Translations under genes and position numbers: made by a program
The notes under the pieces: generated by a model
What the model was told of the DNA's origin: nothing
What the model saw: the letters and a program-made list of their open reading frames with translations, nothing else
Database searches by the model: none
Part shown: piece by piece, positions 1 to 64,000 of the stretch
How positions within the stretch are numbered: position 1 is the first letter of the stretch
Layout: every line of letters starts with the position of its first letter
Origin: an uncultured Acidobacteriota bacterium
Lineage (GTDB): Bacteria; Acidobacteriota; Thermoanaerobaculia; Gp7-AA8
Reading direction: 5' to 3'
DNA length: 64,000 nucleotides
NCBI GenBank assembly: GCA_963822445.1
Contig: CAWGHO010000002.1
Coordinates: forward strand, 192,001 to 256,000

Positions 1-227
1 TCACTCTGCAGGGCTTTGTGGCGGGTCTCGGTTTCCTTGAGCTGGTTCTGCAGGCGGGTGGTCTCGCGGCCGAGCTGGATGATCTGGACGTTCTGCCAGG
101 CGAAGAGGAGCAGAAAGAGACCGATCGGCGCGCCCAGGGCCAGGACCGCGAGGAGCTCACGAAATCGCTGGCGATCTCTCTCGCGAACGATGTGGGTGTT
201 TTCGATCGATTTCTTCTGTGTGTACAT
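1..227 (-). CDS. ftsL: Cell division protein FtsL-like (3' part runs off the window)
   Basis: Manual translation from ATG 227 (alternative in-frame ATG 254): MYTQKKSIENTHIVRERDRQRFRELLAVLALGAPIGLFLLLFAWQNVQIIQLGRETTRLQNQLKETETRHKALQS. Short basic N-terminus, one TM helix, coiled coil; follows mraZ-rsmH as in dcw clusters. Not in the ORF track. Confidence 0.75.
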   Translation of the reverse strand, partial: MYTQKKSIENTHIVRERDRQRFRELLAVLALGAPIGLFLLLFAWQNVQIIQLGRETTRLQNQLKETETRHKALQS

Positions 228-412
228 GACGGGCGACGCCGACAGCCGTCTCATGACGGCCGAAGCCGACGAACAAGGGTGAAGATCTGCCTACAAGCAC
301 GGTGCGACGAGCCATCCACACACACCCACGCTCCACGCTCCACCCCTCCCGAGCTCCCCTACCGCACACACACCCACCCTTCCCCAACCTTCACCCTTGC
401 TCTTCGGCTCCT

Positions 413-502
413 GTTGCGAGGTTTCGCGGTTACGAGGTTCCGAGGTTCCGAGGAAGAACCACCCCGTAACCCCGCAACCTCGGAACCCCGCAACCTCACA
501 AC
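413..502. repeat. Inverted tandem octamer array (GTTNCGNG)x5 ... (CNCGNAAC)x5
   Basis: gttgcgag gtttcgcg gttacgag gttccgag gttccgag / cccgtaac cccgcaac ctcggaac cccgcaac ctcacaac; last unit contains the rsmH stop codon. Confidence 0.85.
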
Positions 503-1414
503 TTCTCCGCGACCCTCAGCTTCGCGCTTCGCGATCGCGGATTTCCTGCGATTTCATCCTCTGAAGCAGTCACCGGACGTCCCGTCAGTTGCTCGATCAC
601 CGCGCGCGCGCCGCAGCCGCAAACGGGCATGTGCGGCGGGCAGGTGCACTCGCCTTCCAGTCTGCGGAAGGCCCGTTTCACGATGCGGTCTTCGAGCGAG
701 TGGAAGGAGATGACGGCCAGCTTCGCGCCGGGCTCGAGGACGCTCACCGCGTCGTCGACGAACTGCTCGAGGCCGACCAGCTCTTCATTCGTGGCGATGC
801 GCAGCGCCTGAAAGGTCAGCGTCGAGGGATCGATCTCGCCGTAGCGCTGGTGCTTGACCGACTTGATGACCTCCGCGAGCTGCTTCGTCGTTTCGATCGG
901 ACCGGTCACGCGCGAATGCACGATTGCCCGGGCGATGCGCCGGCGCCATCGGCTCTTCGCCGTAATCGCGGAGGATCCGGCTCAGCTCGAACTCGTCGAG
1001 CGTGTTCACCAGATCGGCCGCGCTCTTCCCCTCTGAGCCCATGCGCATGTCGAGCGGCGCGTCGAAACGGAACGAGAAACCGCGCGCCGCGTCGTCGAGC
1101 TGCATCGAGGAAACACCAAGGTCGGCGAGGATCCCGCTGACTTTTTCGATGCCTGACTGCTTCAGAATTTCAATGAGCGATTCATGACGGCCGCGAACGA
1201 GCGTCACCCGGTCGCCGAAACGGCTCAGCCGCTCCCGTGACCGCTCGAGTGCCGCCGGATCGCGATCGATTCCGATCAGCCGGACGTCCGGATGCTGCTC
1301 CAGCAGCGCTTCCGCATGTCCGCCCAGCCCCACCGTCGCGTCGACGAGCGTTCCGTCGGGGCGGGATGGGATCAGGTACTCGAGAATTTCGTTTAAAAGA
1401 ACCGGCTGGTGCAT
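496..1414 (-). CDS. rsmH: 16S rRNA m4C1402 methyltransferase RsmH (MraW), split by one extra base near 942
   Basis: ORF 785..1414 has HQPVLL, DATVGLGGH, DLGVSSMQLD, RGFSF, PLDMRM. ORF 496..921 has FQALRIATNEEL, ISFHSLEDRIVK, NPRSRSAKLR. Removing one C restores EEPMARRIARAIV. Confidence 0.92.
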
Positions 1415-1416
1415 GC

Positions 1417-1872
1417 CTACACCCCATGCAGTTCCAGCTCCTTGAAGTCTTCTTCCGTGAGCGGCGTGTCCGTCAGCCGCTTCTTCATCTTCAATTCGTT
1501 CCAGACGATGAGGTGGTCCTGGCTGCCGAGCACGACCACGTCGTCGGCGATGCCGGCCACGTCGCGGAGGACGGCCGGAACGGTGATCCGGCCCTGGGTG
1601 TCGATGCTGCCGACCTGGCCGAAGTAGTTCACCCGCTCCAGCAGCCGGGCTTTCGCGGTCGAGGTCGAGGGGACCTTGGCCAGGCGGCCCTGGAAGTCGA
1701 ACCAGACCGGCAGGGGGTAGACCAGCGCGCTCTCGCCGTCGGTCGAGGTGATGAAGCAGTCGTTGCCGTACTTCTCTTCAATGATCTTGCGGAAATGGGC
1801 CGGGACCTTGAGGCGCCCTTTTTCATCGATCTTCGCGGGGCTGTGCCCCATGAGTACGCTGAGTTCCACCAT
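1417..1872 (-). CDS. mraZ: Division/cell wall cluster transcriptional repressor MraZ
   Basis: Two DxxGR repeats (IDEKGRL, IDTQGRI), 151 aa, directly upstream of rsmH. Confidence 0.95.
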   Translation of the reverse strand: MVELSVLMGHSPAKIDEKGRLKVPAHFRKIIEEKYGNDCFITSTDGESALVYPLPVWFDFQGRLAKVPSTSTAKARLLERVNYFGQVGSIDTQGRITVPAVLRDVAGIADDVVVLGSQDHLIVWNELKMKKRLTDTPLTEEDFKELELHGV

Positions 1873-1911
1873 TCGTAGAGCCGTTTCCGCTGTTGCGATG
1901 GCCCGTTTCTA

Positions 1912-1945
1912 CCACTGAGGTCCACCAAAGTCCACAATTTTCCAC
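1912..1945 (-). promoter_or_regulatory. MraZ-binding boxes: four GTGG repeats at 10-bp periodicity
   Basis: CCAC on + strand at 1912, 1922, 1932 and 1942, upstream of mraZ; matches the GTGG(G)-N spaced repeats known to bind MraZ. Confidence 0.8.
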
Positions 1946-1964
1946 CAAGACAATAAAAAAAGGG

Positions 1965-2037
1965 GGTGTAGTGTGGGCCTCAGGCCTACCTCTGGGCGGG
2001 GACCCCCGAAAGGCAGGCCGGAGGCCTACACCACACC
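1965..2037. repeat. REP-like palindromic element (GTAG/GTGG family A)
   Basis: ggtgtagtgtgggcctcaggcctacct...aggcaggccggaggcctacaccacacc; imperfect inverted arms, each containing a ggcc-N3-ggcc hairpin; near-identical inverted copy at 54078-54144. Confidence 0.8.
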
Positions 2038-2039
2038 GC

Positions 2040-2513
2040 TTACTTCGACTTCTTGAATCGTCCCAGAAACTCGCTGCCCACCAGGTTGTCGGCCGCGTTG
2101 AGCACGTTCTGGATCGTGCCCAGGATGTCCTCGCTGCCGCTCCAGTGCTCGCGGAGGATCTCCGGGTCGGTGTCGGTCAGCATCTTGTTCAGCAGGTAGA
2201 CGCCGAAGACGAGGTCGTCGATGTAGCCGATCGGGCCGAGGAAGGCCTCCGGCATGATGTCGAGGGGAAAGAGGTAGTAGGCCAGCCCGCTGCCGAGCAT
2301 GACCTTGTTCTTCGAGCTCACCCGGCCGTCGTTGATCAGCCGCCAGAGCAGCATGAACATGTCCGGCACGAGCAGCAGGTACTCGCCGGTCTTGCCAGCC
2401 AGCGAGCCTTTCTTTTCGAGATAACGGCAGATGTTCTCGCGGATCTTGTCGTAGAAGCGCTCGGCGCGATCGCGCGAAACGTTGTGATCGAGCTCCGTTG
2501 CAGTGTCGTCCAT
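2040..2513 (-). CDS. YkvA/DUF1232 family membrane protein
   Basis: Motif LAYYLFPLDIMPEAFLGPIGYIDD typical of DUF1232. Confidence 0.85.
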   Translation of the reverse strand: MDDTATELDHNVSRDRAERFYDKIRENICRYLEKKGSLAGKTGEYLLLVPDMFMLLWRLINDGRVSSKNKVMLGSGLAYYLFPLDIMPEAFLGPIGYIDDLVFGVYLLNKMLTDTDPEILREHWSGSEDILGTIQNVLNAADNLVGSEFLGRFKKSK

Positions 2514-2978
2514 TTACAAACCTCCCGTGGGCAGATCGGCGCCGCCCCGCCCGAGCGTGACCGCGAGGCCGCCGTCGATGATCCAGATTTTCTGGATATC
2601 GGCGGAGATGAAAGGTGGCAAAAACCGATCCAGAGACATCACCAGCGTGGCCGGCTCTTCGAACGTGACCAGCTCCTTCGGAAAGCGTTGCCGCAGCAGC
2701 CCGACCAGCAGCGTGGGAATGGGAATCGGCCCCGCGGAAATGCGCCCCAGCGGCACGCGTACCGTCGTCCCTTTCGCCTGGATCTGGGTGATGTCGACCG
2801 TGAACGGCACGGCGATGAACTTGCGAACGATGCCTTCGACGCGCAGGAGACCGTTCGAGAACTTCAGGTCCATCCGCTCGATCATCGGCTCGCGCTTGAC
2901 CATGTCCCGGGCCATCGCCGCGATCTTCTCGCCGCTGACCCGGACATCGATGGCATCCCACTCGACGAAGTGCTTCAT
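2514..2978 (-). CDS. Hypothetical protein (beta-rich, possibly lipid-binding tubular fold)
   Basis: ORF from ATG 2978 abuts the DUF1232 gene; normal codon usage; no recognised motif. Confidence 0.6.
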
Positions 2979-3031
2979 GGTGCCACTTTTACCTTTTACC
3001 TTTCCCCGTTCAACTTCTATCATCCGCGCCA

Positions 3032-6223
<3,192 letters not shown>

Positions 6224-6262
6224 CCCCTGGAAAGAAACGAACGGTCGTGCTATTTTGCACCG

Positions 6263-7150
6263 ATGACTGACGTTCCTCTCGCTGCCCGCGTCGGCTCTCC
6301 CCTGTCCCTCACCCTCGTCCGTGGCGCTCTTCGCGTCCTCTCCCACGCCTCGCCGGCCGTGGCTTCGCGCGTGGCGATGGACCTGTTCATGACGCCGCGC
6401 CGTCATCGCACGCCGGAGCGCGAGCGCGCCCTGCTGGCAAGCGCGACCCCGTTCGACGTCCGCCTCGGCGACTCGACCACGATCAAGGCCTGGAGTTGGG
6501 GCAGCAGCGGTCCGGTCGTGCTGCTCGTGCACGGCTGGGAAGGACGCGGATCGCAGATGACCCCGTTCGTGCAGCCGCTGGTCGACGCCGGTCATCGCGT
6601 GATCGCGTTCGACGCACCGGGGCACGGCGCGTCGGATGGAAATCGCTCGTCGCTGCCGCACTTCACGTATGCATTGCGCGCGGTCGCCGCGGCCACCGCC
6701 GAGCCGCACGCGATCATCGCCCACTCCCTCGGCTGCGCCGCCGCAACCCTGGCCCTTCGCGAAGGCCTCACCGCGAACGGTCTGGTTTTCATGGCCCCGC
6801 CGCTCGAGCCGGTCGACTACACGGCGCGGTTCGGCGAGATCCTCGCCCTCGACACCACGATCATCGATCGCATGCGCCTGCGGATCGAAGAGCGTTTCCT
6901 GCGCAAGTGGACCGACTACTCGCTCGCCTTGACCGCCCGGGACATGACCGCGCCCCTACTGATCGTCCACGACCGCCAGGACCAGGAGACGTTCTGGACC
7001 GAAGGAAACGCCCTCGCCTCACTCTGGCCCAACGCGCGATTGATCACGACGGACGGATTGGGACACCGGCGCATTCTGCGCGAGCCGTCGCTCGTTGCAG
7101 AAGCGGTCGCGTTTATCAGTTCGGCGCTTCGCGTCTCTCAGTCGGGGTAG
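6263..7150 (+). CDS. Alpha/beta fold hydrolase
   Basis: LLVHGWEG, FDAPGHGAS, AHSLG nucleophile elbow, GLGH catalytic His. Confidence 0.9.
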   Translation: MTDVPLAARVGSPLSLTLVRGALRVLSHASPAVASRVAMDLFMTPRRHRTPERERALLASATPFDVRLGDSTTIKAWSWGSSGPVVLLVHGWEGRGSQMTPFVQPLVDAGHRVIAFDAPGHGASDGNRSSLPHFTYALRAVAAATAEPHAIIAHSLGCAAATLALREGLTANGLVFMAPPLEPVDYTARFGEILALDTTIIDRMRLRIEERFLRKWTDYSLALTARDMTAPLLIVHDRQDQETFWTEGNALASLWPNARLITTDGLGHRRILREPSLVAEAVAFISSALRVSQSG

Positions 7151-7194
7151 ACGGTAGGCAGGGGCCGAAAAACTCTCCTACAATTGAAAACGTA

Positions 7195-7419
7195 ATGAGC
7201 CGCGTACCTCTCGATCAGATCCTCGGTCTCCCGGCTACCGAGCGCGTCGAGATCGCGCAACAGATCTGGGAGAGCGTCTTGGCCCATCCTGAAGCGGTCC
7301 TCCTCACGGAGGCGCAGAGGAATGAGCTGGAGCGCCGCTGGCTCGCGTTTGAGCAAAATCCCGATGAGGGTGAGCCTTGGGACGACGTGAAGCGATCGCT
7401 GCTTAGCGATGATTCATAG
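7195..7419 (+). CDS. Putative addiction-module antitoxin (TIGR02574-like)
   Basis: 74 aa from ATG 7195: LPATERVEIAQQIWESV...LTEAQRNELERR...GEPWDDVK; overlaps the downstream RelE/ParE gene. Confidence 0.85.
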   Translation: MSRVPLDQILGLPATERVEIAQQIWESVLAHPEAVLLTEAQRNELERRWLAFEQNPDEGEPWDDVKRSLLSDDS

Positions 7420-7708
7420 AGTCATCATTCGCCCGGAGGCGAAACAAGATCTCCGTGAGGCAAAGGCCTGGTATCGAAACATCTCTCGCGACCTTCGAGA
7501 TGATTTCGTTCGTCGGGTCGACGACGCGATCTCTCTAGTCAAAGAACGACCACTCGCATTTCAGGTCGTCCACCGAACATTCCGACGAGTATTGCTACAT
7601 CAGTTTCCTTACGCGCTTTTCTATCACGCCGGCGAGGATCGAATCGTCGTTGTCGGCGTCCTCCATCAAGCGCGCGATCCAGAGACGATCGAGTTGCGCG
7701 AGCAATGA
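7409..7708 (+). CDS. Type II toxin, RelE/ParE family
   Basis: 99 aa: EAKQDLREAKAWY...FPYALFY...IVVVGVLHQARDP; paired with upstream antitoxin. Confidence 0.88.
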   Translation: MIHRVIIRPEAKQDLREAKAWYRNISRDLRDDFVRRVDDAISLVKERPLAFQVVHRTFRRVLLHQFPYALFYHAGEDRIVVVGVLHQARDPETIELREQ

Positions 7709-7735
7709 CGCGAGCCCTCGCTCATTGCACGCCTG

Positions 7736-7826
7736 ATGGAGTGCGGCGGCTCTGCCGCCGCTTTGGCAGCGCGCGGAGCGCGCCTCCGGCGCGTGGGAAA
7801 GCGGCGGCAGAGCCGCCGCACTCCAT
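7736..7826. repeat. REP-like element (GGAG family B), perfect 29-bp inverted repeat
   Basis: atggagtgcggcggctctgccgccgcttt (7736-7764) and its exact reverse complement (7798-7826); each arm is itself a hairpin; lies between convergent genes. Confidence 0.9.
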
Positions 7827-8845
7827 TACTGCGTGATGTTCACCCAGATCTTCGTCGACGCCATTTCCGTCTTGAAGACGTTCATCGCGCGGACGTTGTA
7901 CTCCACGCGCTTGCCAGCGGCAGCGGCGATGGCGCCGCCGGAGAGCTGGCGGTGAGGGCGCGCGCCGCCCGGCTTGCGGGTGCGGTAGACGGCGTGGGGG
8001 AACGGTGAGGGCTTCTCGAACTCGATGATCACTTCATCCGCGGTCACGTCGGCGCCGCCGATGTAGCGGAAATCCCATTCGATGCCTTCGCCGACCTTGA
8101 GCGTGACTTCGAGCGGGTACGCCATGACGTAGAACCGGCCGGCGCCCTGCTCGATGTCGATGCGGACGGGCACCGTGCGGACGGCGATGAGGTTGATGGT
8201 GTCTTCGAGACGCAGCAGGCGATCGGACGACGCCGGCGGTGCGGCAATCGCCGAAGGTGCCTCGGCACGCGGCGGCGCGGGGATGAACGACGCCGGTCGC
8301 GGCTTTTCCGTCGAGAGCCAGGCCGCGGCTGGCGCGCCGCTGGACGTGATGCGCGTACGGGCGCGGCGGCCGCGCTTCTTCTCCGGCTCCGGAACATTGG
8401 GAGCTACCGGCGCGGCGGGTTTCGCCGGCGGAAAGGCGACCGGCTTGCTGATCGTGATCGGCTTCCCGGCCGGTTTGCCCGCCGGCTTCGGCGCGGGCGC
8501 CACTTTCGCGGCGACCTTGGGCGCAACCTTCTGAACGACTTTCGGGGCCACCTTCGCCGCGGCTTTCGGGGCTGCTTTCGCGGCCTTCTTCACCACTTTC
8601 GCGGCGGCTTTGGTCACCTTCACCGCGGCCTTCTTCACCTTTTTGGCAGCTTTCGCGGGTTTGACCGGCTTCTTGGCGACCGGTTTCTTCGGAGCAGCGG
8701 CCTTTTTCGGCGGTGCGGCGGCTTTGGCTTTCTTCGGGGCGGCCTTCTTGGCGACCGCCTTCACCGCGCTCTTTACGCGTGCGGCTACCTTCTTCGCCGC
8801 GTCTTTGCCCCGTGCGGCGGGCTTTTTCCCCTGCGCCTTAGCCAT
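7826..8845 (-). CDS. Histone H1-like Lys/Ala/Pro-rich protein with a globular C-terminal domain
   Basis: From ATG 8845: about 150 aa of AAKK/APKK/KVAP repeats, then KKRGRRAR and a ~110-aa beta-rich C-terminal domain. Confidence 0.75.
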   Translation of the reverse strand: MAKAQGKKPAARGKDAAKKVAARVKSAVKAVAKKAAPKKAKAAAPPKKAAAPKKPVAKKPVKPAKAAKKVKKAAVKVTKAAAKVVKKAAKAAPKAAAKVAPKVVQKVAPKVAAKVAPAPKPAGKPAGKPITISKPVAFPPAKPAAPVAPNVPEPEKKRGRRARTRITSSGAPAAAWLSTEKPRPASFIPAPPRAEAPSAIAAPPASSDRLLRLEDTINLIAVRTVPVRIDIEQGAGRFYVMAYPLEVTLKVGEGIEWDFRYIGGADVTADEVIIEFEKPSPFPHAVYRTRKPGGARPHRQLSGGAIAAAAGKRVEYNVRAMNVFKTEMASTKIWVNITQ

Positions 8846-8921
8846 GAAAGTGCCTCTCCGGAAGGTGGGATGAAAAATGGATGGCGCAATATAGCAGCGG
8901 TCGGTCAGTAAGCAAACATGA

Positions 8922-9629
8922 TTATTGGAAAACACCGCCGACGCTGAAACCGCCGTCCACGGCGATGACCTGGCCGGTGATGTACGCCGCCGGGGGCATG
9001 CAGAGGAACGCCGTAAGTCCCGCCACTTCAGATGGTTCCCCGATCCGCCCCAGCGGTGTCCGGTCCAGGATCTTCGCCAGCCGGGCCGGATCGTCGAGGA
9101 CCGGCTGGGCGAGCGGCGTGCGGATGTACCACGGCGCGACGGCGTTCACCCGGATTCCATCTTCAGCCCATTCCGCGGCCAGCCCGCGCGTCAGGTGAGC
9201 GACCGCCGCCTTGGTCATCGCGTACGGGAGTCCGGTGCCGAGGTGGCGGAAGGAAGCGACCGATACGACGTTGACCACCGACGCGTCGCCGGACCTGGCC
9301 AGCAGCGGATGCGCGAGCCGACAGATCTCGAACACCGAGTCCATGTTCGTCTCCCGGATCCGCTCGTACTCCTCGTACGAGTAGTCGTTTGCCTTCCGGC
9401 GGATGTTCGTCCCGGCGTTGTTGACGAGGATGTCGAGCGACTCGAGGCCCGCGAACATCCTCCTGCGATCGTCGGGTTTGGTCACGTCCGCGGAAATGTC
9501 GGCGGCCTCGCCGCGCGCGACGCGAATGACCTTCGCGCCGAATCGCGCCAGCTCGTCCGCGATGGCCAGGCCGATCCCGGCGGTGGCGCCGGTGACCAGG
9601 GCGGTTTTATTTTCGAGAGTCCACTTCAT
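8922..9629 (-). CDS. SDR oxidoreductase (tropinone reductase-like)
   Basis: [28 protein letters not shown]. Confidence 0.9.
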
Positions 9630-10950
9630 CCCGCAACACATCCCTCAACTCTTCCGCGATCCGTTTGATCTGCGAGTCGTCCTCCCCTTCCACCATCACT
9701 CGCACGAGATTCTCCGTTCCCGAATAACGCACCAGCACGCGTCCGCGTCCGCCCAGGTCGGTCAGCGCGGTTTTCAGCGCCTCCTGATACTTCGGCAGGG
9801 ACTCGAGCGGCGGTTTCGACGCGACCTTCTGATTGAGCAGAAGCTGGGGCATCGGATCGAAGGTGTGCAGCTTCGAGAACGGTGCGCCCATTTCGCCGAG
9901 GATGTGGCCGAAGACGAGGGCGGTGTGGATGCCGTCGCCGGTGGTGTGGACGGTGCGGTCGATGATGTGGCCGGACTGCTCGCCGCCGAGGATCGAGCCG
10001 CGCTCGAACATCATCTCCAGCACGTACTTGTCGCCCACGTTCGCGCGGCAAAGCTCGATGCCGTCCTCCTTCAGCTGCTTCTCGAACCCGAAATTCGACA
10101 TCACCGTCGTGACCACGCATCCGCCCTTCAGCTCATTGCGCTGGCGGAGATGCTTCGCCCACAGATAGATGATCTCGTCGCCGTCGCGGATCTTGCCCGC
10201 GTCGTCCGCGAAGATCGCGCGATCCGCATCGCCGTCGAACGCCACACCGTAATCGGCGTTCTGCTCGACGACGGTCTGCGCAAGACGCTGCGGGTGCAGC
10301 GCGCCGGATTGCTCGTTGATGTTGCGGCCGTTCGGCGCGTCGTGGATGACCACGACTTCCGCGCCCGCGCGACGGAACACTTCCGGACCGATGCGATGCG
10401 CGGCACCGTAGCCGGCGTCGAGCACGACTTTCTTTCCCGTGAGCGCGCCCGGCGGCACACCCGAGATCAGGAAACGCTCGTACGCTTCGATGAGCTCCGG
10501 CCGCTCGGTGTTCAGTTCCCGCAGCTCGGGCATGTGGTCGACGGTGACCGCGCGGAGATCGTCCTCGATCTCTTCCTCGATCGCGTCGGCGAGCTTCATT
10601 CCGTCGTGGCCGAAGATCTTCACGCCGTTGTCTTCGAAGGGATTGTGCGAAGCGGAGATCGAGATCGCCGCGACGGCATCCGTCGTCTTGCAGAGATAGG
10701 CGACGCCGGGAGTGGGGATCACGCCGACGAGAATCGGTTCGCCGCCTTCGCTGGCGATGCCCGCCGCGAGCGCACCGGCGATCTCCGGTCCCGACTCGCG
10801 CGTGTCCATCCCCAGCAAGATTTGCGGCCGCTCCGCCTCTTTCTTGAAACGATGCACGAGCGCGTTGCCGAGCTTGTACATCGTGGGCGGATCGAGCGGA
10901 TACTGCCGCGCTTTGCCGCGAATGCCGTCGGTGCCGAAGAGTTGTCTCAT
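9607..10950 (-). CDS. glmM: Phosphoglucosamine mutase
   Basis: [15 protein letters not shown] phosphoserine loop, FDGDADR, GGEQSGH, VRYSGTE. Confidence 0.96.
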
Positions 10951-11675
10951 TGGTCCTGTGTGTCCGTTTTTTCCTGATTGGCCGTAGTTGTTGTAGCTGT
11001 GGTGTCGGTCGCCGGCTGATTCGGTCCCATTTCCGGGAGGACCGGTACGGTGACCTGCGTGGTGAGCGGAGAGATGACCCGCACCAGCGATGAGTCGGAG
11101 ACGACCGCGACGGTCTGCACGAACGTCTCCGTGCGGTTGGTCATGATAATCCGGTCAGTCGTGACCTCGGACACCTGCATGACCTGCGAAGCCGGCCCGG
11201 AAATCAGCGCGCGATCTGGACTCGACGTCGCATCGCCGACCAGGTAACCCGCAGGTGGCCCGGCGACGACGAATGGTCGAATCGGCACCGTCCGCCGCCG
11301 CAATTGCTCGATGCGGACGCGGAACTTGTTCGGCGTGATCGTCACCACTTCGACGTTCTCGGGGAGGTTGATGCCCTGTGGCCGCAGCGTGATCTCGACT
11401 TCGCCTGGCTGGGTGATCCAGCTCAGATCGACGGGAACGTCGAGCATGGCCGGTGTCAGCGCGCGAAGCTCCGACTCGCGCCCGCGAACGCGAACGGTGA
11501 CGCTCGCCGGCAGATCCTCGGTGCTGGTGATGATCAGATTCCGCGTCAGCGGCACGAGCGAGATCGGCGCGGTGAGAATCTTCTCCCGCACGAGCTCCCG
11601 CCGCGGCGCGGACACGATCAGCCAGACCACGGCGGCGAGAAAGAGCGCGACGAACTTGAGGCCGAGGTTTCTCAT
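10947..11675 (-). CDS. cdaR: CdaR/YbbR-domain protein
   Basis: N-terminal TM (NLGLKFVALFLAAVVW), YbbR-like beta repeats; between cdaA and glmM. Confidence 0.8.
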   Translation of the reverse strand: MRNLGLKFVALFLAAVVWLIVSAPRRELVREKILTAPISLVPLTRNLIITSTEDLPASVTVRVRGRESELRALTPAMLDVPVDLSWITQPGEVEITLRPQGINLPENVEVVTITPNKFRVRIEQLRRRTVPIRPFVVAGPPAGYLVGDATSSPDRALISGPASQVMQVSEVTTDRIIMTNRTETFVQTVAVVSDSSLVRVISPLTTQVTVPVLPEMGPNQPATDTTATTTTANQEKTDTQDQ

Positions 11676-12442
11676 CGTGCCGGCTCACCGAACCTGTCGG
11701 TCAGAATCTTCCGCAGCGCGGAGCGAAGCAGATGCTCCTGGAGCTCACCGGCGATGGCCACGGCGATCGAGCCATTCTCTTCCGACACGACGATGACCAC
11801 CGCGTCGGTCTCCTCGCTCAAACCGAGCGCGGCACGGTGACGCGTGCCATGGGCAAGTTGCGGATTCGGTGACGACGTCAGCGGAAGGAACGCGTTTGCC
11901 GCGACGATGCGATTGCCGCGGATGATCACCGCGCCGTCGTGCAGCGGGCCGCCGGGCGTGAAGATCGAGACGAGCAGTTCCGTCGTCGCCAGCGCGTCGA
12001 CGGCCTTCGCGCCATCCTCATACATCCGCAGCGTCTGCCGGCCTTCGATGGCGATCAGTGCGCCGATGCGGCGCGACGCGAGGACATCGCAGGCATCGAG
12101 GATCGCGTCGTACGGCACGACCGGGCCGCGCGGGCGAAAGAGACTCGCGAATGGATTCACGCCCACGGCCGCGAGTCCGCGGCGGATCTCCTGCTGAAAC
12201 AGGACGATCACGGCGAAGGGCAGGTAGAAGAGGATCTGCCGCGAAATCGCTTCGAGCGCGGGCAGGTCGAAGGCGCGCGCGACGAAGGTCATCGAGCCGA
12301 GAATCATCAGACCGATGGAGATCTGCATGGCCCGCGTCCCGCGGATCACCGTGAGGATGTAATAGATGATGAGCGCGACGATGACCACGTCGACGGCGTC
12401 GCGCCAGGAGAAGTTGAGACGCGTGAAATCGAACGCGTTCAC
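11672..12442 (-). CDS. cdaA: Diadenylate cyclase CdaA
   Basis: Likely GTG start 12442 (4-bp overlap with folP); three TM helices, FQQEIRR, PLHDGA and GTRHRAA catalytic motifs. Confidence 0.92.
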   Translation of the reverse strand: MNAFDFTRLNFSWRDAVDVVIVALIIYYILTVIRGTRAMQISIGLMILGSMTFVARAFDLPALEAISRQILFYLPFAVIVLFQQEIRRGLAAVGVNPFASLFRPRGPVVPYDAILDACDVLASRRIGALIAIEGRQTLRMYEDGAKAVDALATTELLVSIFTPGGPLHDGAVIIRGNRIVAANAFLPLTSSPNPQLAHGTRHRAALGLSEETDAVVIVVSEENGSIAVAIAGELQEHLLRSALRKILTDRFGEPAR

Positions 12443-13245
12443 CGGCGCGCCTCGATCGCCGCGAGCACCTTCAGAAAGTCGACGGTCTCGCGCACATCGT
12501 GAACGCGCACCATCGCCGCACCGCCGCGATACGCCGCCGCGACCGCGGCTAGCGATCCCGAGACGCGCTCCGGTCCCGCCGGGCGGCCGGTGAGATGTCC
12601 GATGAATGCCTTTCGCGACGCGCCGATGACCACGGGTGCGACCATCGACAGCTCCTCGCAGCGCGCCAGGATCTCCAGGTTGTGATCGAAGGTCTTGCCG
12701 AAGCCGATTCCGGGATCGATGAGGATCCGCGACGCGTCCACACCCGCGGCGATGGCCGCGTCGCGCCACTCGCTCAGTTCGCGAGCGACGTCGCTGACCA
12801 CCTCGTCGTACTGCGGGTTCTGCTGCATGGTCTTCGGCTCGCCGCGCATGTGCATGAGGATCACCGGCACCGCACGCGATGCCGCGAGTTTGCGCATCTC
12901 AGGATCGTGGCGCAGCGCGCTGACGTCGTTGATCAGATTCGCGCCCGCATCGAGCGCCGCCTCGGCCACCGCGGCTTTCCGCGTATCGATCGAGATCGGC
13001 ACATTGCTCCGCTTGCGGATGCCTTCGATGACGGGAATGACGCGACCGAGCTCTTCGTCGATCGAGACCGCGTCCGATCCGGGCCGCGTCGACTCGCCGC
13101 CGACGTCGACCATTGCCGCGCCGTCCCGTTCCATCTGCAGCGCCGACTCGATGGCGTGGCCGCGATCGAAATGCACGCCGCCGTCGGAAAAGGAGTCGGG
13201 GGTGACGTTCACGATGCCCATCACCTCGAGCGCGTGCAGTCGCAT
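12439..13245 (-). CDS. folP: Dihydropteroate synthase
   Basis: MGIVNVTPDSFSDGG, GGESTRPG, DPGIGFGK, SRK, RVHDV. Confidence 0.96.
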   Translation of the reverse strand: MRLHALEVMGIVNVTPDSFSDGGVHFDRGHAIESALQMERDGAAMVDVGGESTRPGSDAVSIDEELGRVIPVIEGIRKRSNVPISIDTRKAAVAEAALDAGANLINDVSALRHDPEMRKLAASRAVPVILMHMRGEPKTMQQNPQYDEVVSDVARELSEWRDAAIAAGVDASRILIDPGIGFGKTFDHNLEILARCEELSMVAPVVIGASRKAFIGHLTGRPAGPERVSGSLAAVAAAYRGGAAMVRVHDVRETVDFLKVLAAIEARR

Positions 13246-14538
13246 CTACGCGTCGACTTCGCGGACGATCTTTGCGCCCAGTGCATTCAGCCGCTGGTCG
13301 ATCCGCTCGTAGCCGCGGTCGATCTGGTGGACGCTGTGAATCATGCTCTCACCTTTCGCGCACAGCGCCGCGAGCAGCAGGGCCATGCCTGCGCGGATGT
13401 CCGGGCTGGAGATGTCCGCGCCGTACAACCGCTGCCCGCCGACGATGATGGCCCGGTGCGGATCGCAGAGGATGATCCGCGCGCCCATCTGGATCAGTTT
13501 GTCGGTGAAGAAGAGCCGCGACTCGAACATCTTCTCGAAGATCATCACCGTCCCCTCGGCCTGGGTGGCGATGACGATCATGATCGACAGCAGGTCCGCC
13601 GGAAACAGCGGCCACGGCCCGTCGTCGATCTTCGGAACCGCGGCGCCGATGTCGTAGCGCACGCGCAGGTTCTGGTCTTTCGGGACGCGGATGTTCTTGC
13701 CTTCGACCTTGATGTCGACGCCGAGCTTCTCGAGCATCATCCGCACCGCGTACATGTGCTCGGGGACGCCGTCCTCGATCAGCAGCTCGCTGCGGGTGAC
13801 CGCGGCCAGGCCGATGTACGAACCAACTTCGATGTGATCGCTGGCGATGCGGAAGTCGCCGCCGTGCAGCGCTTCCACGCCCTTGATGCGGAGCTGGTTG
13901 GTGGCGATGCCGTCGATCTGCGCGCCGAGGCTGATCAGGAAGTGGCAGAGGTCCTGGACGTGCGGCTCGGCGGCGGCGTTGTAGATCAACGTGTCGCCCT
14001 CGGCCAGCACCGCGGCCATGACCGCGTTCTCGGTCGCCGTCACCGATGCTTCATCGAGAAACATCCGCTTGCCCTTGAGCGCGCGGGCTTCCATCCGGTA
14101 TTCGCTCGCGGAGACCTCGATCTGCGCGCCGAGCGCTTCGAGCGCGAGGAGGTGCGTGTCCACGCGGCGGCGGCCGATCGCGTCACCGCCGGGCTTCGCG
14201 ACGGCGACTCGTCCGCAACGCGCGAGAAGCGGGCCGGCGAGGAGGATCGACGCGCGGATCTTCCGGGAAAGGTCGGAGTCGGGCTCGCATTTGATGTCGC
14301 CCTTCGCATGAATGCGGACGACGTTCTGCTCGATCTTCTCGACGGACGCGCCGAGGCCTTCCAGGATCTGGAGCATGACCCGGACGTCCTGAATGTCGGG
14401 CAGATTGCGGAGGATGATCGGCTCGTCGGTGAGCAGGCAGGCCGCGAGGATCGGCAGGGCCGCGTTCTTGTTTCCACCCGGCCGGATCGTCCCCTCGAGC
14501 CGGTGCCCGCCCTCGACTACAAAACGCTCCAGTGGCAT
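13246..14538 (-). CDS. murA: UDP-N-acetylglucosamine 1-carboxyvinyltransferase
   Basis: KNAALPILAA, PGGDAIGRR (Asp at the E. coli Cys115 position), SVTATEN, DIRAG, IDRGYE; start ATG 14538. Confidence 0.95.
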   Translation of the reverse strand: MPLERFVVEGGHRLEGTIRPGGNKNAALPILAACLLTDEPIILRNLPDIQDVRVMLQILEGLGASVEKIEQNVVRIHAKGDIKCEPDSDLSRKIRASILLAGPLLARCGRVAVAKPGGDAIGRRRVDTHLLALEALGAQIEVSASEYRMEARALKGKRMFLDEASVTATENAVMAAVLAEGDTLIYNAAAEPHVQDLCHFLISLGAQIDGIATNQLRIKGVEALHGGDFRIASDHIEVGSYIGLAAVTRSELLIEDGVPEHMYAVRMMLEKLGVDIKVEGKNIRVPKDQNLRVRYDIGAAVPKIDDGPWPLFPADLLSIMIVIATQAEGTVMIFEKMFESRLFFTDKLIQMGARIILCDPHRAIIVGGQRLYGADISSPDIRAGMALLLAALCAKGESMIHSVHQIDRGYERIDQRLNALGAKIVREVDA

Positions 14539-14608
14539 CGGGCGCGGATTGTAGTACGTGCCGCTGTGAGACAATGCGCCGTTCGTCCAAACCCAACCGG
14601 AGCCCACC

Positions 14609-16594
14609 TTGTCCATCACACCCCGTTCAGTTTTCCTCTGCCTGTCTGTCCTCCTTGCGGTGAACGCCTACGCCGCGTGCGATGAACCGGTGCTCACGCA
14701 GTTGCCCTCTGTCACCGTAGGCTTCAACCCGCTGGCTGTTGCCCTGGTGGACTTCGACAAAGACGGGAACCTCGATCTCGCCACGCCACGGAACTCCCAG
14801 GCGGATGGATACAGCGTGTGGGTGCAGTACGGCAACGGCGACGGGACATTCGACGCCGGCGTTCCGTATGCGGCCGGCGAGCGGTATCCGGTGCGGCTGA
14901 TCGCCGCGGACGTGAACGATGACACGTGGCCCGACCTCGTCACGGCAAATTACGACGCGAGCAGCTTCGGTGTGCTGCTGAACGATGGCGACGGGACATT
15001 CGCGGCGCCTCAGTTGACCTCGACGGTGTTTTCGCCGGCGCGCGTCGTGGCCGGCGATGCGAATGGCGATGGCAATCTCGACATCGGCGTCGTGGGCATT
15101 ACCAGCGCCCAGGTCCACTTCGGCAATGGCAACGGCACGTTTACCGGGACGAAGGTCCTGACACTCGATGGATTTCCACAGGACGTCGCATTCGGTGATT
15201 TCGACGGGAACGGCACCACCGACATCGCCGCGTACGGCAAACCGCCCAATTACGGTCCGCCCACCACACCCGATCCGTCGACGGTGACGATTCATTTCCG
15301 CGCCAACAACGGCACGTATACGACGTCGACGATCACCGAGACCGGGAACAGCGAAGGAGTTCTGCTCGCGAAAGATCTGAACGGCGACGGCAAAGCCGAC
15401 CTCATCGCCGGGCACGGGCATCGGAATATGGTGACCGTGCACCTTCGGAGCGGGAGCTCATTCACAGTCACGGACTACGCCGCGGGCAGCGTGGTCAACG
15501 AGCTGGGATTGACCGACATGAACGAGAACGGGAAGGACGATCTCGTCGTTGCTACAGGCAATACGGGCCTTTTCCCTATCTTTCTGGGAAACGGAGACGG
15601 TACGTTCGGTCAACCGGAGCAGACCGCCGCCGGAGGCTCGGCGCTCCAGGGCCTTGGCCTCGGAGACGTGGACGGTGACTTCCGCACGGACATCGTTCTG
15701 GGCGACTCTGCGCAGGACAAGGCGCACATCTTCCAGAACAACTGCTCGCCGCGTTACGCCGGGACCACGCTCTCGTCTTCCCCGAACCCGTCGATCGTCA
15801 CCCAGGGCTTCAATCTCACGGCGACGATCTCTGTGAATGGAACGATCGATCCGACGGGCACCGTGTCGTTTTACGAAGGCGACGCGCTCCTCGGCACCGT
15901 TTCGGTGAACCCGGCTGCGCGCACCGCGACGCTCCTCATAAGCAACGCCACCACCGGCCAGCACACGTACACCGCGACGTACAACGGCGACAGCGAGTTC
16001 GGCGAGTCGACGGACACGCATTCGCACACGGTCACCCTGCCTCCGTTCGGCGCTCCGAGCTCGTTCACGGCAACGGGCAACCCGAACGGCGAAGTGTTCA
16101 TGCAGTGGATCGGGACGCAGGACGCGGTCGAGTACGAACTGCTCCGTCAGGTCGGGGGGACGTGGAGCGTCATCGGAAGCACGGGCACCACCTCGCTCCT
16201 GTTCACGCCCGGACCTGGAAGCTGGTTCTACGCGGTTCGCGCGGTGAACGGCACCGGCACGCGCAGCGGCCAGTCGGTCGACCTCGCATCGACGGTCGCC
16301 TTCACCTATCCGACGCTGGCGGCGGGATCGATCATCCACGGCGCCGACGTCATCGATCTGCGGTCGATCATCGACGGATTCCGCTCGTCGGCAGGGCTCG
16401 GTGCGTACACGTTCACGGATCCGAGCCTCAGCGGCGCGGTGGTGAAGGCGGTGCACGTGGCTGATCTTCGCATCGGGCTGTCGCAGGCGATGAGCCAGGC
16501 CGGTATGAATCTGCCGACGTTTGGCCGCTCGATCACGACCGGGCTGGTGATCCTCGCCAACGATCTAGTGGAGATACGCGCCAAGATCAGGTAA
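14609..16594 (+). CDS. Secreted FG-GAP/VCBS-repeat protein with Ig-like and Fn3-like domains
   Basis: Signal peptide; six DxxxDGxxD-type repeats and GNGDGTF motifs; Big_3-like (LSSSPNPS...TATYNGD) and Fn3-like segments; helical C-terminal repeat. Confidence 0.85.
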   Translation: MSITPRSVFLCLSVLLAVNAYAACDEPVLTQLPSVTVGFNPLAVALVDFDKDGNLDLATPRNSQADGYSVWVQYGNGDGTFDAGVPYAAGERYPVRLIAADVNDDTWPDLVTANYDASSFGVLLNDGDGTFAAPQLTSTVFSPARVVAGDANGDGNLDIGVVGITSAQVHFGNGNGTFTGTKVLTLDGFPQDVAFGDFDGNGTTDIAAYGKPPNYGPPTTPDPSTVTIHFRANNGTYTTSTITETGNSEGVLLAKDLNGDGKADLIAGHGHRNMVTVHLRSGSSFTVTDYAAGSVVNELGLTDMNENGKDDLVVATGNTGLFPIFLGNGDGTFGQPEQTAAGGSALQGLGLGDVDGDFRTDIVLGDSAQDKAHIFQNNCSPRYAGTTLSSSPNPSIVTQGFNLTATISVNGTIDPTGTVSFYEGDALLGTVSVNPAARTATLLISNATTGQHTYTATYNGDSEFGESTDTHSHTVTLPPFGAPSSFTATGNPNGEVFMQWIGTQDAVEYELLRQVGGTWSVIGSTGTTSLLFTPGPGSWFYAVRAVNGTGTRSGQSVDLASTVAFTYPTLAAGSIIHGADVIDLRSIIDGFRSSAGLGAYTFTDPSLSGAVVKAVHVADLRIGLSQAMSQAGMNLPTFGRSITTGLVILANDLVEIRAKIR

Positions 16595-16603
16595 CTTCGA
16601 CCC

Positions 16604-17422
16604 ATGCTCATCGCCCCCCTCTCGTCCGGCAGCGCGGGCAACGCGTACTGGTTCGAGAGCGATGGGACGGCCATTCTCGTGGACGCCGGCCTCGGGCCGC
16701 GGGAAACGAAGAAACGGCTGGAGATCGTCGGGCGAGGCATCGAGAACCTCAAAGCGATCGTCGTCACGCACGAGCATTACGACCACATCCGCGGCGCGGA
16801 GAAAATCGCCCGCAAATATGAGATTCCGATTTACCTGACGCGCGGCACGCTCGAAGGCTCGACCATCGACCGCGCGGAGACGAAAACGGTGGTCTTCGAG
16901 AACGACTCGACCTTCACCATCGGCGAGCTGCAGGTGCACGCGCGGAAGACGATTCACGACGCCGCCGATCCGGCCTGCTTCGTGGTCGAAGCGCGAGACG
17001 GCACACGGGTCGGCATCGCCAGCGACCTCGGATACGTGAACCGCGAAGTGCTGACGCATCTCACCGGCTGCGACGGCCTGTTCTTCGAGTCGAATCACGA
17101 CCTGGACATGCTCCGCCTCGGCTCGTACCCGTGGTCGCTCAAGCGCCGGATCATGTCGCGCTACGGCCACCTGTCAAACGACGACTCCCTCAACGCCGTG
17201 CAGCGACTCCTCGGCGCGGAGCTGAAGACGCTCTGCATGATCCATCTCTCGCAGAAGAACAACCACGAGTCGATCGTCCGAGACATGTGCACGCGCCTCC
17301 TGAACCGCACCGGCGCCAGCATCGAATTCGCGATCGCCAAGCAGTTCGAGCCGACGGGCTTGTTCGACGTCGCGCGGCGCCGCGAGCGGACGCCGATGCC
17401 GGGGCAGATGTCGCTGTTTTGA
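16604..17422 (+). CDS. MBL-fold metallo-hydrolase (YycJ/PhnP-like)
   Basis: LSSGSAGN, THEHYDHI, SDLG, ESNHD, GHLSN, HLSQKNN. Confidence 0.9.
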   Translation: MLIAPLSSGSAGNAYWFESDGTAILVDAGLGPRETKKRLEIVGRGIENLKAIVVTHEHYDHIRGAEKIARKYEIPIYLTRGTLEGSTIDRAETKTVVFENDSTFTIGELQVHARKTIHDAADPACFVVEARDGTRVGIASDLGYVNREVLTHLTGCDGLFFESNHDLDMLRLGSYPWSLKRRIMSRYGHLSNDDSLNAVQRLLGAELKTLCMIHLSQKNNHESIVRDMCTRLLNRTGASIEFAIAKQFEPTGLFDVARRRERTPMPGQMSLF

Positions 17423-17424
17423 CA

Positions 17425-17500
17425 GTTCCGGGGTTGCGGGGTTGCGGGGTTACGAGGGAGTCAACCACCCCGAAACCCCGTAACCCCGAAACCTCGTAAC
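17425..17500. repeat. Inverted tandem octamer array
   Basis: gttccggg gttgcggg gttgcggg gttacgag / cccgaaac cccgtaac cccgaaac ctcgtaac. Confidence 0.85.
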
Positions 17501-17518
17501 CACTACAATCGCCCCCGC

Positions 17519-17767
17519 ATGAAAGCCACCGTCATCGTCGAGCTCAAACCCTCCGTCCTCGATCCCCAGGGCAAGGCCATCGAGCATTCGCTGAGCTCGC
17601 TCGGGTTTGCGGGTGTGGAAGATGTCCGGGCCGGCAAACTGTTTCGAATCACGCTTGCGGACAGTGGCCAGACACGGGAGGACGTCGAATCACAACTTCG
17701 GCAAATGTGTGAGCGGCTCCTCGCGAACACGGTCATCGAGAAGTTCTCCTACACTCTCGAAGACTAG
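17519..17767 (+). CDS. purS: Phosphoribosylformylglycinamidine synthase subunit PurS
   Basis: [29 protein letters not shown]; 82 aa. Confidence 0.95.
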   Translation: MKATVIVELKPSVLDPQGKAIEHSLSSLGFAGVEDVRAGKLFRITLADSGQTREDVESQLRQMCERLLANTVIEKFSYTLED

Positions 17768-18854
17768 TCTCACCGCACTTTTGCTGCTGCTGACCGCGGG
17801 TGCCGCTCTCGGCCAAACGGGGAGCGACGCTTTGAAGCCGTCACCGACGCGCGACCGCAAAGTCGTGCGTCGGTGGGCTCTTCCCGGCGACCCGCGCGGC
17901 GTCGCCCTCGGCGCGGACGGCACGATCTACGTCGGACTGGCCGAGCCGCAGGCAGTCCTGGCCATCGACCCAACCACCGGCGCGATCAAGCGGCGCGTAG
18001 TCCTCGATTCCGCGGAGATCGCGTCGACCAAAGAGCTGGTCACCTTCCGCACGAATCCCGCTCGCACGCGGCTGTACATCGCGAATGGCAGCGACGAAAG
18101 CGCGACGATCCTCTCGCTCCCCGACCTCGCCGTGCTGCGCGAGATCACCATGGAGGGCGAAACGATCCGCGACGTCATCCCCGATCCGAAAGGCCGCTAC
18201 CTCTACATCCTCGGCCGCCAGGTGCACGTTTACGACGGCGAAGGCGATCGCGAGTTGCGCACGCTTCCCATCGAAGATCCGATGGCCATCGCCGCGAGCG
18301 CGAATGGCGCAGCACTCGCGGTTTTTGCGACGGAGGATTTCGGGAACGCGAAAGCGACCGTGGTGGCGATGTACGACACGACGACGTTCGCCGAGGTTGC
18401 GCGCGATCCGCTGCAGACGGAGAAGGCGGTCGAGGGTGCGCTGTTCGCCGATCGCGACCGCTCGGTCATCGCCTTCGCCCGCGACTCCCTGTTCGAAAAG
18501 CCCGTGGTGTCGAAGCCGGCCCGGGCGATGGCCCGGCAGAACGGCAACGGCCCGATGACCATGACCATCAACTTCGGCGACCTGGTGAACAGCAATCGCA
18601 TCTGTCTGCCCGAAGGCAGCGGCCCGCAGATCGCCACGACCGCCGCTAACGACACGTTGCTGGTTTACGGCGAACGCCGCTGCAGCGCGAGCGGAGCGTT
18701 CTCCGGCTCCGCGCGCAACGTGACGCCGGCATCGCTTTACGGCGTCAGCGCGTACGCGCTCGCGTATGACCGGCAGAACAACGTGATCGTGGCAACGGAT
18801 CGCGAGGGGTTCCTGACGATCTACCTCGTGCCGCGGCCGGCGATCGCGAAGTAA
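17709..18854 (+). CDS. Secreted YncE-like beta-propeller protein (start uncertain)
   Basis: Signal-peptide-like [15 protein letters not shown]; blades [26 protein letters not shown]; GTG 17709 is a guess. Confidence 0.65.
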
Positions 18855-18864
18855 ACTTCCTCCC

Positions 18865-19566
18865 ATGAAATTCGGCGTGGTTCTCCTTCCCGGCTCGAAT
18901 TGCGATCACGACGCTCTCCACGTCGCCAAAGACGTCCTCGGCGCGGACGCGGAACTCCTCTGGCACAAGGACACCGATCTCAAAGGCGCCGACTGCGTGA
19001 TCGTCCCGGGCGGCTTCGCGTACGGTGACTACCTCCGCGCCGGCGCGCTCGCGAAATTCGCTCCGATCATGGAGCCCATCCGCCGTCACGCCGAAGCAGG
19101 CGGACTCGTACTCGGAATCTGCAACGGCTTTCAGGTGCTGACCGAAGTGGGATTGCTGCCCGGCGCGCTGATGCGCAACCAGCACCTCCGCTTTCTCAGC
19201 CGCGAGGTTCGTCTGCGGACCGAAGAGATCGATACGCCGTTCACGTCGGTGATGCAGAAGGGCGATGTGTTCAGCGTTCCGATCGCGCACGGCGAAGGGA
19301 ACTACTTCGCCGACGAGGAAACGCTCGACGAGCTGGAGCGCAACCGCCAGGTGATCTTCCGCTACTGCGACGAAGAAGGGCGGCTGACCGCGGACGCGAA
19401 TCCGAACGGCTCCGCGCGCAACATCGCCGGCATCTGCAACCGCGCCCGCAACGTCCTCGGCATGATGCCCCACCCCGAACGGTGCGCGGAGTCGATCCTC
19501 GGCAACGCCCAGGGCCTGCAGGTGTTCAGGTCGATCGCGGCGTCGTTCGCCGGCGTCAGCGTCTGA
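18865..19566 (+). CDS. purQ: Phosphoribosylformylglycinamidine synthase subunit PurQ
   Basis: [39 protein letters not shown]. Confidence 0.97.
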
Positions 19567-20710
19567 TCTCCAGCGGAATCACGCTGTTCGCAGGGGCCGG
19601 TGACGGAATCGGTCTGCTGAACTTCACCATGTTCGCGGTCACGATCCACTGACCGTCCGAGCACTGCGACTGCGATCCGCTGCGCAGCCCGAGGGCGTGC
19701 TCGGTCAGCTCGAGCTCGGCGCGGAGGCGGAAGAGCCGATGCCAGATACCCATGATGTTCGGCGTGACGACCTTCGCCGGCCCATTCCACCACGACACTT
19801 CTTCCAGGCGCTTGCCGGCGTAGCCCACACTATCGAACGCGCAGACGTTCATCCTGGCGATGTCCGTGGCGGTCTCGCGCTGATGGGCGACGAGGTCCGC
19901 GCGCGACAGCTCGAGATACGGCGCTTTGATCGTGCGTTCCACGAACCGCTTCAGGGGATTCTCCTGGTGGGCAGCGCTCTCGGCGTACTCGCGAATCGAT
20001 GCAGAAATCAGCCAGGTATCGGCCTGCGACGCGGCGAGCATCGCCTTGCGATAATCGAAGGTCCGGACCTCGTCGAACCACGCCGGTGCGGGCGCCGGCA
20101 TCTTCCGCGCGGCCGCGATCATGTTTCGATCGATGGCCATGGCGATGAGCGCAGAGATGAGCTCGGGCCGCTTCCACAGAGCGCGACTGAGTTCGTGTTG
20201 CGCGCGAAGGTCGTCCCACGCGCCCGCATCGCCGAGCCGCGCACGCTCGAGGGCGCTGGCGGTCAGGAGACGGCTGAGCCTCATGTGCGCGAGGAGATTC
20301 GGCAGCGGCGCGCTCGTGCCGCGGGCGATGTCGACCTCCCAGCCGATCGGCCGGCCTGACAGAAGATGCCTGCGGATCGCGGCGACTTCCGGCGGGAGCG
20401 GCGGTGCCGGCTCGATGGTCCTGTCGGTGCGTTGCAATTGTCTGCGGGTGTACTCGGCGACGACATCTGGCGCCTGGGGCCGGCTCCGTTTGTCGAACTC
20501 GATGCCGGCGTCTTTCGCGATCCGGACCAGCTCCGTCGCCGCCGCGGTGCGAGTTTGCTTCGGGTAGCGCGACGGCACCGCGTCGAGGCGGCCCAATCCC
20601 ATCGGCCATTCCCGCGCAGCGACCGTGCTCTTCTTGCTTTTCGCCGCGGCAGCGGCGATCAGCCAGATGGCGACGATCGCGATCGACAACCCGAGGACGA
20701 TTTTCTTCAT
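19556..20710 (-). CDS. Hypothetical exported or membrane-anchored helical protein
   Basis: N-terminal hydrophobic segment [23 protein letters not shown]; 384 aa; fills the gap between purQ and acs. Confidence 0.65.
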
Positions 20711-20747
20711 GGAGGGCTCCTATAGAATCCTCGCCCCGAGGACCGAT

Positions 20748-22698
<1,951 letters not shown>

Positions 22699-22700
<2 letters not shown>

Positions 22701-22781
22701 GGCTCAGAGGCTCAAAGGCTCAGAGGCTCAAAGTGAGCCCGCAGTCCTTTGCGCCTTTGCGCCTTTGCGCCCTTGAGCCTT
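22699..22781. repeat. Inverted tandem octamer array (RAGGCTCA)x4 / (CTTTGCGC)-type x4
   Basis: gaggctca gaggctca aaggctca gaggctca ... ctttgcgc ctttgcgc ctttgcgc ccttgagc; spans the acs stop to the next TTG start. Confidence 0.85.
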
Positions 22782-23505
22782 GAACAAAGTTGCCCTCATC
22801 ACCGGCGGCGCCCGCGGCATCGGCCGCGTCACCGCCATGCGCCTGCTGCTCGACGGGTGGTCGGTCGCGTTTACGTACTCGCAATCCAAAGAGGCGGCGG
22901 AAGCGTTCGAGGCCGAATCAAAAGGGAACGCAGTCGCGTTTCAGGCGGATGTTCGTGATGGCGCGGCCGCGTCGCGCGTGGCCGAACAGGTGCTCGCGCG
23001 GTTCGGTGCGATCGACGCGCTGGTCAACAACGCCGGCGTCCGCCGCGATGCGCTGCTCTACAACATGAGCTCGGAGCAATGGAATGAAGTGCTCGACACG
23101 AATCTCGGCGGCGTCTTCGCGACGACGAAAGCGGTTCTGCCGGCAATGATGCAGCAGCGCCGCGGGGCGATCGTGAACGTCGCTTCGCTCTCCGGATTGC
23201 ACGGCGTCGTCGGTCAGACGAATTACTCCGCCGCGAAAGGCGCGCTCGTGGCCATGACCCGGTCCCTGGCGCGCGAGACCGCGCGCAGCGGCATCCGCGT
23301 GAACTGCGTCGCGCCGGGCTTCGTCGAAACGGACATGACCACGGACATCGACGCGGAAGTGAAGCGGGAGATGATCCGCCAGATCCCCATGCGCCGGGCC
23401 ATTCGCGCGGATGAAGTCGCGGCGGCGATCGCCTTCCTCCTGTCCGACGACGCCAGCGGAATTACCGGTCAGGTGCTGGCGATTGACGGTGGCGCTTCCG
23501 CATGA
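22780..23505 (+). CDS. 3-oxoacyl-ACP reductase FabG-like SDR
   Basis: TGGARGIG, NNAGVRRD, GQTNYSAAK, VAPGFVETDMT. Confidence 0.88.
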   Translation: MNKVALITGGARGIGRVTAMRLLLDGWSVAFTYSQSKEAAEAFEAESKGNAVAFQADVRDGAAASRVAEQVLARFGAIDALVNNAGVRRDALLYNMSSEQWNEVLDTNLGGVFATTKAVLPAMMQQRRGAIVNVASLSGLHGVVGQTNYSAAKGALVAMTRSLARETARSGIRVNCVAPGFVETDMTTDIDAEVKREMIRQIPMRRAIRADEVAAAIAFLLSDDASGITGQVLAIDGGASA

Positions 23506-24410
23506 GTTATTTCTCCGTCGTCATCCCCACCTACAACCGTCTGCCCATGCTCCTCCGCGTTCTCGACGCGCTGGAGAAGCAGACCGATGCGCCGCCGTTC
23601 GAGGTCATCGTCATCAACGACGGCTCGAAGGACGAAACGGACCGCGTGGTCTCCCAGCGCAACGGCATCACCTTCCGCACGCAGGAAAACGGCGGCCCGG
23701 GTCGCGCGCGCAATCACGGCGTGTCGCTGGCCAGGGGAAAGTTCATCGTCTTCATCGGCGACGACACGGTTCCCGAGCCGCGCTTCCTGGCCGAGCATAC
23801 CCGCGTGCATCGCGAATCCGGCGACGACCCGCTCGTGGCCTGCCTCGGATTCACCGGCTGGCCGCAGGGCGAGCGCGTCACCGCGTTCATGGATTACATC
23901 AACGACTACGGCCTGCAGTTCGGCTACAAGCTGATCAAACATGGCGAGGTCGTGCCGTTCAACTTCTTCTACACCTCGAACATCTCCATCGATCGCGAGA
24001 TGCTCCTCGCCCATCCCTTCGACACGACCTTTCCGTCCGCAGCATGGGAAGACATCGAGCTCGCCTACCGGCTCGACGCGAAGGGCCTGCAGATCCACTA
24101 CAACGAGCGCGCGGTCACGCGGCACTACCACCCGATGACCGTCGAGTCGTTCGCGCGGCGGCAGTACACCGTCGGCAAGTCGGGCGCGATCTTCTTCAAG
24201 AAGCACCCCGAGCTCGGCGGATTCCTGGGCGTTCACGAAGCGCAGCAGCCGCCCTCACCCGATTCCGTAGTGGCGCGCTGGAGCCGGAAAGCGAAGCTTG
24301 GAGAGAGGTGGAGGCTCTTTGCACGACCTTCGGTGTTCGAACGATTGATGCGCGAACACTACATTCGTGGCTTGCGCGATGGGTTGCGGGGTTCCGAGGT
24401 TTCGGGGTAG
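23502..24410 (+). CDS. Glycosyltransferase family 2
   Basis: FSVVIPTYNR, INDGSKD, ARNHG, FIGDD, WEDIEL. Confidence 0.92.
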   Translation: MSYFSVVIPTYNRLPMLLRVLDALEKQTDAPPFEVIVINDGSKDETDRVVSQRNGITFRTQENGGPGRARNHGVSLARGKFIVFIGDDTVPEPRFLAEHTRVHRESGDDPLVACLGFTGWPQGERVTAFMDYINDYGLQFGYKLIKHGEVVPFNFFYTSNISIDREMLLAHPFDTTFPSAAWEDIELAYRLDAKGLQIHYNERAVTRHYHPMTVESFARRQYTVGKSGAIFFKKHPELGGFLGVHEAQQPPSPDSVVARWSRKAKLGERWRLFARPSVFERLMREHYIRGLRDGLRGSEVSG

Positions 24411-24455
24411 GTTCGACCTCCACCTCGCGACCTCGTAACCTCGCAACCCCGAAAC
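24383..24455. repeat. Inverted tandem octamer array overlapping the GT2 3' end
   Basis: gttgcggg gttccgag gtttcggg ... ctcgcgac ctcgtaac ctcgcaac cccgaaac, ending 3 nt before the tmk ATG. Confidence 0.8.
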
Positions 24456-24458
24456 TCA

Positions 24459-25073
24459 ATGTTCATCACATTCGAAGGAATCGAAGGCTCCGGCAAGACG
24501 ACGCAACAGCGCCTCGTAGCCGAAGCCTTGCGCGCGAAAGGCCGCACGGTCGTCGTGACGAAAGAGCCGGGCGGAACACCGCTGGCCGATCGCATTCGCG
24601 CGATCCTGCTCGACAGCGCGAACGTCATCGATCCCATCGCCGAAGTCTTTCTGTTTGCTGCCTCGCGCCGGCAACACACGACCGAGGTGATCGAGCCGGC
24701 GCTCGGGCGCGGCGAGATCGTCCTGTGCGATCGCTACGCGGATTCCACGCTCGCGTATCAGGGATTCGGCCGGCTGATCGAGCTCGATCGCCTGCGTACG
24801 CTAAACGAGTGGGCCACGGACGCGCTCGTACCGAACGTCACGCTGTTGTTCGATCTGCCGGAAGAGACCGGACTGACTCGCGCCAACTCGCGCAATGCCG
24901 GCGCGGCGCAGGACGAGGGGCGCTTCGAGGCCGAGGATCTTCGGTTTCACCGGCGGGTGCGGGAGGGATACCTGGCCATGGCTGTCGCGGAACCGAATCG
25001 CTTTCGCGTGATCGATGCGAATGGAACGGTCGATGAGGTTTTCGCACGGACGCGGGAGGCGTTGAAATTATGA
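24459..25073 (+). CDS. tmk: Thymidylate kinase
   Basis: FITFEGIEGSGKTT, KEPGGT, CDRYADSTLAYQG. Confidence 0.96.
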   Translation: MFITFEGIEGSGKTTQQRLVAEALRAKGRTVVVTKEPGGTPLADRIRAILLDSANVIDPIAEVFLFAASRRQHTTEVIEPALGRGEIVLCDRYADSTLAYQGFGRLIELDRLRTLNEWATDALVPNVTLLFDLPEETGLTRANSRNAGAAQDEGRFEAEDLRFHRRVREGYLAMAVAEPNRFRVIDANGTVDEVFARTREALKL

Positions 25074-25933
25074 CCACTTCCTCTCTCGTCCTCGACACCG
25101 CCCGCCGCGGCGAGCTTCATCACGCGGTCATCCTCTACGGCCCCGATCCGCAGCCGCTGCGCGACCTGGCCGTGCGCATGGCCAAGACCCTGAACTGCCT
25201 CGAAGGCACGACCGGCGATCAGTGCACGTCCTGCGTTCGCATCGACCGGCGCATTCATCCCGACGTGCATTTCACGGAGGTCGCGGGGGACAAGAAGCAG
25301 ATCTCCATCGAGCAGATCCGGGACATCGTCGCCGGCGCGACCATGCGGCCGTACGAAGGGCGGAACAAGGTTTTCGTCATCGATCCCGCGGACGCGCTGA
25401 GCATCTCCGGCTCGAACTCGCTGCTGAAGACGCTCGAGGAGCCGACACGCGACACGACCTTCATCCTCCTCACCCGCTCGCCCGATCTGCTCCTGCCGAC
25501 CATCCGCTCGCGCGCGCAGAAGGTCTACATCAGCGAGTCCGCGCGCCTGCTGACCGGGCCGCTCGAAGCGCGCCGCATCCGCGACGTGGCGCTGCTCGAG
25601 GAAGGCGAAGATCTGGCGGCGAGCATCCTCGATCTGCTGCATCGCTACGCCGCGCGGAATGAATCGGCGGCGTTGCTCGCGCTCGCCGCGGTCGTCTCCG
25701 ACCACGAGCCGGCGAAAGATGCCATCGCGCTCCTGGGCGCAATCCTCTGCGACGTTGTGGCCCTTGATCCGAGCGAGTCGCTCGATGGAAGGAAGCTCGC
25801 CGAGATCCGCGAGCGCATCCCGCGCGAGCGACTGCTCGCGGCGGCGGATGCGGCGATGGGCGCGATCCGTTGGCTTAACGTCAACGCCGACGTGCGTCTG
25901 GTGGTGGAGCAAGTCGTCACCGCACTGGTTTGA
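25070..25933 (+). CDS. holB: DNA polymerase III delta' subunit (divergent)
   Basis: After tmk; LNC..CTSC, HPDV, ISIEQIR, NSLLKTLEEP, LLPTIRSR. Confidence 0.85.
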   Translation: MTTSSLVLDTARRGELHHAVILYGPDPQPLRDLAVRMAKTLNCLEGTTGDQCTSCVRIDRRIHPDVHFTEVAGDKKQISIEQIRDIVAGATMRPYEGRNKVFVIDPADALSISGSNSLLKTLEEPTRDTTFILLTRSPDLLLPTIRSRAQKVYISESARLLTGPLEARRIRDVALLEEGEDLAASILDLLHRYAARNESAALLALAAVVSDHEPAKDAIALLGAILCDVVALDPSESLDGRKLAEIRERIPRERLLAAADAAMGAIRWLNVNADVRLVVEQVVTALV

Positions 25934-25985
25934 GCGACGCTTTGGCCCAAGCCTTTGGCAACAAGCGCTGCCGGCCGTGCCGGCC

Positions 25986-26019
25986 AAAAAAGAAACCCCG
26001 CCGTTTCCGGCGGGGCTTC
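25986..26019 (-). terminator. Intrinsic terminator of a minus-strand transcript
   Basis: Minus strand: GAAGCCCCGCCG-GAAA-CGGCGGGGTTTC followed by TTTTTT. Confidence 0.85.
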
Positions 26020-26180
26020 AAAATCTACTGGATGGGTGGTTCGCGAACCGCTTGGGTGGCGAGCTATTCGGGTCGGTAAGATTCAAGGAAGAATTCAAAC
26101 TGCGGGGTCATCAAAGGCAGGCTGTTGAGACAGAAAGCTGTTCCCGCCTGCCCATCCAGTAACTCAGTTCTCATCGTTGA
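25986..26180 (-). ncRNA. Candidate structured small RNA (or 36-aa small-ORF mRNA), family not recognised
   Basis: TATAAT at 26191-26186, perfect 11-bp closing helix (26026-26036 with 26151-26161), internal hairpin, terminator; no long ORF. Confidence 0.5.
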
Positions 26181-26185
26181 AGCGC

Positions 26186-26239
26186 ATTATAAACACAGAT
26201 TGTGAAAAATTTCTCAATGTAACTGGCTTGTGACAAGCC
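26186..26239 (-). promoter_or_regulatory. -10 box with adjacent Rex/CRP-type operator and a second palindrome
   Basis: TATAAT (minus, 26186-26191); TTGTGAAAAATTTCTCAA at 26200-26217; GGCTTGT-G-ACAAGCC at 26225-26239. Confidence 0.65.
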
Positions 26240-26315
26240 CTTCACGCGCTTGGGGATACGCCTTTTTCGCTGATCGGGCAATTGTGTAAAGCAAAACGGG
26301 CGTTCGGTCACCAGA

Positions 26316-26365
26316 ATTGCCGAGTTGGGGGTTGTCGGGTTGCCGGGTTCTCAGGTTGTCAGGTC
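26316..26365. repeat. One-sided tandem octamer array (GTTGNCRG-type)
   Basis: attgccga gttgggg gttgtcgg gttgccgg gttctcag gttgtcag, just past the GerMN gene stop. Confidence 0.7.
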
Positions 26366-26372
26366 TGTGACC

Positions 26373-26912
26373 TCACCGGAATCGCGGATCCACGAGCTCT
26401 TTCATCGGCTCCACCGACCGCGCCAGCGAGACATGCCCGCCCAGCGTCTCCGCCGGTCCGCCGTTGATCAGCACCCGCACCCGCCGCCCCTCGGTGAAAT
26501 TCGCGCTGATCGTCTGCGCCAGCGAGTGCGCGGCCATCAGCTCCCGATGGCTTCCCGTTCCCCAGCCCTGGGTCAGGGTCGGGCCGCCGAGGTCGACGAC
26601 TACCGTTCCGCCCGGCAGGAGGTAGGTGCCGCGCACGACCGTGTCGTCGGGAAACAGCCGCATCACGGTCGTGCTCGACGGGCCTTTCATCAGCTCGCGA
26701 ACCACAATCGGCACCGCGGCCGCGCTGTTTTCAGGAAGGGCGATGTTGCGAGGCTCGGCGGTGAGCAGCATCTGCGGCGACTCGTAGAAGAGCTGCACCG
26801 TGCGCACGGCCACCTTGTTGTGCGCGGCCAGGTTCGCGCCCGGCTTCTCTTTTCTCTTGCACCCGCCGGCAACCACCATCACGGCCAGCGCGAGTACTGC
26901 AGCCCGCCTCAC
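26373..26912 (-). CDS. GerMN-domain lipoprotein
   Basis: Lipobox VAGGC; VRELMKGPS, VVVDL, VRVLINGG, TLGGHV; downstream of an amidase. Confidence 0.85.
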   Translation of the reverse strand: MRRAAVLALAVMVVAGGCKRKEKPGANLAAHNKVAVRTVQLFYESPQMLLTAEPRNIALPENSAAAVPIVVRELMKGPSSTTVMRLFPDDTVVRGTYLLPGGTVVVDLGGPTLTQGWGTGSHRELMAAHSLAQTISANFTEGRRVRVLINGGPAETLGGHVSLARSVEPMKELVDPRFR

Positions 26913-28462
26913 TGCGTCGCCGTCCTCGGCTGTGCCTGCGGCGCGGTCGCCGTCGCGGCGGGCGCCGGCGCGGGAGCGGGCGGCGCGGGCTGGATGAGTC
27001 CGATGCGCGTTTCGTAGTCCGTCTTGTAGCGCTCCACCGCGCGGGTGATCGCGGCGACCATCAGCGACTGGAACTCGCCGGTCTGCAGCTTCGCCTCTTC
27101 TTCGGCATTGCTGATGAAGCCGACTTCGACCAGCGCCGCGGGCATCGTCGCGCCGACGAGCACTTTGAACGGCGCCTGCTTCACCCCGCGATTGCTGACG
27201 CCTGTGGCCGCGTTCATCTCTTCCTGAATGGCCTGCGCGAAACGGCTCGACTCGCCGATGTACGCCTGCTGGGCCAGGTCCCAGAGAATCAGTTTGAGAT
27301 CGCTCGTCGGATCAGCAGCGGCCGCTGACGGCGAGGACGCGTTCTCCAGGTCCGCGGCGCGCTTCGCCAGTTCGTCCGAAGCTTCGAGGGAGAGGAAGTA
27401 AGTCTCCGAGCCCTTCGCGTCCTTCACCACGGCCGCGTTGAGATGGACCGAAAGGAACAGGTCCGCTTTGTACTGATTGGCGATCGCCGTCCGCTGATCG
27501 AGCGACACCAGGGTGTCGTCATCGCGCGTAAGCACGACCCGAGCGCCCGTCTTCGCCGCCAGCGAATCGGCGAGGCGGCGGCAGATCGCGAGGGTCAGGT
27601 CTTTCTCCATCAACCCGTTCGTGCCGACCGCGCCGACTTCCTTCCCGCCATGCCCGGGATCGAGCACGATCGTGCGGATGCCGGGGAGCTCCTGCGACTT
27701 CGGCGTGATCAGCGGCTGGGTCGTGCCCGGAACGAGCGGCGCGCCTTTGCGCAGATCGAGCACGATCCGCTGCGGGTTCTCGAGCTGATACGCATCGGCG
27801 ACGACGTCGGGGGAGGTCAGATGGATCGTCAGATCGTTCGCTGTAAACGCGAGCCGGGCGATGTGCGGATCTTCGTAGGACTGCTCGCCGAACGGCGCGC
27901 GCACCGGCGACTTGAACTTGATCGCGTAGGCCTGCGCCTCTTTGACGATCGAATATTCGACCGTTCCGCTCAGCGTGAGGACGACCTTGGAGATGCCCTG
28001 CACGTTGGCGACGGACGCGGAGATCGAGACTGCGTCGCGCTGTTGGGCGCGAACTGCCAGGAGATGCGCGGCCGGATCCCAGGTCACGTCCATCCCCGCG
28101 GCTTTGGCGAGGAATCCCTGGAAGAACTGCCAGGGAACGTAGGGCGCGCCTTCGATCGCGATCGGAGGCACGGGCATCTCGATCAGGTCATCGCGCACGA
28201 CGCCGAACCGGCTGTCCGACGCGAAGGCCGCGACGGTGTTGCCGAGGGTGACTTTGTAGCCGTTCGCGTCGGGAGTGAGCGTGCCGCCGAGGCCGGTTAC
28301 CACTTCCGCGGCGGCGACGTAGGTCTGTCCCGATTGCACGACGTACGTGAACGGCGTGTCGCCCGCGGAAGTGCGGAGCGTTCCCTGACCCGACGATTGC
28401 GCGAGAACGATCGAGGCGACGGCGAGGAGAAGGAGAGTACCGAGAACGAGGAGACGTTTCAT
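26909..28462 (-). CDS. N-acetylmuramoyl-L-alanine amidase (Amidase_3)
   Basis: Signal peptide, AMIN-like LENPQRIVLDL, IVLDPGHGG, EKD, FLSVHLNA, LVEVGFISN. Confidence 0.93.
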   Translation of the reverse strand: MKRLLVLGTLLLLAVASIVLAQSSGQGTLRTSAGDTPFTYVVQSGQTYVAAAEVVTGLGGTLTPDANGYKVTLGNTVAAFASDSRFGVVRDDLIEMPVPPIAIEGAPYVPWQFFQGFLAKAAGMDVTWDPAAHLLAVRAQQRDAVSISASVANVQGISKVVLTLSGTVEYSIVKEAQAYAIKFKSPVRAPFGEQSYEDPHIARLAFTANDLTIHLTSPDVVADAYQLENPQRIVLDLRKGAPLVPGTTQPLITPKSQELPGIRTIVLDPGHGGKEVGAVGTNGLMEKDLTLAICRRLADSLAAKTGARVVLTRDDDTLVSLDQRTAIANQYKADLFLSVHLNAAVVKDAKGSETYFLSLEASDELAKRAADLENASSPSAAAADPTSDLKLILWDLAQQAYIGESSRFAQAIQEEMNAATGVSNRGVKQAPFKVLVGATMPAALVEVGFISNAEEEAKLQTGEFQSLMVAAITRAVERYKTDYETRIGLIQPAPPAPAPAPAATATAPQAQPRTATQ

Positions 28463-28513
28463 ATGAGCGCGAGCCCCCGGATTATCGCACGCCGCGTGTT
28501 ACGCTCGGCCGCC

Positions 28514-29098
28514 ATGACCCGCCGCATGTTTGCAATGGCAATCACCCTCCTCGCCGCGTGTGCCGGCGGCGAAAACAAGGAGACGGTTTACACGATGAGC
28601 CGCAACCCGGTGAGCGTCCGCGGATGGATCACCGACGTCGCCGGCGCGCAGAAAGCCGAGACCGTGGAGATGGAGATCGCGCGGCGCACGCAGCTCTTCC
28701 AGTCGTCATCGGTGTGGGTCGAGAAATCGGACTTCGCCTCCGGTGGCATTGCCGAGAACGGCGCGTTCATCGTCCTCGACGTCCCCCCGATGAATGCCAC
28801 CCTCGGATTCAACGCCCCCGGCGCGGAAACGGCGCGGATCGTCCTGCAGAACGTGCCCCCCAGCGCGGACGTGTTCATCCCCGACGTGATCCTCGAGAAC
28901 GGAGGGGCGAAAGTGCTCGATCCGAAGGCGATCCTGGTGCGCGTACCGACCGACGTCGATAAACCGCGCGCGACCGGGAAAACCGCGATCGTGGCGGGAC
29001 ATGTCGTGCCGATCATCGAAGCTCCGCTGCAGCAGCTCGCGGACCGGCGGGAGTATCCGAATCCCGGCGGATTCAGGCCGGTGGCGACGTTCAAATAG
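28514..29098 (+). CDS. Hypothetical lipoprotein
   Basis: MTRRMFAMAITLLAAC lipobox; beta-rich; divergent from the amidase. Confidence 0.7.
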   Translation: MTRRMFAMAITLLAACAGGENKETVYTMSRNPVSVRGWITDVAGAQKAETVEMEIARRTQLFQSSSVWVEKSDFASGGIAENGAFIVLDVPPMNATLGFNAPGAETARIVLQNVPPSADVFIPDVILENGGAKVLDPKAILVRVPTDVDKPRATGKTAIVAGHVVPIIEAPLQQLADRREYPNPGGFRPVATFK

Positions 29099-29208
29099 CG
29101 TACGGCGGGCGTCTCGCCCGCATTCCGCCGGGCGTTTCGCCCGGCGGTGTTTCAGAGATACGCCCGGGCACGATGCCCGGCCGTTGCGGGCGGGACGCCC
29201 GCCCTACG
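29099..29208. repeat. Composite REP-like palindrome (GTAG family C)
   Basis: cgtacggcgggcgtctcgcccgca ... tgcgggcgggacgcccgccctacg with two internal hairpins; supplies the TAG stop of the convergent dehydratase gene. Confidence 0.8.
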
Positions 29209-30172
29209 AAGTCACGATCTCGCAGAACTTCTTCAAATCGATATTGCCGCCCGACACGACCGCCACTACCGGCCCCTCGCTCTGCTTGATCGCCGCAGCG
29301 ACGCTCAGCGCGCCGGCCCCTTCCGCGATCACCCGGGTCTTCGACGCGACGAGCCGCATGGCCTGTTTCACTTCGTCGAGCGTGACCACCACCGATCCGT
29401 CGACCGTGCCCTTCAACCGCTCCCACATCCGCGGAAAGATGCTCTTCCCGCCGGCGCCGTCGACGAAGGACGCGGTCCAGTCGCCGAACTCCTGAGGTCC
29501 GCCGGCCGCGAACGACGCAGCACCGGGCGCGGCCGTCTCCGGCTCCGCACCGAGAACGCGCACATGCGGCGCCGCCGCTTTGATCGTGCTGCCGATGCCC
29601 GCGGTCAAACCGCCGCCGCCGATCGCGGCGATGACCGTCTTCACGTTCGGCAGATCTTCGAGGATCTCCAGCGCGACCGTCGCGTTCCCGGCGATGAAGT
29701 TGTGATCGTCGAACGGATGGACGAACGTCCCTTCGATTCCGGGAAAGGCCCGGTCGTCCATCGCGCTCCAGCACTTGTCGAACGGTGCGCGGACCAGTTT
29801 CGCGCCGAGGGCTTCCATGCGCTCGATCTTCGTCTGAGGGGCGGTCTCGATCACCAGCACCGTGCAGGGAATCCCGGCTTCGCGCGCGGCGAAAGCCACG
29901 CCCTGCCCCGCGTTTCCGGCGCTGATCGTCCAGACGCCTTTGGTCCGCTCTTCCGGCGAGAGCATGGCCACGGCGTTGGCCGCGCCGCGCAGCTTGAACG
30001 CATTGATCGGCTGTAGATTCTCCAGCTTCAACCAGACCTCGGGCACCCCTTGCAGCCCGTGCAACAGCCGGATGAGCGGCGTGCGGGTGATGACGCCGCT
30101 GATGCGCTCCCGCGCGGCTCGAATCTCCTCGATCGTGACGGGGCGGACGGGCGGAGGGGCAGTTTGCGTCAT
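29204..30172 (-). CDS. PLP-dependent threonine/serine dehydratase-family enzyme
   Basis: LKLENLQPINAFKLRGA, SAGNAGQG, HPFDD, IGGGGL, VSGGNID. Confidence 0.9.
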   Translation of the reverse strand: MTQTAPPPVRPVTIEEIRAARERISGVITRTPLIRLLHGLQGVPEVWLKLENLQPINAFKLRGAANAVAMLSPEERTKGVWTISAGNAGQGVAFAAREAGIPCTVLVIETAPQTKIERMEALGAKLVRAPFDKCWSAMDDRAFPGIEGTFVHPFDDHNFIAGNATVALEILEDLPNVKTVIAAIGGGGLTAGIGSTIKAAAPHVRVLGAEPETAAPGAASFAAGGPQEFGDWTASFVDGAGGKSIFPRMWERLKGTVDGSVVVTLDEVKQAMRLVASKTRVIAEGAGALSVAAAIKQSEGPVVAVVSGGNIDLKKFCEIVTS

Positions 30173-30224
30173 GGAGGCGCGATTGTATCGGGCAGGCATG
30201 CCTCATGCGACGTACTTGCGCGCC

Positions 30225-30920
30225 ATGAGAAACGAACGAAACATGAATGATCCCGAGCGCTGGGTGTCCGTCGTCTTCGGGAGCGCACTCACCGCATACG
30301 GTTTGAAGAAACGGTCCGCCGGGGGCTTCCTGCTGAGCGCCATCGGCGGCATGCTGGTCTGGCGCGGCGCCACAGGACACTGCTTCGTCTACAAAGGCCT
30401 CGGCGTCTCGAGCGTGCATGACGACGACGGCGATGACGACGGCCGCCAGGTCAGCGTCCCGTACGGCAAGGGCATCGACGTCGAGAAATCGGTCACCATC
30501 AACGCGCCGCCGGAAAAGCTCTACACCTTCTGGCGCAACTTCGAGAATCTCCCGCGCTTCATGCACAACCTCGAAGCGGTCGAAGTTCAGGACGGCAAGC
30601 GCTCGCACTGGGTCGCGAAAGGTCCGGCCGGCAAGAGCGTCGACTGGGACGCGGAGATCATCAACGAGGTCCCGAACGAGCTGATCGGCTGGCGCTCGAT
30701 CGAAGGCAGCGAGATCAGCAACGCCGGCTCGGTGCATTTCACGCCTGCGACCGGTGGCCGGGGAACGGAAGTGAAGGTGCACCTTCGCTACGACCCGCCG
30801 GCCGGCAAGCTCGGCGCGAGGGTCTCGAAGATCCTCGGCGAAGACCCCGCGGCCAACGTCGAAGAAGACCTGCAACGTCTGAAGATGCTCATCGAGACCG
30901 GCGCGGACGCGACGACGTAA
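30225..30920 (+). CDS. SRPBCC (cyclase/dehydrase) protein with N-terminal DUF2892-like membrane segment
   Basis: RGATGHCFVY, VEKSVTINAP, FWRNFENLPRFM, SHWVAKGPAG, WDAEI. Confidence 0.88.
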   Translation: MRNERNMNDPERWVSVVFGSALTAYGLKKRSAGGFLLSAIGGMLVWRGATGHCFVYKGLGVSSVHDDDGDDDGRQVSVPYGKGIDVEKSVTINAPPEKLYTFWRNFENLPRFMHNLEAVEVQDGKRSHWVAKGPAGKSVDWDAEIINEVPNELIGWRSIEGSEISNAGSVHFTPATGGRGTEVKVHLRYDPPAGKLGARVSKILGEDPAANVEEDLQRLKMLIETGADATT

Positions 30921-31062
30921 CGGAACGCCGCCGTCCCGGCGGCCGGTCCGCCGGCGTCCCGCCGGCAGTTTCAGGCGCAGGCGCGAGACGCCTGCGCACC
31001 AGCCGGTGAGGATCGCACCACGCCGACCACCAGGTCCCTCGACTACGCTCGGGATGACAACG
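30921..31062. repeat. Cluster of REP-like hairpins plus a TGTCATCCCGAGCG-type half element
   Basis: gccgccg-tcc-cggcggc, gccggcg-tcc-cgccggc, gcgcaggcg-cgaga-cgcctgcgc; minus-strand tgtcatcccgagcgtagtcgagggacc near 31033-31059. Confidence 0.65.
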
Positions 31063-31124
31063 GTGGCCTCGCGATGCCGGCTGCTAAGATGACCGCGAAT
31101 TTCGAGAGAGAAAGAGAGTTCAGC

Positions 31125-32048
31125 ATGCGTTTGATCACGCGATCCGACTTCGACGGCCTCGTCTGCGCCGTGCTCCTGAAAGAAGTCGAACAGATCGACG
31201 CGGTCGATTTCGTCCACCCCAAAGACGTTCAGGACGGAAAAGTCGCGGCCGGAAAAGACGACATCCTCACCAACCTCCCCTACGTGCCCGGCGTCGGGCT
31301 CTGGTTCGACCACCATTCCAGCGAGATCGTCCGCAATGAGGAGACCGCCACTTACCGCGGCCGCTTCGAGATCGCCCCGTCCGCCGCGCGCGTGGTCTAC
31401 AACCATTACTCCGTCGGTAGCGAGAAGCTCCGCAAGTACGACACGCTGCTCGAGTCGGTCGACAAGTCCGACGCCGCGCAACTGAACATGGAGGACGTCA
31501 CCAACCCCACGGGCTGGATGCTGCTCTCCTACGTGATGGATCCGCGCACTGGCCTCGCCTATCACCACGGTTACAAGATCAGCAATCGCGATCTGATGAC
31601 GAAGCTGATCGATCTCATCGCCCAGCATCCCGATGATCCGGACACGGTCCTCGCCGATCCGGACGTCAAGGAGCGCATCGATCGCTACTTCGAGCAGCAG
31701 GAGGAGTTCGCCAAGCTGATGCGGGAGCACTCCACGGTCGAGAAGAACGTGATCATCACCGACCTCCGGGGCATGCGCGACCTTCCGCCCGGCAACCGCT
31801 TCCTGATCTACACGATGTTTCCCGACGCGAACACTCAGGTGCGCATCTTCGACGGCCGCGGCGGCGAATTCACCGTTTGCGCGGTCGGCCACAGCATCTT
31901 CAACCGCACTTCGAAAACGGACGTCGGGAAACTGATGGACAAGTACGGCGGCGGCGGCCACCGCGGCGCCGGGACCTGCCAGCTGCCGAATGCACATGCC
32001 GAGGCAAAGATCCGGGACATCATCGAGGAAATCAAAGCGGACGGGTGA
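31125..32048 (+). CDS. DHH/DHHA1-family phosphoesterase (exopolyphosphatase-related)
   Basis: RSDFDG, WFDHH, VDKSD, YGGGGHRGAG. Confidence 0.88.
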   Translation: MRLITRSDFDGLVCAVLLKEVEQIDAVDFVHPKDVQDGKVAAGKDDILTNLPYVPGVGLWFDHHSSEIVRNEETATYRGRFEIAPSAARVVYNHYSVGSEKLRKYDTLLESVDKSDAAQLNMEDVTNPTGWMLLSYVMDPRTGLAYHHGYKISNRDLMTKLIDLIAQHPDDPDTVLADPDVKERIDRYFEQQEEFAKLMREHSTVEKNVIITDLRGMRDLPPGNRFLIYTMFPDANTQVRIFDGRGGEFTVCAVGHSIFNRTSKTDVGKLMDKYGGGGHRGAGTCQLPNAHAEAKIRDIIEEIKADG

Positions 32049-32051
32049 TTT

Positions 32052-32138
32052 AGTGGGCAGTAGGCAGTGGGCAGTGGGCAGGCCCGCCCACCCGGCCCGA
32101 ACAACTCCACCGCCCGCTGCCCACTGCCCGCTGCCCGC
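32052..32138. repeat. Inverted tandem heptamer array (AGTRGGC)x4 / (GCCCRCT)x4
   Basis: agtgggc agtaggc agtgggc agtgggc ... gcccgct gcccact gcccgct gcccgc. Confidence 0.85.
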
Positions 32139-32171
32139 GACCTGCCGCGCCCTGTAAACTGCGCGCCGAAA

Positions 32172-34217
32172 ATGGGCCGCCAGTCACGGAACAAAACTCT
32201 CCGACCAACAGTCGCCGCACCGCCGGGCACCGACGCCGCCGCGCCGGCTCCGCGGTCGCGCACCACGCTTCCGGTCTCGTACGTTCTGGTCGCGCTCGCG
32301 CTCGTGGCGCTGACGCTGATCATTTACGCGCAGGTGCGCGGACATCAGTTCCTCACCTACGACGACGGGATCTACATCACCGAAAACGTGATCGTGCAGC
32401 GCGGGCTGACGGCGCAGGGCATCCGCTGGGCGCTCACCTCCCTCGACTTCAACTGGCATCCGATGACCTGGTTCACGCACATGCTGGACGTGCAGTTCTT
32501 CGGCATGAACGCGGGCCGGCATCTGCTGATGAACGTCGTCTTTCACATCGCCAACTCGCTGCTGCTGCTCGCGCTGCTGACGCGCATGACGGGCATGTTC
32601 TGGCGCAGTGCGGCAGTCGCGGCGTTGTGGGCCGTGCATCCGCTGCACGTCGAGTCGGTGGCCTGGATCGCCGAGCGGAAGGACGTGCTCAGCACGCTCT
32701 TCCTCCTGCTCACGGTCTGGTTTTACGTGAGCTGGACGCGCAATCGCTCGACCGCGACCTACGTCCTGATGCTGGTGATGTTCCTCCTCGGCCTGGCCTC
32801 GAAGGGCATGCTCGTCACGCTCCCCTTCGCGTTGCTGCTCCTCGATTACTGGCCGCTCGCGCGTCTCGACCTGCATGACCGCGCGACCATCATCAAGCGG
32901 GTCACAGAGAAGATCCCGCTGTTCGTGCTCGCCGCGGGCGGCATTGTGATGACAGTCATCGCTCAGCGAACGGTCGGCGCCATCGTCGCCATCGAACGGA
33001 TCTCGCTGGCCCAGCGCGTCGGCACAGCCATCACCGCGTACGGCCGCTATCTCTGGAAAACCATCGTCCCGGCGCGGCTCGCCAATCCCTATCCGTACGT
33101 GCCGCTCACGCCGGCCATGATCGTCGGATCGATCGCCGTCCTCCTGGGCATCACCGCCCTGGTCATCACGCTGCGCAAGTCGCACCGCTATCTCTTCACC
33201 GGCTGGTTCTGGTTCATCGGCACTCTGGTGCCGGTGATCGGTCTGGTGCAGATCGGCTTTCAGTCGATGGCCGATCGCTACACCTACATCCCGCACATCG
33301 GACTGTTCATCGCCGTGGTCTGGGGGATCGCCGAAGTCGCGCGGCGCAGCAACGCGCAGGCCGTTGCCGCCATGGCCGCGGTCATCGCGGTCGCGGCCTT
33401 CACCGTCGTCGCGCACAAACAGGTCGGACGCTGGCGCGACAGCGAGACGCTGTTCGATCACGCGTTGAAGGTCACGCAAGGCAACGTCATCGCCCATCTC
33501 CACGTCGGCACGTCGAAGATGGGACGCGCGGAGTACGACCAGGCCCTTCAGCATTTCCGCGCCGCCCATCAGCTCGATCCCGATCGTCCCGAGCCGCGCG
33601 ATCACGTCGCCAGTGCGCTGATCGAGCTCTCGAAGATCGATCGCGCCCGCGGCGACGAGCAGTCGGCGATGAAGCGGCTCGAAGAAGCGTCGGCGCTCAA
33701 TCCCGCGGAGAAGACTCGCGCCGCGATTGCGCTCGCGCGTAACGACGTCGCCAAGGCGATCGAGCTGTACACCGCCCAGGCCAGCACCGCGAAGAGCGGC
33801 GATGAAGCGGCCAAAGCCCAGAACGATCTCGGCGCCGCCCTGGCCTCGGCCGGCCGCGACGAAGAGGCCATCGCCGCGTACCGCAAAGCCATCGAGATCT
33901 CCCCACGCCAGTACGACGCCCGCATGAACCTCGGCGCAATCCTCAGCCGCATGGAGCGCAACGACGAGGCCATCGAGAACTTCAAGATCGCCGCGACGCT
34001 GCAACCGGCGTCGGTCGAGCCGCACGTCTACCTCGCGCTGGCGTACTTCCTCGAGAAGCGTTACGAGGAGGCGAAGACGTCGGCGGAGCGCGCGTACACC
34101 ATCGATCCGAAAGCCTCGAACCTCAAGCTGACCACGGCCATGCGCATCCCCTTCAAGGAGACGAACATCCAGGACTTCATCGGGTTCGTCGAATCGAAGC
34201 GGCAGGCGCCCCGCTGA
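32172..34217 (+). CDS. TMTC-like GT-C membrane glycosyltransferase with C-terminal TPRs
   Basis: YDD motif after TM1, WHPMTW, HPLHVESVAWIAERKD, ADRYTYIP, multiple TM helices, TPR repeats. Confidence 0.82.
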   Translation: MGRQSRNKTLRPTVAAPPGTDAAAPAPRSRTTLPVSYVLVALALVALTLIIYAQVRGHQFLTYDDGIYITENVIVQRGLTAQGIRWALTSLDFNWHPMTWFTHMLDVQFFGMNAGRHLLMNVVFHIANSLLLLALLTRMTGMFWRSAAVAALWAVHPLHVESVAWIAERKDVLSTLFLLLTVWFYVSWTRNRSTATYVLMLVMFLLGLASKGMLVTLPFALLLLDYWPLARLDLHDRATIIKRVTEKIPLFVLAAGGIVMTVIAQRTVGAIVAIERISLAQRVGTAITAYGRYLWKTIVPARLANPYPYVPLTPAMIVGSIAVLLGITALVITLRKSHRYLFTGWFWFIGTLVPVIGLVQIGFQSMADRYTYIPHIGLFIAVVWGIAEVARRSNAQAVAAMAAVIAVAAFTVVAHKQVGRWRDSETLFDHALKVTQGNVIAHLHVGTSKMGRAEYDQALQHFRAAHQLDPDRPEPRDHVASALIELSKIDRARGDEQSAMKRLEEASALNPAEKTRAAIALARNDVAKAIELYTAQASTAKSGDEAAKAQNDLGAALASAGRDEEAIAAYRKAIEISPRQYDARMNLGAILSRMERNDEAIENFKIAATLQPASVEPHVYLALAYFLEKRYEEAKTSAERAYTIDPKASNLKLTTAMRIPFKETNIQDFIGFVESKRQAPR

Positions 34218-34221
34218 CGGG

Positions 34222-35160
34222 TCACGCCGCTTTTTCGACCGCGGGCTGCTCGACGACGATCGGCTCGGTCTTCTTCCAACCCGACGGCTGCACCAGCGCG
34301 ACGCCGCCGAGAATCACGACCATGGCGATGATCGAGACCCAGGTCAGCGGCTCGTCGAGGATCAGCCAGCCGAGGAAGACCGCGACGACGGGGTTCACGT
34401 AGGCGTAGAGCGACGAGTGCGTGGTGCGCATGTGCGCGAGCGCGAAGACGTACGCGCTGTACGCGATCACGCCCCCGAAGATCGTCAGGTACGCGAGGGC
34501 GAAGAACGTCCGCGTCGTGAAGAGGAATCGCGGACCTTCGCCGATCGCGAAACCGATCACGGTCACGATCACGCCGCCGAAGAGCATCTGCAGACCGGCT
34601 GAAGCCATCAGCGGAACGTTGCGGACGTGATACTTGCCGCGCCACGCACCGAGCTGCCAGCAGAACGATCCGACCTGCACGGCGATCGCGGCGATCACGA
34701 AGGGGACGCTCCAGGCCGCGCCGGTGCCGCCGGGCGTCACGAGCAAAGCCACGCCGCCGAAGCCAACGAGCATGCCCAGGCCGCTGCGGATGTCGACGCG
34801 CTCGCCGCCGGTGCGGAAGGCTTCGATGATGGCCATCCAGAACGGCGCGGTTGCAACGAGCAGCGCCGCGAGTCCGCTGGGCACCCACTGCTCTGCCCAG
34901 ACCACGGCGAGATTGCCAACGCCGACCATCAGGAAGCCGATCAGCACCAGGTTGCCGAGCGTGCGCGCGTCGCGCGGAATCCGATCGCCGCGCAGTCTGG
35001 AGATGCCGAGCATGATCAGACCGGAGGTGATGAAGCGCGATCCGGTCAGGAGCAGCGGAGGAAGCGTTTCCAGGGCGATGCGGATCGCCAGGTAGGTCGT
35101 GCCCCAGATGATGCACACCGCCGCGAAGGCAATGTAGGCGAGATGGCGTTCGTGCTTCAT
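34222..35160 (-). CDS. EamA/DMT family transporter (YedA-like)
   Basis: IIWGTTYLAIR, VPSGLAALL, YAYVNPVVAVFLG; about ten TM helices; start ATG 35160. Confidence 0.92.
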   Translation of the reverse strand: MKHERHLAYIAFAAVCIIWGTTYLAIRIALETLPPLLLTGSRFITSGLIMLGISRLRGDRIPRDARTLGNLVLIGFLMVGVGNLAVVWAEQWVPSGLAALLVATAPFWMAIIEAFRTGGERVDIRSGLGMLVGFGGVALLVTPGGTGAAWSVPFVIAAIAVQVGSFCWQLGAWRGKYHVRNVPLMASAGLQMLFGGVIVTVIGFAIGEGPRFLFTTRTFFALAYLTIFGGVIAYSAYVFALAHMRTTHSSLYAYVNPVVAVFLGWLILDEPLTWVSIIAMVVILGGVALVQPSGWKKTEPIVVEQPAVEKAA

Positions 35161-35636
35161 CGCGTCTCCTCCCCACCCAGGTCGATGCCGCCGACTTTCT
35201 CGCAGTGCGTCTGCATGACGATGGTCGTGCGCGTGGCCAGGCCGATCGGCGCGGTGGTCAGTTGATGAACGAGGGTGTGCAGCGCGCCGATCGATTCGGT
35301 GCGGACCTTGAGCAGAAAGCAGTCGTCGCCTGCAACGGTGTGGACCTCGAGGATCTCCTCGCGGGCCATCAGCTCGCGGAACTTCTTCCACGCTGCCGAG
35401 GACATGGTCGCGCCGCGCGCGGTCACGAACGCGGTGATCGTCCGCCCAAGAGCGGTCGGATCGATCACCGCCGTCGTGCCGCGGATTACGCCCTGGCGCT
35501 CGAGCTTGTCGAGGCGATCGGCGACGGCCGGCCGGGAAAGGCCGATCTGCTCGGCGATCTGCGCGGCGGGGGTGCGGGCGTCGCGCAGAAGAAGATCGAC
35601 GATTCGAAGATCGAGCTCATCCAGTTCGACGGCCAT
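35157..35636 (-). CDS. Lrp/AsnC family transcriptional regulator
   Basis: LDELDLRIV, IGLSRPAVADRLDKLE, VAGDDCFLLKV. Confidence 0.93.
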   Translation of the reverse strand: MAVELDELDLRIVDLLLRDARTPAAQIAEQIGLSRPAVADRLDKLERQGVIRGTTAVIDPTALGRTITAFVTARGATMSSAAWKKFRELMAREEILEVHTVAGDDCFLLKVRTESIGALHTLVHQLTTAPIGLATRTTIVMQTHCEKVGGIDLGGEETR

Positions 35637-35700
35637 CGAAGCAATATGGCGTCGAAACGAAGGAAAAGCAAGTCACTAACCTGCGAACCGTCGGCGAGCC

Positions 35701-36039
35701 TTAGAAAGCGCCGGCCGATGCCGCGGCGGCCCAGAACTGAGGCCGCGCCGTGAACAGGCGCGACAGGCGCGGGTAACGGAACTCGCCCCGGCGCGTCGCG
35801 CTGTCGATGAGGTCCCTCTTCAGGTACTCGATCTTCACCTCGCGGGCGGGGTCGTTCATCAGGCGGCGCAGGGAGGCACGGCTCAGGACGATGGTCTTCA
35901 GCTTCATTCCCTCGCCCCGCACGGCATAACGGATGGTGTTCCGCTCCGGTGAGCACGCGCGCGCGACACCGGCCGGCAGGACACTCACGATCTCTTCTGC
36001 GATTCGGCTTTCGTCGTACTTCGTCGTTTGCGTTCTCAT
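35701..36039 (-). CDS. Hypothetical basic protein (112 aa)
   Basis: From ATG 36039, MRTQTTKYDESRIAEEIVSVL...; fills the gap, G/C-ending codons. Confidence 0.55.
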   Translation of the reverse strand: MRTQTTKYDESRIAEEIVSVLPAGVARACSPERNTIRYAVRGEGMKLKTIVLSRASLRRLMNDPAREVKIEYLKRDLIDSATRRGEFRYPRLSRLFTARPQFWAAAASAGAF

Positions 36040-36094
36040 GCTGTAATAGACGCCCTTTCCGGCCGAAAGTTTTGCCTGGAGATGTGAACTCCCG

Positions 36095-36374
36095 TTGAAC
36101 GCTCCGTCAAAGGTCGTGGCATTCGTCCCCCTGGGCACGTCGGCCGTGGCGAAGGACAACGAGACCCTCCTCGACGTCGCCCGCCGCGCCAACGCCCCCC
36201 TCGGCAACTCCTGCGGCGGCGTCGGCGTCTGCGCCCGCTGCAAGGTCGTGGTGGTGGACGGAACGCTGAGCCCGCCAACGACGATGGAAGTGCGGTTCGG
36301 TCAGTTGGCGGACGGAGAAAGACTGGCCTGTCAGGCGGTGGTGGAGGGGGATTGCACTGTGACGACAACGTATT

Positions 36375-36379
<5 letters not shown>
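36095..36379 (+). CDS. 2Fe-2S ferredoxin-like protein
   Basis: CGGVGVCARC and RLACQ ligands. Confidence 0.9.
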
Positions 36380-39908
<3,529 letters not shown>

Positions 39909-40005
39909 CGTTGGAGTCCTTTCATCGCGCGCGTACGGTATGGGCCGCGTTTGCCCGGCGTCAATGCCCGCGAATTTTCAAAGGGTTGCAGCCGGTTCCG
40001 CGAGC

Positions 40006-43000
40006 ATGCCCCGTCTCCTGGTTGCAGTTCTGCTGTTCGTCCTCAGTTCTCCTGCGCTGGCCGCTGTCGAAGACTCCGCCGACCTCAGTGTCCAGTTCGG
40101 CATACCGGCGCGCGTCACTGCCGGAACCAGCTATCTCGCCTTCGCCCAACTGAGCAATCTCGGGCCCGACACGGCCGAGAACGTCGTTCTCACGACCACG
40201 GCGGGTTATTTCACGGGCTCGCACGACTGCGTCCTCGAAGACGGAGGCCGGCGCTGCACGGTCAAACGGTTGCCCGCGGGCGGTGGGTTCGCCGTGGTGC
40301 TGTGGATCGATCGCGAGCCGGTGGTGGGCGTCGTTCCGATCACCGTGGAGGCGGCGAGCACCACTCCCGATCCGAATCCGGCCAACAACCGGATCGTGGG
40401 CCAGGTGGAGTTCGTTCTTGCTCCGTGGCTCCGCTTCTCGCTCTACGGCAGCGCCGCGGATCCCGGCGGCACCGCGAATTACGACGTCTCGATCTACAAC
40501 GAAAGCGAAATCGCCGCGATCGACGCGAACTTCACCATTCCCTTGCCGGAAGGATGGTCATTCGAGCGATCGCTCTCGCCGGAGCTGCAGTGCGTCCAGA
40601 CCGGCAGCAATGTGCGATGTGCCGTCGCGCGCATCGAGCCTCGGACCGAATTCAGGGGCACCCTGCTGCTGCGCGCGCCGAACACTCCGGAAGGGTCCTA
40701 CACCGAAAAATCGGTGCCGGTGAAGATCGACACGGCCCACGGCGTCATCAGTCCGGACCTCCTGGCCACCGCACACTTCGCGACGACCATCTACCGAACC
40801 ATCGCCGTGACGAATACCGCGGACAGCGGCGAAGGCTCGCTGCGTCACGCGATCGAAACGGTCAACGCCGGATGCACGTTTCCGGGGGCGCCGTGCAAGA
40901 TCACCTTCGACATCGACAGCGCGGCCCCGCATCACACCATCAGGCCTCTCAAGCCGCTGCCTTCGATCCGGAAATACGTTCACATCGACGGATCCACTCA
41001 GTCCACGAGACACGGTGAAACGAACCCGGTCGGCCCCGAGATCGAGATCAACGGATCGCTGCTGACGGCCGGTGACGGCCTCGAAGTGACCGGCGAGCAG
41101 GCCCATTTCGAATTGCGCGATCTCGCGATCAACGGGTTTCCAGGCAACGGCGTGTCGCTTCGCCGGAACATGCATGGCGCGTCGCTGCACCGGAACTACA
41201 TCGGCACTGACGTGACGGGCCGCATTGCCGTGCCGAATGGCGGCCGCGGCATCGTCGTCGAGACTCCCGACCTCTATTACGCGAACATCTCGATCCGCGA
41301 CAACGTCATCAGCGGCAATGCGCGGAGCGGCGTGTTCATCGGCTCCGCCTACCAGATCACGCTGATCAACAACCGCATTGGCGTCTCGGCAGGCGATCGT
41401 CCCGAGCCTCTCGGCAACGGCGCCACCGGCATCTTCCTCGGCCCGCGCGCCTGGGCCGTCACCATTCAGAAGAACGTGATCGCACACAACGCGGACGCCG
41501 GGATCGGTACCTCGAGCTCGGGAACCGTCGCCATCCGTCGAAACGCGATCTACGCCAACGGCTCTCTGGGCATCGATCGCAACCTCGATCTCGTCTCGAC
41601 CAGTCCGGCCTTGCCGGTCATCACCGCCGCAAGCTATGACCCGTCGACGAACGTCACGCACATCGAAGGGCGGATTGCCTCCGGTTCGCAGCCCGACGTG
41701 TCTGAAGTGGAGTTGTTCGCGAACAGCTCGTCCAGCGACGAAGGGTATGGCGAGGGCGAGCTTTTCATCGGCTACGCGAAGCCCCTCGCCAACGCATTCA
41801 CCTTGGACTATCGAGGCGATCTCCGCGGTCGTTTCATCACCGCTACGTTCACCTTCCCGAACAACTACTACCCCGAGCTGCCGGACATGGTGACGTCGGA
41901 GTTCGGGCCGGCGTTCCGAGTCGATGGCGAGGCAGCGGGACCGATCGATCCGGCATCGATCGTCCCCCGCGGCGCCGATCTCGGCATTCGCCTCGGGTCG
42001 TGGTTCCGCCACCAGCCCGGCGTGCAGTCCCAGATGTGGATCAACATTCCGAACTTCGGACCGGAGACGCCCGACAAGATCACGATCGACATCACCGCCG
42101 ACGCCGGAAACCTTGTGCCTTCGAACGAAGCGTGCCGGCCAGTGGAAACGGGCGGCCTCCGCTGCGTCACGCGCTTCGGGTACCCGGAGCTGTATTTCTA
42201 CTACGAGCCTCCGACCGGCATGGACAGCGCGACCATCGCGGCGCGGGTTTCGTCCTCGATCTTCGATCCCGATCCGAGCAACAACCAGACGTCGTTGAAG
42301 CTCGAGATCACATCGCCAGCCCTGCTGGACCTCCGCATCACGTCACCCGGGCCGGTCGATCCGGGCGCGAGAGCAACCTACGACGTGTACGTGTCGCAAC
42401 GGGGGACCGTGGCGGCAAGCGACGTCGAGGTCCGCATCCCCATCCCCGTCACCTGGCCGGTCATCGAGATCCCGTCCGGCAAATGGAACTGTTCGATGGT
42501 CGAGAATCACACGCTTCTCTGCCGGACAGCGGTCATCGAAGGAAAGACCACGGACAGCTTCAGCTACACCTTGCGCGCGCCGTCGCACGCAGTGCGGCAT
42601 TTTGCGACCGAGGGGAAGGCCCGCGCTGCCGAGTACGAGTTCTTTCCTCCGACGTCGTACGCGTTGTACGAAGTCTTCAACGTCCTGGCCGTCACCACGA
42701 CCGCCGACCGCGGTGCGGGATCACTGCGCGACGCGCTCGATCGCGCGACTGCGCAGTGCGGATTCGGGGGCTACAACTGCAAAGTGATCTTCAGGATCGA
42801 CGCGGCCAGCGCCGCCAACGGCGTCTTCACGATTCGTCCCGTCGAACGTCTGCCGGCCGTCGGTGCCATCGACATCACCATCGACGGACGGACCCAGACC
42901 GAACACACCGGTGACACGAATCCGCTGGGACCGGAGATCGAGCTCAACGGATTGCAGACCGCCACCGCCAGCGGCCTGGAACTTCAGTCGACGGGCACGG

Positions 43001-43875
43001 TGATGATCCGAAGCCTGACCATCAACGGCTTCCCGGAGAACGGAATCCTCTTCCGCACGTTCAGTGCGTCCAAAGATTACCGCGACCGGCGGCGAGTGGT
43101 TGGGAGCTACATCGGCACCGATCCAACCGGTCGCTTGGCGGTTCCGAATCGCGGCCGGGGAATCGCGATCGAGAGCACGATCGAAAGCTATTCGCGCCTG
43201 GAGCTGCTCGACAACGTGATCAGCGGCAACGATCGGGCCGGCATCGTCGTCAACTCCGGCGAGATCGCCCACATCGCACGCAACCGGATCGGCGTCAGCG
43301 CCGGTGAAGAACGGCTTCCGCTGCCGAACGGGGCCAGTGGCATCTACCTCGGCAAGTCGTTCGGCGCGATCATCGAAGGAAACGCAATCGCGAACAACGC
43401 TCACGCCGGCGTAGCGACTTCACCGGAATCCACCTGGACCGCCGTTCGCGCGAACACGATGTACGACAACGGAGGCCTGGGGATCGACCATGGCATCGAC
43501 TCCGTGACGTTCAACGACGGGCCGGATCGCCCCGAGGATCTCCCCGGCTTTCCGACGATCACCTCGGCGGTCTGGGACGCTTCGAGAGGCGTGACGCGCA
43601 TCGAAGGACGGGGCAAAGGAACGCGATTCGTGCACAACGCGCCGATCATCGAGCTGTACGCCAATCGCACCGCGGATCCATCCGGCTACGGGGAAGGCCT
43701 TCGCTCGCTCGGCACGGTGACGCTGCCGTTGGCGGCAACCACCGAGCAGTTCTTCGCGTTCGAGATCGCCGAAGATCTGCGCGGGCAGCTGATCGCCGCG
43801 ACTCTCACCGTGCCGAACAGCTTCGCCGGTGGGGACTGGACATCGGAGTTCAGCCAGAACGTGCCCGTGCAGTGA
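40006..43875 (+). CDS. Large secreted protein with duplicated DUF11 plus right-handed beta-helix modules
   Basis: Signal peptide MPRLLVAVLLFVLSSPALA; DPNPANN/DPDPSNN DUF11 motifs; two copies of VTxTADxGxGSLR, YIGTDxTG, NVISGN, GLGID, GYGEG, TSEF. Confidence 0.85.
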   Translation: MPRLLVAVLLFVLSSPALAAVEDSADLSVQFGIPARVTAGTSYLAFAQLSNLGPDTAENVVLTTTAGYFTGSHDCVLEDGGRRCTVKRLPAGGGFAVVLWIDREPVVGVVPITVEAASTTPDPNPANNRIVGQVEFVLAPWLRFSLYGSAADPGGTANYDVSIYNESEIAAIDANFTIPLPEGWSFERSLSPELQCVQTGSNVRCAVARIEPRTEFRGTLLLRAPNTPEGSYTEKSVPVKIDTAHGVISPDLLATAHFATTIYRTIAVTNTADSGEGSLRHAIETVNAGCTFPGAPCKITFDIDSAAPHHTIRPLKPLPSIRKYVHIDGSTQSTRHGETNPVGPEIEINGSLLTAGDGLEVTGEQAHFELRDLAINGFPGNGVSLRRNMHGASLHRNYIGTDVTGRIAVPNGGRGIVVETPDLYYANISIRDNVISGNARSGVFIGSAYQITLINNRIGVSAGDRPEPLGNGATGIFLGPRAWAVTIQKNVIAHNADAGIGTSSSGTVAIRRNAIYANGSLGIDRNLDLVSTSPALPVITAASYDPSTNVTHIEGRIASGSQPDVSEVELFANSSSSDEGYGEGELFIGYAKPLANAFTLDYRGDLRGRFITATFTFPNNYYPELPDMVTSEFGPAFRVDGEAAGPIDPASIVPRGADLGIRLGSWFRHQPGVQSQMWINIPNFGPETPDKITIDITADAGNLVPSNEACRPVETGGLRCVTRFGYPELYFYYEPPTGMDSATIAARVSSSIFDPDPSNNQTSLKLEITSPALLDLRITSPGPVDPGARATYDVYVSQRGTVAASDVEVRIPIPVTWPVIEIPSGKWNCSMVENHTLLCRTAVIEGKTTDSFSYTLRAPSHAVRHFATEGKARAAEYEFFPPTSYALYEVFNVLAVTTTADRGAGSLRDALDRATAQCGFGGYNCKVIFRIDAASAANGVFTIRPVERLPAVGAIDITIDGRTQTEHTGDTNPLGPEIELNGLQTATASGLELQSTGTVMIRSLTINGFPENGILFRTFSASKDYRDRRRVVGSYIGTDPTGRLAVPNRGRGIAIESTIESYSRLELLDNVISGNDRAGIVVNSGEIAHIARNRIGVSAGEERLPLPNGASGIYLGKSFGAIIEGNAIANNAHAGVATSPESTWTAVRANTMYDNGGLGIDHGIDSVTFNDGPDRPEDLPGFPTITSAVWDASRGVTRIEGRGKGTRFVHNAPIIELYANRTADPSGYGEGLRSLGTVTLPLAATTEQFFAFEIAEDLRGQLIAATLTVPNSFAGGDWTSEFSQNVPVQ

Positions 43876-44875
43876 GGAACATGCAGTCGCCGTAGCTGTA
43901 GAAGAGGTAGCGGTTGCGGATCGCCTCCGCGTACGCGTTGCGAATCGTCTCGATTCCGGCGAACGCGGAGACGAGCATCAGCAGGGTCGACTCGGGCAGA
44001 TGGAAGTTGGTCAGCAGCTTGTCGACCGCTTTGAACTGATATCCGGGTGTGATGAAGATCGACGTCTCGCCGTGACCGGCGGTGAAGCGGCTGTCGCGGA
44101 TTGCGCTTTCCAGCGTGCGGACGCTGGTCGTGCCGACGGCGATGATCGAACGCTTCTCGGCGATGGCGCGATTGAGACGATCGGCGGCCTCGGCGGTGAT
44201 GTCGTAGCGCTCGGAATCCATCCGGTGCTCTTCGATGCGGTCGACTTTGACCGGCTTGAACGTGCCGATCCCGACGTGCAGCGTCACACGCACGATCTCC
44301 ACGCCGCGCGCAGCGATGGCGTCGAGAATCTCCTGTGTGAAGTGCAGTCCCGCGGTCGGTGCCGCGATCGCGCCGCGCTGGGCGGCATAGACCGTCTGGT
44401 ACGACTCCTTGTCGCTCTCGCGGGGCTCGTGGCGGGCGATGTAAGGCGGTAAGGGCGGGATGCCCAGGCGTTCGATCTCGTGGAGGTCGCCGATGAAGCG
44501 GATCACGACCGTGCCTTCCTCCTTCTCGAGGATTTCGGCGGAGAGCGTGTCGGAGAAGGCCACGACGTCGCCCGGTTTCACGCGCTTGGCGGGCTTGCAC
44601 CAGGTCTCCCAGGTCGCGGGATCGCGCTCGCGCGTGAGCAGGAACTCGATGGGGTTCTTCATCTGCCCCTTCGGGCGGGCGAAGAGCCGCGCCGGGATGA
44701 CGCGGGTGTCGTTGAGGACGAGGACGTCGCCCTTTTGCAGGTAGCTGGGGAAGTTGGCGAAGGAGTCGTGCTCGATGGTCTCGCCGACGACCATCATGCG
44801 CGAGCGGCCCCGCTCGCGCGGCTCCTGCGCGATGAGATCATCGGGGAGGTCGTAGGCGAAGTCGGTGCGCAGCAT
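43850..44875 (-). CDS. queA: S-adenosylmethionine:tRNA ribosyltransferase-isomerase
   Basis: FAYDLP, NDTRVIPAR, PLPPYI, AAPTAGLHF, LHVGIGTF, VGTTSVR, NFHLP, FYSYGD. Confidence 0.97.
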   Translation of the reverse strand: MLRTDFAYDLPDDLIAQEPRERGRSRMMVVGETIEHDSFANFPSYLQKGDVLVLNDTRVIPARLFARPKGQMKNPIEFLLTRERDPATWETWCKPAKRVKPGDVVAFSDTLSAEILEKEEGTVVIRFIGDLHEIERLGIPPLPPYIARHEPRESDKESYQTVYAAQRGAIAAPTAGLHFTQEILDAIAARGVEIVRVTLHVGIGTFKPVKVDRIEEHRMDSERYDITAEAADRLNRAIAEKRSIIAVGTTSVRTLESAIRDSRFTAGHGETSIFITPGYQFKAVDKLLTNFHLPESTLLMLVSAFAGIETIRNAYAEAIRNRYLFYSYGDCMFLTARARSG

Positions 44876-44892
44876 TCAAGATATGAAGCGCC

Positions 44893-44986
44893 AGCTCTGG
44901 ACTGCGGCAGCAGAGCTGCCGCTCTCCACGCGGCGGCATTGCCGCCGCAAGCTAGAGCGGTGGCTGTGCCACCGCAGTCCAGAGCT
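44893..44986. repeat. REP-like element (family B variant) with three hairpins
   Basis: agctctggactgcggcagc-aga-gctgccgctct / gcggcggc-att-gccgccgc / agagcggtggc-tgt-gccaccgcagtccagagct. Confidence 0.85.
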
Positions 44987-45007
44987 TCCCTCCAATAGAA
45001 TCGGCGC

Positions 45008-45481
45008 ATGATACGCGCTCGCGTCATCACCTGCTCCGACGCCGCCTCGCGCGGCGAGCGCGAAGACAAATCCGGTCCGGCCGTGCGCGATCTGCTGATG
45101 GCCAGCGGCTTCGAAGTCGGAAAGATCATCATCGTCCCCGATGAGATCGACGCGATCGCGCGAGCCATCACCAGTGTGGACGAACGCCTCATCGTCACCA
45201 CCGGCGGCACCGGCATCGCCGCGCGCGACGTCACGCCCGAAGCGACGCTCACCGTCTGCGAGCGCGTCATTCCCGGATTTGGCGAAGTCATGCGTGCCTC
45301 GGCGCCGATGGCCGCGCTGTCACGCGCACAAGCGGCCATCCGCGGCACGGCACTGGTCGTGAATCTGCCCGGAAGCGTGAAAGGAGCGGTCGAGAATCTG
45401 AAGGCGGTGCTTCACCTCATCCCGCACGCGCTCGACCTGCTGGCAGGCAAGACCGAACATGAACGTCCTCCCCGGACTTGA
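45008..45481 (+). CDS. MogA/MoaB molybdopterin adenylyltransferase family
   Basis: ITCSD, DKSG, TTGGTG..RDVTPEA, NLPGS. Confidence 0.92.
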   Translation: MIRARVITCSDAASRGEREDKSGPAVRDLLMASGFEVGKIIIVPDEIDAIARAITSVDERLIVTTGGTGIAARDVTPEATLTVCERVIPGFGEVMRASAPMAALSRAQAAIRGTALVVNLPGSVKGAVENLKAVLHLIPHALDLLAGKTEHERPPRT

Positions 45482-46652
45482 AGTCCTCATCGACAACGAA
45501 CCGTTCCGCATTCAGGGCAAGCGCATCGGCCTGGTCACCAATCAGAGCGCGGTCACGAACGACCTTCATCACGCCGCGAAACTGCTCCAGGCAGGCCGCG
45601 GCTGGAAGCTCACCGCGCTCTTCGGACCCGAGCATGGCGTGTGGGGCGAGGCCCAGGACATGGCCCACGTCGACCACTCCACCGACCCACTCACCGGCCT
45701 CCCGGTCTATTCGCTCTACGGAAAGAGCGAGGCCGATCTGTCGCCGCGCCGCGAGGTCCTCAAGAACCTCGACGCGCTGGTGATCGATCTCCAGGACATC
45801 GGGTCGCGCTACTACACCTTCATCTACACGATGGCCCTCTGCATGCGCGAGGCGGCACCGCTCGGCCTGCAGGTCATCGTCCTGGACCGGCCGAATCCGA
45901 TCGACGGCGTCCACATCGAAGGAAACATCCGCGAGGACAAGTACTCCAGCTTCGTCGGCCTCTTTCCGCTGCCCACGCGGCACGGCATGACCGCGGGAGA
46001 GCTCGCCCACTGGTTCGCGCGCTATTTCAAAGAGGCGCACAAGCTCGAGTGCAACCTCGCGGTGGTGCCGATGAAGAACTGGCGGCGCTGGATGTGGTGG
46101 GGCGACACCGGCCTGCCCTGGGTCATCCCCTCGCCGAACATGCCCACCGTCTACACCGCCACGGTCTATCCGGGCATGTGTCTCGTCGAAGGCACGAACC
46201 TCAGCGAAGGCCGCGGGACCACGCATCCGTTCGAATTCTTCGGCGCGCCCTGGCTGGACTCGTTCAAGCTCGCCGACAGGCTCAATCATCTCGACCTGCC
46301 CGGCGTCCGCTTCCGCCCGCACTACTTCATCCCCATGTTTCACAAGCACCAGGGCAAGGTCTGCGGCGGCGTGGAGATGCACGTGACCAATCGCGGCACG
46401 TTCGAGCCGTACCGCACGGGCCTCTGGTGCGTGAAGGTCGCCCGGGACATGAATCCGGAGGAGTTCAAGTGGCGGACGGAGACGTACGAGTTCGTCTCGG
46501 ATCGCCTCGCGATCGATCTCCTCGCCGGCAGCGCGCGGTATCGCGAGCTCGTGGAAAGCGGCGGGGACATCGAGGAGTGGATGGCGGAGTGGCAGGATCC
46601 GCTGCGCGAGTTCGCGAGGGTGCGGGACGAGTTCCTTTTGTACCGGGAGTAG
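45459..46652 (+). CDS. Exo-beta-N-acetylmuramidase NamZ (DUF1343) family
   Basis: GLVTNQS, LFGPEHG, DLQDIGSRYYTF, LDRPNP, RHGMTAGE, PSPNMP, SEGRGT. Confidence 0.92.
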   Translation: MNVLPGLEVLIDNEPFRIQGKRIGLVTNQSAVTNDLHHAAKLLQAGRGWKLTALFGPEHGVWGEAQDMAHVDHSTDPLTGLPVYSLYGKSEADLSPRREVLKNLDALVIDLQDIGSRYYTFIYTMALCMREAAPLGLQVIVLDRPNPIDGVHIEGNIREDKYSSFVGLFPLPTRHGMTAGELAHWFARYFKEAHKLECNLAVVPMKNWRRWMWWGDTGLPWVIPSPNMPTVYTATVYPGMCLVEGTNLSEGRGTTHPFEFFGAPWLDSFKLADRLNHLDLPGVRFRPHYFIPMFHKHQGKVCGGVEMHVTNRGTFEPYRTGLWCVKVARDMNPEEFKWRTETYEFVSDRLAIDLLAGSARYRELVESGGDIEEWMAEWQDPLREFARVRDEFLLYRE

Positions 46653-46677
46653 TTCAGGGGTGCCTGATAATCCCGCG

Positions 46678-47052
46678 ATGCACTTCATCGCTGCGCTGCT
46701 TCTCGCGACCATTCAGGTCATCGCCCCGGTCTTCCGCGACGCCCCTCCGACGATGCCGAAAGGCACGAAGATCGCCGTCCTCGAAGGCGACATCCGTAAT
46801 CCCGGCATCTTCACCATCCGCCTGAAAGTGCCGGCCGGCGCGAAGCTCGCCACGCACACCCATCCGCGTCCCGAGCGCGTGACCGTGCTCTCCGGCAAAG
46901 TCCGCGTGACCATCGACGGAAAAACCACGACCTTCGAAAAAGGCGGCTTCTACGTCAACCCTCCCGACGTCCCCCACTCCGTCAGTTTCGCGAAGGACAG
47001 CGTCCTCCAGTTGACCTGCGAGGGGCCGTGGGAGGTAGTGTTCGCGAAGTGA
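46678..47052 (+). CDS. Cupin-domain protein
   Basis: HTHP..ERVTVLSG and PDVPH cupin motifs. Confidence 0.85.
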   Translation: MHFIAALLLATIQVIAPVFRDAPPTMPKGTKIAVLEGDIRNPGIFTIRLKVPAGAKLATHTHPRPERVTVLSGKVRVTIDGKTTTFEKGGFYVNPPDVPHSVSFAKDSVLQLTCEGPWEVVFAK

Positions 47053-47059
47053 GTCTGCG

Positions 47060-50000
47060 TCAACGAATGTGCCGGCGGATCAGGCGCTGCAGCACTTTCG
47101 GGAACTGCTTCAAATCTCCCTGGGTCAGCTGGCTGATGATGTGCGCACCGAGCTCGCGGTAACTCTCGAACTGCGTCTCGCTGAAGAACTGGTCGACTGT
47201 CGATTCCTGCGGGAACGGTTTCCCTTCCCGCGAGTAGTTCACGACGTCGATCGGACAGTCGGGATAGACGCGCGGCTTGATGTAGATCAGCCAGCCGTTC
47301 TTCAGAAAGTGGCCGGGTGATGCGGCGGCCTTGTAGCGGATCTCTCCGATCGCGCAATACCCGGACTGCTGTTCGGTGGAGCCGATCGAGAACGTGGTGA
47401 ACTCGATGGGGATGCCGAGGTCGATCCGGATCTTGCGCACGGCGTTGGCCAGCTCGCCGAACTCGTATTCGGGATCGGCGGCGGCATCGCTGACGATGAT
47501 CAGCCGGCAGCGGCGCCGGACCATTTCGTACAACCCGAGGTTTTCGAAATGACCGCCGTCGGAGAGGAAGACGTACTTGCTCTCGTCATTGGTGTTGCCG
47601 GTGGCCTCGCTGACCAGAGGCCCCAGCGCGAACCGCGGTCCGGCGAAGCGATACGAGCTCTTGGAGGGATTCCCCAGCCACCATCCGAGTCGCGCATTGA
47701 AGAGCGTGAGAAGGGCGGTGACCGTCGACGACGAGTTGTAGCCCATGTTCGAGCTGACCGCGGCGCCGGAGACGGCCATCGCCGTGCCGAGGGAGATGCC
47801 GCGCGGGCCGCCGTACTCGGCCGAGTCCCGATAGCCGAGACGCTCCACGGCTGCTCCGGTATGCAGCGGCGAGACGGTGAACGACTCCGCCTTCCGGTCC
47901 TGCCAGGCCAGGTTGTCTCCGCGGACGAGATTCAACGCGATGTTGATGACATGCAGTGGAGTCGACCTCGATCGCTTGCGAACGAAGGCGGGGTACTGAT
48001 CCTCGAGATACTGCCGGTTCCGTCGCAACGTCTCGATGGTGGCCGGGGCGGCGCGGCCGGTGGCGAGATCGGTGCCGCGCATCATCTGGTTCAGCGACCC
48101 GAAAACCACGGTCGTGATCTCGTTCCGCATCTTGTCCCGCTCGCCGCGGTCACTCAACTCGAGAAATTCCGCGATGCGCTTCCGAACGCGCTTGGGTAGT
48201 TTGTCGTGCACGATCCGGCCGTTCTTCTGAATCTCCATGAGAAATCCGTCGAGGTCATGGAAGCTGGTCGACCAGAGGAACTCCGGCCGCAGCTGGGCCA
48301 TGAGCAGGTCGTCCTGCGGATCGAAGCCGGTGAACGGGTCGGGGCGACGGAACCAGCGCGATGCGCCGAGATACGCGCGAATCAGCCGATTCCTGTACAT
48401 GCCGTGCATGGAGTACGTGTTGACGTCGAACAGAAGAGCCCCGATCGCGGCGACGGCGAGGATTGCGACGAACACCAGAACGAGCATCACCCATTCACCG
48501 CTGCGCAGCGTGGCCAGGTGCCGTTTCGTGGAGACATTGGGTTCGAGCAGCTTCGCGGTTTTCGACGGAGATGGTTTGACCGGCGTGAGGGTATATCCCG
48601 GTGGAACGACCCACAGTTCGGCCTCCGCCGCTCGCTCAGTGGTCTTCGGGGCCGGTTTCGGGGCGAGGCCGGTAAGCACTTTCGAAACGCCCAGCGAAAG
48701 ACCGGAGATGATCACCACCAGCGCCAACACGGCGGCGGCGCTCAGCAGGCGGGCTTTCCACTCGGCCTGCTTCTCCTTGGCCTTCGTCTTGTCACCGTGG
48801 CCGCGCACCAGGGCAACCAGTCCGGAGACGCCGCCGACCGCGGAGATGATCGCCGGCGCCTTGGTCAGCAGCGCCGGGCCGACGATGGCCAGCACGCCGA
48901 GCAGCAGCCAGAAGACGCCGGCCAGCAGCGTGATCGCCGCCGCGCGGGCCCACCACTCGCGCTCCAACTCCCCCGAAACGAGCGTGACGATGCCGACGAG
49001 AAGAGTGGACTCGACGAACAGCACGAGCAGGAACAGCGGCATCGCGCTGATCGTGTAGATCTCCGGCGCCTCGATGAGTCGCACCCCGAGGGCTTTGTGG
49101 ATCTCAGCAGGCGGCATCAGGCGGGCGCCGAGGTAGACCAGGCCGGCACCCGCGAGCGCAGCCGCGGCCGCGGCGAAAATCTCCAGCGCGATTTTCGGGA
49201 CGCCGACCCTGTTGACGAACGATTTCGCGATCCAGCCGAACGATCGGTGGCGATCAAGTGCGTTCAGCTCCTCGTGATCCGAATGCTTGAGCTGCTGGTA
49301 GTAGCGGCCCAGGTAAATCGCCGAGGCCAGGAGATTCGCGACGCCGAACAGCGTGAGCGAGCGCCGGAAAACGTCGATTGGAGGGATGTCGCTGACGCGG
49401 CCCCTGATGGCCCAGGCGGTGGTCAGAAACAGCGCTGAGATAGCGACTAGCCCCACGAACCAGAAGATCTTCTTCCGGCGCCGCCGGATGTCGCGGATCG
49501 TGTCCATCTTGCCGGGAACGTATTCCCCCGCCGGCCGGATGACCGCGAGGGCAGCCATGGCCAGGATCAGGGCGATCCACCCAATCCAGAGGTGAGCCAG
49601 GTGCTCCTCGCCGTAGAGAATCCAGGTCTCGTAAAGCCGCGGCACGATCAGCAACACGATCACCGGCGGCAAGAGCATGGTCCAGTTCAGGAGCAGGTTC
49701 CGCGCGTAGGTTGCGAAGATCGACCAGAGATCGGGACCGAACAGCGTCGGCCGGGGCGCGAGGTAGTTGCTGTACTCGCGGAGATGCCCGACCGGACCCG
49801 GCTCCGGATCGAGCGGATCGACGCTGACCGCGGCCATGTCGCGGTTGACGCCGTCCATTCCGTCGACGTGCCGCCGGATCCACGACGATAGCCAGGACCC
49901 GATGTAACCGCCGCCGGAAACGGTCGAGAGATAGTCGATTTTCGGCAGTAGATTGCGGCGCGCCAGCCCCTGCAACACGCCGAGGTTGAACGTCGCGCTG

Positions 50001-50872
50001 CGAATGCCACCACCCGAGAAACAGAGCGCGACCAGCCCCTCGGCATTGAACCGTTCCAGCATCGCGCTTTCATCGCGATGGTCGTGGAGGTGTGCGTCGA
50101 ATGCCGTTTCGAGCAGCAACGCGTTCGCGCGAAACTCCGCGCCTGCCGGGAGGGTTGACTGCACTGGATGACCAGGTTCGCCAGCGTCGACGAGTTGCTG
50201 CAGCACCTTCGCCGGATCGCAGGGAACGCCGCACGAAACCTTCCGCAGCTGCGTTCTTTTCTTCGACGAATCGAGCAGAGCCTCGCGCAGCGCGGGGCTG
50301 TCGATGATCGCGCCGAGGAGCTCGCGCTTCTCGCGGACTGCGTCGCGCACGGCGGAATACCCGAGCAGCTCCTTGATCGCATCGCCGTCGTCAAACGCGT
50401 CCGCCAACCGATCGCGATCGTCCAGCAGCTCGTCGCGCCGGAGGTCATCCGCGAGGTACTGCGCGCGCAGCGTAGGACTGGTGAGGATCAGATTCCGGAT
50501 TCGCGGTGAGCCGTTGACCTTCCGCTGAAAATCCGGATAGCGCAGGAGCTTCTGGCAAAGCTCCGGATCCTCGACGAGCTGCGTCAGGGCTTCGGCCAGA
50601 CGCTCCGCGGCTTCCGTACCGGTGGTCAGGTGATAGTCGTCGCTCTTGAGGAGTGACGCGAGAAGCTCGTAGCGATCGGGCAGGGTGTTCGTGCCCCTGC
50701 AGCGTGCCGAGCGTTCGATCTTCGCCAGAAACGTGATCGGCTCGTAAATGTCTGCCGGCCGGAAGTCCCACTCCGCGGCAGTCCAGCTCTCACCGGACCC
50801 GCGATCTCCGGATCGGACCCACTGCAACTCGTCGCGGAGGACGTCCGCGAGCGCGAGCGCTCGTCTGGCCAT
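47060..50872 (-). CDS. Large multi-TM patatin/cPLA2-like phospholipase
   Basis: FSGGGIRSATF, LSTVSGGGY (catalytic Ser), LSDGGHFENLG (catalytic Asp); many TM helices between. Confidence 0.88.
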   Translation of the reverse strand: MARRALALADVLRDELQWVRSGDRGSGESWTAAEWDFRPADIYEPITFLAKIERSARCRGTNTLPDRYELLASLLKSDDYHLTTGTEAAERLAEALTQLVEDPELCQKLLRYPDFQRKVNGSPRIRNLILTSPTLRAQYLADDLRRDELLDDRDRLADAFDDGDAIKELLGYSAVRDAVREKRELLGAIIDSPALREALLDSSKKRTQLRKVSCGVPCDPAKVLQQLVDAGEPGHPVQSTLPAGAEFRANALLLETAFDAHLHDHRDESAMLERFNAEGLVALCFSGGGIRSATFNLGVLQGLARRNLLPKIDYLSTVSGGGYIGSWLSSWIRRHVDGMDGVNRDMAAVSVDPLDPEPGPVGHLREYSNYLAPRPTLFGPDLWSIFATYARNLLLNWTMLLPPVIVLLIVPRLYETWILYGEEHLAHLWIGWIALILAMAALAVIRPAGEYVPGKMDTIRDIRRRRKKIFWFVGLVAISALFLTTAWAIRGRVSDIPPIDVFRRSLTLFGVANLLASAIYLGRYYQQLKHSDHEELNALDRHRSFGWIAKSFVNRVGVPKIALEIFAAAAAALAGAGLVYLGARLMPPAEIHKALGVRLIEAPEIYTISAMPLFLLVLFVESTLLVGIVTLVSGELEREWWARAAAITLLAGVFWLLLGVLAIVGPALLTKAPAIISAVGGVSGLVALVRGHGDKTKAKEKQAEWKARLLSAAAVLALVVIISGLSLGVSKVLTGLAPKPAPKTTERAAEAELWVVPPGYTLTPVKPSPSKTAKLLEPNVSTKRHLATLRSGEWVMLVLVFVAILAVAAIGALLFDVNTYSMHGMYRNRLIRAYLGASRWFRRPDPFTGFDPQDDLLMAQLRPEFLWSTSFHDLDGFLMEIQKNGRIVHDKLPKRVRKRIAEFLELSDRGERDKMRNEITTVVFGSLNQMMRGTDLATGRAAPATIETLRRNRQYLEDQYPAFVRKRSRSTPLHVINIALNLVRGDNLAWQDRKAESFTVSPLHTGAAVERLGYRDSAEYGGPRGISLGTAMAVSGAAVSSNMGYNSSSTVTALLTLFNARLGWWLGNPSKSSYRFAGPRFALGPLVSEATGNTNDESKYVFLSDGGHFENLGLYEMVRRRCRLIIVSDAAADPEYEFGELANAVRKIRIDLGIPIEFTTFSIGSTEQQSGYCAIGEIRYKAAASPGHFLKNGWLIYIKPRVYPDCPIDVVNYSREGKPFPQESTVDQFFSETQFESYRELGAHIISQLTQGDLKQFPKVLQRLIRRHIR

Positions 50873-50910
50873 ATAGTTTGTTGGAGGGAACCCGAAACAA
50901 TCTTACCTCC

Positions 50911-51606
50911 ATGCGGCTGGACATCCTTCATGAAGATGACGCCCTCCTCTTCATCAACAAACCCGCCGGCCTGGTCGTGCAGCAGCGGATGTTCGAGCCG
51001 GACGAGCCGTTTCTGCATGAGCTCGTTCAGCGCTACACCTCGCCAGCGTTTCTGATGCAGCGGCTGGATCGCGGGACGAGCGGAGTCATCTTTTTCTCCA
51101 AGCTCTCCGACATGAACGTCCGCCTGACCCGGCAGTTCGAGCGCAAGCGCATCCGCAAGACCTACCTGGCGCTGTGCGATGGCGAGCTCGGCGAGAAACA
51201 GACCGTGGACGCGCCCATTGCTCGCATCGGGGCGATCAAGTTCGGCGTCCGCGAAGAAGGCAAGCGCGCCGTGACGCACGTAGAGCCTCTTGCGTATTCA
51301 AAGGAAGGATCGCTGCTCGAAATCGTGCTCGAGACCGGCCGGACCCATCAGATTCGGGTCCATCTGGCGGCCATAGGTCATCCCTTGGCAGGCGACTGGC
51401 TCTATGGAGAGAAGAATGAAGCGAGGCCGATGCTGCATGCGGCCGAGCTTGAAATGATGCATCCCTTGACAGGAAAGCCACTTCGCGTCGCGGCGCCCGT
51501 TCCGGAAGACTTCCGGGAGGCGGCGGGGCGGCGCGGAATCCGTCACTTCGAGAGGACGGACCGACCTGCTTCGGATGCAGCTAACTCATTGACGGAGCTA
51601 GAATAA
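50911..51606 (+). CDS. RluA-family pseudouridine synthase
   Basis: NKPAGL, QRLDRGTSG, TGRTHQIRVH, GDWLYG, LHA. Confidence 0.93.
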   Translation: MRLDILHEDDALLFINKPAGLVVQQRMFEPDEPFLHELVQRYTSPAFLMQRLDRGTSGVIFFSKLSDMNVRLTRQFERKRIRKTYLALCDGELGEKQTVDAPIARIGAIKFGVREEGKRAVTHVEPLAYSKEGSLLEIVLETGRTHQIRVHLAAIGHPLAGDWLYGEKNEARPMLHAAELEMMHPLTGKPLRVAAPVPEDFREAAGRRGIRHFERTDRPASDAANSLTELE

Positions 51607-51652
51607 ACACGATATGTGGGCCGTTTCGATAGGCATCACGGAGACAAATAAA

Positions 51653-52072
51653 ATGAAAGTCTGGACGAAGATCGCTTTTGTATTGCTGTTCGTACCGGTG
51701 GTCGCCTCGGCACAGTTCCGCGACCTCGATGCGGCCATGTCGAACCTCGAGCGGGGTTTCGGCAGCGGTGACGTCGACGCGATCGTGTCCGGCATCAGCA
51801 GCGCCGAAAAGGTCATGTTGCAGTTCCCCGGTCTGTCCGACCAGAGCGGCTTCTTCGGCCGCGATCAGGCGGCGTACCTCCTGGACGGCCTGTTCAACAA
51901 GGTCAAGCCAAGCGGCTTCGAGCGCGTGAGCGCCCGTGGCGTCCGCGCGGAGGGGCAGTACCACATCACTGCAAAATGGAACATTGCCGACGGTCCGCGT
52001 GACCTGTACATCACTCTGAAGCAGACTGATGGCAAATGGTCGGTCGTGTCGGTCCGCTCCGCCGGGAACTAA
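51653..52072 (+). CDS. Secreted NTF2-like protein (DUF4783-like)
   Basis: Signal peptide; GFGSGDVDAI, RDQAAYLLDGLF; GGAG upstream. Confidence 0.6.
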   Translation: MKVWTKIAFVLLFVPVVASAQFRDLDAAMSNLERGFGSGDVDAIVSGISSAEKVMLQFPGLSDQSGFFGRDQAAYLLDGLFNKVKPSGFERVSARGVRAEGQYHITAKWNIADGPRDLYITLKQTDGKWSVVSVRSAGN

Positions 52073-52085
52073 CGGAGCCTAACGT

Positions 52086-55000
52086 TTGAAGAAGTCTCGC
52101 GCCGCGGCGTCCATCGTCGCGGCGCTTTTTGTTTTTCTGGCGGCCGCCGCCTGGGGCATTTCGTCCTGGCGCGAGCGTTCGATCGCGACCTCCTTCGGCG
52201 CGCGCTCCAACGAACATCTCAACCACGACATCGCCCGCGTCCGCGCGCGGCTCGGGGCGCTCGAAGGAGAGTTGGACCGCGCCGCGGCACGCATCGCTAC
52301 GCGCATGGCCGCTCGCGCGACCAATCGCGCGGAGCTCTTCCGCATCCTCGACGCCGAAGTCAACGAAGCGGGCCGCGGTGCGCGCGTGCTCGATGCGGCC
52401 GGACAGCCGATCGCCTGGTGGGGCGAGGACTACCGCGCCCACGGCGATCGCACGTATCAATTCGACGTCACCAATCTCTACGTCACCCGCAAGCGCAAAT
52501 CGGGCAACGCGACGATTCAGGTTTTCGAGCGCATCCCCAACGTCCCCGAGCGCACCACAGCCTTCCATCCGCCCGATCCCTGGCTGGTCTCGCTCTGGTT
52601 CCACGGCGGATTCCCGCGGCAGGAAAAGGGCACGCGCCGCTACGAGGTCGCCAGGCGCGACGACGCGAAGCTGTTCGTCGATGCCTATCCGCGTTCACGC
52701 GAAGAAGTCCTTACCGCGACGCGCGCCCAGGGGATCAGCGCGGTCGCGGCGATCCTCGCCGCCGGCGCGCTGATCGTCATCGCCGTCCGCCGCACGCGCC
52801 CGGTCGCGATCATCGCCATCCTGATCGCCCGGGCCGCGCTGCTCTTCGTCACCATTCCCGTCGATCGCCTGCGCATCTTCGGATTCGAGACCTACGCCTC
52901 GAAGATCCTCGGCCCGCTCAGCAAATCACCCGCGGATCTGCTGCTCACCGCGATCGCGCTCGTCGCGATCCTCATTCTTCTGCGTCCGTTCCTGGCGAGG
53001 CTGCAGTGGTATGTCCGCGGTCCGCTCACCGTGCTCGCCGCGTGGGGCTACGTGCTGCTGGCGAAGAACTTCGTCGCCAACTCGCGCGTCTCCGCGCTTC
53101 CCGATCACATTGTTCCGGCGACGACCGCGCAGGGCGTGCTGTTCGCGGCGCTGCTGTTCTTCGCCTTCGCCGTCGCGCTGCTCTGGAGCAAAACTCCGCG
53201 CATGGCCACGCCGCTGCGCGTGGCCGCTATCGCGATCGTCGTGGCCGCGCTGATGTACGTCCCGCTGCACATCTTCGGCCGCGCCAGCGCGCGCCGCTTC
53301 GTCGCCGAAACGTACGCGCCGCTGGTAGCCGGTGAAGCCGGACAGCTGCGGACGATGATCGGCGCCACCCTCGCCGCCGAGTTCTCCCGCATCGACCTCG
53401 GCACGCTCCTGCCCGACGACTACCGCAACACGAACATGGAGGATCTCGCGTACGCGCTCTGGCTGCGCTCCGATCTCTCGAACTGGCGCGTTCCGGCGGT
53501 GATCACGGTGATGAACGAGTTCACCCGCGCGCCGATCAGCCGCTTCGGCGTCGGGCTGCCGCAGTTCGACGACACGGCCCAGACCGAGGATGACGAGATT
53601 CTGCAGGTGGGCAGCATCAGGCGGGTGCTGCTGCATCACGAGTTCGACGTGACCGTGTACGGCACGACCATCGGCCTCGGCAACGTGCACGTGGTCAATC
53701 CCGCCGATCCCGGATCGAGCGCGTTCGCCGACGTGTATCGCGAGTTCTTCGACGACACCAGCGAGGACCTGAGTGGCAGCAGCCCGCAGCGAGAACCGGC
53801 CGTTTACGGCAAAGACGGCACGCCGCTCGGCGCCGTGACCTATCGCCTGCCACAGAACGCCTCGCGCTATTTCGCGCAGCTAAAGGCCGGCGACGGACGC
53901 TGGGTGCGCTCGCCGGAGCCCGATGCAACCGAGCTCTATCTCCACCGCAGCGAGAACGCGCTGTATGTCTTTCCGCTGCAACTGGCGACTGTCGGGCAGC
54001 AGATCCGCCGCGCGGGCGGCGTCGCGATCTGGGCGCTGATCGCGTTGCTCATCGTGCTCGTCTGGCGCTCACTCCCTGGTGTGGTGCAGGCCTCCGGCCT
54101 GCCTTCAGGAGGGCGGAAAGGTAGGCCGGAGGCCCACACTACACGGCTCGACTTCCGAACCAAGACCTCGCTCTACCTGACCGCGGTCGTCATCCTGCCG
54201 CTGATCGTGTTCGTGCTCTTCGTCCGCGCGTATCTCGCGAACCGTCTCGAGTCCGAATATGTCGCCCGCGGCCAGACCGCGCTCAACGCCGCGCAGCGCG
54301 TGATCGAGGACTACATCGGCTCGCAATCCGCCGAGCCGGAGCAGGTCCTCGATGACGAGATCTTCAGCTGGCTCGCGCGCGTCATCGGTCACGATCTGCA
54401 TCTGTATCGCGGCGAGCAGCTGATGGCCTCCAGCCGCCGCGATCTCTTCGCCGCGCACATCGAATCGGAGCGCCTGCCCGGCGAGGTCTACCTCAACATC
54501 ATCCTCGGCGAGCGCCAGCTCTTCCGCGCGAACCGCGCCGCCGGCCCGACGCGTTACGTCGAGATCTACAGCCCCATCAACCTCCGCACCGGCCGCAGCT
54601 ACACCCTCGCGCTGCCGTTCATCGTGCAAGGTCGGCAGATCGAGACGCAGGTCAACGATCTCGCGACCACGATCTACATGCTCCTCGTCTTCATCGCCCT
54701 CGGCGCGATCGCGGTTGCGTTCCGCGTTGCCGGCGGGGTCACGCGGCCCGTGCAGAGTCTCGTCGCCGGTGCACGCGCCATCGCCCGCGGAGACTTCGAA
54801 TATCGCGTCGCCGCACCGGCCGACCCCGACCTCGGCCTGCTCGTCACCACCTTCCGGGACATGTCCCATTCCATCCGCCAGCAACAGGAAGACCTGCGGC
54901 ATGAACGCGATCGCCTGCAGGCGCTGCTCGAGAACATCAACGCCGCGGTCGTGGTGCTCGACGGCGCGATGCGAGCCGGCGAGATGAACGCGCTGGCCCG

Positions 55001-55868
55001 CCGTCTTTTCGGCGAGCACTTCCCGACCTTCCCCGGCGTCCGCGAGTTCCTCTCCAATCATGTCGCCCGGCGCACGGAATCGAAGGAGATCGACGTCACC
55101 ATCGACGACAACGAGCGCACGTTCCGCGTCTCCATCGTTCCCCTGCCGGACAGCGATGAGGAGATGCTGATCGCCGAGGATGTGACGGAGATTCTTCGGT
55201 CGAACAGACTCGAGGCCTGGGGCGAGATGGCCCGGCAGGTCGCCCACGAGATCAAGAATCCGCTGACGCCCATTCAGCTCACGGCCGAACATCTGCGCGC
55301 GGTCTCGGATCGCAACGATCCCAATCTGCCGCAGGTCGTGCGCAGCGCCGTCGAGAACATCCTCCGGCAGGTCGTCACGCTGCGCGAAACCTCGAAAGAG
55401 TTCAGCGATTACGCGTCCCTGCGGCAGGTCCAGCGCAAGCCGGTCGACCTGCAGAAGCTGCTGCGCGACATCGCCTCCGGCTACGCCCAGAGCCGCGAAC
55501 GCGGCATCGAGTTCAAGGCCGAGATCGAGCCGTCGACGCCGCTGCAGTTCCAGGGAGACGAGCGCCTGCTGCGCGGCGCGGTCGCGAATCTGATCGAAAA
55601 CGCGTTCCAGGCCGCGCCGACCGGCGAGGTCCGTCTCGGCAGCCATTGCGTCGATTCGAAGGTCGTCATTACTGTCGAAGACAGCGGGCCGGGAGTTCCG
55701 AACGAAGTGCTGTCGAAGATCTTCGATCCTTATTTCTCGACAAAATCGACCGGCACCGGACTCGGCCTTGCCATTGCACGGAAGGCCGTCGAAGAACATG
55801 GCGGAGCTATCCGAGCGGAGAATGTGAACCCCGGTTTGCGCGTTGTGATCGAGCTGCCAATTCGCTGA
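52086..55868 (+). CDS. Multi-TM sensor histidine kinase (NtrY-like, HAMP-PAS-HisKA-HATPase)
   Basis: [40 protein letters not shown]. Confidence 0.93.
54078..54144. repeat. Family A REP-like palindrome located in-frame inside the kinase gene
   Basis: ggtgtggtgcaggcctccggcctgcctt...aggtaggccggaggcccacactacac; arms match the reverse complement of 1965-2037 with single mismatches. Confidence 0.85.
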
Positions 55869-55871
55869 AAC

Positions 55872-56780
55872 ATGAGAAAAGTCATCATCGTCCTGTCGCT
55901 TTTTGCCCTCGCGCTCGGCTCGCCCGTCGCGGTGACGAACGGTGCCGTGGAAGAGACGAAAACCACGCTGCGGCAGCACGTCCTCAAGCTCATCAATGCC
56001 GACCGGGCGCTGTACAACCTGCCCCCGGTCGAGCTCGACGTCGAGGCCTCGACCATCGGCGACGAGTACTGCCGCACGCAGATCCGCAATCGCACCACGG
56101 GGCACTTCACTCTCGACGGGATGCCGCCGTACATGCGCTACTCGCTGGCCGGCGGGAACCACGGCGTGAGCGAAAACGCCGCGGCCTGGTCGGCGAACTA
56201 CAGATTCAGCGATCGCGCCCTGTACGAAATGGCCCGGCGTTCTCAGGACGCGATGATGGCCGAGGCGCCGCCGCATGATGGGCACAAGCGGACGATTCTC
56301 GATCCGCATGCGACGCACGTCGGGATCGGGCTGGCGTGGGACCGCGGCGAGTTCCGTCTCGTCCACGAATTCGTCCGCCGCTACGTCGACTGGACCCGTC
56401 CGCTGCCGCGCGAAGCATCGACCAACGAACGGGTCACCGGCTCGGGCCGCGTTCTTTCCGGCACGCGCATCGAGGCCGTGACGGTCCATCACGAAAACAC
56501 GCCCGAGACCATGCCGGCCCACGTGGCCAGCGCTATCGATTCGTACTCGTTGCCCGACAAGCGCCGCGAATACCATCCTGGCCGCCGCGGCGACGTGAAG
56601 CTCGGACAGGACGGACGGTTCACGTTCAGCGTGCCGTTCACCGAAGGGCCGGGGATTTACACGGTGGTGGTGTGGGTGAGCAAGGACGGCGTCAAGCAGC
56701 CCATCGCGGCGAGCAACGTCTCCATCCGAGTGGAAGGCGCATTGCAGACGTACACGCGCGCCAGCACCGCTGGCCGCTGA
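55872..56780 (+). CDS. CAP (SCP) domain secreted protein
   Basis: LINADRA, GH, SENAA, GHKRTILDP..THVGIG. Confidence 0.88.
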   Translation: MRKVIIVLSLFALALGSPVAVTNGAVEETKTTLRQHVLKLINADRALYNLPPVELDVEASTIGDEYCRTQIRNRTTGHFTLDGMPPYMRYSLAGGNHGVSENAAAWSANYRFSDRALYEMARRSQDAMMAEAPPHDGHKRTILDPHATHVGIGLAWDRGEFRLVHEFVRRYVDWTRPLPREASTNERVTGSGRVLSGTRIEAVTVHHENTPETMPAHVASAIDSYSLPDKRREYHPGRRGDVKLGQDGRFTFSVPFTEGPGIYTVVVWVSKDGVKQPIAASNVSIRVEGALQTYTRASTAGR

Positions 56781-56787
56781 CGAAGCA

Positions 56788-57702
56788 GTGCAACAACACG
56801 ACGCTCCCTACGACGCGGTCATCATCGGCGGAGGCCCCGCCGGCCTCACCTGCGCGATCTTCCTCGGCCGCTATCGCCGTCGCGTCCTGGTCATCGACGC
56901 CGGCCGTCCCCGCAACTACGCCACGGAAGCGATTCACGGTTTCCTCGGCCATCACTCGATCAAGCCAGCGGAGCTACTCACGCGCGGTCGCGCCGAAGCG
57001 GAAGTGTCGGGCGTCGAGTTCCGCGACGCCGGCGTGACGAAGATCGAGCGCGTCGGCGATGTCTTCGAAGTCTCCGCCGGAGAAACGGTTCGCGCGCGGC
57101 GGATCGTCCTCGCGTACGGGGTGCGGGACACACTGCCGGACATCCCCGAGATCGAGAGCTACTACGGCAAGACCGTCCATCACTGCCCCGACTGCGACGG
57201 ATACGAGTCCCGCGATCAGCGCATCGGCGTGATCGGCTGGGGCAAAGCAGCGGTCGGACTCGCATTGAAAATGCTGCAGTGGACCGACGACGTCGTCGTG
57301 TTCACGCACGGACACGATCGCGAATGGGATGACGAAGAGCACAGCAAGCTGCTCGCGGAAACGATCGACGTGAAGGACGAGAAGGTCGTTGCGCTCGAAG
57401 GTAAGGACGGGAAGGTGTCCGCCGCCGTCCTCGCCACCGGCGAGCGCGTTCCGGTCGAGCGCCTCTTCTTCAACATCAACGTCGAGCGTTCCTGCACGTT
57501 TGCCGAGGAGCTGGGGTGCGAGGTCGATCCCGAGACGCCCAACGTGAAGGTGAACGAGCACCGCGAGACGACGGTCGAGGGTGTGTGGGCGATCGGCGAT
57601 CTGACCGAAGGCGCTCAACTCGCGATCACGGCCGCGGCCGATGGTGCGGTGGCGGCGATCGCGATCAACAAGTCGCTGCTGCCGCCGTCACGGCAAGTGT
57701 GA
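56788..57702 (+). CDS. Thioredoxin reductase-like NAD(P)/FAD oxidoreductase
   Basis: IIGGGPAG, HCPDCDG, GVWAIGD. Confidence 0.9.
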   Translation: MQQHDAPYDAVIIGGGPAGLTCAIFLGRYRRRVLVIDAGRPRNYATEAIHGFLGHHSIKPAELLTRGRAEAEVSGVEFRDAGVTKIERVGDVFEVSAGETVRARRIVLAYGVRDTLPDIPEIESYYGKTVHHCPDCDGYESRDQRIGVIGWGKAAVGLALKMLQWTDDVVVFTHGHDREWDDEEHSKLLAETIDVKDEKVVALEGKDGKVSAAVLATGERVPVERLFFNINVERSCTFAEELGCEVDPETPNVKVNEHRETTVEGVWAIGDLTEGAQLAITAAADGAVAAIAINKSLLPPSRQV

Positions 57703-58236
57703 CCCGACGGTATACACGGCAAAGACTCGATACGGACCCGGCTCCGAGTGCTCGAAGCGGCCCGACTCGAGCAACTCGATCGCTTCCTGTTCCGAAGCGA
57801 GCAGGCAATGCTCGTTCACGCGAATCTCAGACGCCAGGGAGTTGCATGACAGCGGCGAGCACTCCGCCGTGGTGCCCGTGTAGAAGGTAACCACGTCGAA
57901 CCCTTGCAGGTGCTTCTTCGGAGGCTCGACGACGGACGTCGGAAAAGCGGAGTCCGGTGCAATCGCCTCCCACGTCCTCGAGTCGGTGAGTTGCTTCTCC
58001 GACACTTCGTAATAAAACAGCGTCGTTCCGTCGAGATCGATCGAATGCTCGATCGCCAGTTGCTTGATGACCTCCGGCGAATCGAAAAACCAATAGCCGT
58101 TGTGCTTCCAGTAGTCGATGAACTCCGCGAAGTTCGGCGACATGCAGGCACCGACCGAGTAGATATCGGCGACATCGGCAACGAGCCATTCCGGCCGCGC
58201 CGCGACACGCTTCGCCATGTAACCGACTGGAATCAT
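57688..58236 (-). CDS. Hypothetical protein
   Basis: 182-aa ORF, aromatic-rich (WKHNGYWFFDS), ECSPLSCN. Confidence 0.7.
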   Translation of the reverse strand: MIPVGYMAKRVAARPEWLVADVADIYSVGACMSPNFAEFIDYWKHNGYWFFDSPEVIKQLAIEHSIDLDGTTLFYYEVSEKQLTDSRTWEAIAPDSAFPTSVVEPPKKHLQGFDVVTFYTGTTAECSPLSCNSLASEIRVNEHCLLASEQEAIELLESGRFEHSEPGPYRVFAVYTVGSHLP

Positions 58237-58255
58237 GAACCAGGACCTCGGCCGG

Positions 58256-58765
58256 CTACGTCACGATCCACAACGCCTGCTGCCGCGCGGACGCTTGCTT
58301 CGCCGACAACATCAACTGGATGTAGGTCTGCACGTCGAGGTCGGCGTTGGGATCGTCCTGCTCGAGGTAGTGCGCGTTGAGCTGCATCAGCTCCACGTCG
58401 TCGATCGGCAGCGACGCCGCGGTCGCGAACCGCCGCAGTTCGTCGATGAGCTGTTCCAGGCTTCCCACCTGCAGCGGGTCGGCGGCGTTCGCGATCGCAA
58501 TGTGCTCGACGTGCGGAACGGCCGCGGGGATGTACACGGCCTGGTACGCGTCCACGGTGGTCAACTGCGGCGCGACGTCGAGTGTGCGCAACACGCGCTG
58601 CTGCAGCAGACGCCAGCCGCTCGCATCGAGCGGATCGGACTCGTAGCGCTCGTCCGCGTCCGCGGACACTTCCGGGAAACGCGCGCGCAGTTCCTCATCG
58701 ACGGCCTGCGCCAGGCCCTGCGGAAACACGTCCGCCGCCGATCCAACGATGAATGTGAGTGACAC
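58256..58765 (-). CDS. Hypothetical protein
   Basis: 169-aa acidic ORF, GTG start, co-oriented with neighbours. Confidence 0.7.
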   Translation of the reverse strand: MSLTFIVGSAADVFPQGLAQAVDEELRARFPEVSADADERYESDPLDASGWRLLQQRVLRTLDVAPQLTTVDAYQAVYIPAAVPHVEHIAIANAADPLQVGSLEQLIDELRRFATAASLPIDDVELMQLNAHYLEQDDPNADLDVQTYIQLMLSAKQASARQQALWIVT

Positions 58766-58778
58766 CCGGGCGGAGATT

Positions 58779-60191
58779 CTAGCGCGTGTACATGTCGATT
58801 ACCCGCTGAATGGCCCGATTGCACACGTCGCAGAACCCGACCTCGTCCCGCGTGAACATGATGCAGTCGACCTCCGGCCGGTACAGACCCGTGTACTCGT
58901 AGCTCGCCCCCTCGAACGCGCCGACATGGCCGAAGTACTTCTGCGAGGCCAGAAACTTCGTCGACCACTCCAGCTCTTTGTGGAAGAACGCGTCCATCTG
59001 CGATTCAGGGACGTTCGCCGCCCGCAGCTTCGCGCGCTCCTTCTGGTACTCGCGCGCGTGCTCGTCGTAGGTCTTCTTGTCCCACGGCGTCGGCAGCGGC
59101 GTGCCGGGTGTGACCATCTCCATCCACTTCGGACGCTCGCCGTTGGCGGTGATGTTCGGCTCCCACGGCTCGGGATGATGGGCGGCGCCGGTCTCGTATG
59201 CGACGGGCGAGGTGTAGTACTCATCGCCGAGGCCGGCGAAGTGGTGGCCGAATTCATGGACGAAGACGTATTCGGCGAATCCCGTGTCGACGGCGGTCGT
59301 GGCCTGGTCGCCGTAGATCCCGCCGCCGCCGTACTGCGCTTCGTTCACGAGGATCTCGATGAAGTCGTAGGGCGCTGAGGCCGCGGCGTTGCGCAGCGCG
59401 CGGTTGTCGAGCGTGAGGATGTACCGCTCGGAATCGAAGATGTTGTACTGCACGCCGGTGACGGTGCGGCGGTTGTCGCCGGTGCGCGGACGATGCACGC
59501 CGCTCTTTCCCACCGCCGGCAACTCGAGGACGCGCACGTTGAAATCCGACTTGCGCGATTTGAACGGCTCGGTCGCGAACAGCTTTCCGGCCAATCGCTC
59601 CACATCCTTCTTCAGCTTCGGCATCTGCACCGGCGAATACCCCTCGGCGATGAGCAGCAGATCCACCTTCTGCGATGCCGGACCGCTTTCGAGATACGAC
59701 CAGACCTTGCCGGCCGGCGCGGCGTCGGCGGGATTCACGAAGCGCGAGGCCGGATCGATGATCGTCGACCACACCTGCTGGAAGGCCTGATTCGTGTCGC
59801 GCTTCTTGAGCACTACCTGCACGGGCTTCTTCGGCCAGGGGAAGCGCAGCGATTCGTGGAACGTCGCGGCGCGCTCTTTCGCTTCGCCCGTGGTCTCGAA
59901 CTCCCCGTACACCGACGCGAAGCCGCGCGAGTAGATGACCTGGTTCGTGTCGCGATCGACGACTTCGAAGTAGTACTTGCCGAGGTTCGAGGTGTCGATG
60001 AGACGGGTGCGGCTGCCGGGCCAGGGGCCGTCGGAGACCACGCTGTCGAGAGCCACGATCTCATCGCCCTTCGGCGTGGAGGTGTGGAAGTAGTCGACGC
60101 GCATGGTCTTGTCGAGGAACTGCTCGTCGAAAGGTGCGGCCGTCGCGGCCAGGGCCAGAAACGTTAGGAGAAGCGTGACGAAAGTGCGCAT
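58779..60191 (-). CDS. Peptidase M64 (IgA peptidase) family
   Basis: Signal peptide, TMRVDY, YGGGGIY, HEFGHHFAGLGDEY, CIM...FCDVC. Confidence 0.93.
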   Translation of the reverse strand: MRTFVTLLLTFLALAATAAPFDEQFLDKTMRVDYFHTSTPKGDEIVALDSVVSDGPWPGSRTRLIDTSNLGKYYFEVVDRDTNQVIYSRGFASVYGEFETTGEAKERAATFHESLRFPWPKKPVQVVLKKRDTNQAFQQVWSTIIDPASRFVNPADAAPAGKVWSYLESGPASQKVDLLLIAEGYSPVQMPKLKKDVERLAGKLFATEPFKSRKSDFNVRVLELPAVGKSGVHRPRTGDNRRTVTGVQYNIFDSERYILTLDNRALRNAAASAPYDFIEILVNEAQYGGGGIYGDQATTAVDTGFAEYVFVHEFGHHFAGLGDEYYTSPVAYETGAAHHPEPWEPNITANGERPKWMEMVTPGTPLPTPWDKKTYDEHAREYQKERAKLRAANVPESQMDAFFHKELEWSTKFLASQKYFGHVGAFEGASYEYTGLYRPEVDCIMFTRDEVGFCDVCNRAIQRVIDMYTR

Positions 60192-60217
60192 GGAGGCGGA
60201 TGTTATCGTGCCTCGAT

Positions 60218-61243
60218 ATGCGTCGTCTCGTGGCGCTGTTCCTCGTCCTCGCGGTTCCGATCTCCGCGCAACTCCGCGAGACGATGACCGTCGCCCGCAT
60301 CCTTCTGGACGTGCGGGTCACCGACATCGACGGCGAAGCGATGATCGGCCTCGAGGCGCAGGACTTCGAAGTGCGCATCGACGGGCAGAAGGCGGAGGTG
60401 CTTTCCGCGACGTGGATCGACGACACAGTCGCCTACTCCGCGGAACCACCGGACAACCCGGCAACCGGACAACCCGAGAACCGCCTCACGACGATCGCCC
60501 CCGCCGGCCGCCTCTTCATCTTCTTCATCCAGACCGATTTCAGCCGCGAGACCGAGCGCGTTCGCGGGCAGATGCACTTCCTGCTGTACGCGGAGAAGAC
60601 GCTGGAGATGCTCGAGCCCGAGGACCGCGTGGCGGTGTTCTCGTTCGACTCGCATCTCAAGTTCCGCCTCGACTTCACCAGCGACAAGGAAAAGATCCTC
60701 GCGGCGATGAAGGAGTCGCTCTTCGTGAACATCCCCGGACCGCTGCCGGTCGTGCACTCGCCGTCGCTCGCATCGCGGCTCGATCGCGACGAGATGAAGC
60801 GCGCCGCGGATTCGGAGACGGCGCTGCTGCTGATCGGCAACGCTTTGCGGCCGATACCGGGCCCGAAGTCGCTGCTGCTCATGGGCTGGGGCCTCGGCGA
60901 ACTGACGGCCAGCGGCGTGCGCATGAAGCCGCGCTACAAGTTCGCGCGCAACGCACTCGAGGCCGCGCGGGTCACGATCTTTGCCCTCGACACGACCAAC
61001 GCGGACTATCACAGCCTCGAGGTAGGACTCGGAAAAGCGGCGGAAGACACGGGCGGCTTCTACGCGAAGACACATCTCTTCGCCGATCAGGCCATCACCC
61101 GATTGCGGCGAACGCTCGCGGGTCACTACGAGCTCGAATTGCGGCGACCCGATTCGCTGAAGACGGGAACGCATCGCGTGGAGGTGCGGGTGAAGATTCG
61201 CGGCGCGCACGTGCTTGCACCGGCCACCTGGATGGATCGTTGA
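60218..61243 (+). CDS. VWA-domain protein (acidobacterial VWFA type)
   Basis: Signal peptide, LDVRVTD..G..GL...DFEV, DRVAVFSFD, AEDTGG, Y.L, H.VEVRV. Confidence 0.82.
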   Translation: MRRLVALFLVLAVPISAQLRETMTVARILLDVRVTDIDGEAMIGLEAQDFEVRIDGQKAEVLSATWIDDTVAYSAEPPDNPATGQPENRLTTIAPAGRLFIFFIQTDFSRETERVRGQMHFLLYAEKTLEMLEPEDRVAVFSFDSHLKFRLDFTSDKEKILAAMKESLFVNIPGPLPVVHSPSLASRLDRDEMKRAADSETALLLIGNALRPIPGPKSLLLMGWGLGELTASGVRMKPRYKFARNALEAARVTIFALDTTNADYHSLEVGLGKAAEDTGGFYAKTHLFADQAITRLRRTLAGHYELELRRPDSLKTGTHRVEVRVKIRGAHVLAPATWMDR

Positions 61244-61271
61244 TTGCACAACTTTCGGTCAGGAGGTCGTG

Positions 61272-61538
61272 ATGGCAAGCAGATACGGGAAGAAGGCCGG
61301 GGAAAAAGTCGAGAAGGCGATGCACGAGCGCAAACGCGGCACGTTGAAGAGCGGGTCGGGTAAGAAGGTGACCTCGAAGAAGCAAGCCATCGCCATCGGT
61401 CTGTCGGAAGCGCGCGAAGCGGGCGGCAAGGTTCCGTCGAAGAAGTCCTCGTCGAAGAAATCGTCCGCGAAAAAGTCGTCTTCGAAGAAGTCTTCCTCGA
61501 AGAAGAGCAGCTCGCGCAAGTCGTCGAAGAAGAAGTAG
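61272..61538 (+). CDS. DUF6496-type small basic protein with SSKK tail
   Basis: KVEKAMHE.KRGTLKSG...KQAIAIGLSEAR; AGGAGG at 61261. Confidence 0.82.
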   Translation: MASRYGKKAGEKVEKAMHERKRGTLKSGSGKKVTSKKQAIAIGLSEAREAGGKVPSKKSSSKKSSAKKSSSKKSSSKKSSSRKSSKKK

Positions 61539-61542
61539 CGGG

Positions 61543-62490
61543 CTACTCCAGATCGATGCCCCGCCCATGCTCGACGGCGAGCACCGGCGGGTTGCCCTTC
61601 TCCGCCAGGGCCGCGCGCAGATCGTTCACCGGCTCGGCTTCTCCGTCATCGCCGAGCCGGAACGTTCCGTAGTGCATGGCGATGCTCGTACGCGCCCGCA
61701 CCGAGAAATGCGCGTCCACCGCTTCGGCCGGCGAGATGTGCGCGGACTTCATGAACCACCGCGGGAGATACGCGCCGATGGGCAGCAGGGCCACGCGAAT
61801 CTCGCCGAAGCGCTCGCCGATCTCCGCGAAGTGCTTGCCCCATCCCGTGTCCCCCGCGAAATACACGTGACCCGATGGACCGCTGATCACGAATCCACCC
61901 CACAGCGTTGCGTTGCGATCGTGAAGTCCTCGCGCGCAGAAGTGCTGCGCCGGAACCTGCGTGACTTTCACCCGATCGGTGATCGCGGCTTCCTGCCACC
62001 AGTCGAGATCGCGCGCGTTGTCGATCCCGTGACGCGCCATGATCGAGGAGTTGCCGAGCGGTGTGAGGATCCGCGGCGCGCGCAACCGCTTCAGCGTCGG
62101 GAGATCGAGATGGTCGTAGTGGTTGTGGCTGACCAGGACCGCGTCGATGGGCGACAGCTCTTCGAACCGGATCCCCGGCACCCGATGGCGTTTCGGTCCG
62201 GCGAAGGAGACCGGCGAACAGCGCTCGCTCCAGATCGGATCGGTGAGCAGATTCACGCCGTCCATCTGCACGAGCATCGTGGCGTGGTTCACCCAGGTCA
62301 CGCGAACGCGCCCGTCGTCGACCCTGGTCAGCGGCGCCGGCCCCGGCTCGGCGTCGATCCATTTCGGCCACGGCCCAGGCTTCTTGGTCATCTGCCACTT
62401 GAGGAACGACCCCTCGGTCTGCCAGCCGGACTGGTGGTTGTGAAACCGCCTGCCGTCGAAGTGATCCGAGACCGGGCCGCGATAGGGCAT
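61543..62490 (-). CDS. MBL-fold hydrolase (NAPE-PLD/RomA-like)
   Basis: SDHFDGRRF, LTDPIWS, SHNHYDHLD, PAQH, FAGDTG, LPIGAY, MHYGTF. Confidence 0.92.
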   Translation of the reverse strand: MPYRGPVSDHFDGRRFHNHQSGWQTEGSFLKWQMTKKPGPWPKWIDAEPGPAPLTRVDDGRVRVTWVNHATMLVQMDGVNLLTDPIWSERCSPVSFAGPKRHRVPGIRFEELSPIDAVLVSHNHYDHLDLPTLKRLRAPRILTPLGNSSIMARHGIDNARDLDWWQEAAITDRVKVTQVPAQHFCARGLHDRNATLWGGFVISGPSGHVYFAGDTGWGKHFAEIGERFGEIRVALLPIGAYLPRWFMKSAHISPAEAVDAHFSVRARTSIAMHYGTFRLGDDGEAEPVNDLRAALAEKGNPPVLAVEHGRGIDLE

Positions 62491-62508
62491 GGGCCGCCGA
62501 TTCTGCCA

Positions 62509-62537
62509 TTGACGCCCGCACCCCGCTTCGCTATGTT
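62509..62537 (+). promoter_or_regulatory. Sigma70-type promoter upstream of tRNA-Val
   Basis: TTGACG-17 nt-TATGTT. Confidence 0.7.
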
Positions 62538-62595
62538 GACCGCCCCTCGGCGGAAATAGAGGCCGAGGACGGCTCGTTGACAGAAGTTCTGATGT

Positions 62596-62671
62596 AGCCG
62601 CTTAGCTCAGTTGGTAGAGCATCACCTTCACACGGTGGGGGTCAACGGTTCGAGTCCGTTAGCGGCTACCA
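62596..62671 (+). tRNA. tRNA-Val (anticodon CAC)
   Basis: Acceptor AGCCGCT/AGCGGCT, D arm GCTC/GAGC, anticodon loop TT-CAC-AC, T arm AACGG-TTCGAGT-CCGTT, encoded CCA; 76 nt. Confidence 0.96.
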
Positions 62672-62685
62672 AAACGAACATCCCT

Positions 62686-62717
62686 GAACGCCGCCCGCGA
62701 GGGCGGCGTTCGTTTTT
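62686..62717 (+). terminator. Intrinsic terminator after the tRNA
   Basis: gaacgccgccc-gcga-gggcggcgttc followed by gttttt. Confidence 0.85.
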
Positions 62718-62827
62718 CCGAGCATCCTTTTCGTAAAGATGTCGCGGTCCATCCAACCCACATCAACGAATCCGCTACGCGATGTGGAGCGGCACGGTTC
62801 TGATATCTTGACAGCAGGGGGCTACGC

Positions 62828-63976
62828 GTGGCGCCGCGGATCGAAGCGATCATTAATTCCGAGCTTCTGGTGTGGGCGAGGGACTCAGCGAGTCTTTCGG
62901 TGGAGGCCGCCGCCAAGAAGGCGCACGTGAAGCCCGAGTTGCTTGCGGAGTGGGAGAGCGGCGCGGCGCGGCCGACGATCAGTCAACTTCGACTCCTTGC
63001 AGAGGCCTACAAGCGACCGCTCGCCGTTTTCTACCTTCCGAAGCCTCCAAAGTCGTTTGATGCACTGCGCGATTTCCGGAGAATGAGCGGGACCACAGCG
63101 AAAGGTTCACCGGCGCTGGCGTACGAAATTCGGCGAGCGCATGAGCGTCGGGAAATCGCCCTCGACCTCTTCGACGAGTTGGGCGAAAGCGCTTCGGCTG
63201 CCAAACTTGCTGCTCGAATAACTGATGCGCCGGAGAAGGTCGCCACCGAGCTTCGCGCGATGCTAGAAGTAACGCTCGAGCGGCAGAGGCAATGGAACAG
63301 CGAATACACCGCATTCGGGTACTGGCGCGATGCGATCGAGGACAGCGGAATCCTGGTATTTCAAACGTCGGGAGTTCTCGTGAGCGAGGCGCGGGGGTTC
63401 TCCATCTCGGTCCAACCACTGCCCGTCATCGCGATGAACGGCAAGGATTCGTATGCTGGACGCATCTTCACGATGATGCACGAGCTGGCGCATCTTGCTC
63501 TACGCCAAGGCGGCATCTGCGATCTCGACGAGCATGGGTTGGAAGTCTTCTGCAACGCCGTTGCGGGGGCGTTGCTCGTTCCCGGCGAGGCACTCCTTGC
63601 TGATTCAGAGATCAGAAACGCGCAAAGACCCAGTACCTGGTCAGAAGAGACAATCCAGCGGTTGTCAAAACAGTTTCGTGTCAGCCGGGAGGTCATCGTT
63701 CGGCGTCTTCTCACGATTGGAAAGACGACGTCATCGTTCTACGAGCTGAAGAGACGCGAATATGCCGCAGAGCTCGCGAGACGACCACCAACCAAGGGAG
63801 GACCACCACCACCCGCACTAGCGGTAGCACGCGCAGGTAAGTTGTTTACGGGTGTCGTCGTGCGCTCTTACAGTGAAGGTCGCATCACCTCGGCCGACGC
63901 GTCCGATTTCCTCAGCCTGAAACTGCGACACCTGCCTGAAGTGATGAAGGCGCTCCGGGTAGGACTCACTGCTTGA
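62828..63976 (+). CDS. XRE-family HTH fused to an ImmA/IrrE metallopeptidase
   Basis: LLVWARDSASLS..AA...EWESG..PT..QL HTH; RGFS; FTMMHELAH (HExxH); EVFCNAVAGALL; FRVSREVI. Confidence 0.92.
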   Translation: MAPRIEAIINSELLVWARDSASLSVEAAAKKAHVKPELLAEWESGAARPTISQLRLLAEAYKRPLAVFYLPKPPKSFDALRDFRRMSGTTAKGSPALAYEIRRAHERREIALDLFDELGESASAAKLAARITDAPEKVATELRAMLEVTLERQRQWNSEYTAFGYWRDAIEDSGILVFQTSGVLVSEARGFSISVQPLPVIAMNGKDSYAGRIFTMMHELAHLALRQGGICDLDEHGLEVFCNAVAGALLVPGEALLADSEIRNAQRPSTWSEETIQRLSKQFRVSREVIVRRLLTIGKTTSSFYELKRREYAAELARRPPTKGGPPPPALAVARAGKLFTGVVVRSYSEGRITSADASDFLSLKLRHLPEVMKALRVGLTA

Positions 63977-64000
63977 AGTACAGCTTGGATACCAGCGGTA
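63973..64000 (+). CDS. Start of a probable PIN-domain protein (DUF4411-like), truncated by window end
   Basis: TTG overlaps the upstream TGA and reads MKYSLDTSG; Y-x-L-D-T is a typical PIN N-terminus and this family commonly follows XRE-IrrE genes. Only 9 codons are visible. Confidence 0.55.

Follow-up and report, generated by a model that had tools for sequence, protein, structure and literature searches.

In the window, by which we mean the whole 64,000-nt stretch of DNA that was analysed, holB, the gene for the DNA polymerase III delta' subunit (25070-25933, plus strand; Pfam DNA_pol3_delta2, 1.4e-40), is followed by an AT-richer gap (GC 0.44-0.55, vs 0.61-0.73 for the flanks) and then by two minus-strand genes, one encoding a GerMN-domain protein (26373-26912; Pfam Germane, 8e-10) and the other an amidase (26909-28462; Pfam Amidase_3, 4.4e-54). 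The gap carries, on the minus strand between 26191 and 25986, a series of features that an initial annotation had read as an orphan ~200-nt transcription unit, a candidate for a novel structured sRNA. The elements it listed are present in the sequence, including the lower GC content of the gap, a TATAAT hexamer at 26191-26186, a GAAA-loop terminator with a T6 tail, and a long-range helix that it placed at 26151-26161 with 26026-26036 and that we read as helix P1, 26162-26152 with 26025-26035. We assign the core RNA gene, about 194 nt long, to 25986-26179 on the minus strand, with a 5' end predicted from the -10 hexamer (26179 +/- 2) and a 3' end in the U tail of the intrinsic terminator (25986-26019), which consists of a 12-bp stem closed by the GAAA loop (26019-25992) and a U6 tail (T6 at 25991-25986). 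The GerMN and amidase genes thus lie upstream of the RNA on the same strand, and the RNA is convergent with holB, which lies on its far side in plus orientation. The segment 25986-26185 matches a covariance model of the family with 193.6 bits, and folding of the 200-nt RNA beats all 200 of 200 dinucleotide shuffles (z = -3.19). In the family alignment the 10 model pairs of the terminator are paired in 97.3% of cells, with changes on both sides at 9 of 10. We are highly confident that this minus-strand locus is a real and new non-coding RNA gene; it is a stand-alone structured RNA family, previously undescribed, of a known general kind.

The RNA is closed by helix P1, whose sequence is invariant; beyond it come an internal loop, the covarying helix P6 and, at the top, an apical domain of about 80 nt. 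P1 joins GUUACUGGAUGG (26152-26163) to CCAUCCAGUAGA (26024-26035) through 12 pairs, 94.9% of whose cells are paired; its core, CUGGAU/AUCCAG, is identical in 84-85 of 85 distinct sequences, and one species shows a compensatory change from U-A to C-G. P6 was detected with RNAduplex in 49 homologues by pairing the segment after P1 with the segment before the P1 3' strand. In this genome it joins CGGGAACAGCUU (26135-26146) to AAGCGGUUCGCG (26042-26053) through 10 pairs interrupted by two 1x1 mismatches, and across the family its 11 model pairs all show changes on both sides, with 84.2% of cells paired. The compensatory forms are CGAGAAU/AUUCUCG, CGAGAG/CUCUCG, CAGGAA/UUCCUG, GCGUGC/GUACGC, CUGCUU/GAGCAG and CAGCUU/GAGCUG, to which distant genera add GGAAAU/GUUUCC and GAGAAA/UUUCUC. 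With P1 and P6 enforced, the RNA of this genome folds at -65.8 kcal/mol, 1.9 kcal/mol above the minimum free energy of -67.7. A further helix, P2, can form between GCAGG in the internal loop between P1 and P6 (26147-26151) and CCUGC inside the apical domain (26117-26121), pairs that we checked in this genome, and because P2 crosses P6 the result would be a pseudoknot. Its 5 pairs are paired in 92.2% of cells, and the middle one is A-U in 61 of the 85 sequences, G-C in 7, G-U in 4 and unpaired in 13. The initial annotation had drawn this complementarity, GGCAGGC (26152-26146) with GCCTGCC (26122-26116), as an inner hairpin; the complementarity is there and the pairing is real, but it does not form a simple hairpin, as the better-supported P6 crosses it.

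Statistical support for this arrangement comes from model R2, which comprises P1, P6 and the terminator and was used to align 100 matches, 85 of them distinct. In this alignment, which was fitted to the R2 structure and is the one behind the pair counts given here, 92.1% of cells are paired, vs 85.3% in shuffles, and both-side changes occur at 25 of 38 pairs, vs 13.4 in shuffles, a number reached by 0 of 500 shuffled alignments; sliding the partners by 1-3 columns leaves 31-49% paired. An alignment of 32 sequences made from sequence only has P6 paired in 77% of cells, with 5 compensated pairs. The preceding model, R1, had included a helix P4 (CUUG/CGAG) and a small hairpin, P5; both were dropped once P6, with its better support, was seen to use their 3' strands. 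P1, P2 and P6 are all kept in the 15 most distant sequences, which add a hairpin capped by a GNRA loop.

The apical domain (26134-26054, minus strand) holds a near-invariant block, CUUCCUUGAAUCUUACCGA. The conserved single-stranded block GAAUUCUUCCUUGAAUCUUACCGACCC (26070-26096) contains the anti-Shine-Dalgarno-like CUUCCUU, and the pyrimidine-rich middle that had been pointed out before is found at 26093-26070 as TTCTTCCTTGAATCTTACCGACCC. Within the block, CUUCCUUGAA, CU and ACCGA do not vary among 25 congeners and vary little across the main family, and comparison of the homologues revealed no consistent pairing partner for the block. The 15 most distant sequences relax it to CYUCC...AUCUCACC. 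Since this CU-rich block is loose there and P1, P2 and P6 are kept everywhere, it is the folded core, and not the presumed seed, that is most conserved.

Conservation in relatives, for which a BLASTn search had been proposed, is readily found within the genus: blastn recovers one orthologue in each of the 24 other genomes, at 68-77% identity (the flanking proteins share 59-84% there), and none in 16 genomes outside it. Conservation of this degree is far more than chance would produce. The covariance model R1 reaches much further, matching 118 of 127 genomes of the order and 41 of its 43 genera, nearly always with one full-length copy. By family, the matches amount to 115/123 in f1, 1/1 in f2 and 1/2 in f3; among genomes with a completeness of 90% or more and a contamination of 5% or less the count is 83/86, and six of the nine genomes of the order in which R1 has no match are less than 90% complete. 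A class-wide draw likewise gave the RNA in 35/35 genomes of f1 and 1/1 of f3. In other orders of the class nothing convincing came up. Of 114 genomes of other families, 14 yielded weak matches (19.8-38.4 bits), and the six of these that we inspected were rejected as homologues, being terminator-like hairpins with neither the P1 motif nor the synteny; the DNA adjoining holB in five genomes of four other families, searched with filters off, gave no score above 7.6 bits. We also searched one genome for each of 185,579 species for the exact pattern of the helix core and obtained 62 loci. The 58 that belong to Acidobacteriota all match model R2 (28 + 30) and are labelled Thermoanaerobaculia, 'gp7' or Candidatus Gilichinskyi, which is placed in that class, and the other four, one of which matches R2 with 12.4 bits and the rest not at all, can be put down to chance. 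Unpublished genomes enter these figures as one alignment row and one count (G002) and in tallies only (G076, G128), and none of our conclusions rests on them. Within the range of these searches, the family is limited to a single order of Acidobacteriota, uncultured soil bacteria that NCBI labels Thermoanaerobaculia, 'gp7'.

No established RNA family accounts for the locus. When the window was compared with the 4227 models of Rfam 15 at gathering thresholds, the sole passing match was a tRNA at 62596; a permissive scan of 25850-26420 produced sub-threshold matches only, of at most 25.1 bits and mainly driven by the terminator. Twenty homologous loci had 0 matches to Rfam 15, and a permissive scan of a divergent homologue (L096) again gave sub-threshold matches only, up to 20.9 bits, most of them on the terminator. 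The novelty claimed at the outset therefore stands, as does the statement that the RNA is not 6S, SRP, RNase P or tmRNA, all four of which are located elsewhere in this genome (G000): SRP RNA, RNase P RNA and tmRNA above their thresholds, and the true 6S at G000:C3:1262063-1262261 with 64.6 bits. At the locus itself the 6S model (RF00013) has no match at E up to 10. The new RNA is similar to 6S RNA in length and in having its 5' and 3' ends joined in a long closing helix, but it is without the large central bubble between two long helices, and the comparative model has, in place of the 6S rod, P1, a small internal loop, P6 and the apical domain of some 80 nt. The raiA motif RNA is about 200 nt long and pseudoknotted. 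It, Acido-1 and Acido-Lenti-1 are like the new RNA in being stand-alone, lineage-restricted and covarying, with no tied downstream gene and a function that is unknown; the new RNA differs from all three in its taxon and in its architecture of P1, internal loop, P6 and large apical domain. Acido-1 (RF01686) and Acido-Lenti-1 (RF01687) are earlier structured RNA motifs of Acidobacteria (PMC2864571), and neither is among the matches at the locus at E up to 10. A full-text search of the literature, within the portions of text it returned, brought up no description of such an RNA, nor of any RNA regulator for Thermoanaerobaculia 'gp7'.

Upstream of the RNA lies a conserved module of five blocks, all on the minus strand. 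Nearest to the gene is the -10 hexamer (block E, 26186-26191), which in the aligned upstream regions of homologues takes the forms TAtAaT, TAgAAT, gATAAT and TAtAcT, variants that were read by eye from the alignment; a strict TAnnnT regex caught only 21 of 49, and where a regex could measure, the hexamer stands about 21-30 nt ahead of P1. A consensus promoter scan found no full sigma-70 site at this locus, and in this genome the TATAAT is without a canonical -35 at 17 nt. Block D (26201-26216) is a palindrome, TGAGA-N6-TCACA, that has the shape of the CRP consensus, TGTGA-N6-TCACA, and that becomes GTGAAA-NN-TTTCAC in distant genera; of 49 RNA genes, 45 have GAAAnnTTTCAC in their upstream DNA and all 49 have TTTCAC[AG]A. 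Between palindrome and -10 hexamer there are 8-11 nt in most species and 18-19 nt in others, which we read as TTCACA-N18-19-TATAAT. Block C (26217-26236) is a direct repeat, TTGTCAC-N4-CAGTTAC-AT here and TTGTCAC-N4-CTGTTAC in consensus, conserved in the main family and in most distant genera. The two outermost blocks are conserved in the main family only: block B, GTATCCC (26253-26259; family consensus GTATCTC), and block A (26283-26311), a promoter-like GTGACC-N17-TACACA enclosing the palindrome CGAAC-N4-GTTT, whose family form is TTGACC-N17-TAnnnT enclosing CGAAC-N4-GTTC. The box nnGACCGAAC of block A occurs in 30 of 49 upstream regions, followed by TAnnnT at 16-18 nt in 20 of 49, and among the 15 distant sequences the box is seen in one and the full promoter form in none. 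The palindrome CGAAC-N4-GTTy resembles the Gram-positive SOS box. We rejected its reading as a LexA box, the upstream regions of lexA and recA in this genome being without it; CGAAC-N4-GTTCG has 36 sites genome-wide. A 46-aa open reading frame at 26311-26171 that overlaps the promoter blocks was likewise rejected, as the differences lie in contiguous runs instead of at third codon positions.

Across the family, the promoter palindrome GTGAAAnnTTTCAC is found ahead of a second gene too, that of a membrane-anchored peptidyl-prolyl isomerase (PPIase). In this genome the gene encodes a 318-aa protein of the PPIC (parvulin) type (G000:C3:992106-993062) and is preceded by this palindrome, equally close to a -10 hexamer; GAAAnnTTTCAC stands at most 220 nt upstream of PPIase orthologues at 24 of 30 family loci. 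The pattern GAAAnnTTTCACAA has only three sites in the 6-Mb genome. In a search of G000 for further operator sites, only C1:316060 resembled block D, and it has neither a -10 hexamer nor a clear gene after it; looser patterns gave mostly coding-sequence noise. Judging from the sequence, a regulator shared by the RNA and the PPIase gene would be the simplest reading.

Because the RNA follows the GerMN gene on the same strand, one might ask whether it is anything more than the tail of the amidase-GerMN operon, a 3' UTR with its terminator that perhaps yields a processed 3' fragment and lacks any promoter of its own. Gene order is certainly stable: amidase, GerMN, RNA and convergent holB are kept at 25 of 25 loci in the genus (at 23 of them holB falls within the stretch compared), and in other genera GerMN lies upstream on the same strand at 35 of 40 loci and convergent holB downstream at 34 of 40. 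The lack of a full sigma-70 promoter in the consensus scan and the reach of RNA contigs upstream of the predicted start are also what such a 3' UTR would give. But in two genera (loci L074 and L081) the RNA and all of its upstream blocks, block A included, are inverted inside the same gap, so that they are co-oriented with holB and convergent with GerMN, an arrangement that cannot be that of a 3' UTR. The -10 hexamer and the TTTCACAA block moreover keep a fixed distance from P1 in 49 of 49 cases, whereas between the RNA and the GerMN stop there are anywhere from about 100 to more than 800 nt, and several species have TTCACA-N17-19-TATAAT. We therefore consider a mere 3' UTR very improbable: the RNA is a single-copy, order-wide and independently mobile unit that has a terminator and a conserved upstream module of its own. 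The contigs come from assemblies of four metatranscriptome runs of four studies, chosen for holding the sequence; part of the stretch is present in 20 of the 24 public runs listed, which come from 18 studies and include six RNA libraries. One contig covers 25988-26184 and runs 21 nt past the terminator, others cover 26015-26164 and 26068-26245, and a fourth covers 26049-26245 with two further non-fitting letters (end 26247). Being assembled, and from runs selected for the sequence, these contigs neither prove transcription nor define the ends of the RNA, and they are consistent with an abundant small transcript. Two of them end at 26245/26247, 7-8 nt downstream of block B, and contigs that reach beyond the start predicted from TATAAT (about 26179) point to a longer isoform, arising from blocks A/B or by read-through, which may start 65-100 nt further upstream. 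The contigs leave holB and GerMN uncovered, to which we attach no meaning. The unit of about 200 nt starting at TATAAT, as initially drawn, is upheld as a unit, with the proviso that some molecules may start upstream of the hexamer.

It is also conceivable that the locus is an mRNA, whether of a 36-aa protein, of a type I toxin or as a dual-function RNA, all of which the initial annotation had raised. The open frame it saw is present (26174-26064), 22 of 25 congeners share its ATG at 26174, and conservation seems to extend to the first residues, M-x3-LLDGQ. This apparent N-terminal conservation falls on P1, however, and no Shine-Dalgarno sequence stands ahead of the ATG, a motif that is absent from distant genera. 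When the ORF is followed from the conserved ATG in the 25 congeners, the frame is kept through the conserved block in 7, the block is read in another frame in 7, and an early stop or a missing ATG is met in 11; lengths run from 2 to 42 aa and the conserved block is read in three frames. With neither its frame nor its length conserved, the 36-aa ORF (26064-26174, minus strand) is not a gene, the dual-function and toxin readings find no support, and a coding role for the locus appears as remote as that of a plain 3' UTR. What survives of the earlier interpretation is the novel structured orphan RNA, with a revised fold and with no match to any Rfam family.

As to what the RNA does, the most likely role is that of a trans-acting regulator, which the initial annotation had put forward together with anti-SD-like seeds. 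We propose that the exposed, near-invariant apical stretch, CUUCCUU...AUCUUACCGA, would bind mRNAs by pairing with their purine-rich ribosome-binding regions, a mechanism that we judge about as apt to prove right as wrong. Hfq would probably assist: the terminator hairpin is followed by a U tail, and the genome carries an Hfq-like gene (G000:C2:2424184-2424342, a weak match of 29.5 bits against a cut-off of 27). Synthesis of the RNA might be controlled by a dimeric DNA-binding protein recognising GTGAAAnnTTTCAC next to the -10 hexamer, and with the same operator ahead of the parvulin-type PPIase gene, a small regulon for envelope protein folding may include this RNA as its RNA arm. Precedents for parts of this picture exist. 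Spot 42 and CyaR are Hfq-dependent trans-acting sRNAs whose promoters have CRP sites, and the new RNA is like them in its intrinsic terminator with a U tail, its conserved unpaired segment and a putative promoter of its own, but it is about twice as long, far more structured and closed by an invariant helix, and its palindrome sits about 9-10 or 18-19 nt from the -10 hexamer, depending on species. MicA, RybB and MicL, of the sigma-E response, and CpxQ are envelope-stress sRNAs co-regulated with periplasmic folding factors; the rare operator/promoter layout common to the new RNA and the PPIase gene recalls such sRNAs in the regulon of surA, ppiD or fkpA, although there is no sequence similarity and the likeness rests on one common motif. 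A search of the genome for exact complements of the apical block found none elsewhere longer than 13 nt, which is chance level; the three adjacent genes offered no special duplex at their start regions, and RNAduplex energies over long windows are dominated by GC content.

These negative target searches, together with a core more conserved than the seed, keep a protein-bound particle as a serious alternative and the main rival to the trans-acting regulator. The RNA would then belong to an RNA-protein particle specific to the lineage, or would sequester a protein in the manner of 6S, Y or CsrB-type RNAs; a protein would read the invariant P1 and the pseudoknotted P1/P2/P6 junction, and pairing with mRNAs would be secondary. 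Helices of invariant sequence and pseudoknotted cores are met more often in RNAs that bind proteins or have tertiary structure than in sRNAs that act by simple base pairing. Here neither strand of the P1 core shows any real variation in 85 distinct sequences, even though the flanking proteins drop to 42-50% identity in distant genera, and the complex pseudoknotted fold is order-wide, with the GNRA-capped hairpin in distant genera. Y RNA has a closing stem of conserved sequence and a large pyrimidine-rich loop, and the new RNA resembles Y RNA with its Ro protein (Rsr) in both, but it has no Rfam Y RNA match and does not adjoin an rsr gene; the TROVE profile (PF05731) that would reveal a Ro gene has 0 matches in G000, which is 94.7% complete. 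Also against such a particle, a true 6S exists elsewhere in the genome, the sequence is without the repeated GGA motifs of the CsrB type, and the neighbours (amidase, GerMN, holB) are housekeeping genes that indicate no partner protein and among which the RNA is invertible. On balance we regard a particle of this kind as somewhat unlikely, and we are more doubtful of a bolder version, in which the RNA would be the core of an order-specific, housekeeping-type particle of the rank of 6S or Y RNA, with an unrelated pseudoknotted fold whose closing helix is read by a protein, and would be induced together with an envelope protein-folding enzyme. The clustering of invariant nucleotides at the P1/P2/P6 junction and the GNRA-loop hairpin of distant genera also resemble riboswitch aptamers and small ribozymes, which raises the thought of a stand-alone ligand-sensing or catalytic RNA, its compact pseudoknotted core binding a small molecule or carrying out chemistry. 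A riboswitch or cis-acting leader has a gene downstream on the same strand, but what follows here is the terminator and then convergent holB, at 23 of 25 loci of congeners and 34 of 40 in other genera, and no Rfam riboswitch or ribozyme matches at E up to 10; we think this reading improbable. The trans-acting regulator remains the reading we prefer.

Having found a previously undescribed RNA in these organisms, we may ask why it matters. The Thermoanaerobaculia 'gp7' bacteria are common in soils and known almost solely from metagenome bins, and the DNA runs that hold the sequence are mostly soil and rhizosphere metagenomes from many studies. The presence of the RNA in more than 90% of genomes and in 41 genera, its invariant helix and its covarying pseudoknotted fold make it likely that it has an important place in the physiology of these bacteria. 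The covariance model is ready for use in annotation and the fold is open to testing, and the operator in common with the PPIase gene offers a first handle on the regulon and on its regulator. If the RNA proves to be protein-bound, the few RNA-protein particles that are widely conserved in bacteria would be joined by a new class.

The promoter palindrome of the RNA (block D, 26201-26216 on the minus strand), which adjoins its -10, also lies 5' of a PPIC-type PPIase gene in the source genome (G000:C3:992055-993062; L203/L204), with orthologues at L205-L233. The 5' leaders of this gene carry long inverted repeats of tandem 7-8-mers that differ by species, and the motif CGTCAACG is frequent in them (L203-L233); 3' of it lie a gene for a receiver-domain protein and an ORF that resembles saccharopine dehydrogenase. 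We see a third site resembling the palindrome, TGGGAAAACTTTCACAATCT, on the minus strand at G000:C1:316060, which has neither an evident -10 nor a clear gene downstream. The conserved promoter blocks of the RNA are themselves covered by a 46-aa ORF (26171-26311, minus strand) whose stop is a TGA inside the conserved AACGATGA; we rejected it as coding because its pattern of variation is not codon-like.

The RNA module is bordered by two short multi-copy repeat segments, one at 25934-25985, between the RNA terminator and holB, and one at 26328-26365, directly past the stop of the GerMN-domain gene and built of CAACCCG-like heptamers. Nearly all of the matches to the 439-nt gap fall in these two segments, both in the source genome (44 matches) and in congeners, where the number of matches is far higher. 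The palindrome GTAACCGGTTAC stands immediately 3' of the RNA terminator in many congeners (L016-L032) and is absent from just past the terminator in the source genome. The same palindrome lies within the 21 letters by which the RNA contig of the metatranscriptome run X15 extends beyond the terminator, at its loose end at 25988.

Outside the order, weak matches to the covariance model of the RNA (L182, L184, L185 and also L181, from other orders of the class) fall in a common leader-like element, CCGGyTCCGGCGCGGCC...GCGyCCGGwTCGG. Because a CCCCGCCGGAAACGGCGGGG terminator and then a gene with an MRVAIQG start come after it, this element may be a cis-regulatory attenuator.

Elsewhere in the source genome, the region upstream of lexA (C2:883100-883360) has a direct repeat, ACTTACGC-N5-ACTTACGC, adjoining TTGACT-N17-TACATT, and that upstream of recA (C2:1366600-1366900) has AACGTC-N7-AACGTC; a GAAC-N4-GTTC box is absent from both. 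Five perfect TGTGA-N6-TCACA palindromes, among them those at C3:1184821, C1:328426 and C1:661027, suggest that this organism has a CRP-type regulon.
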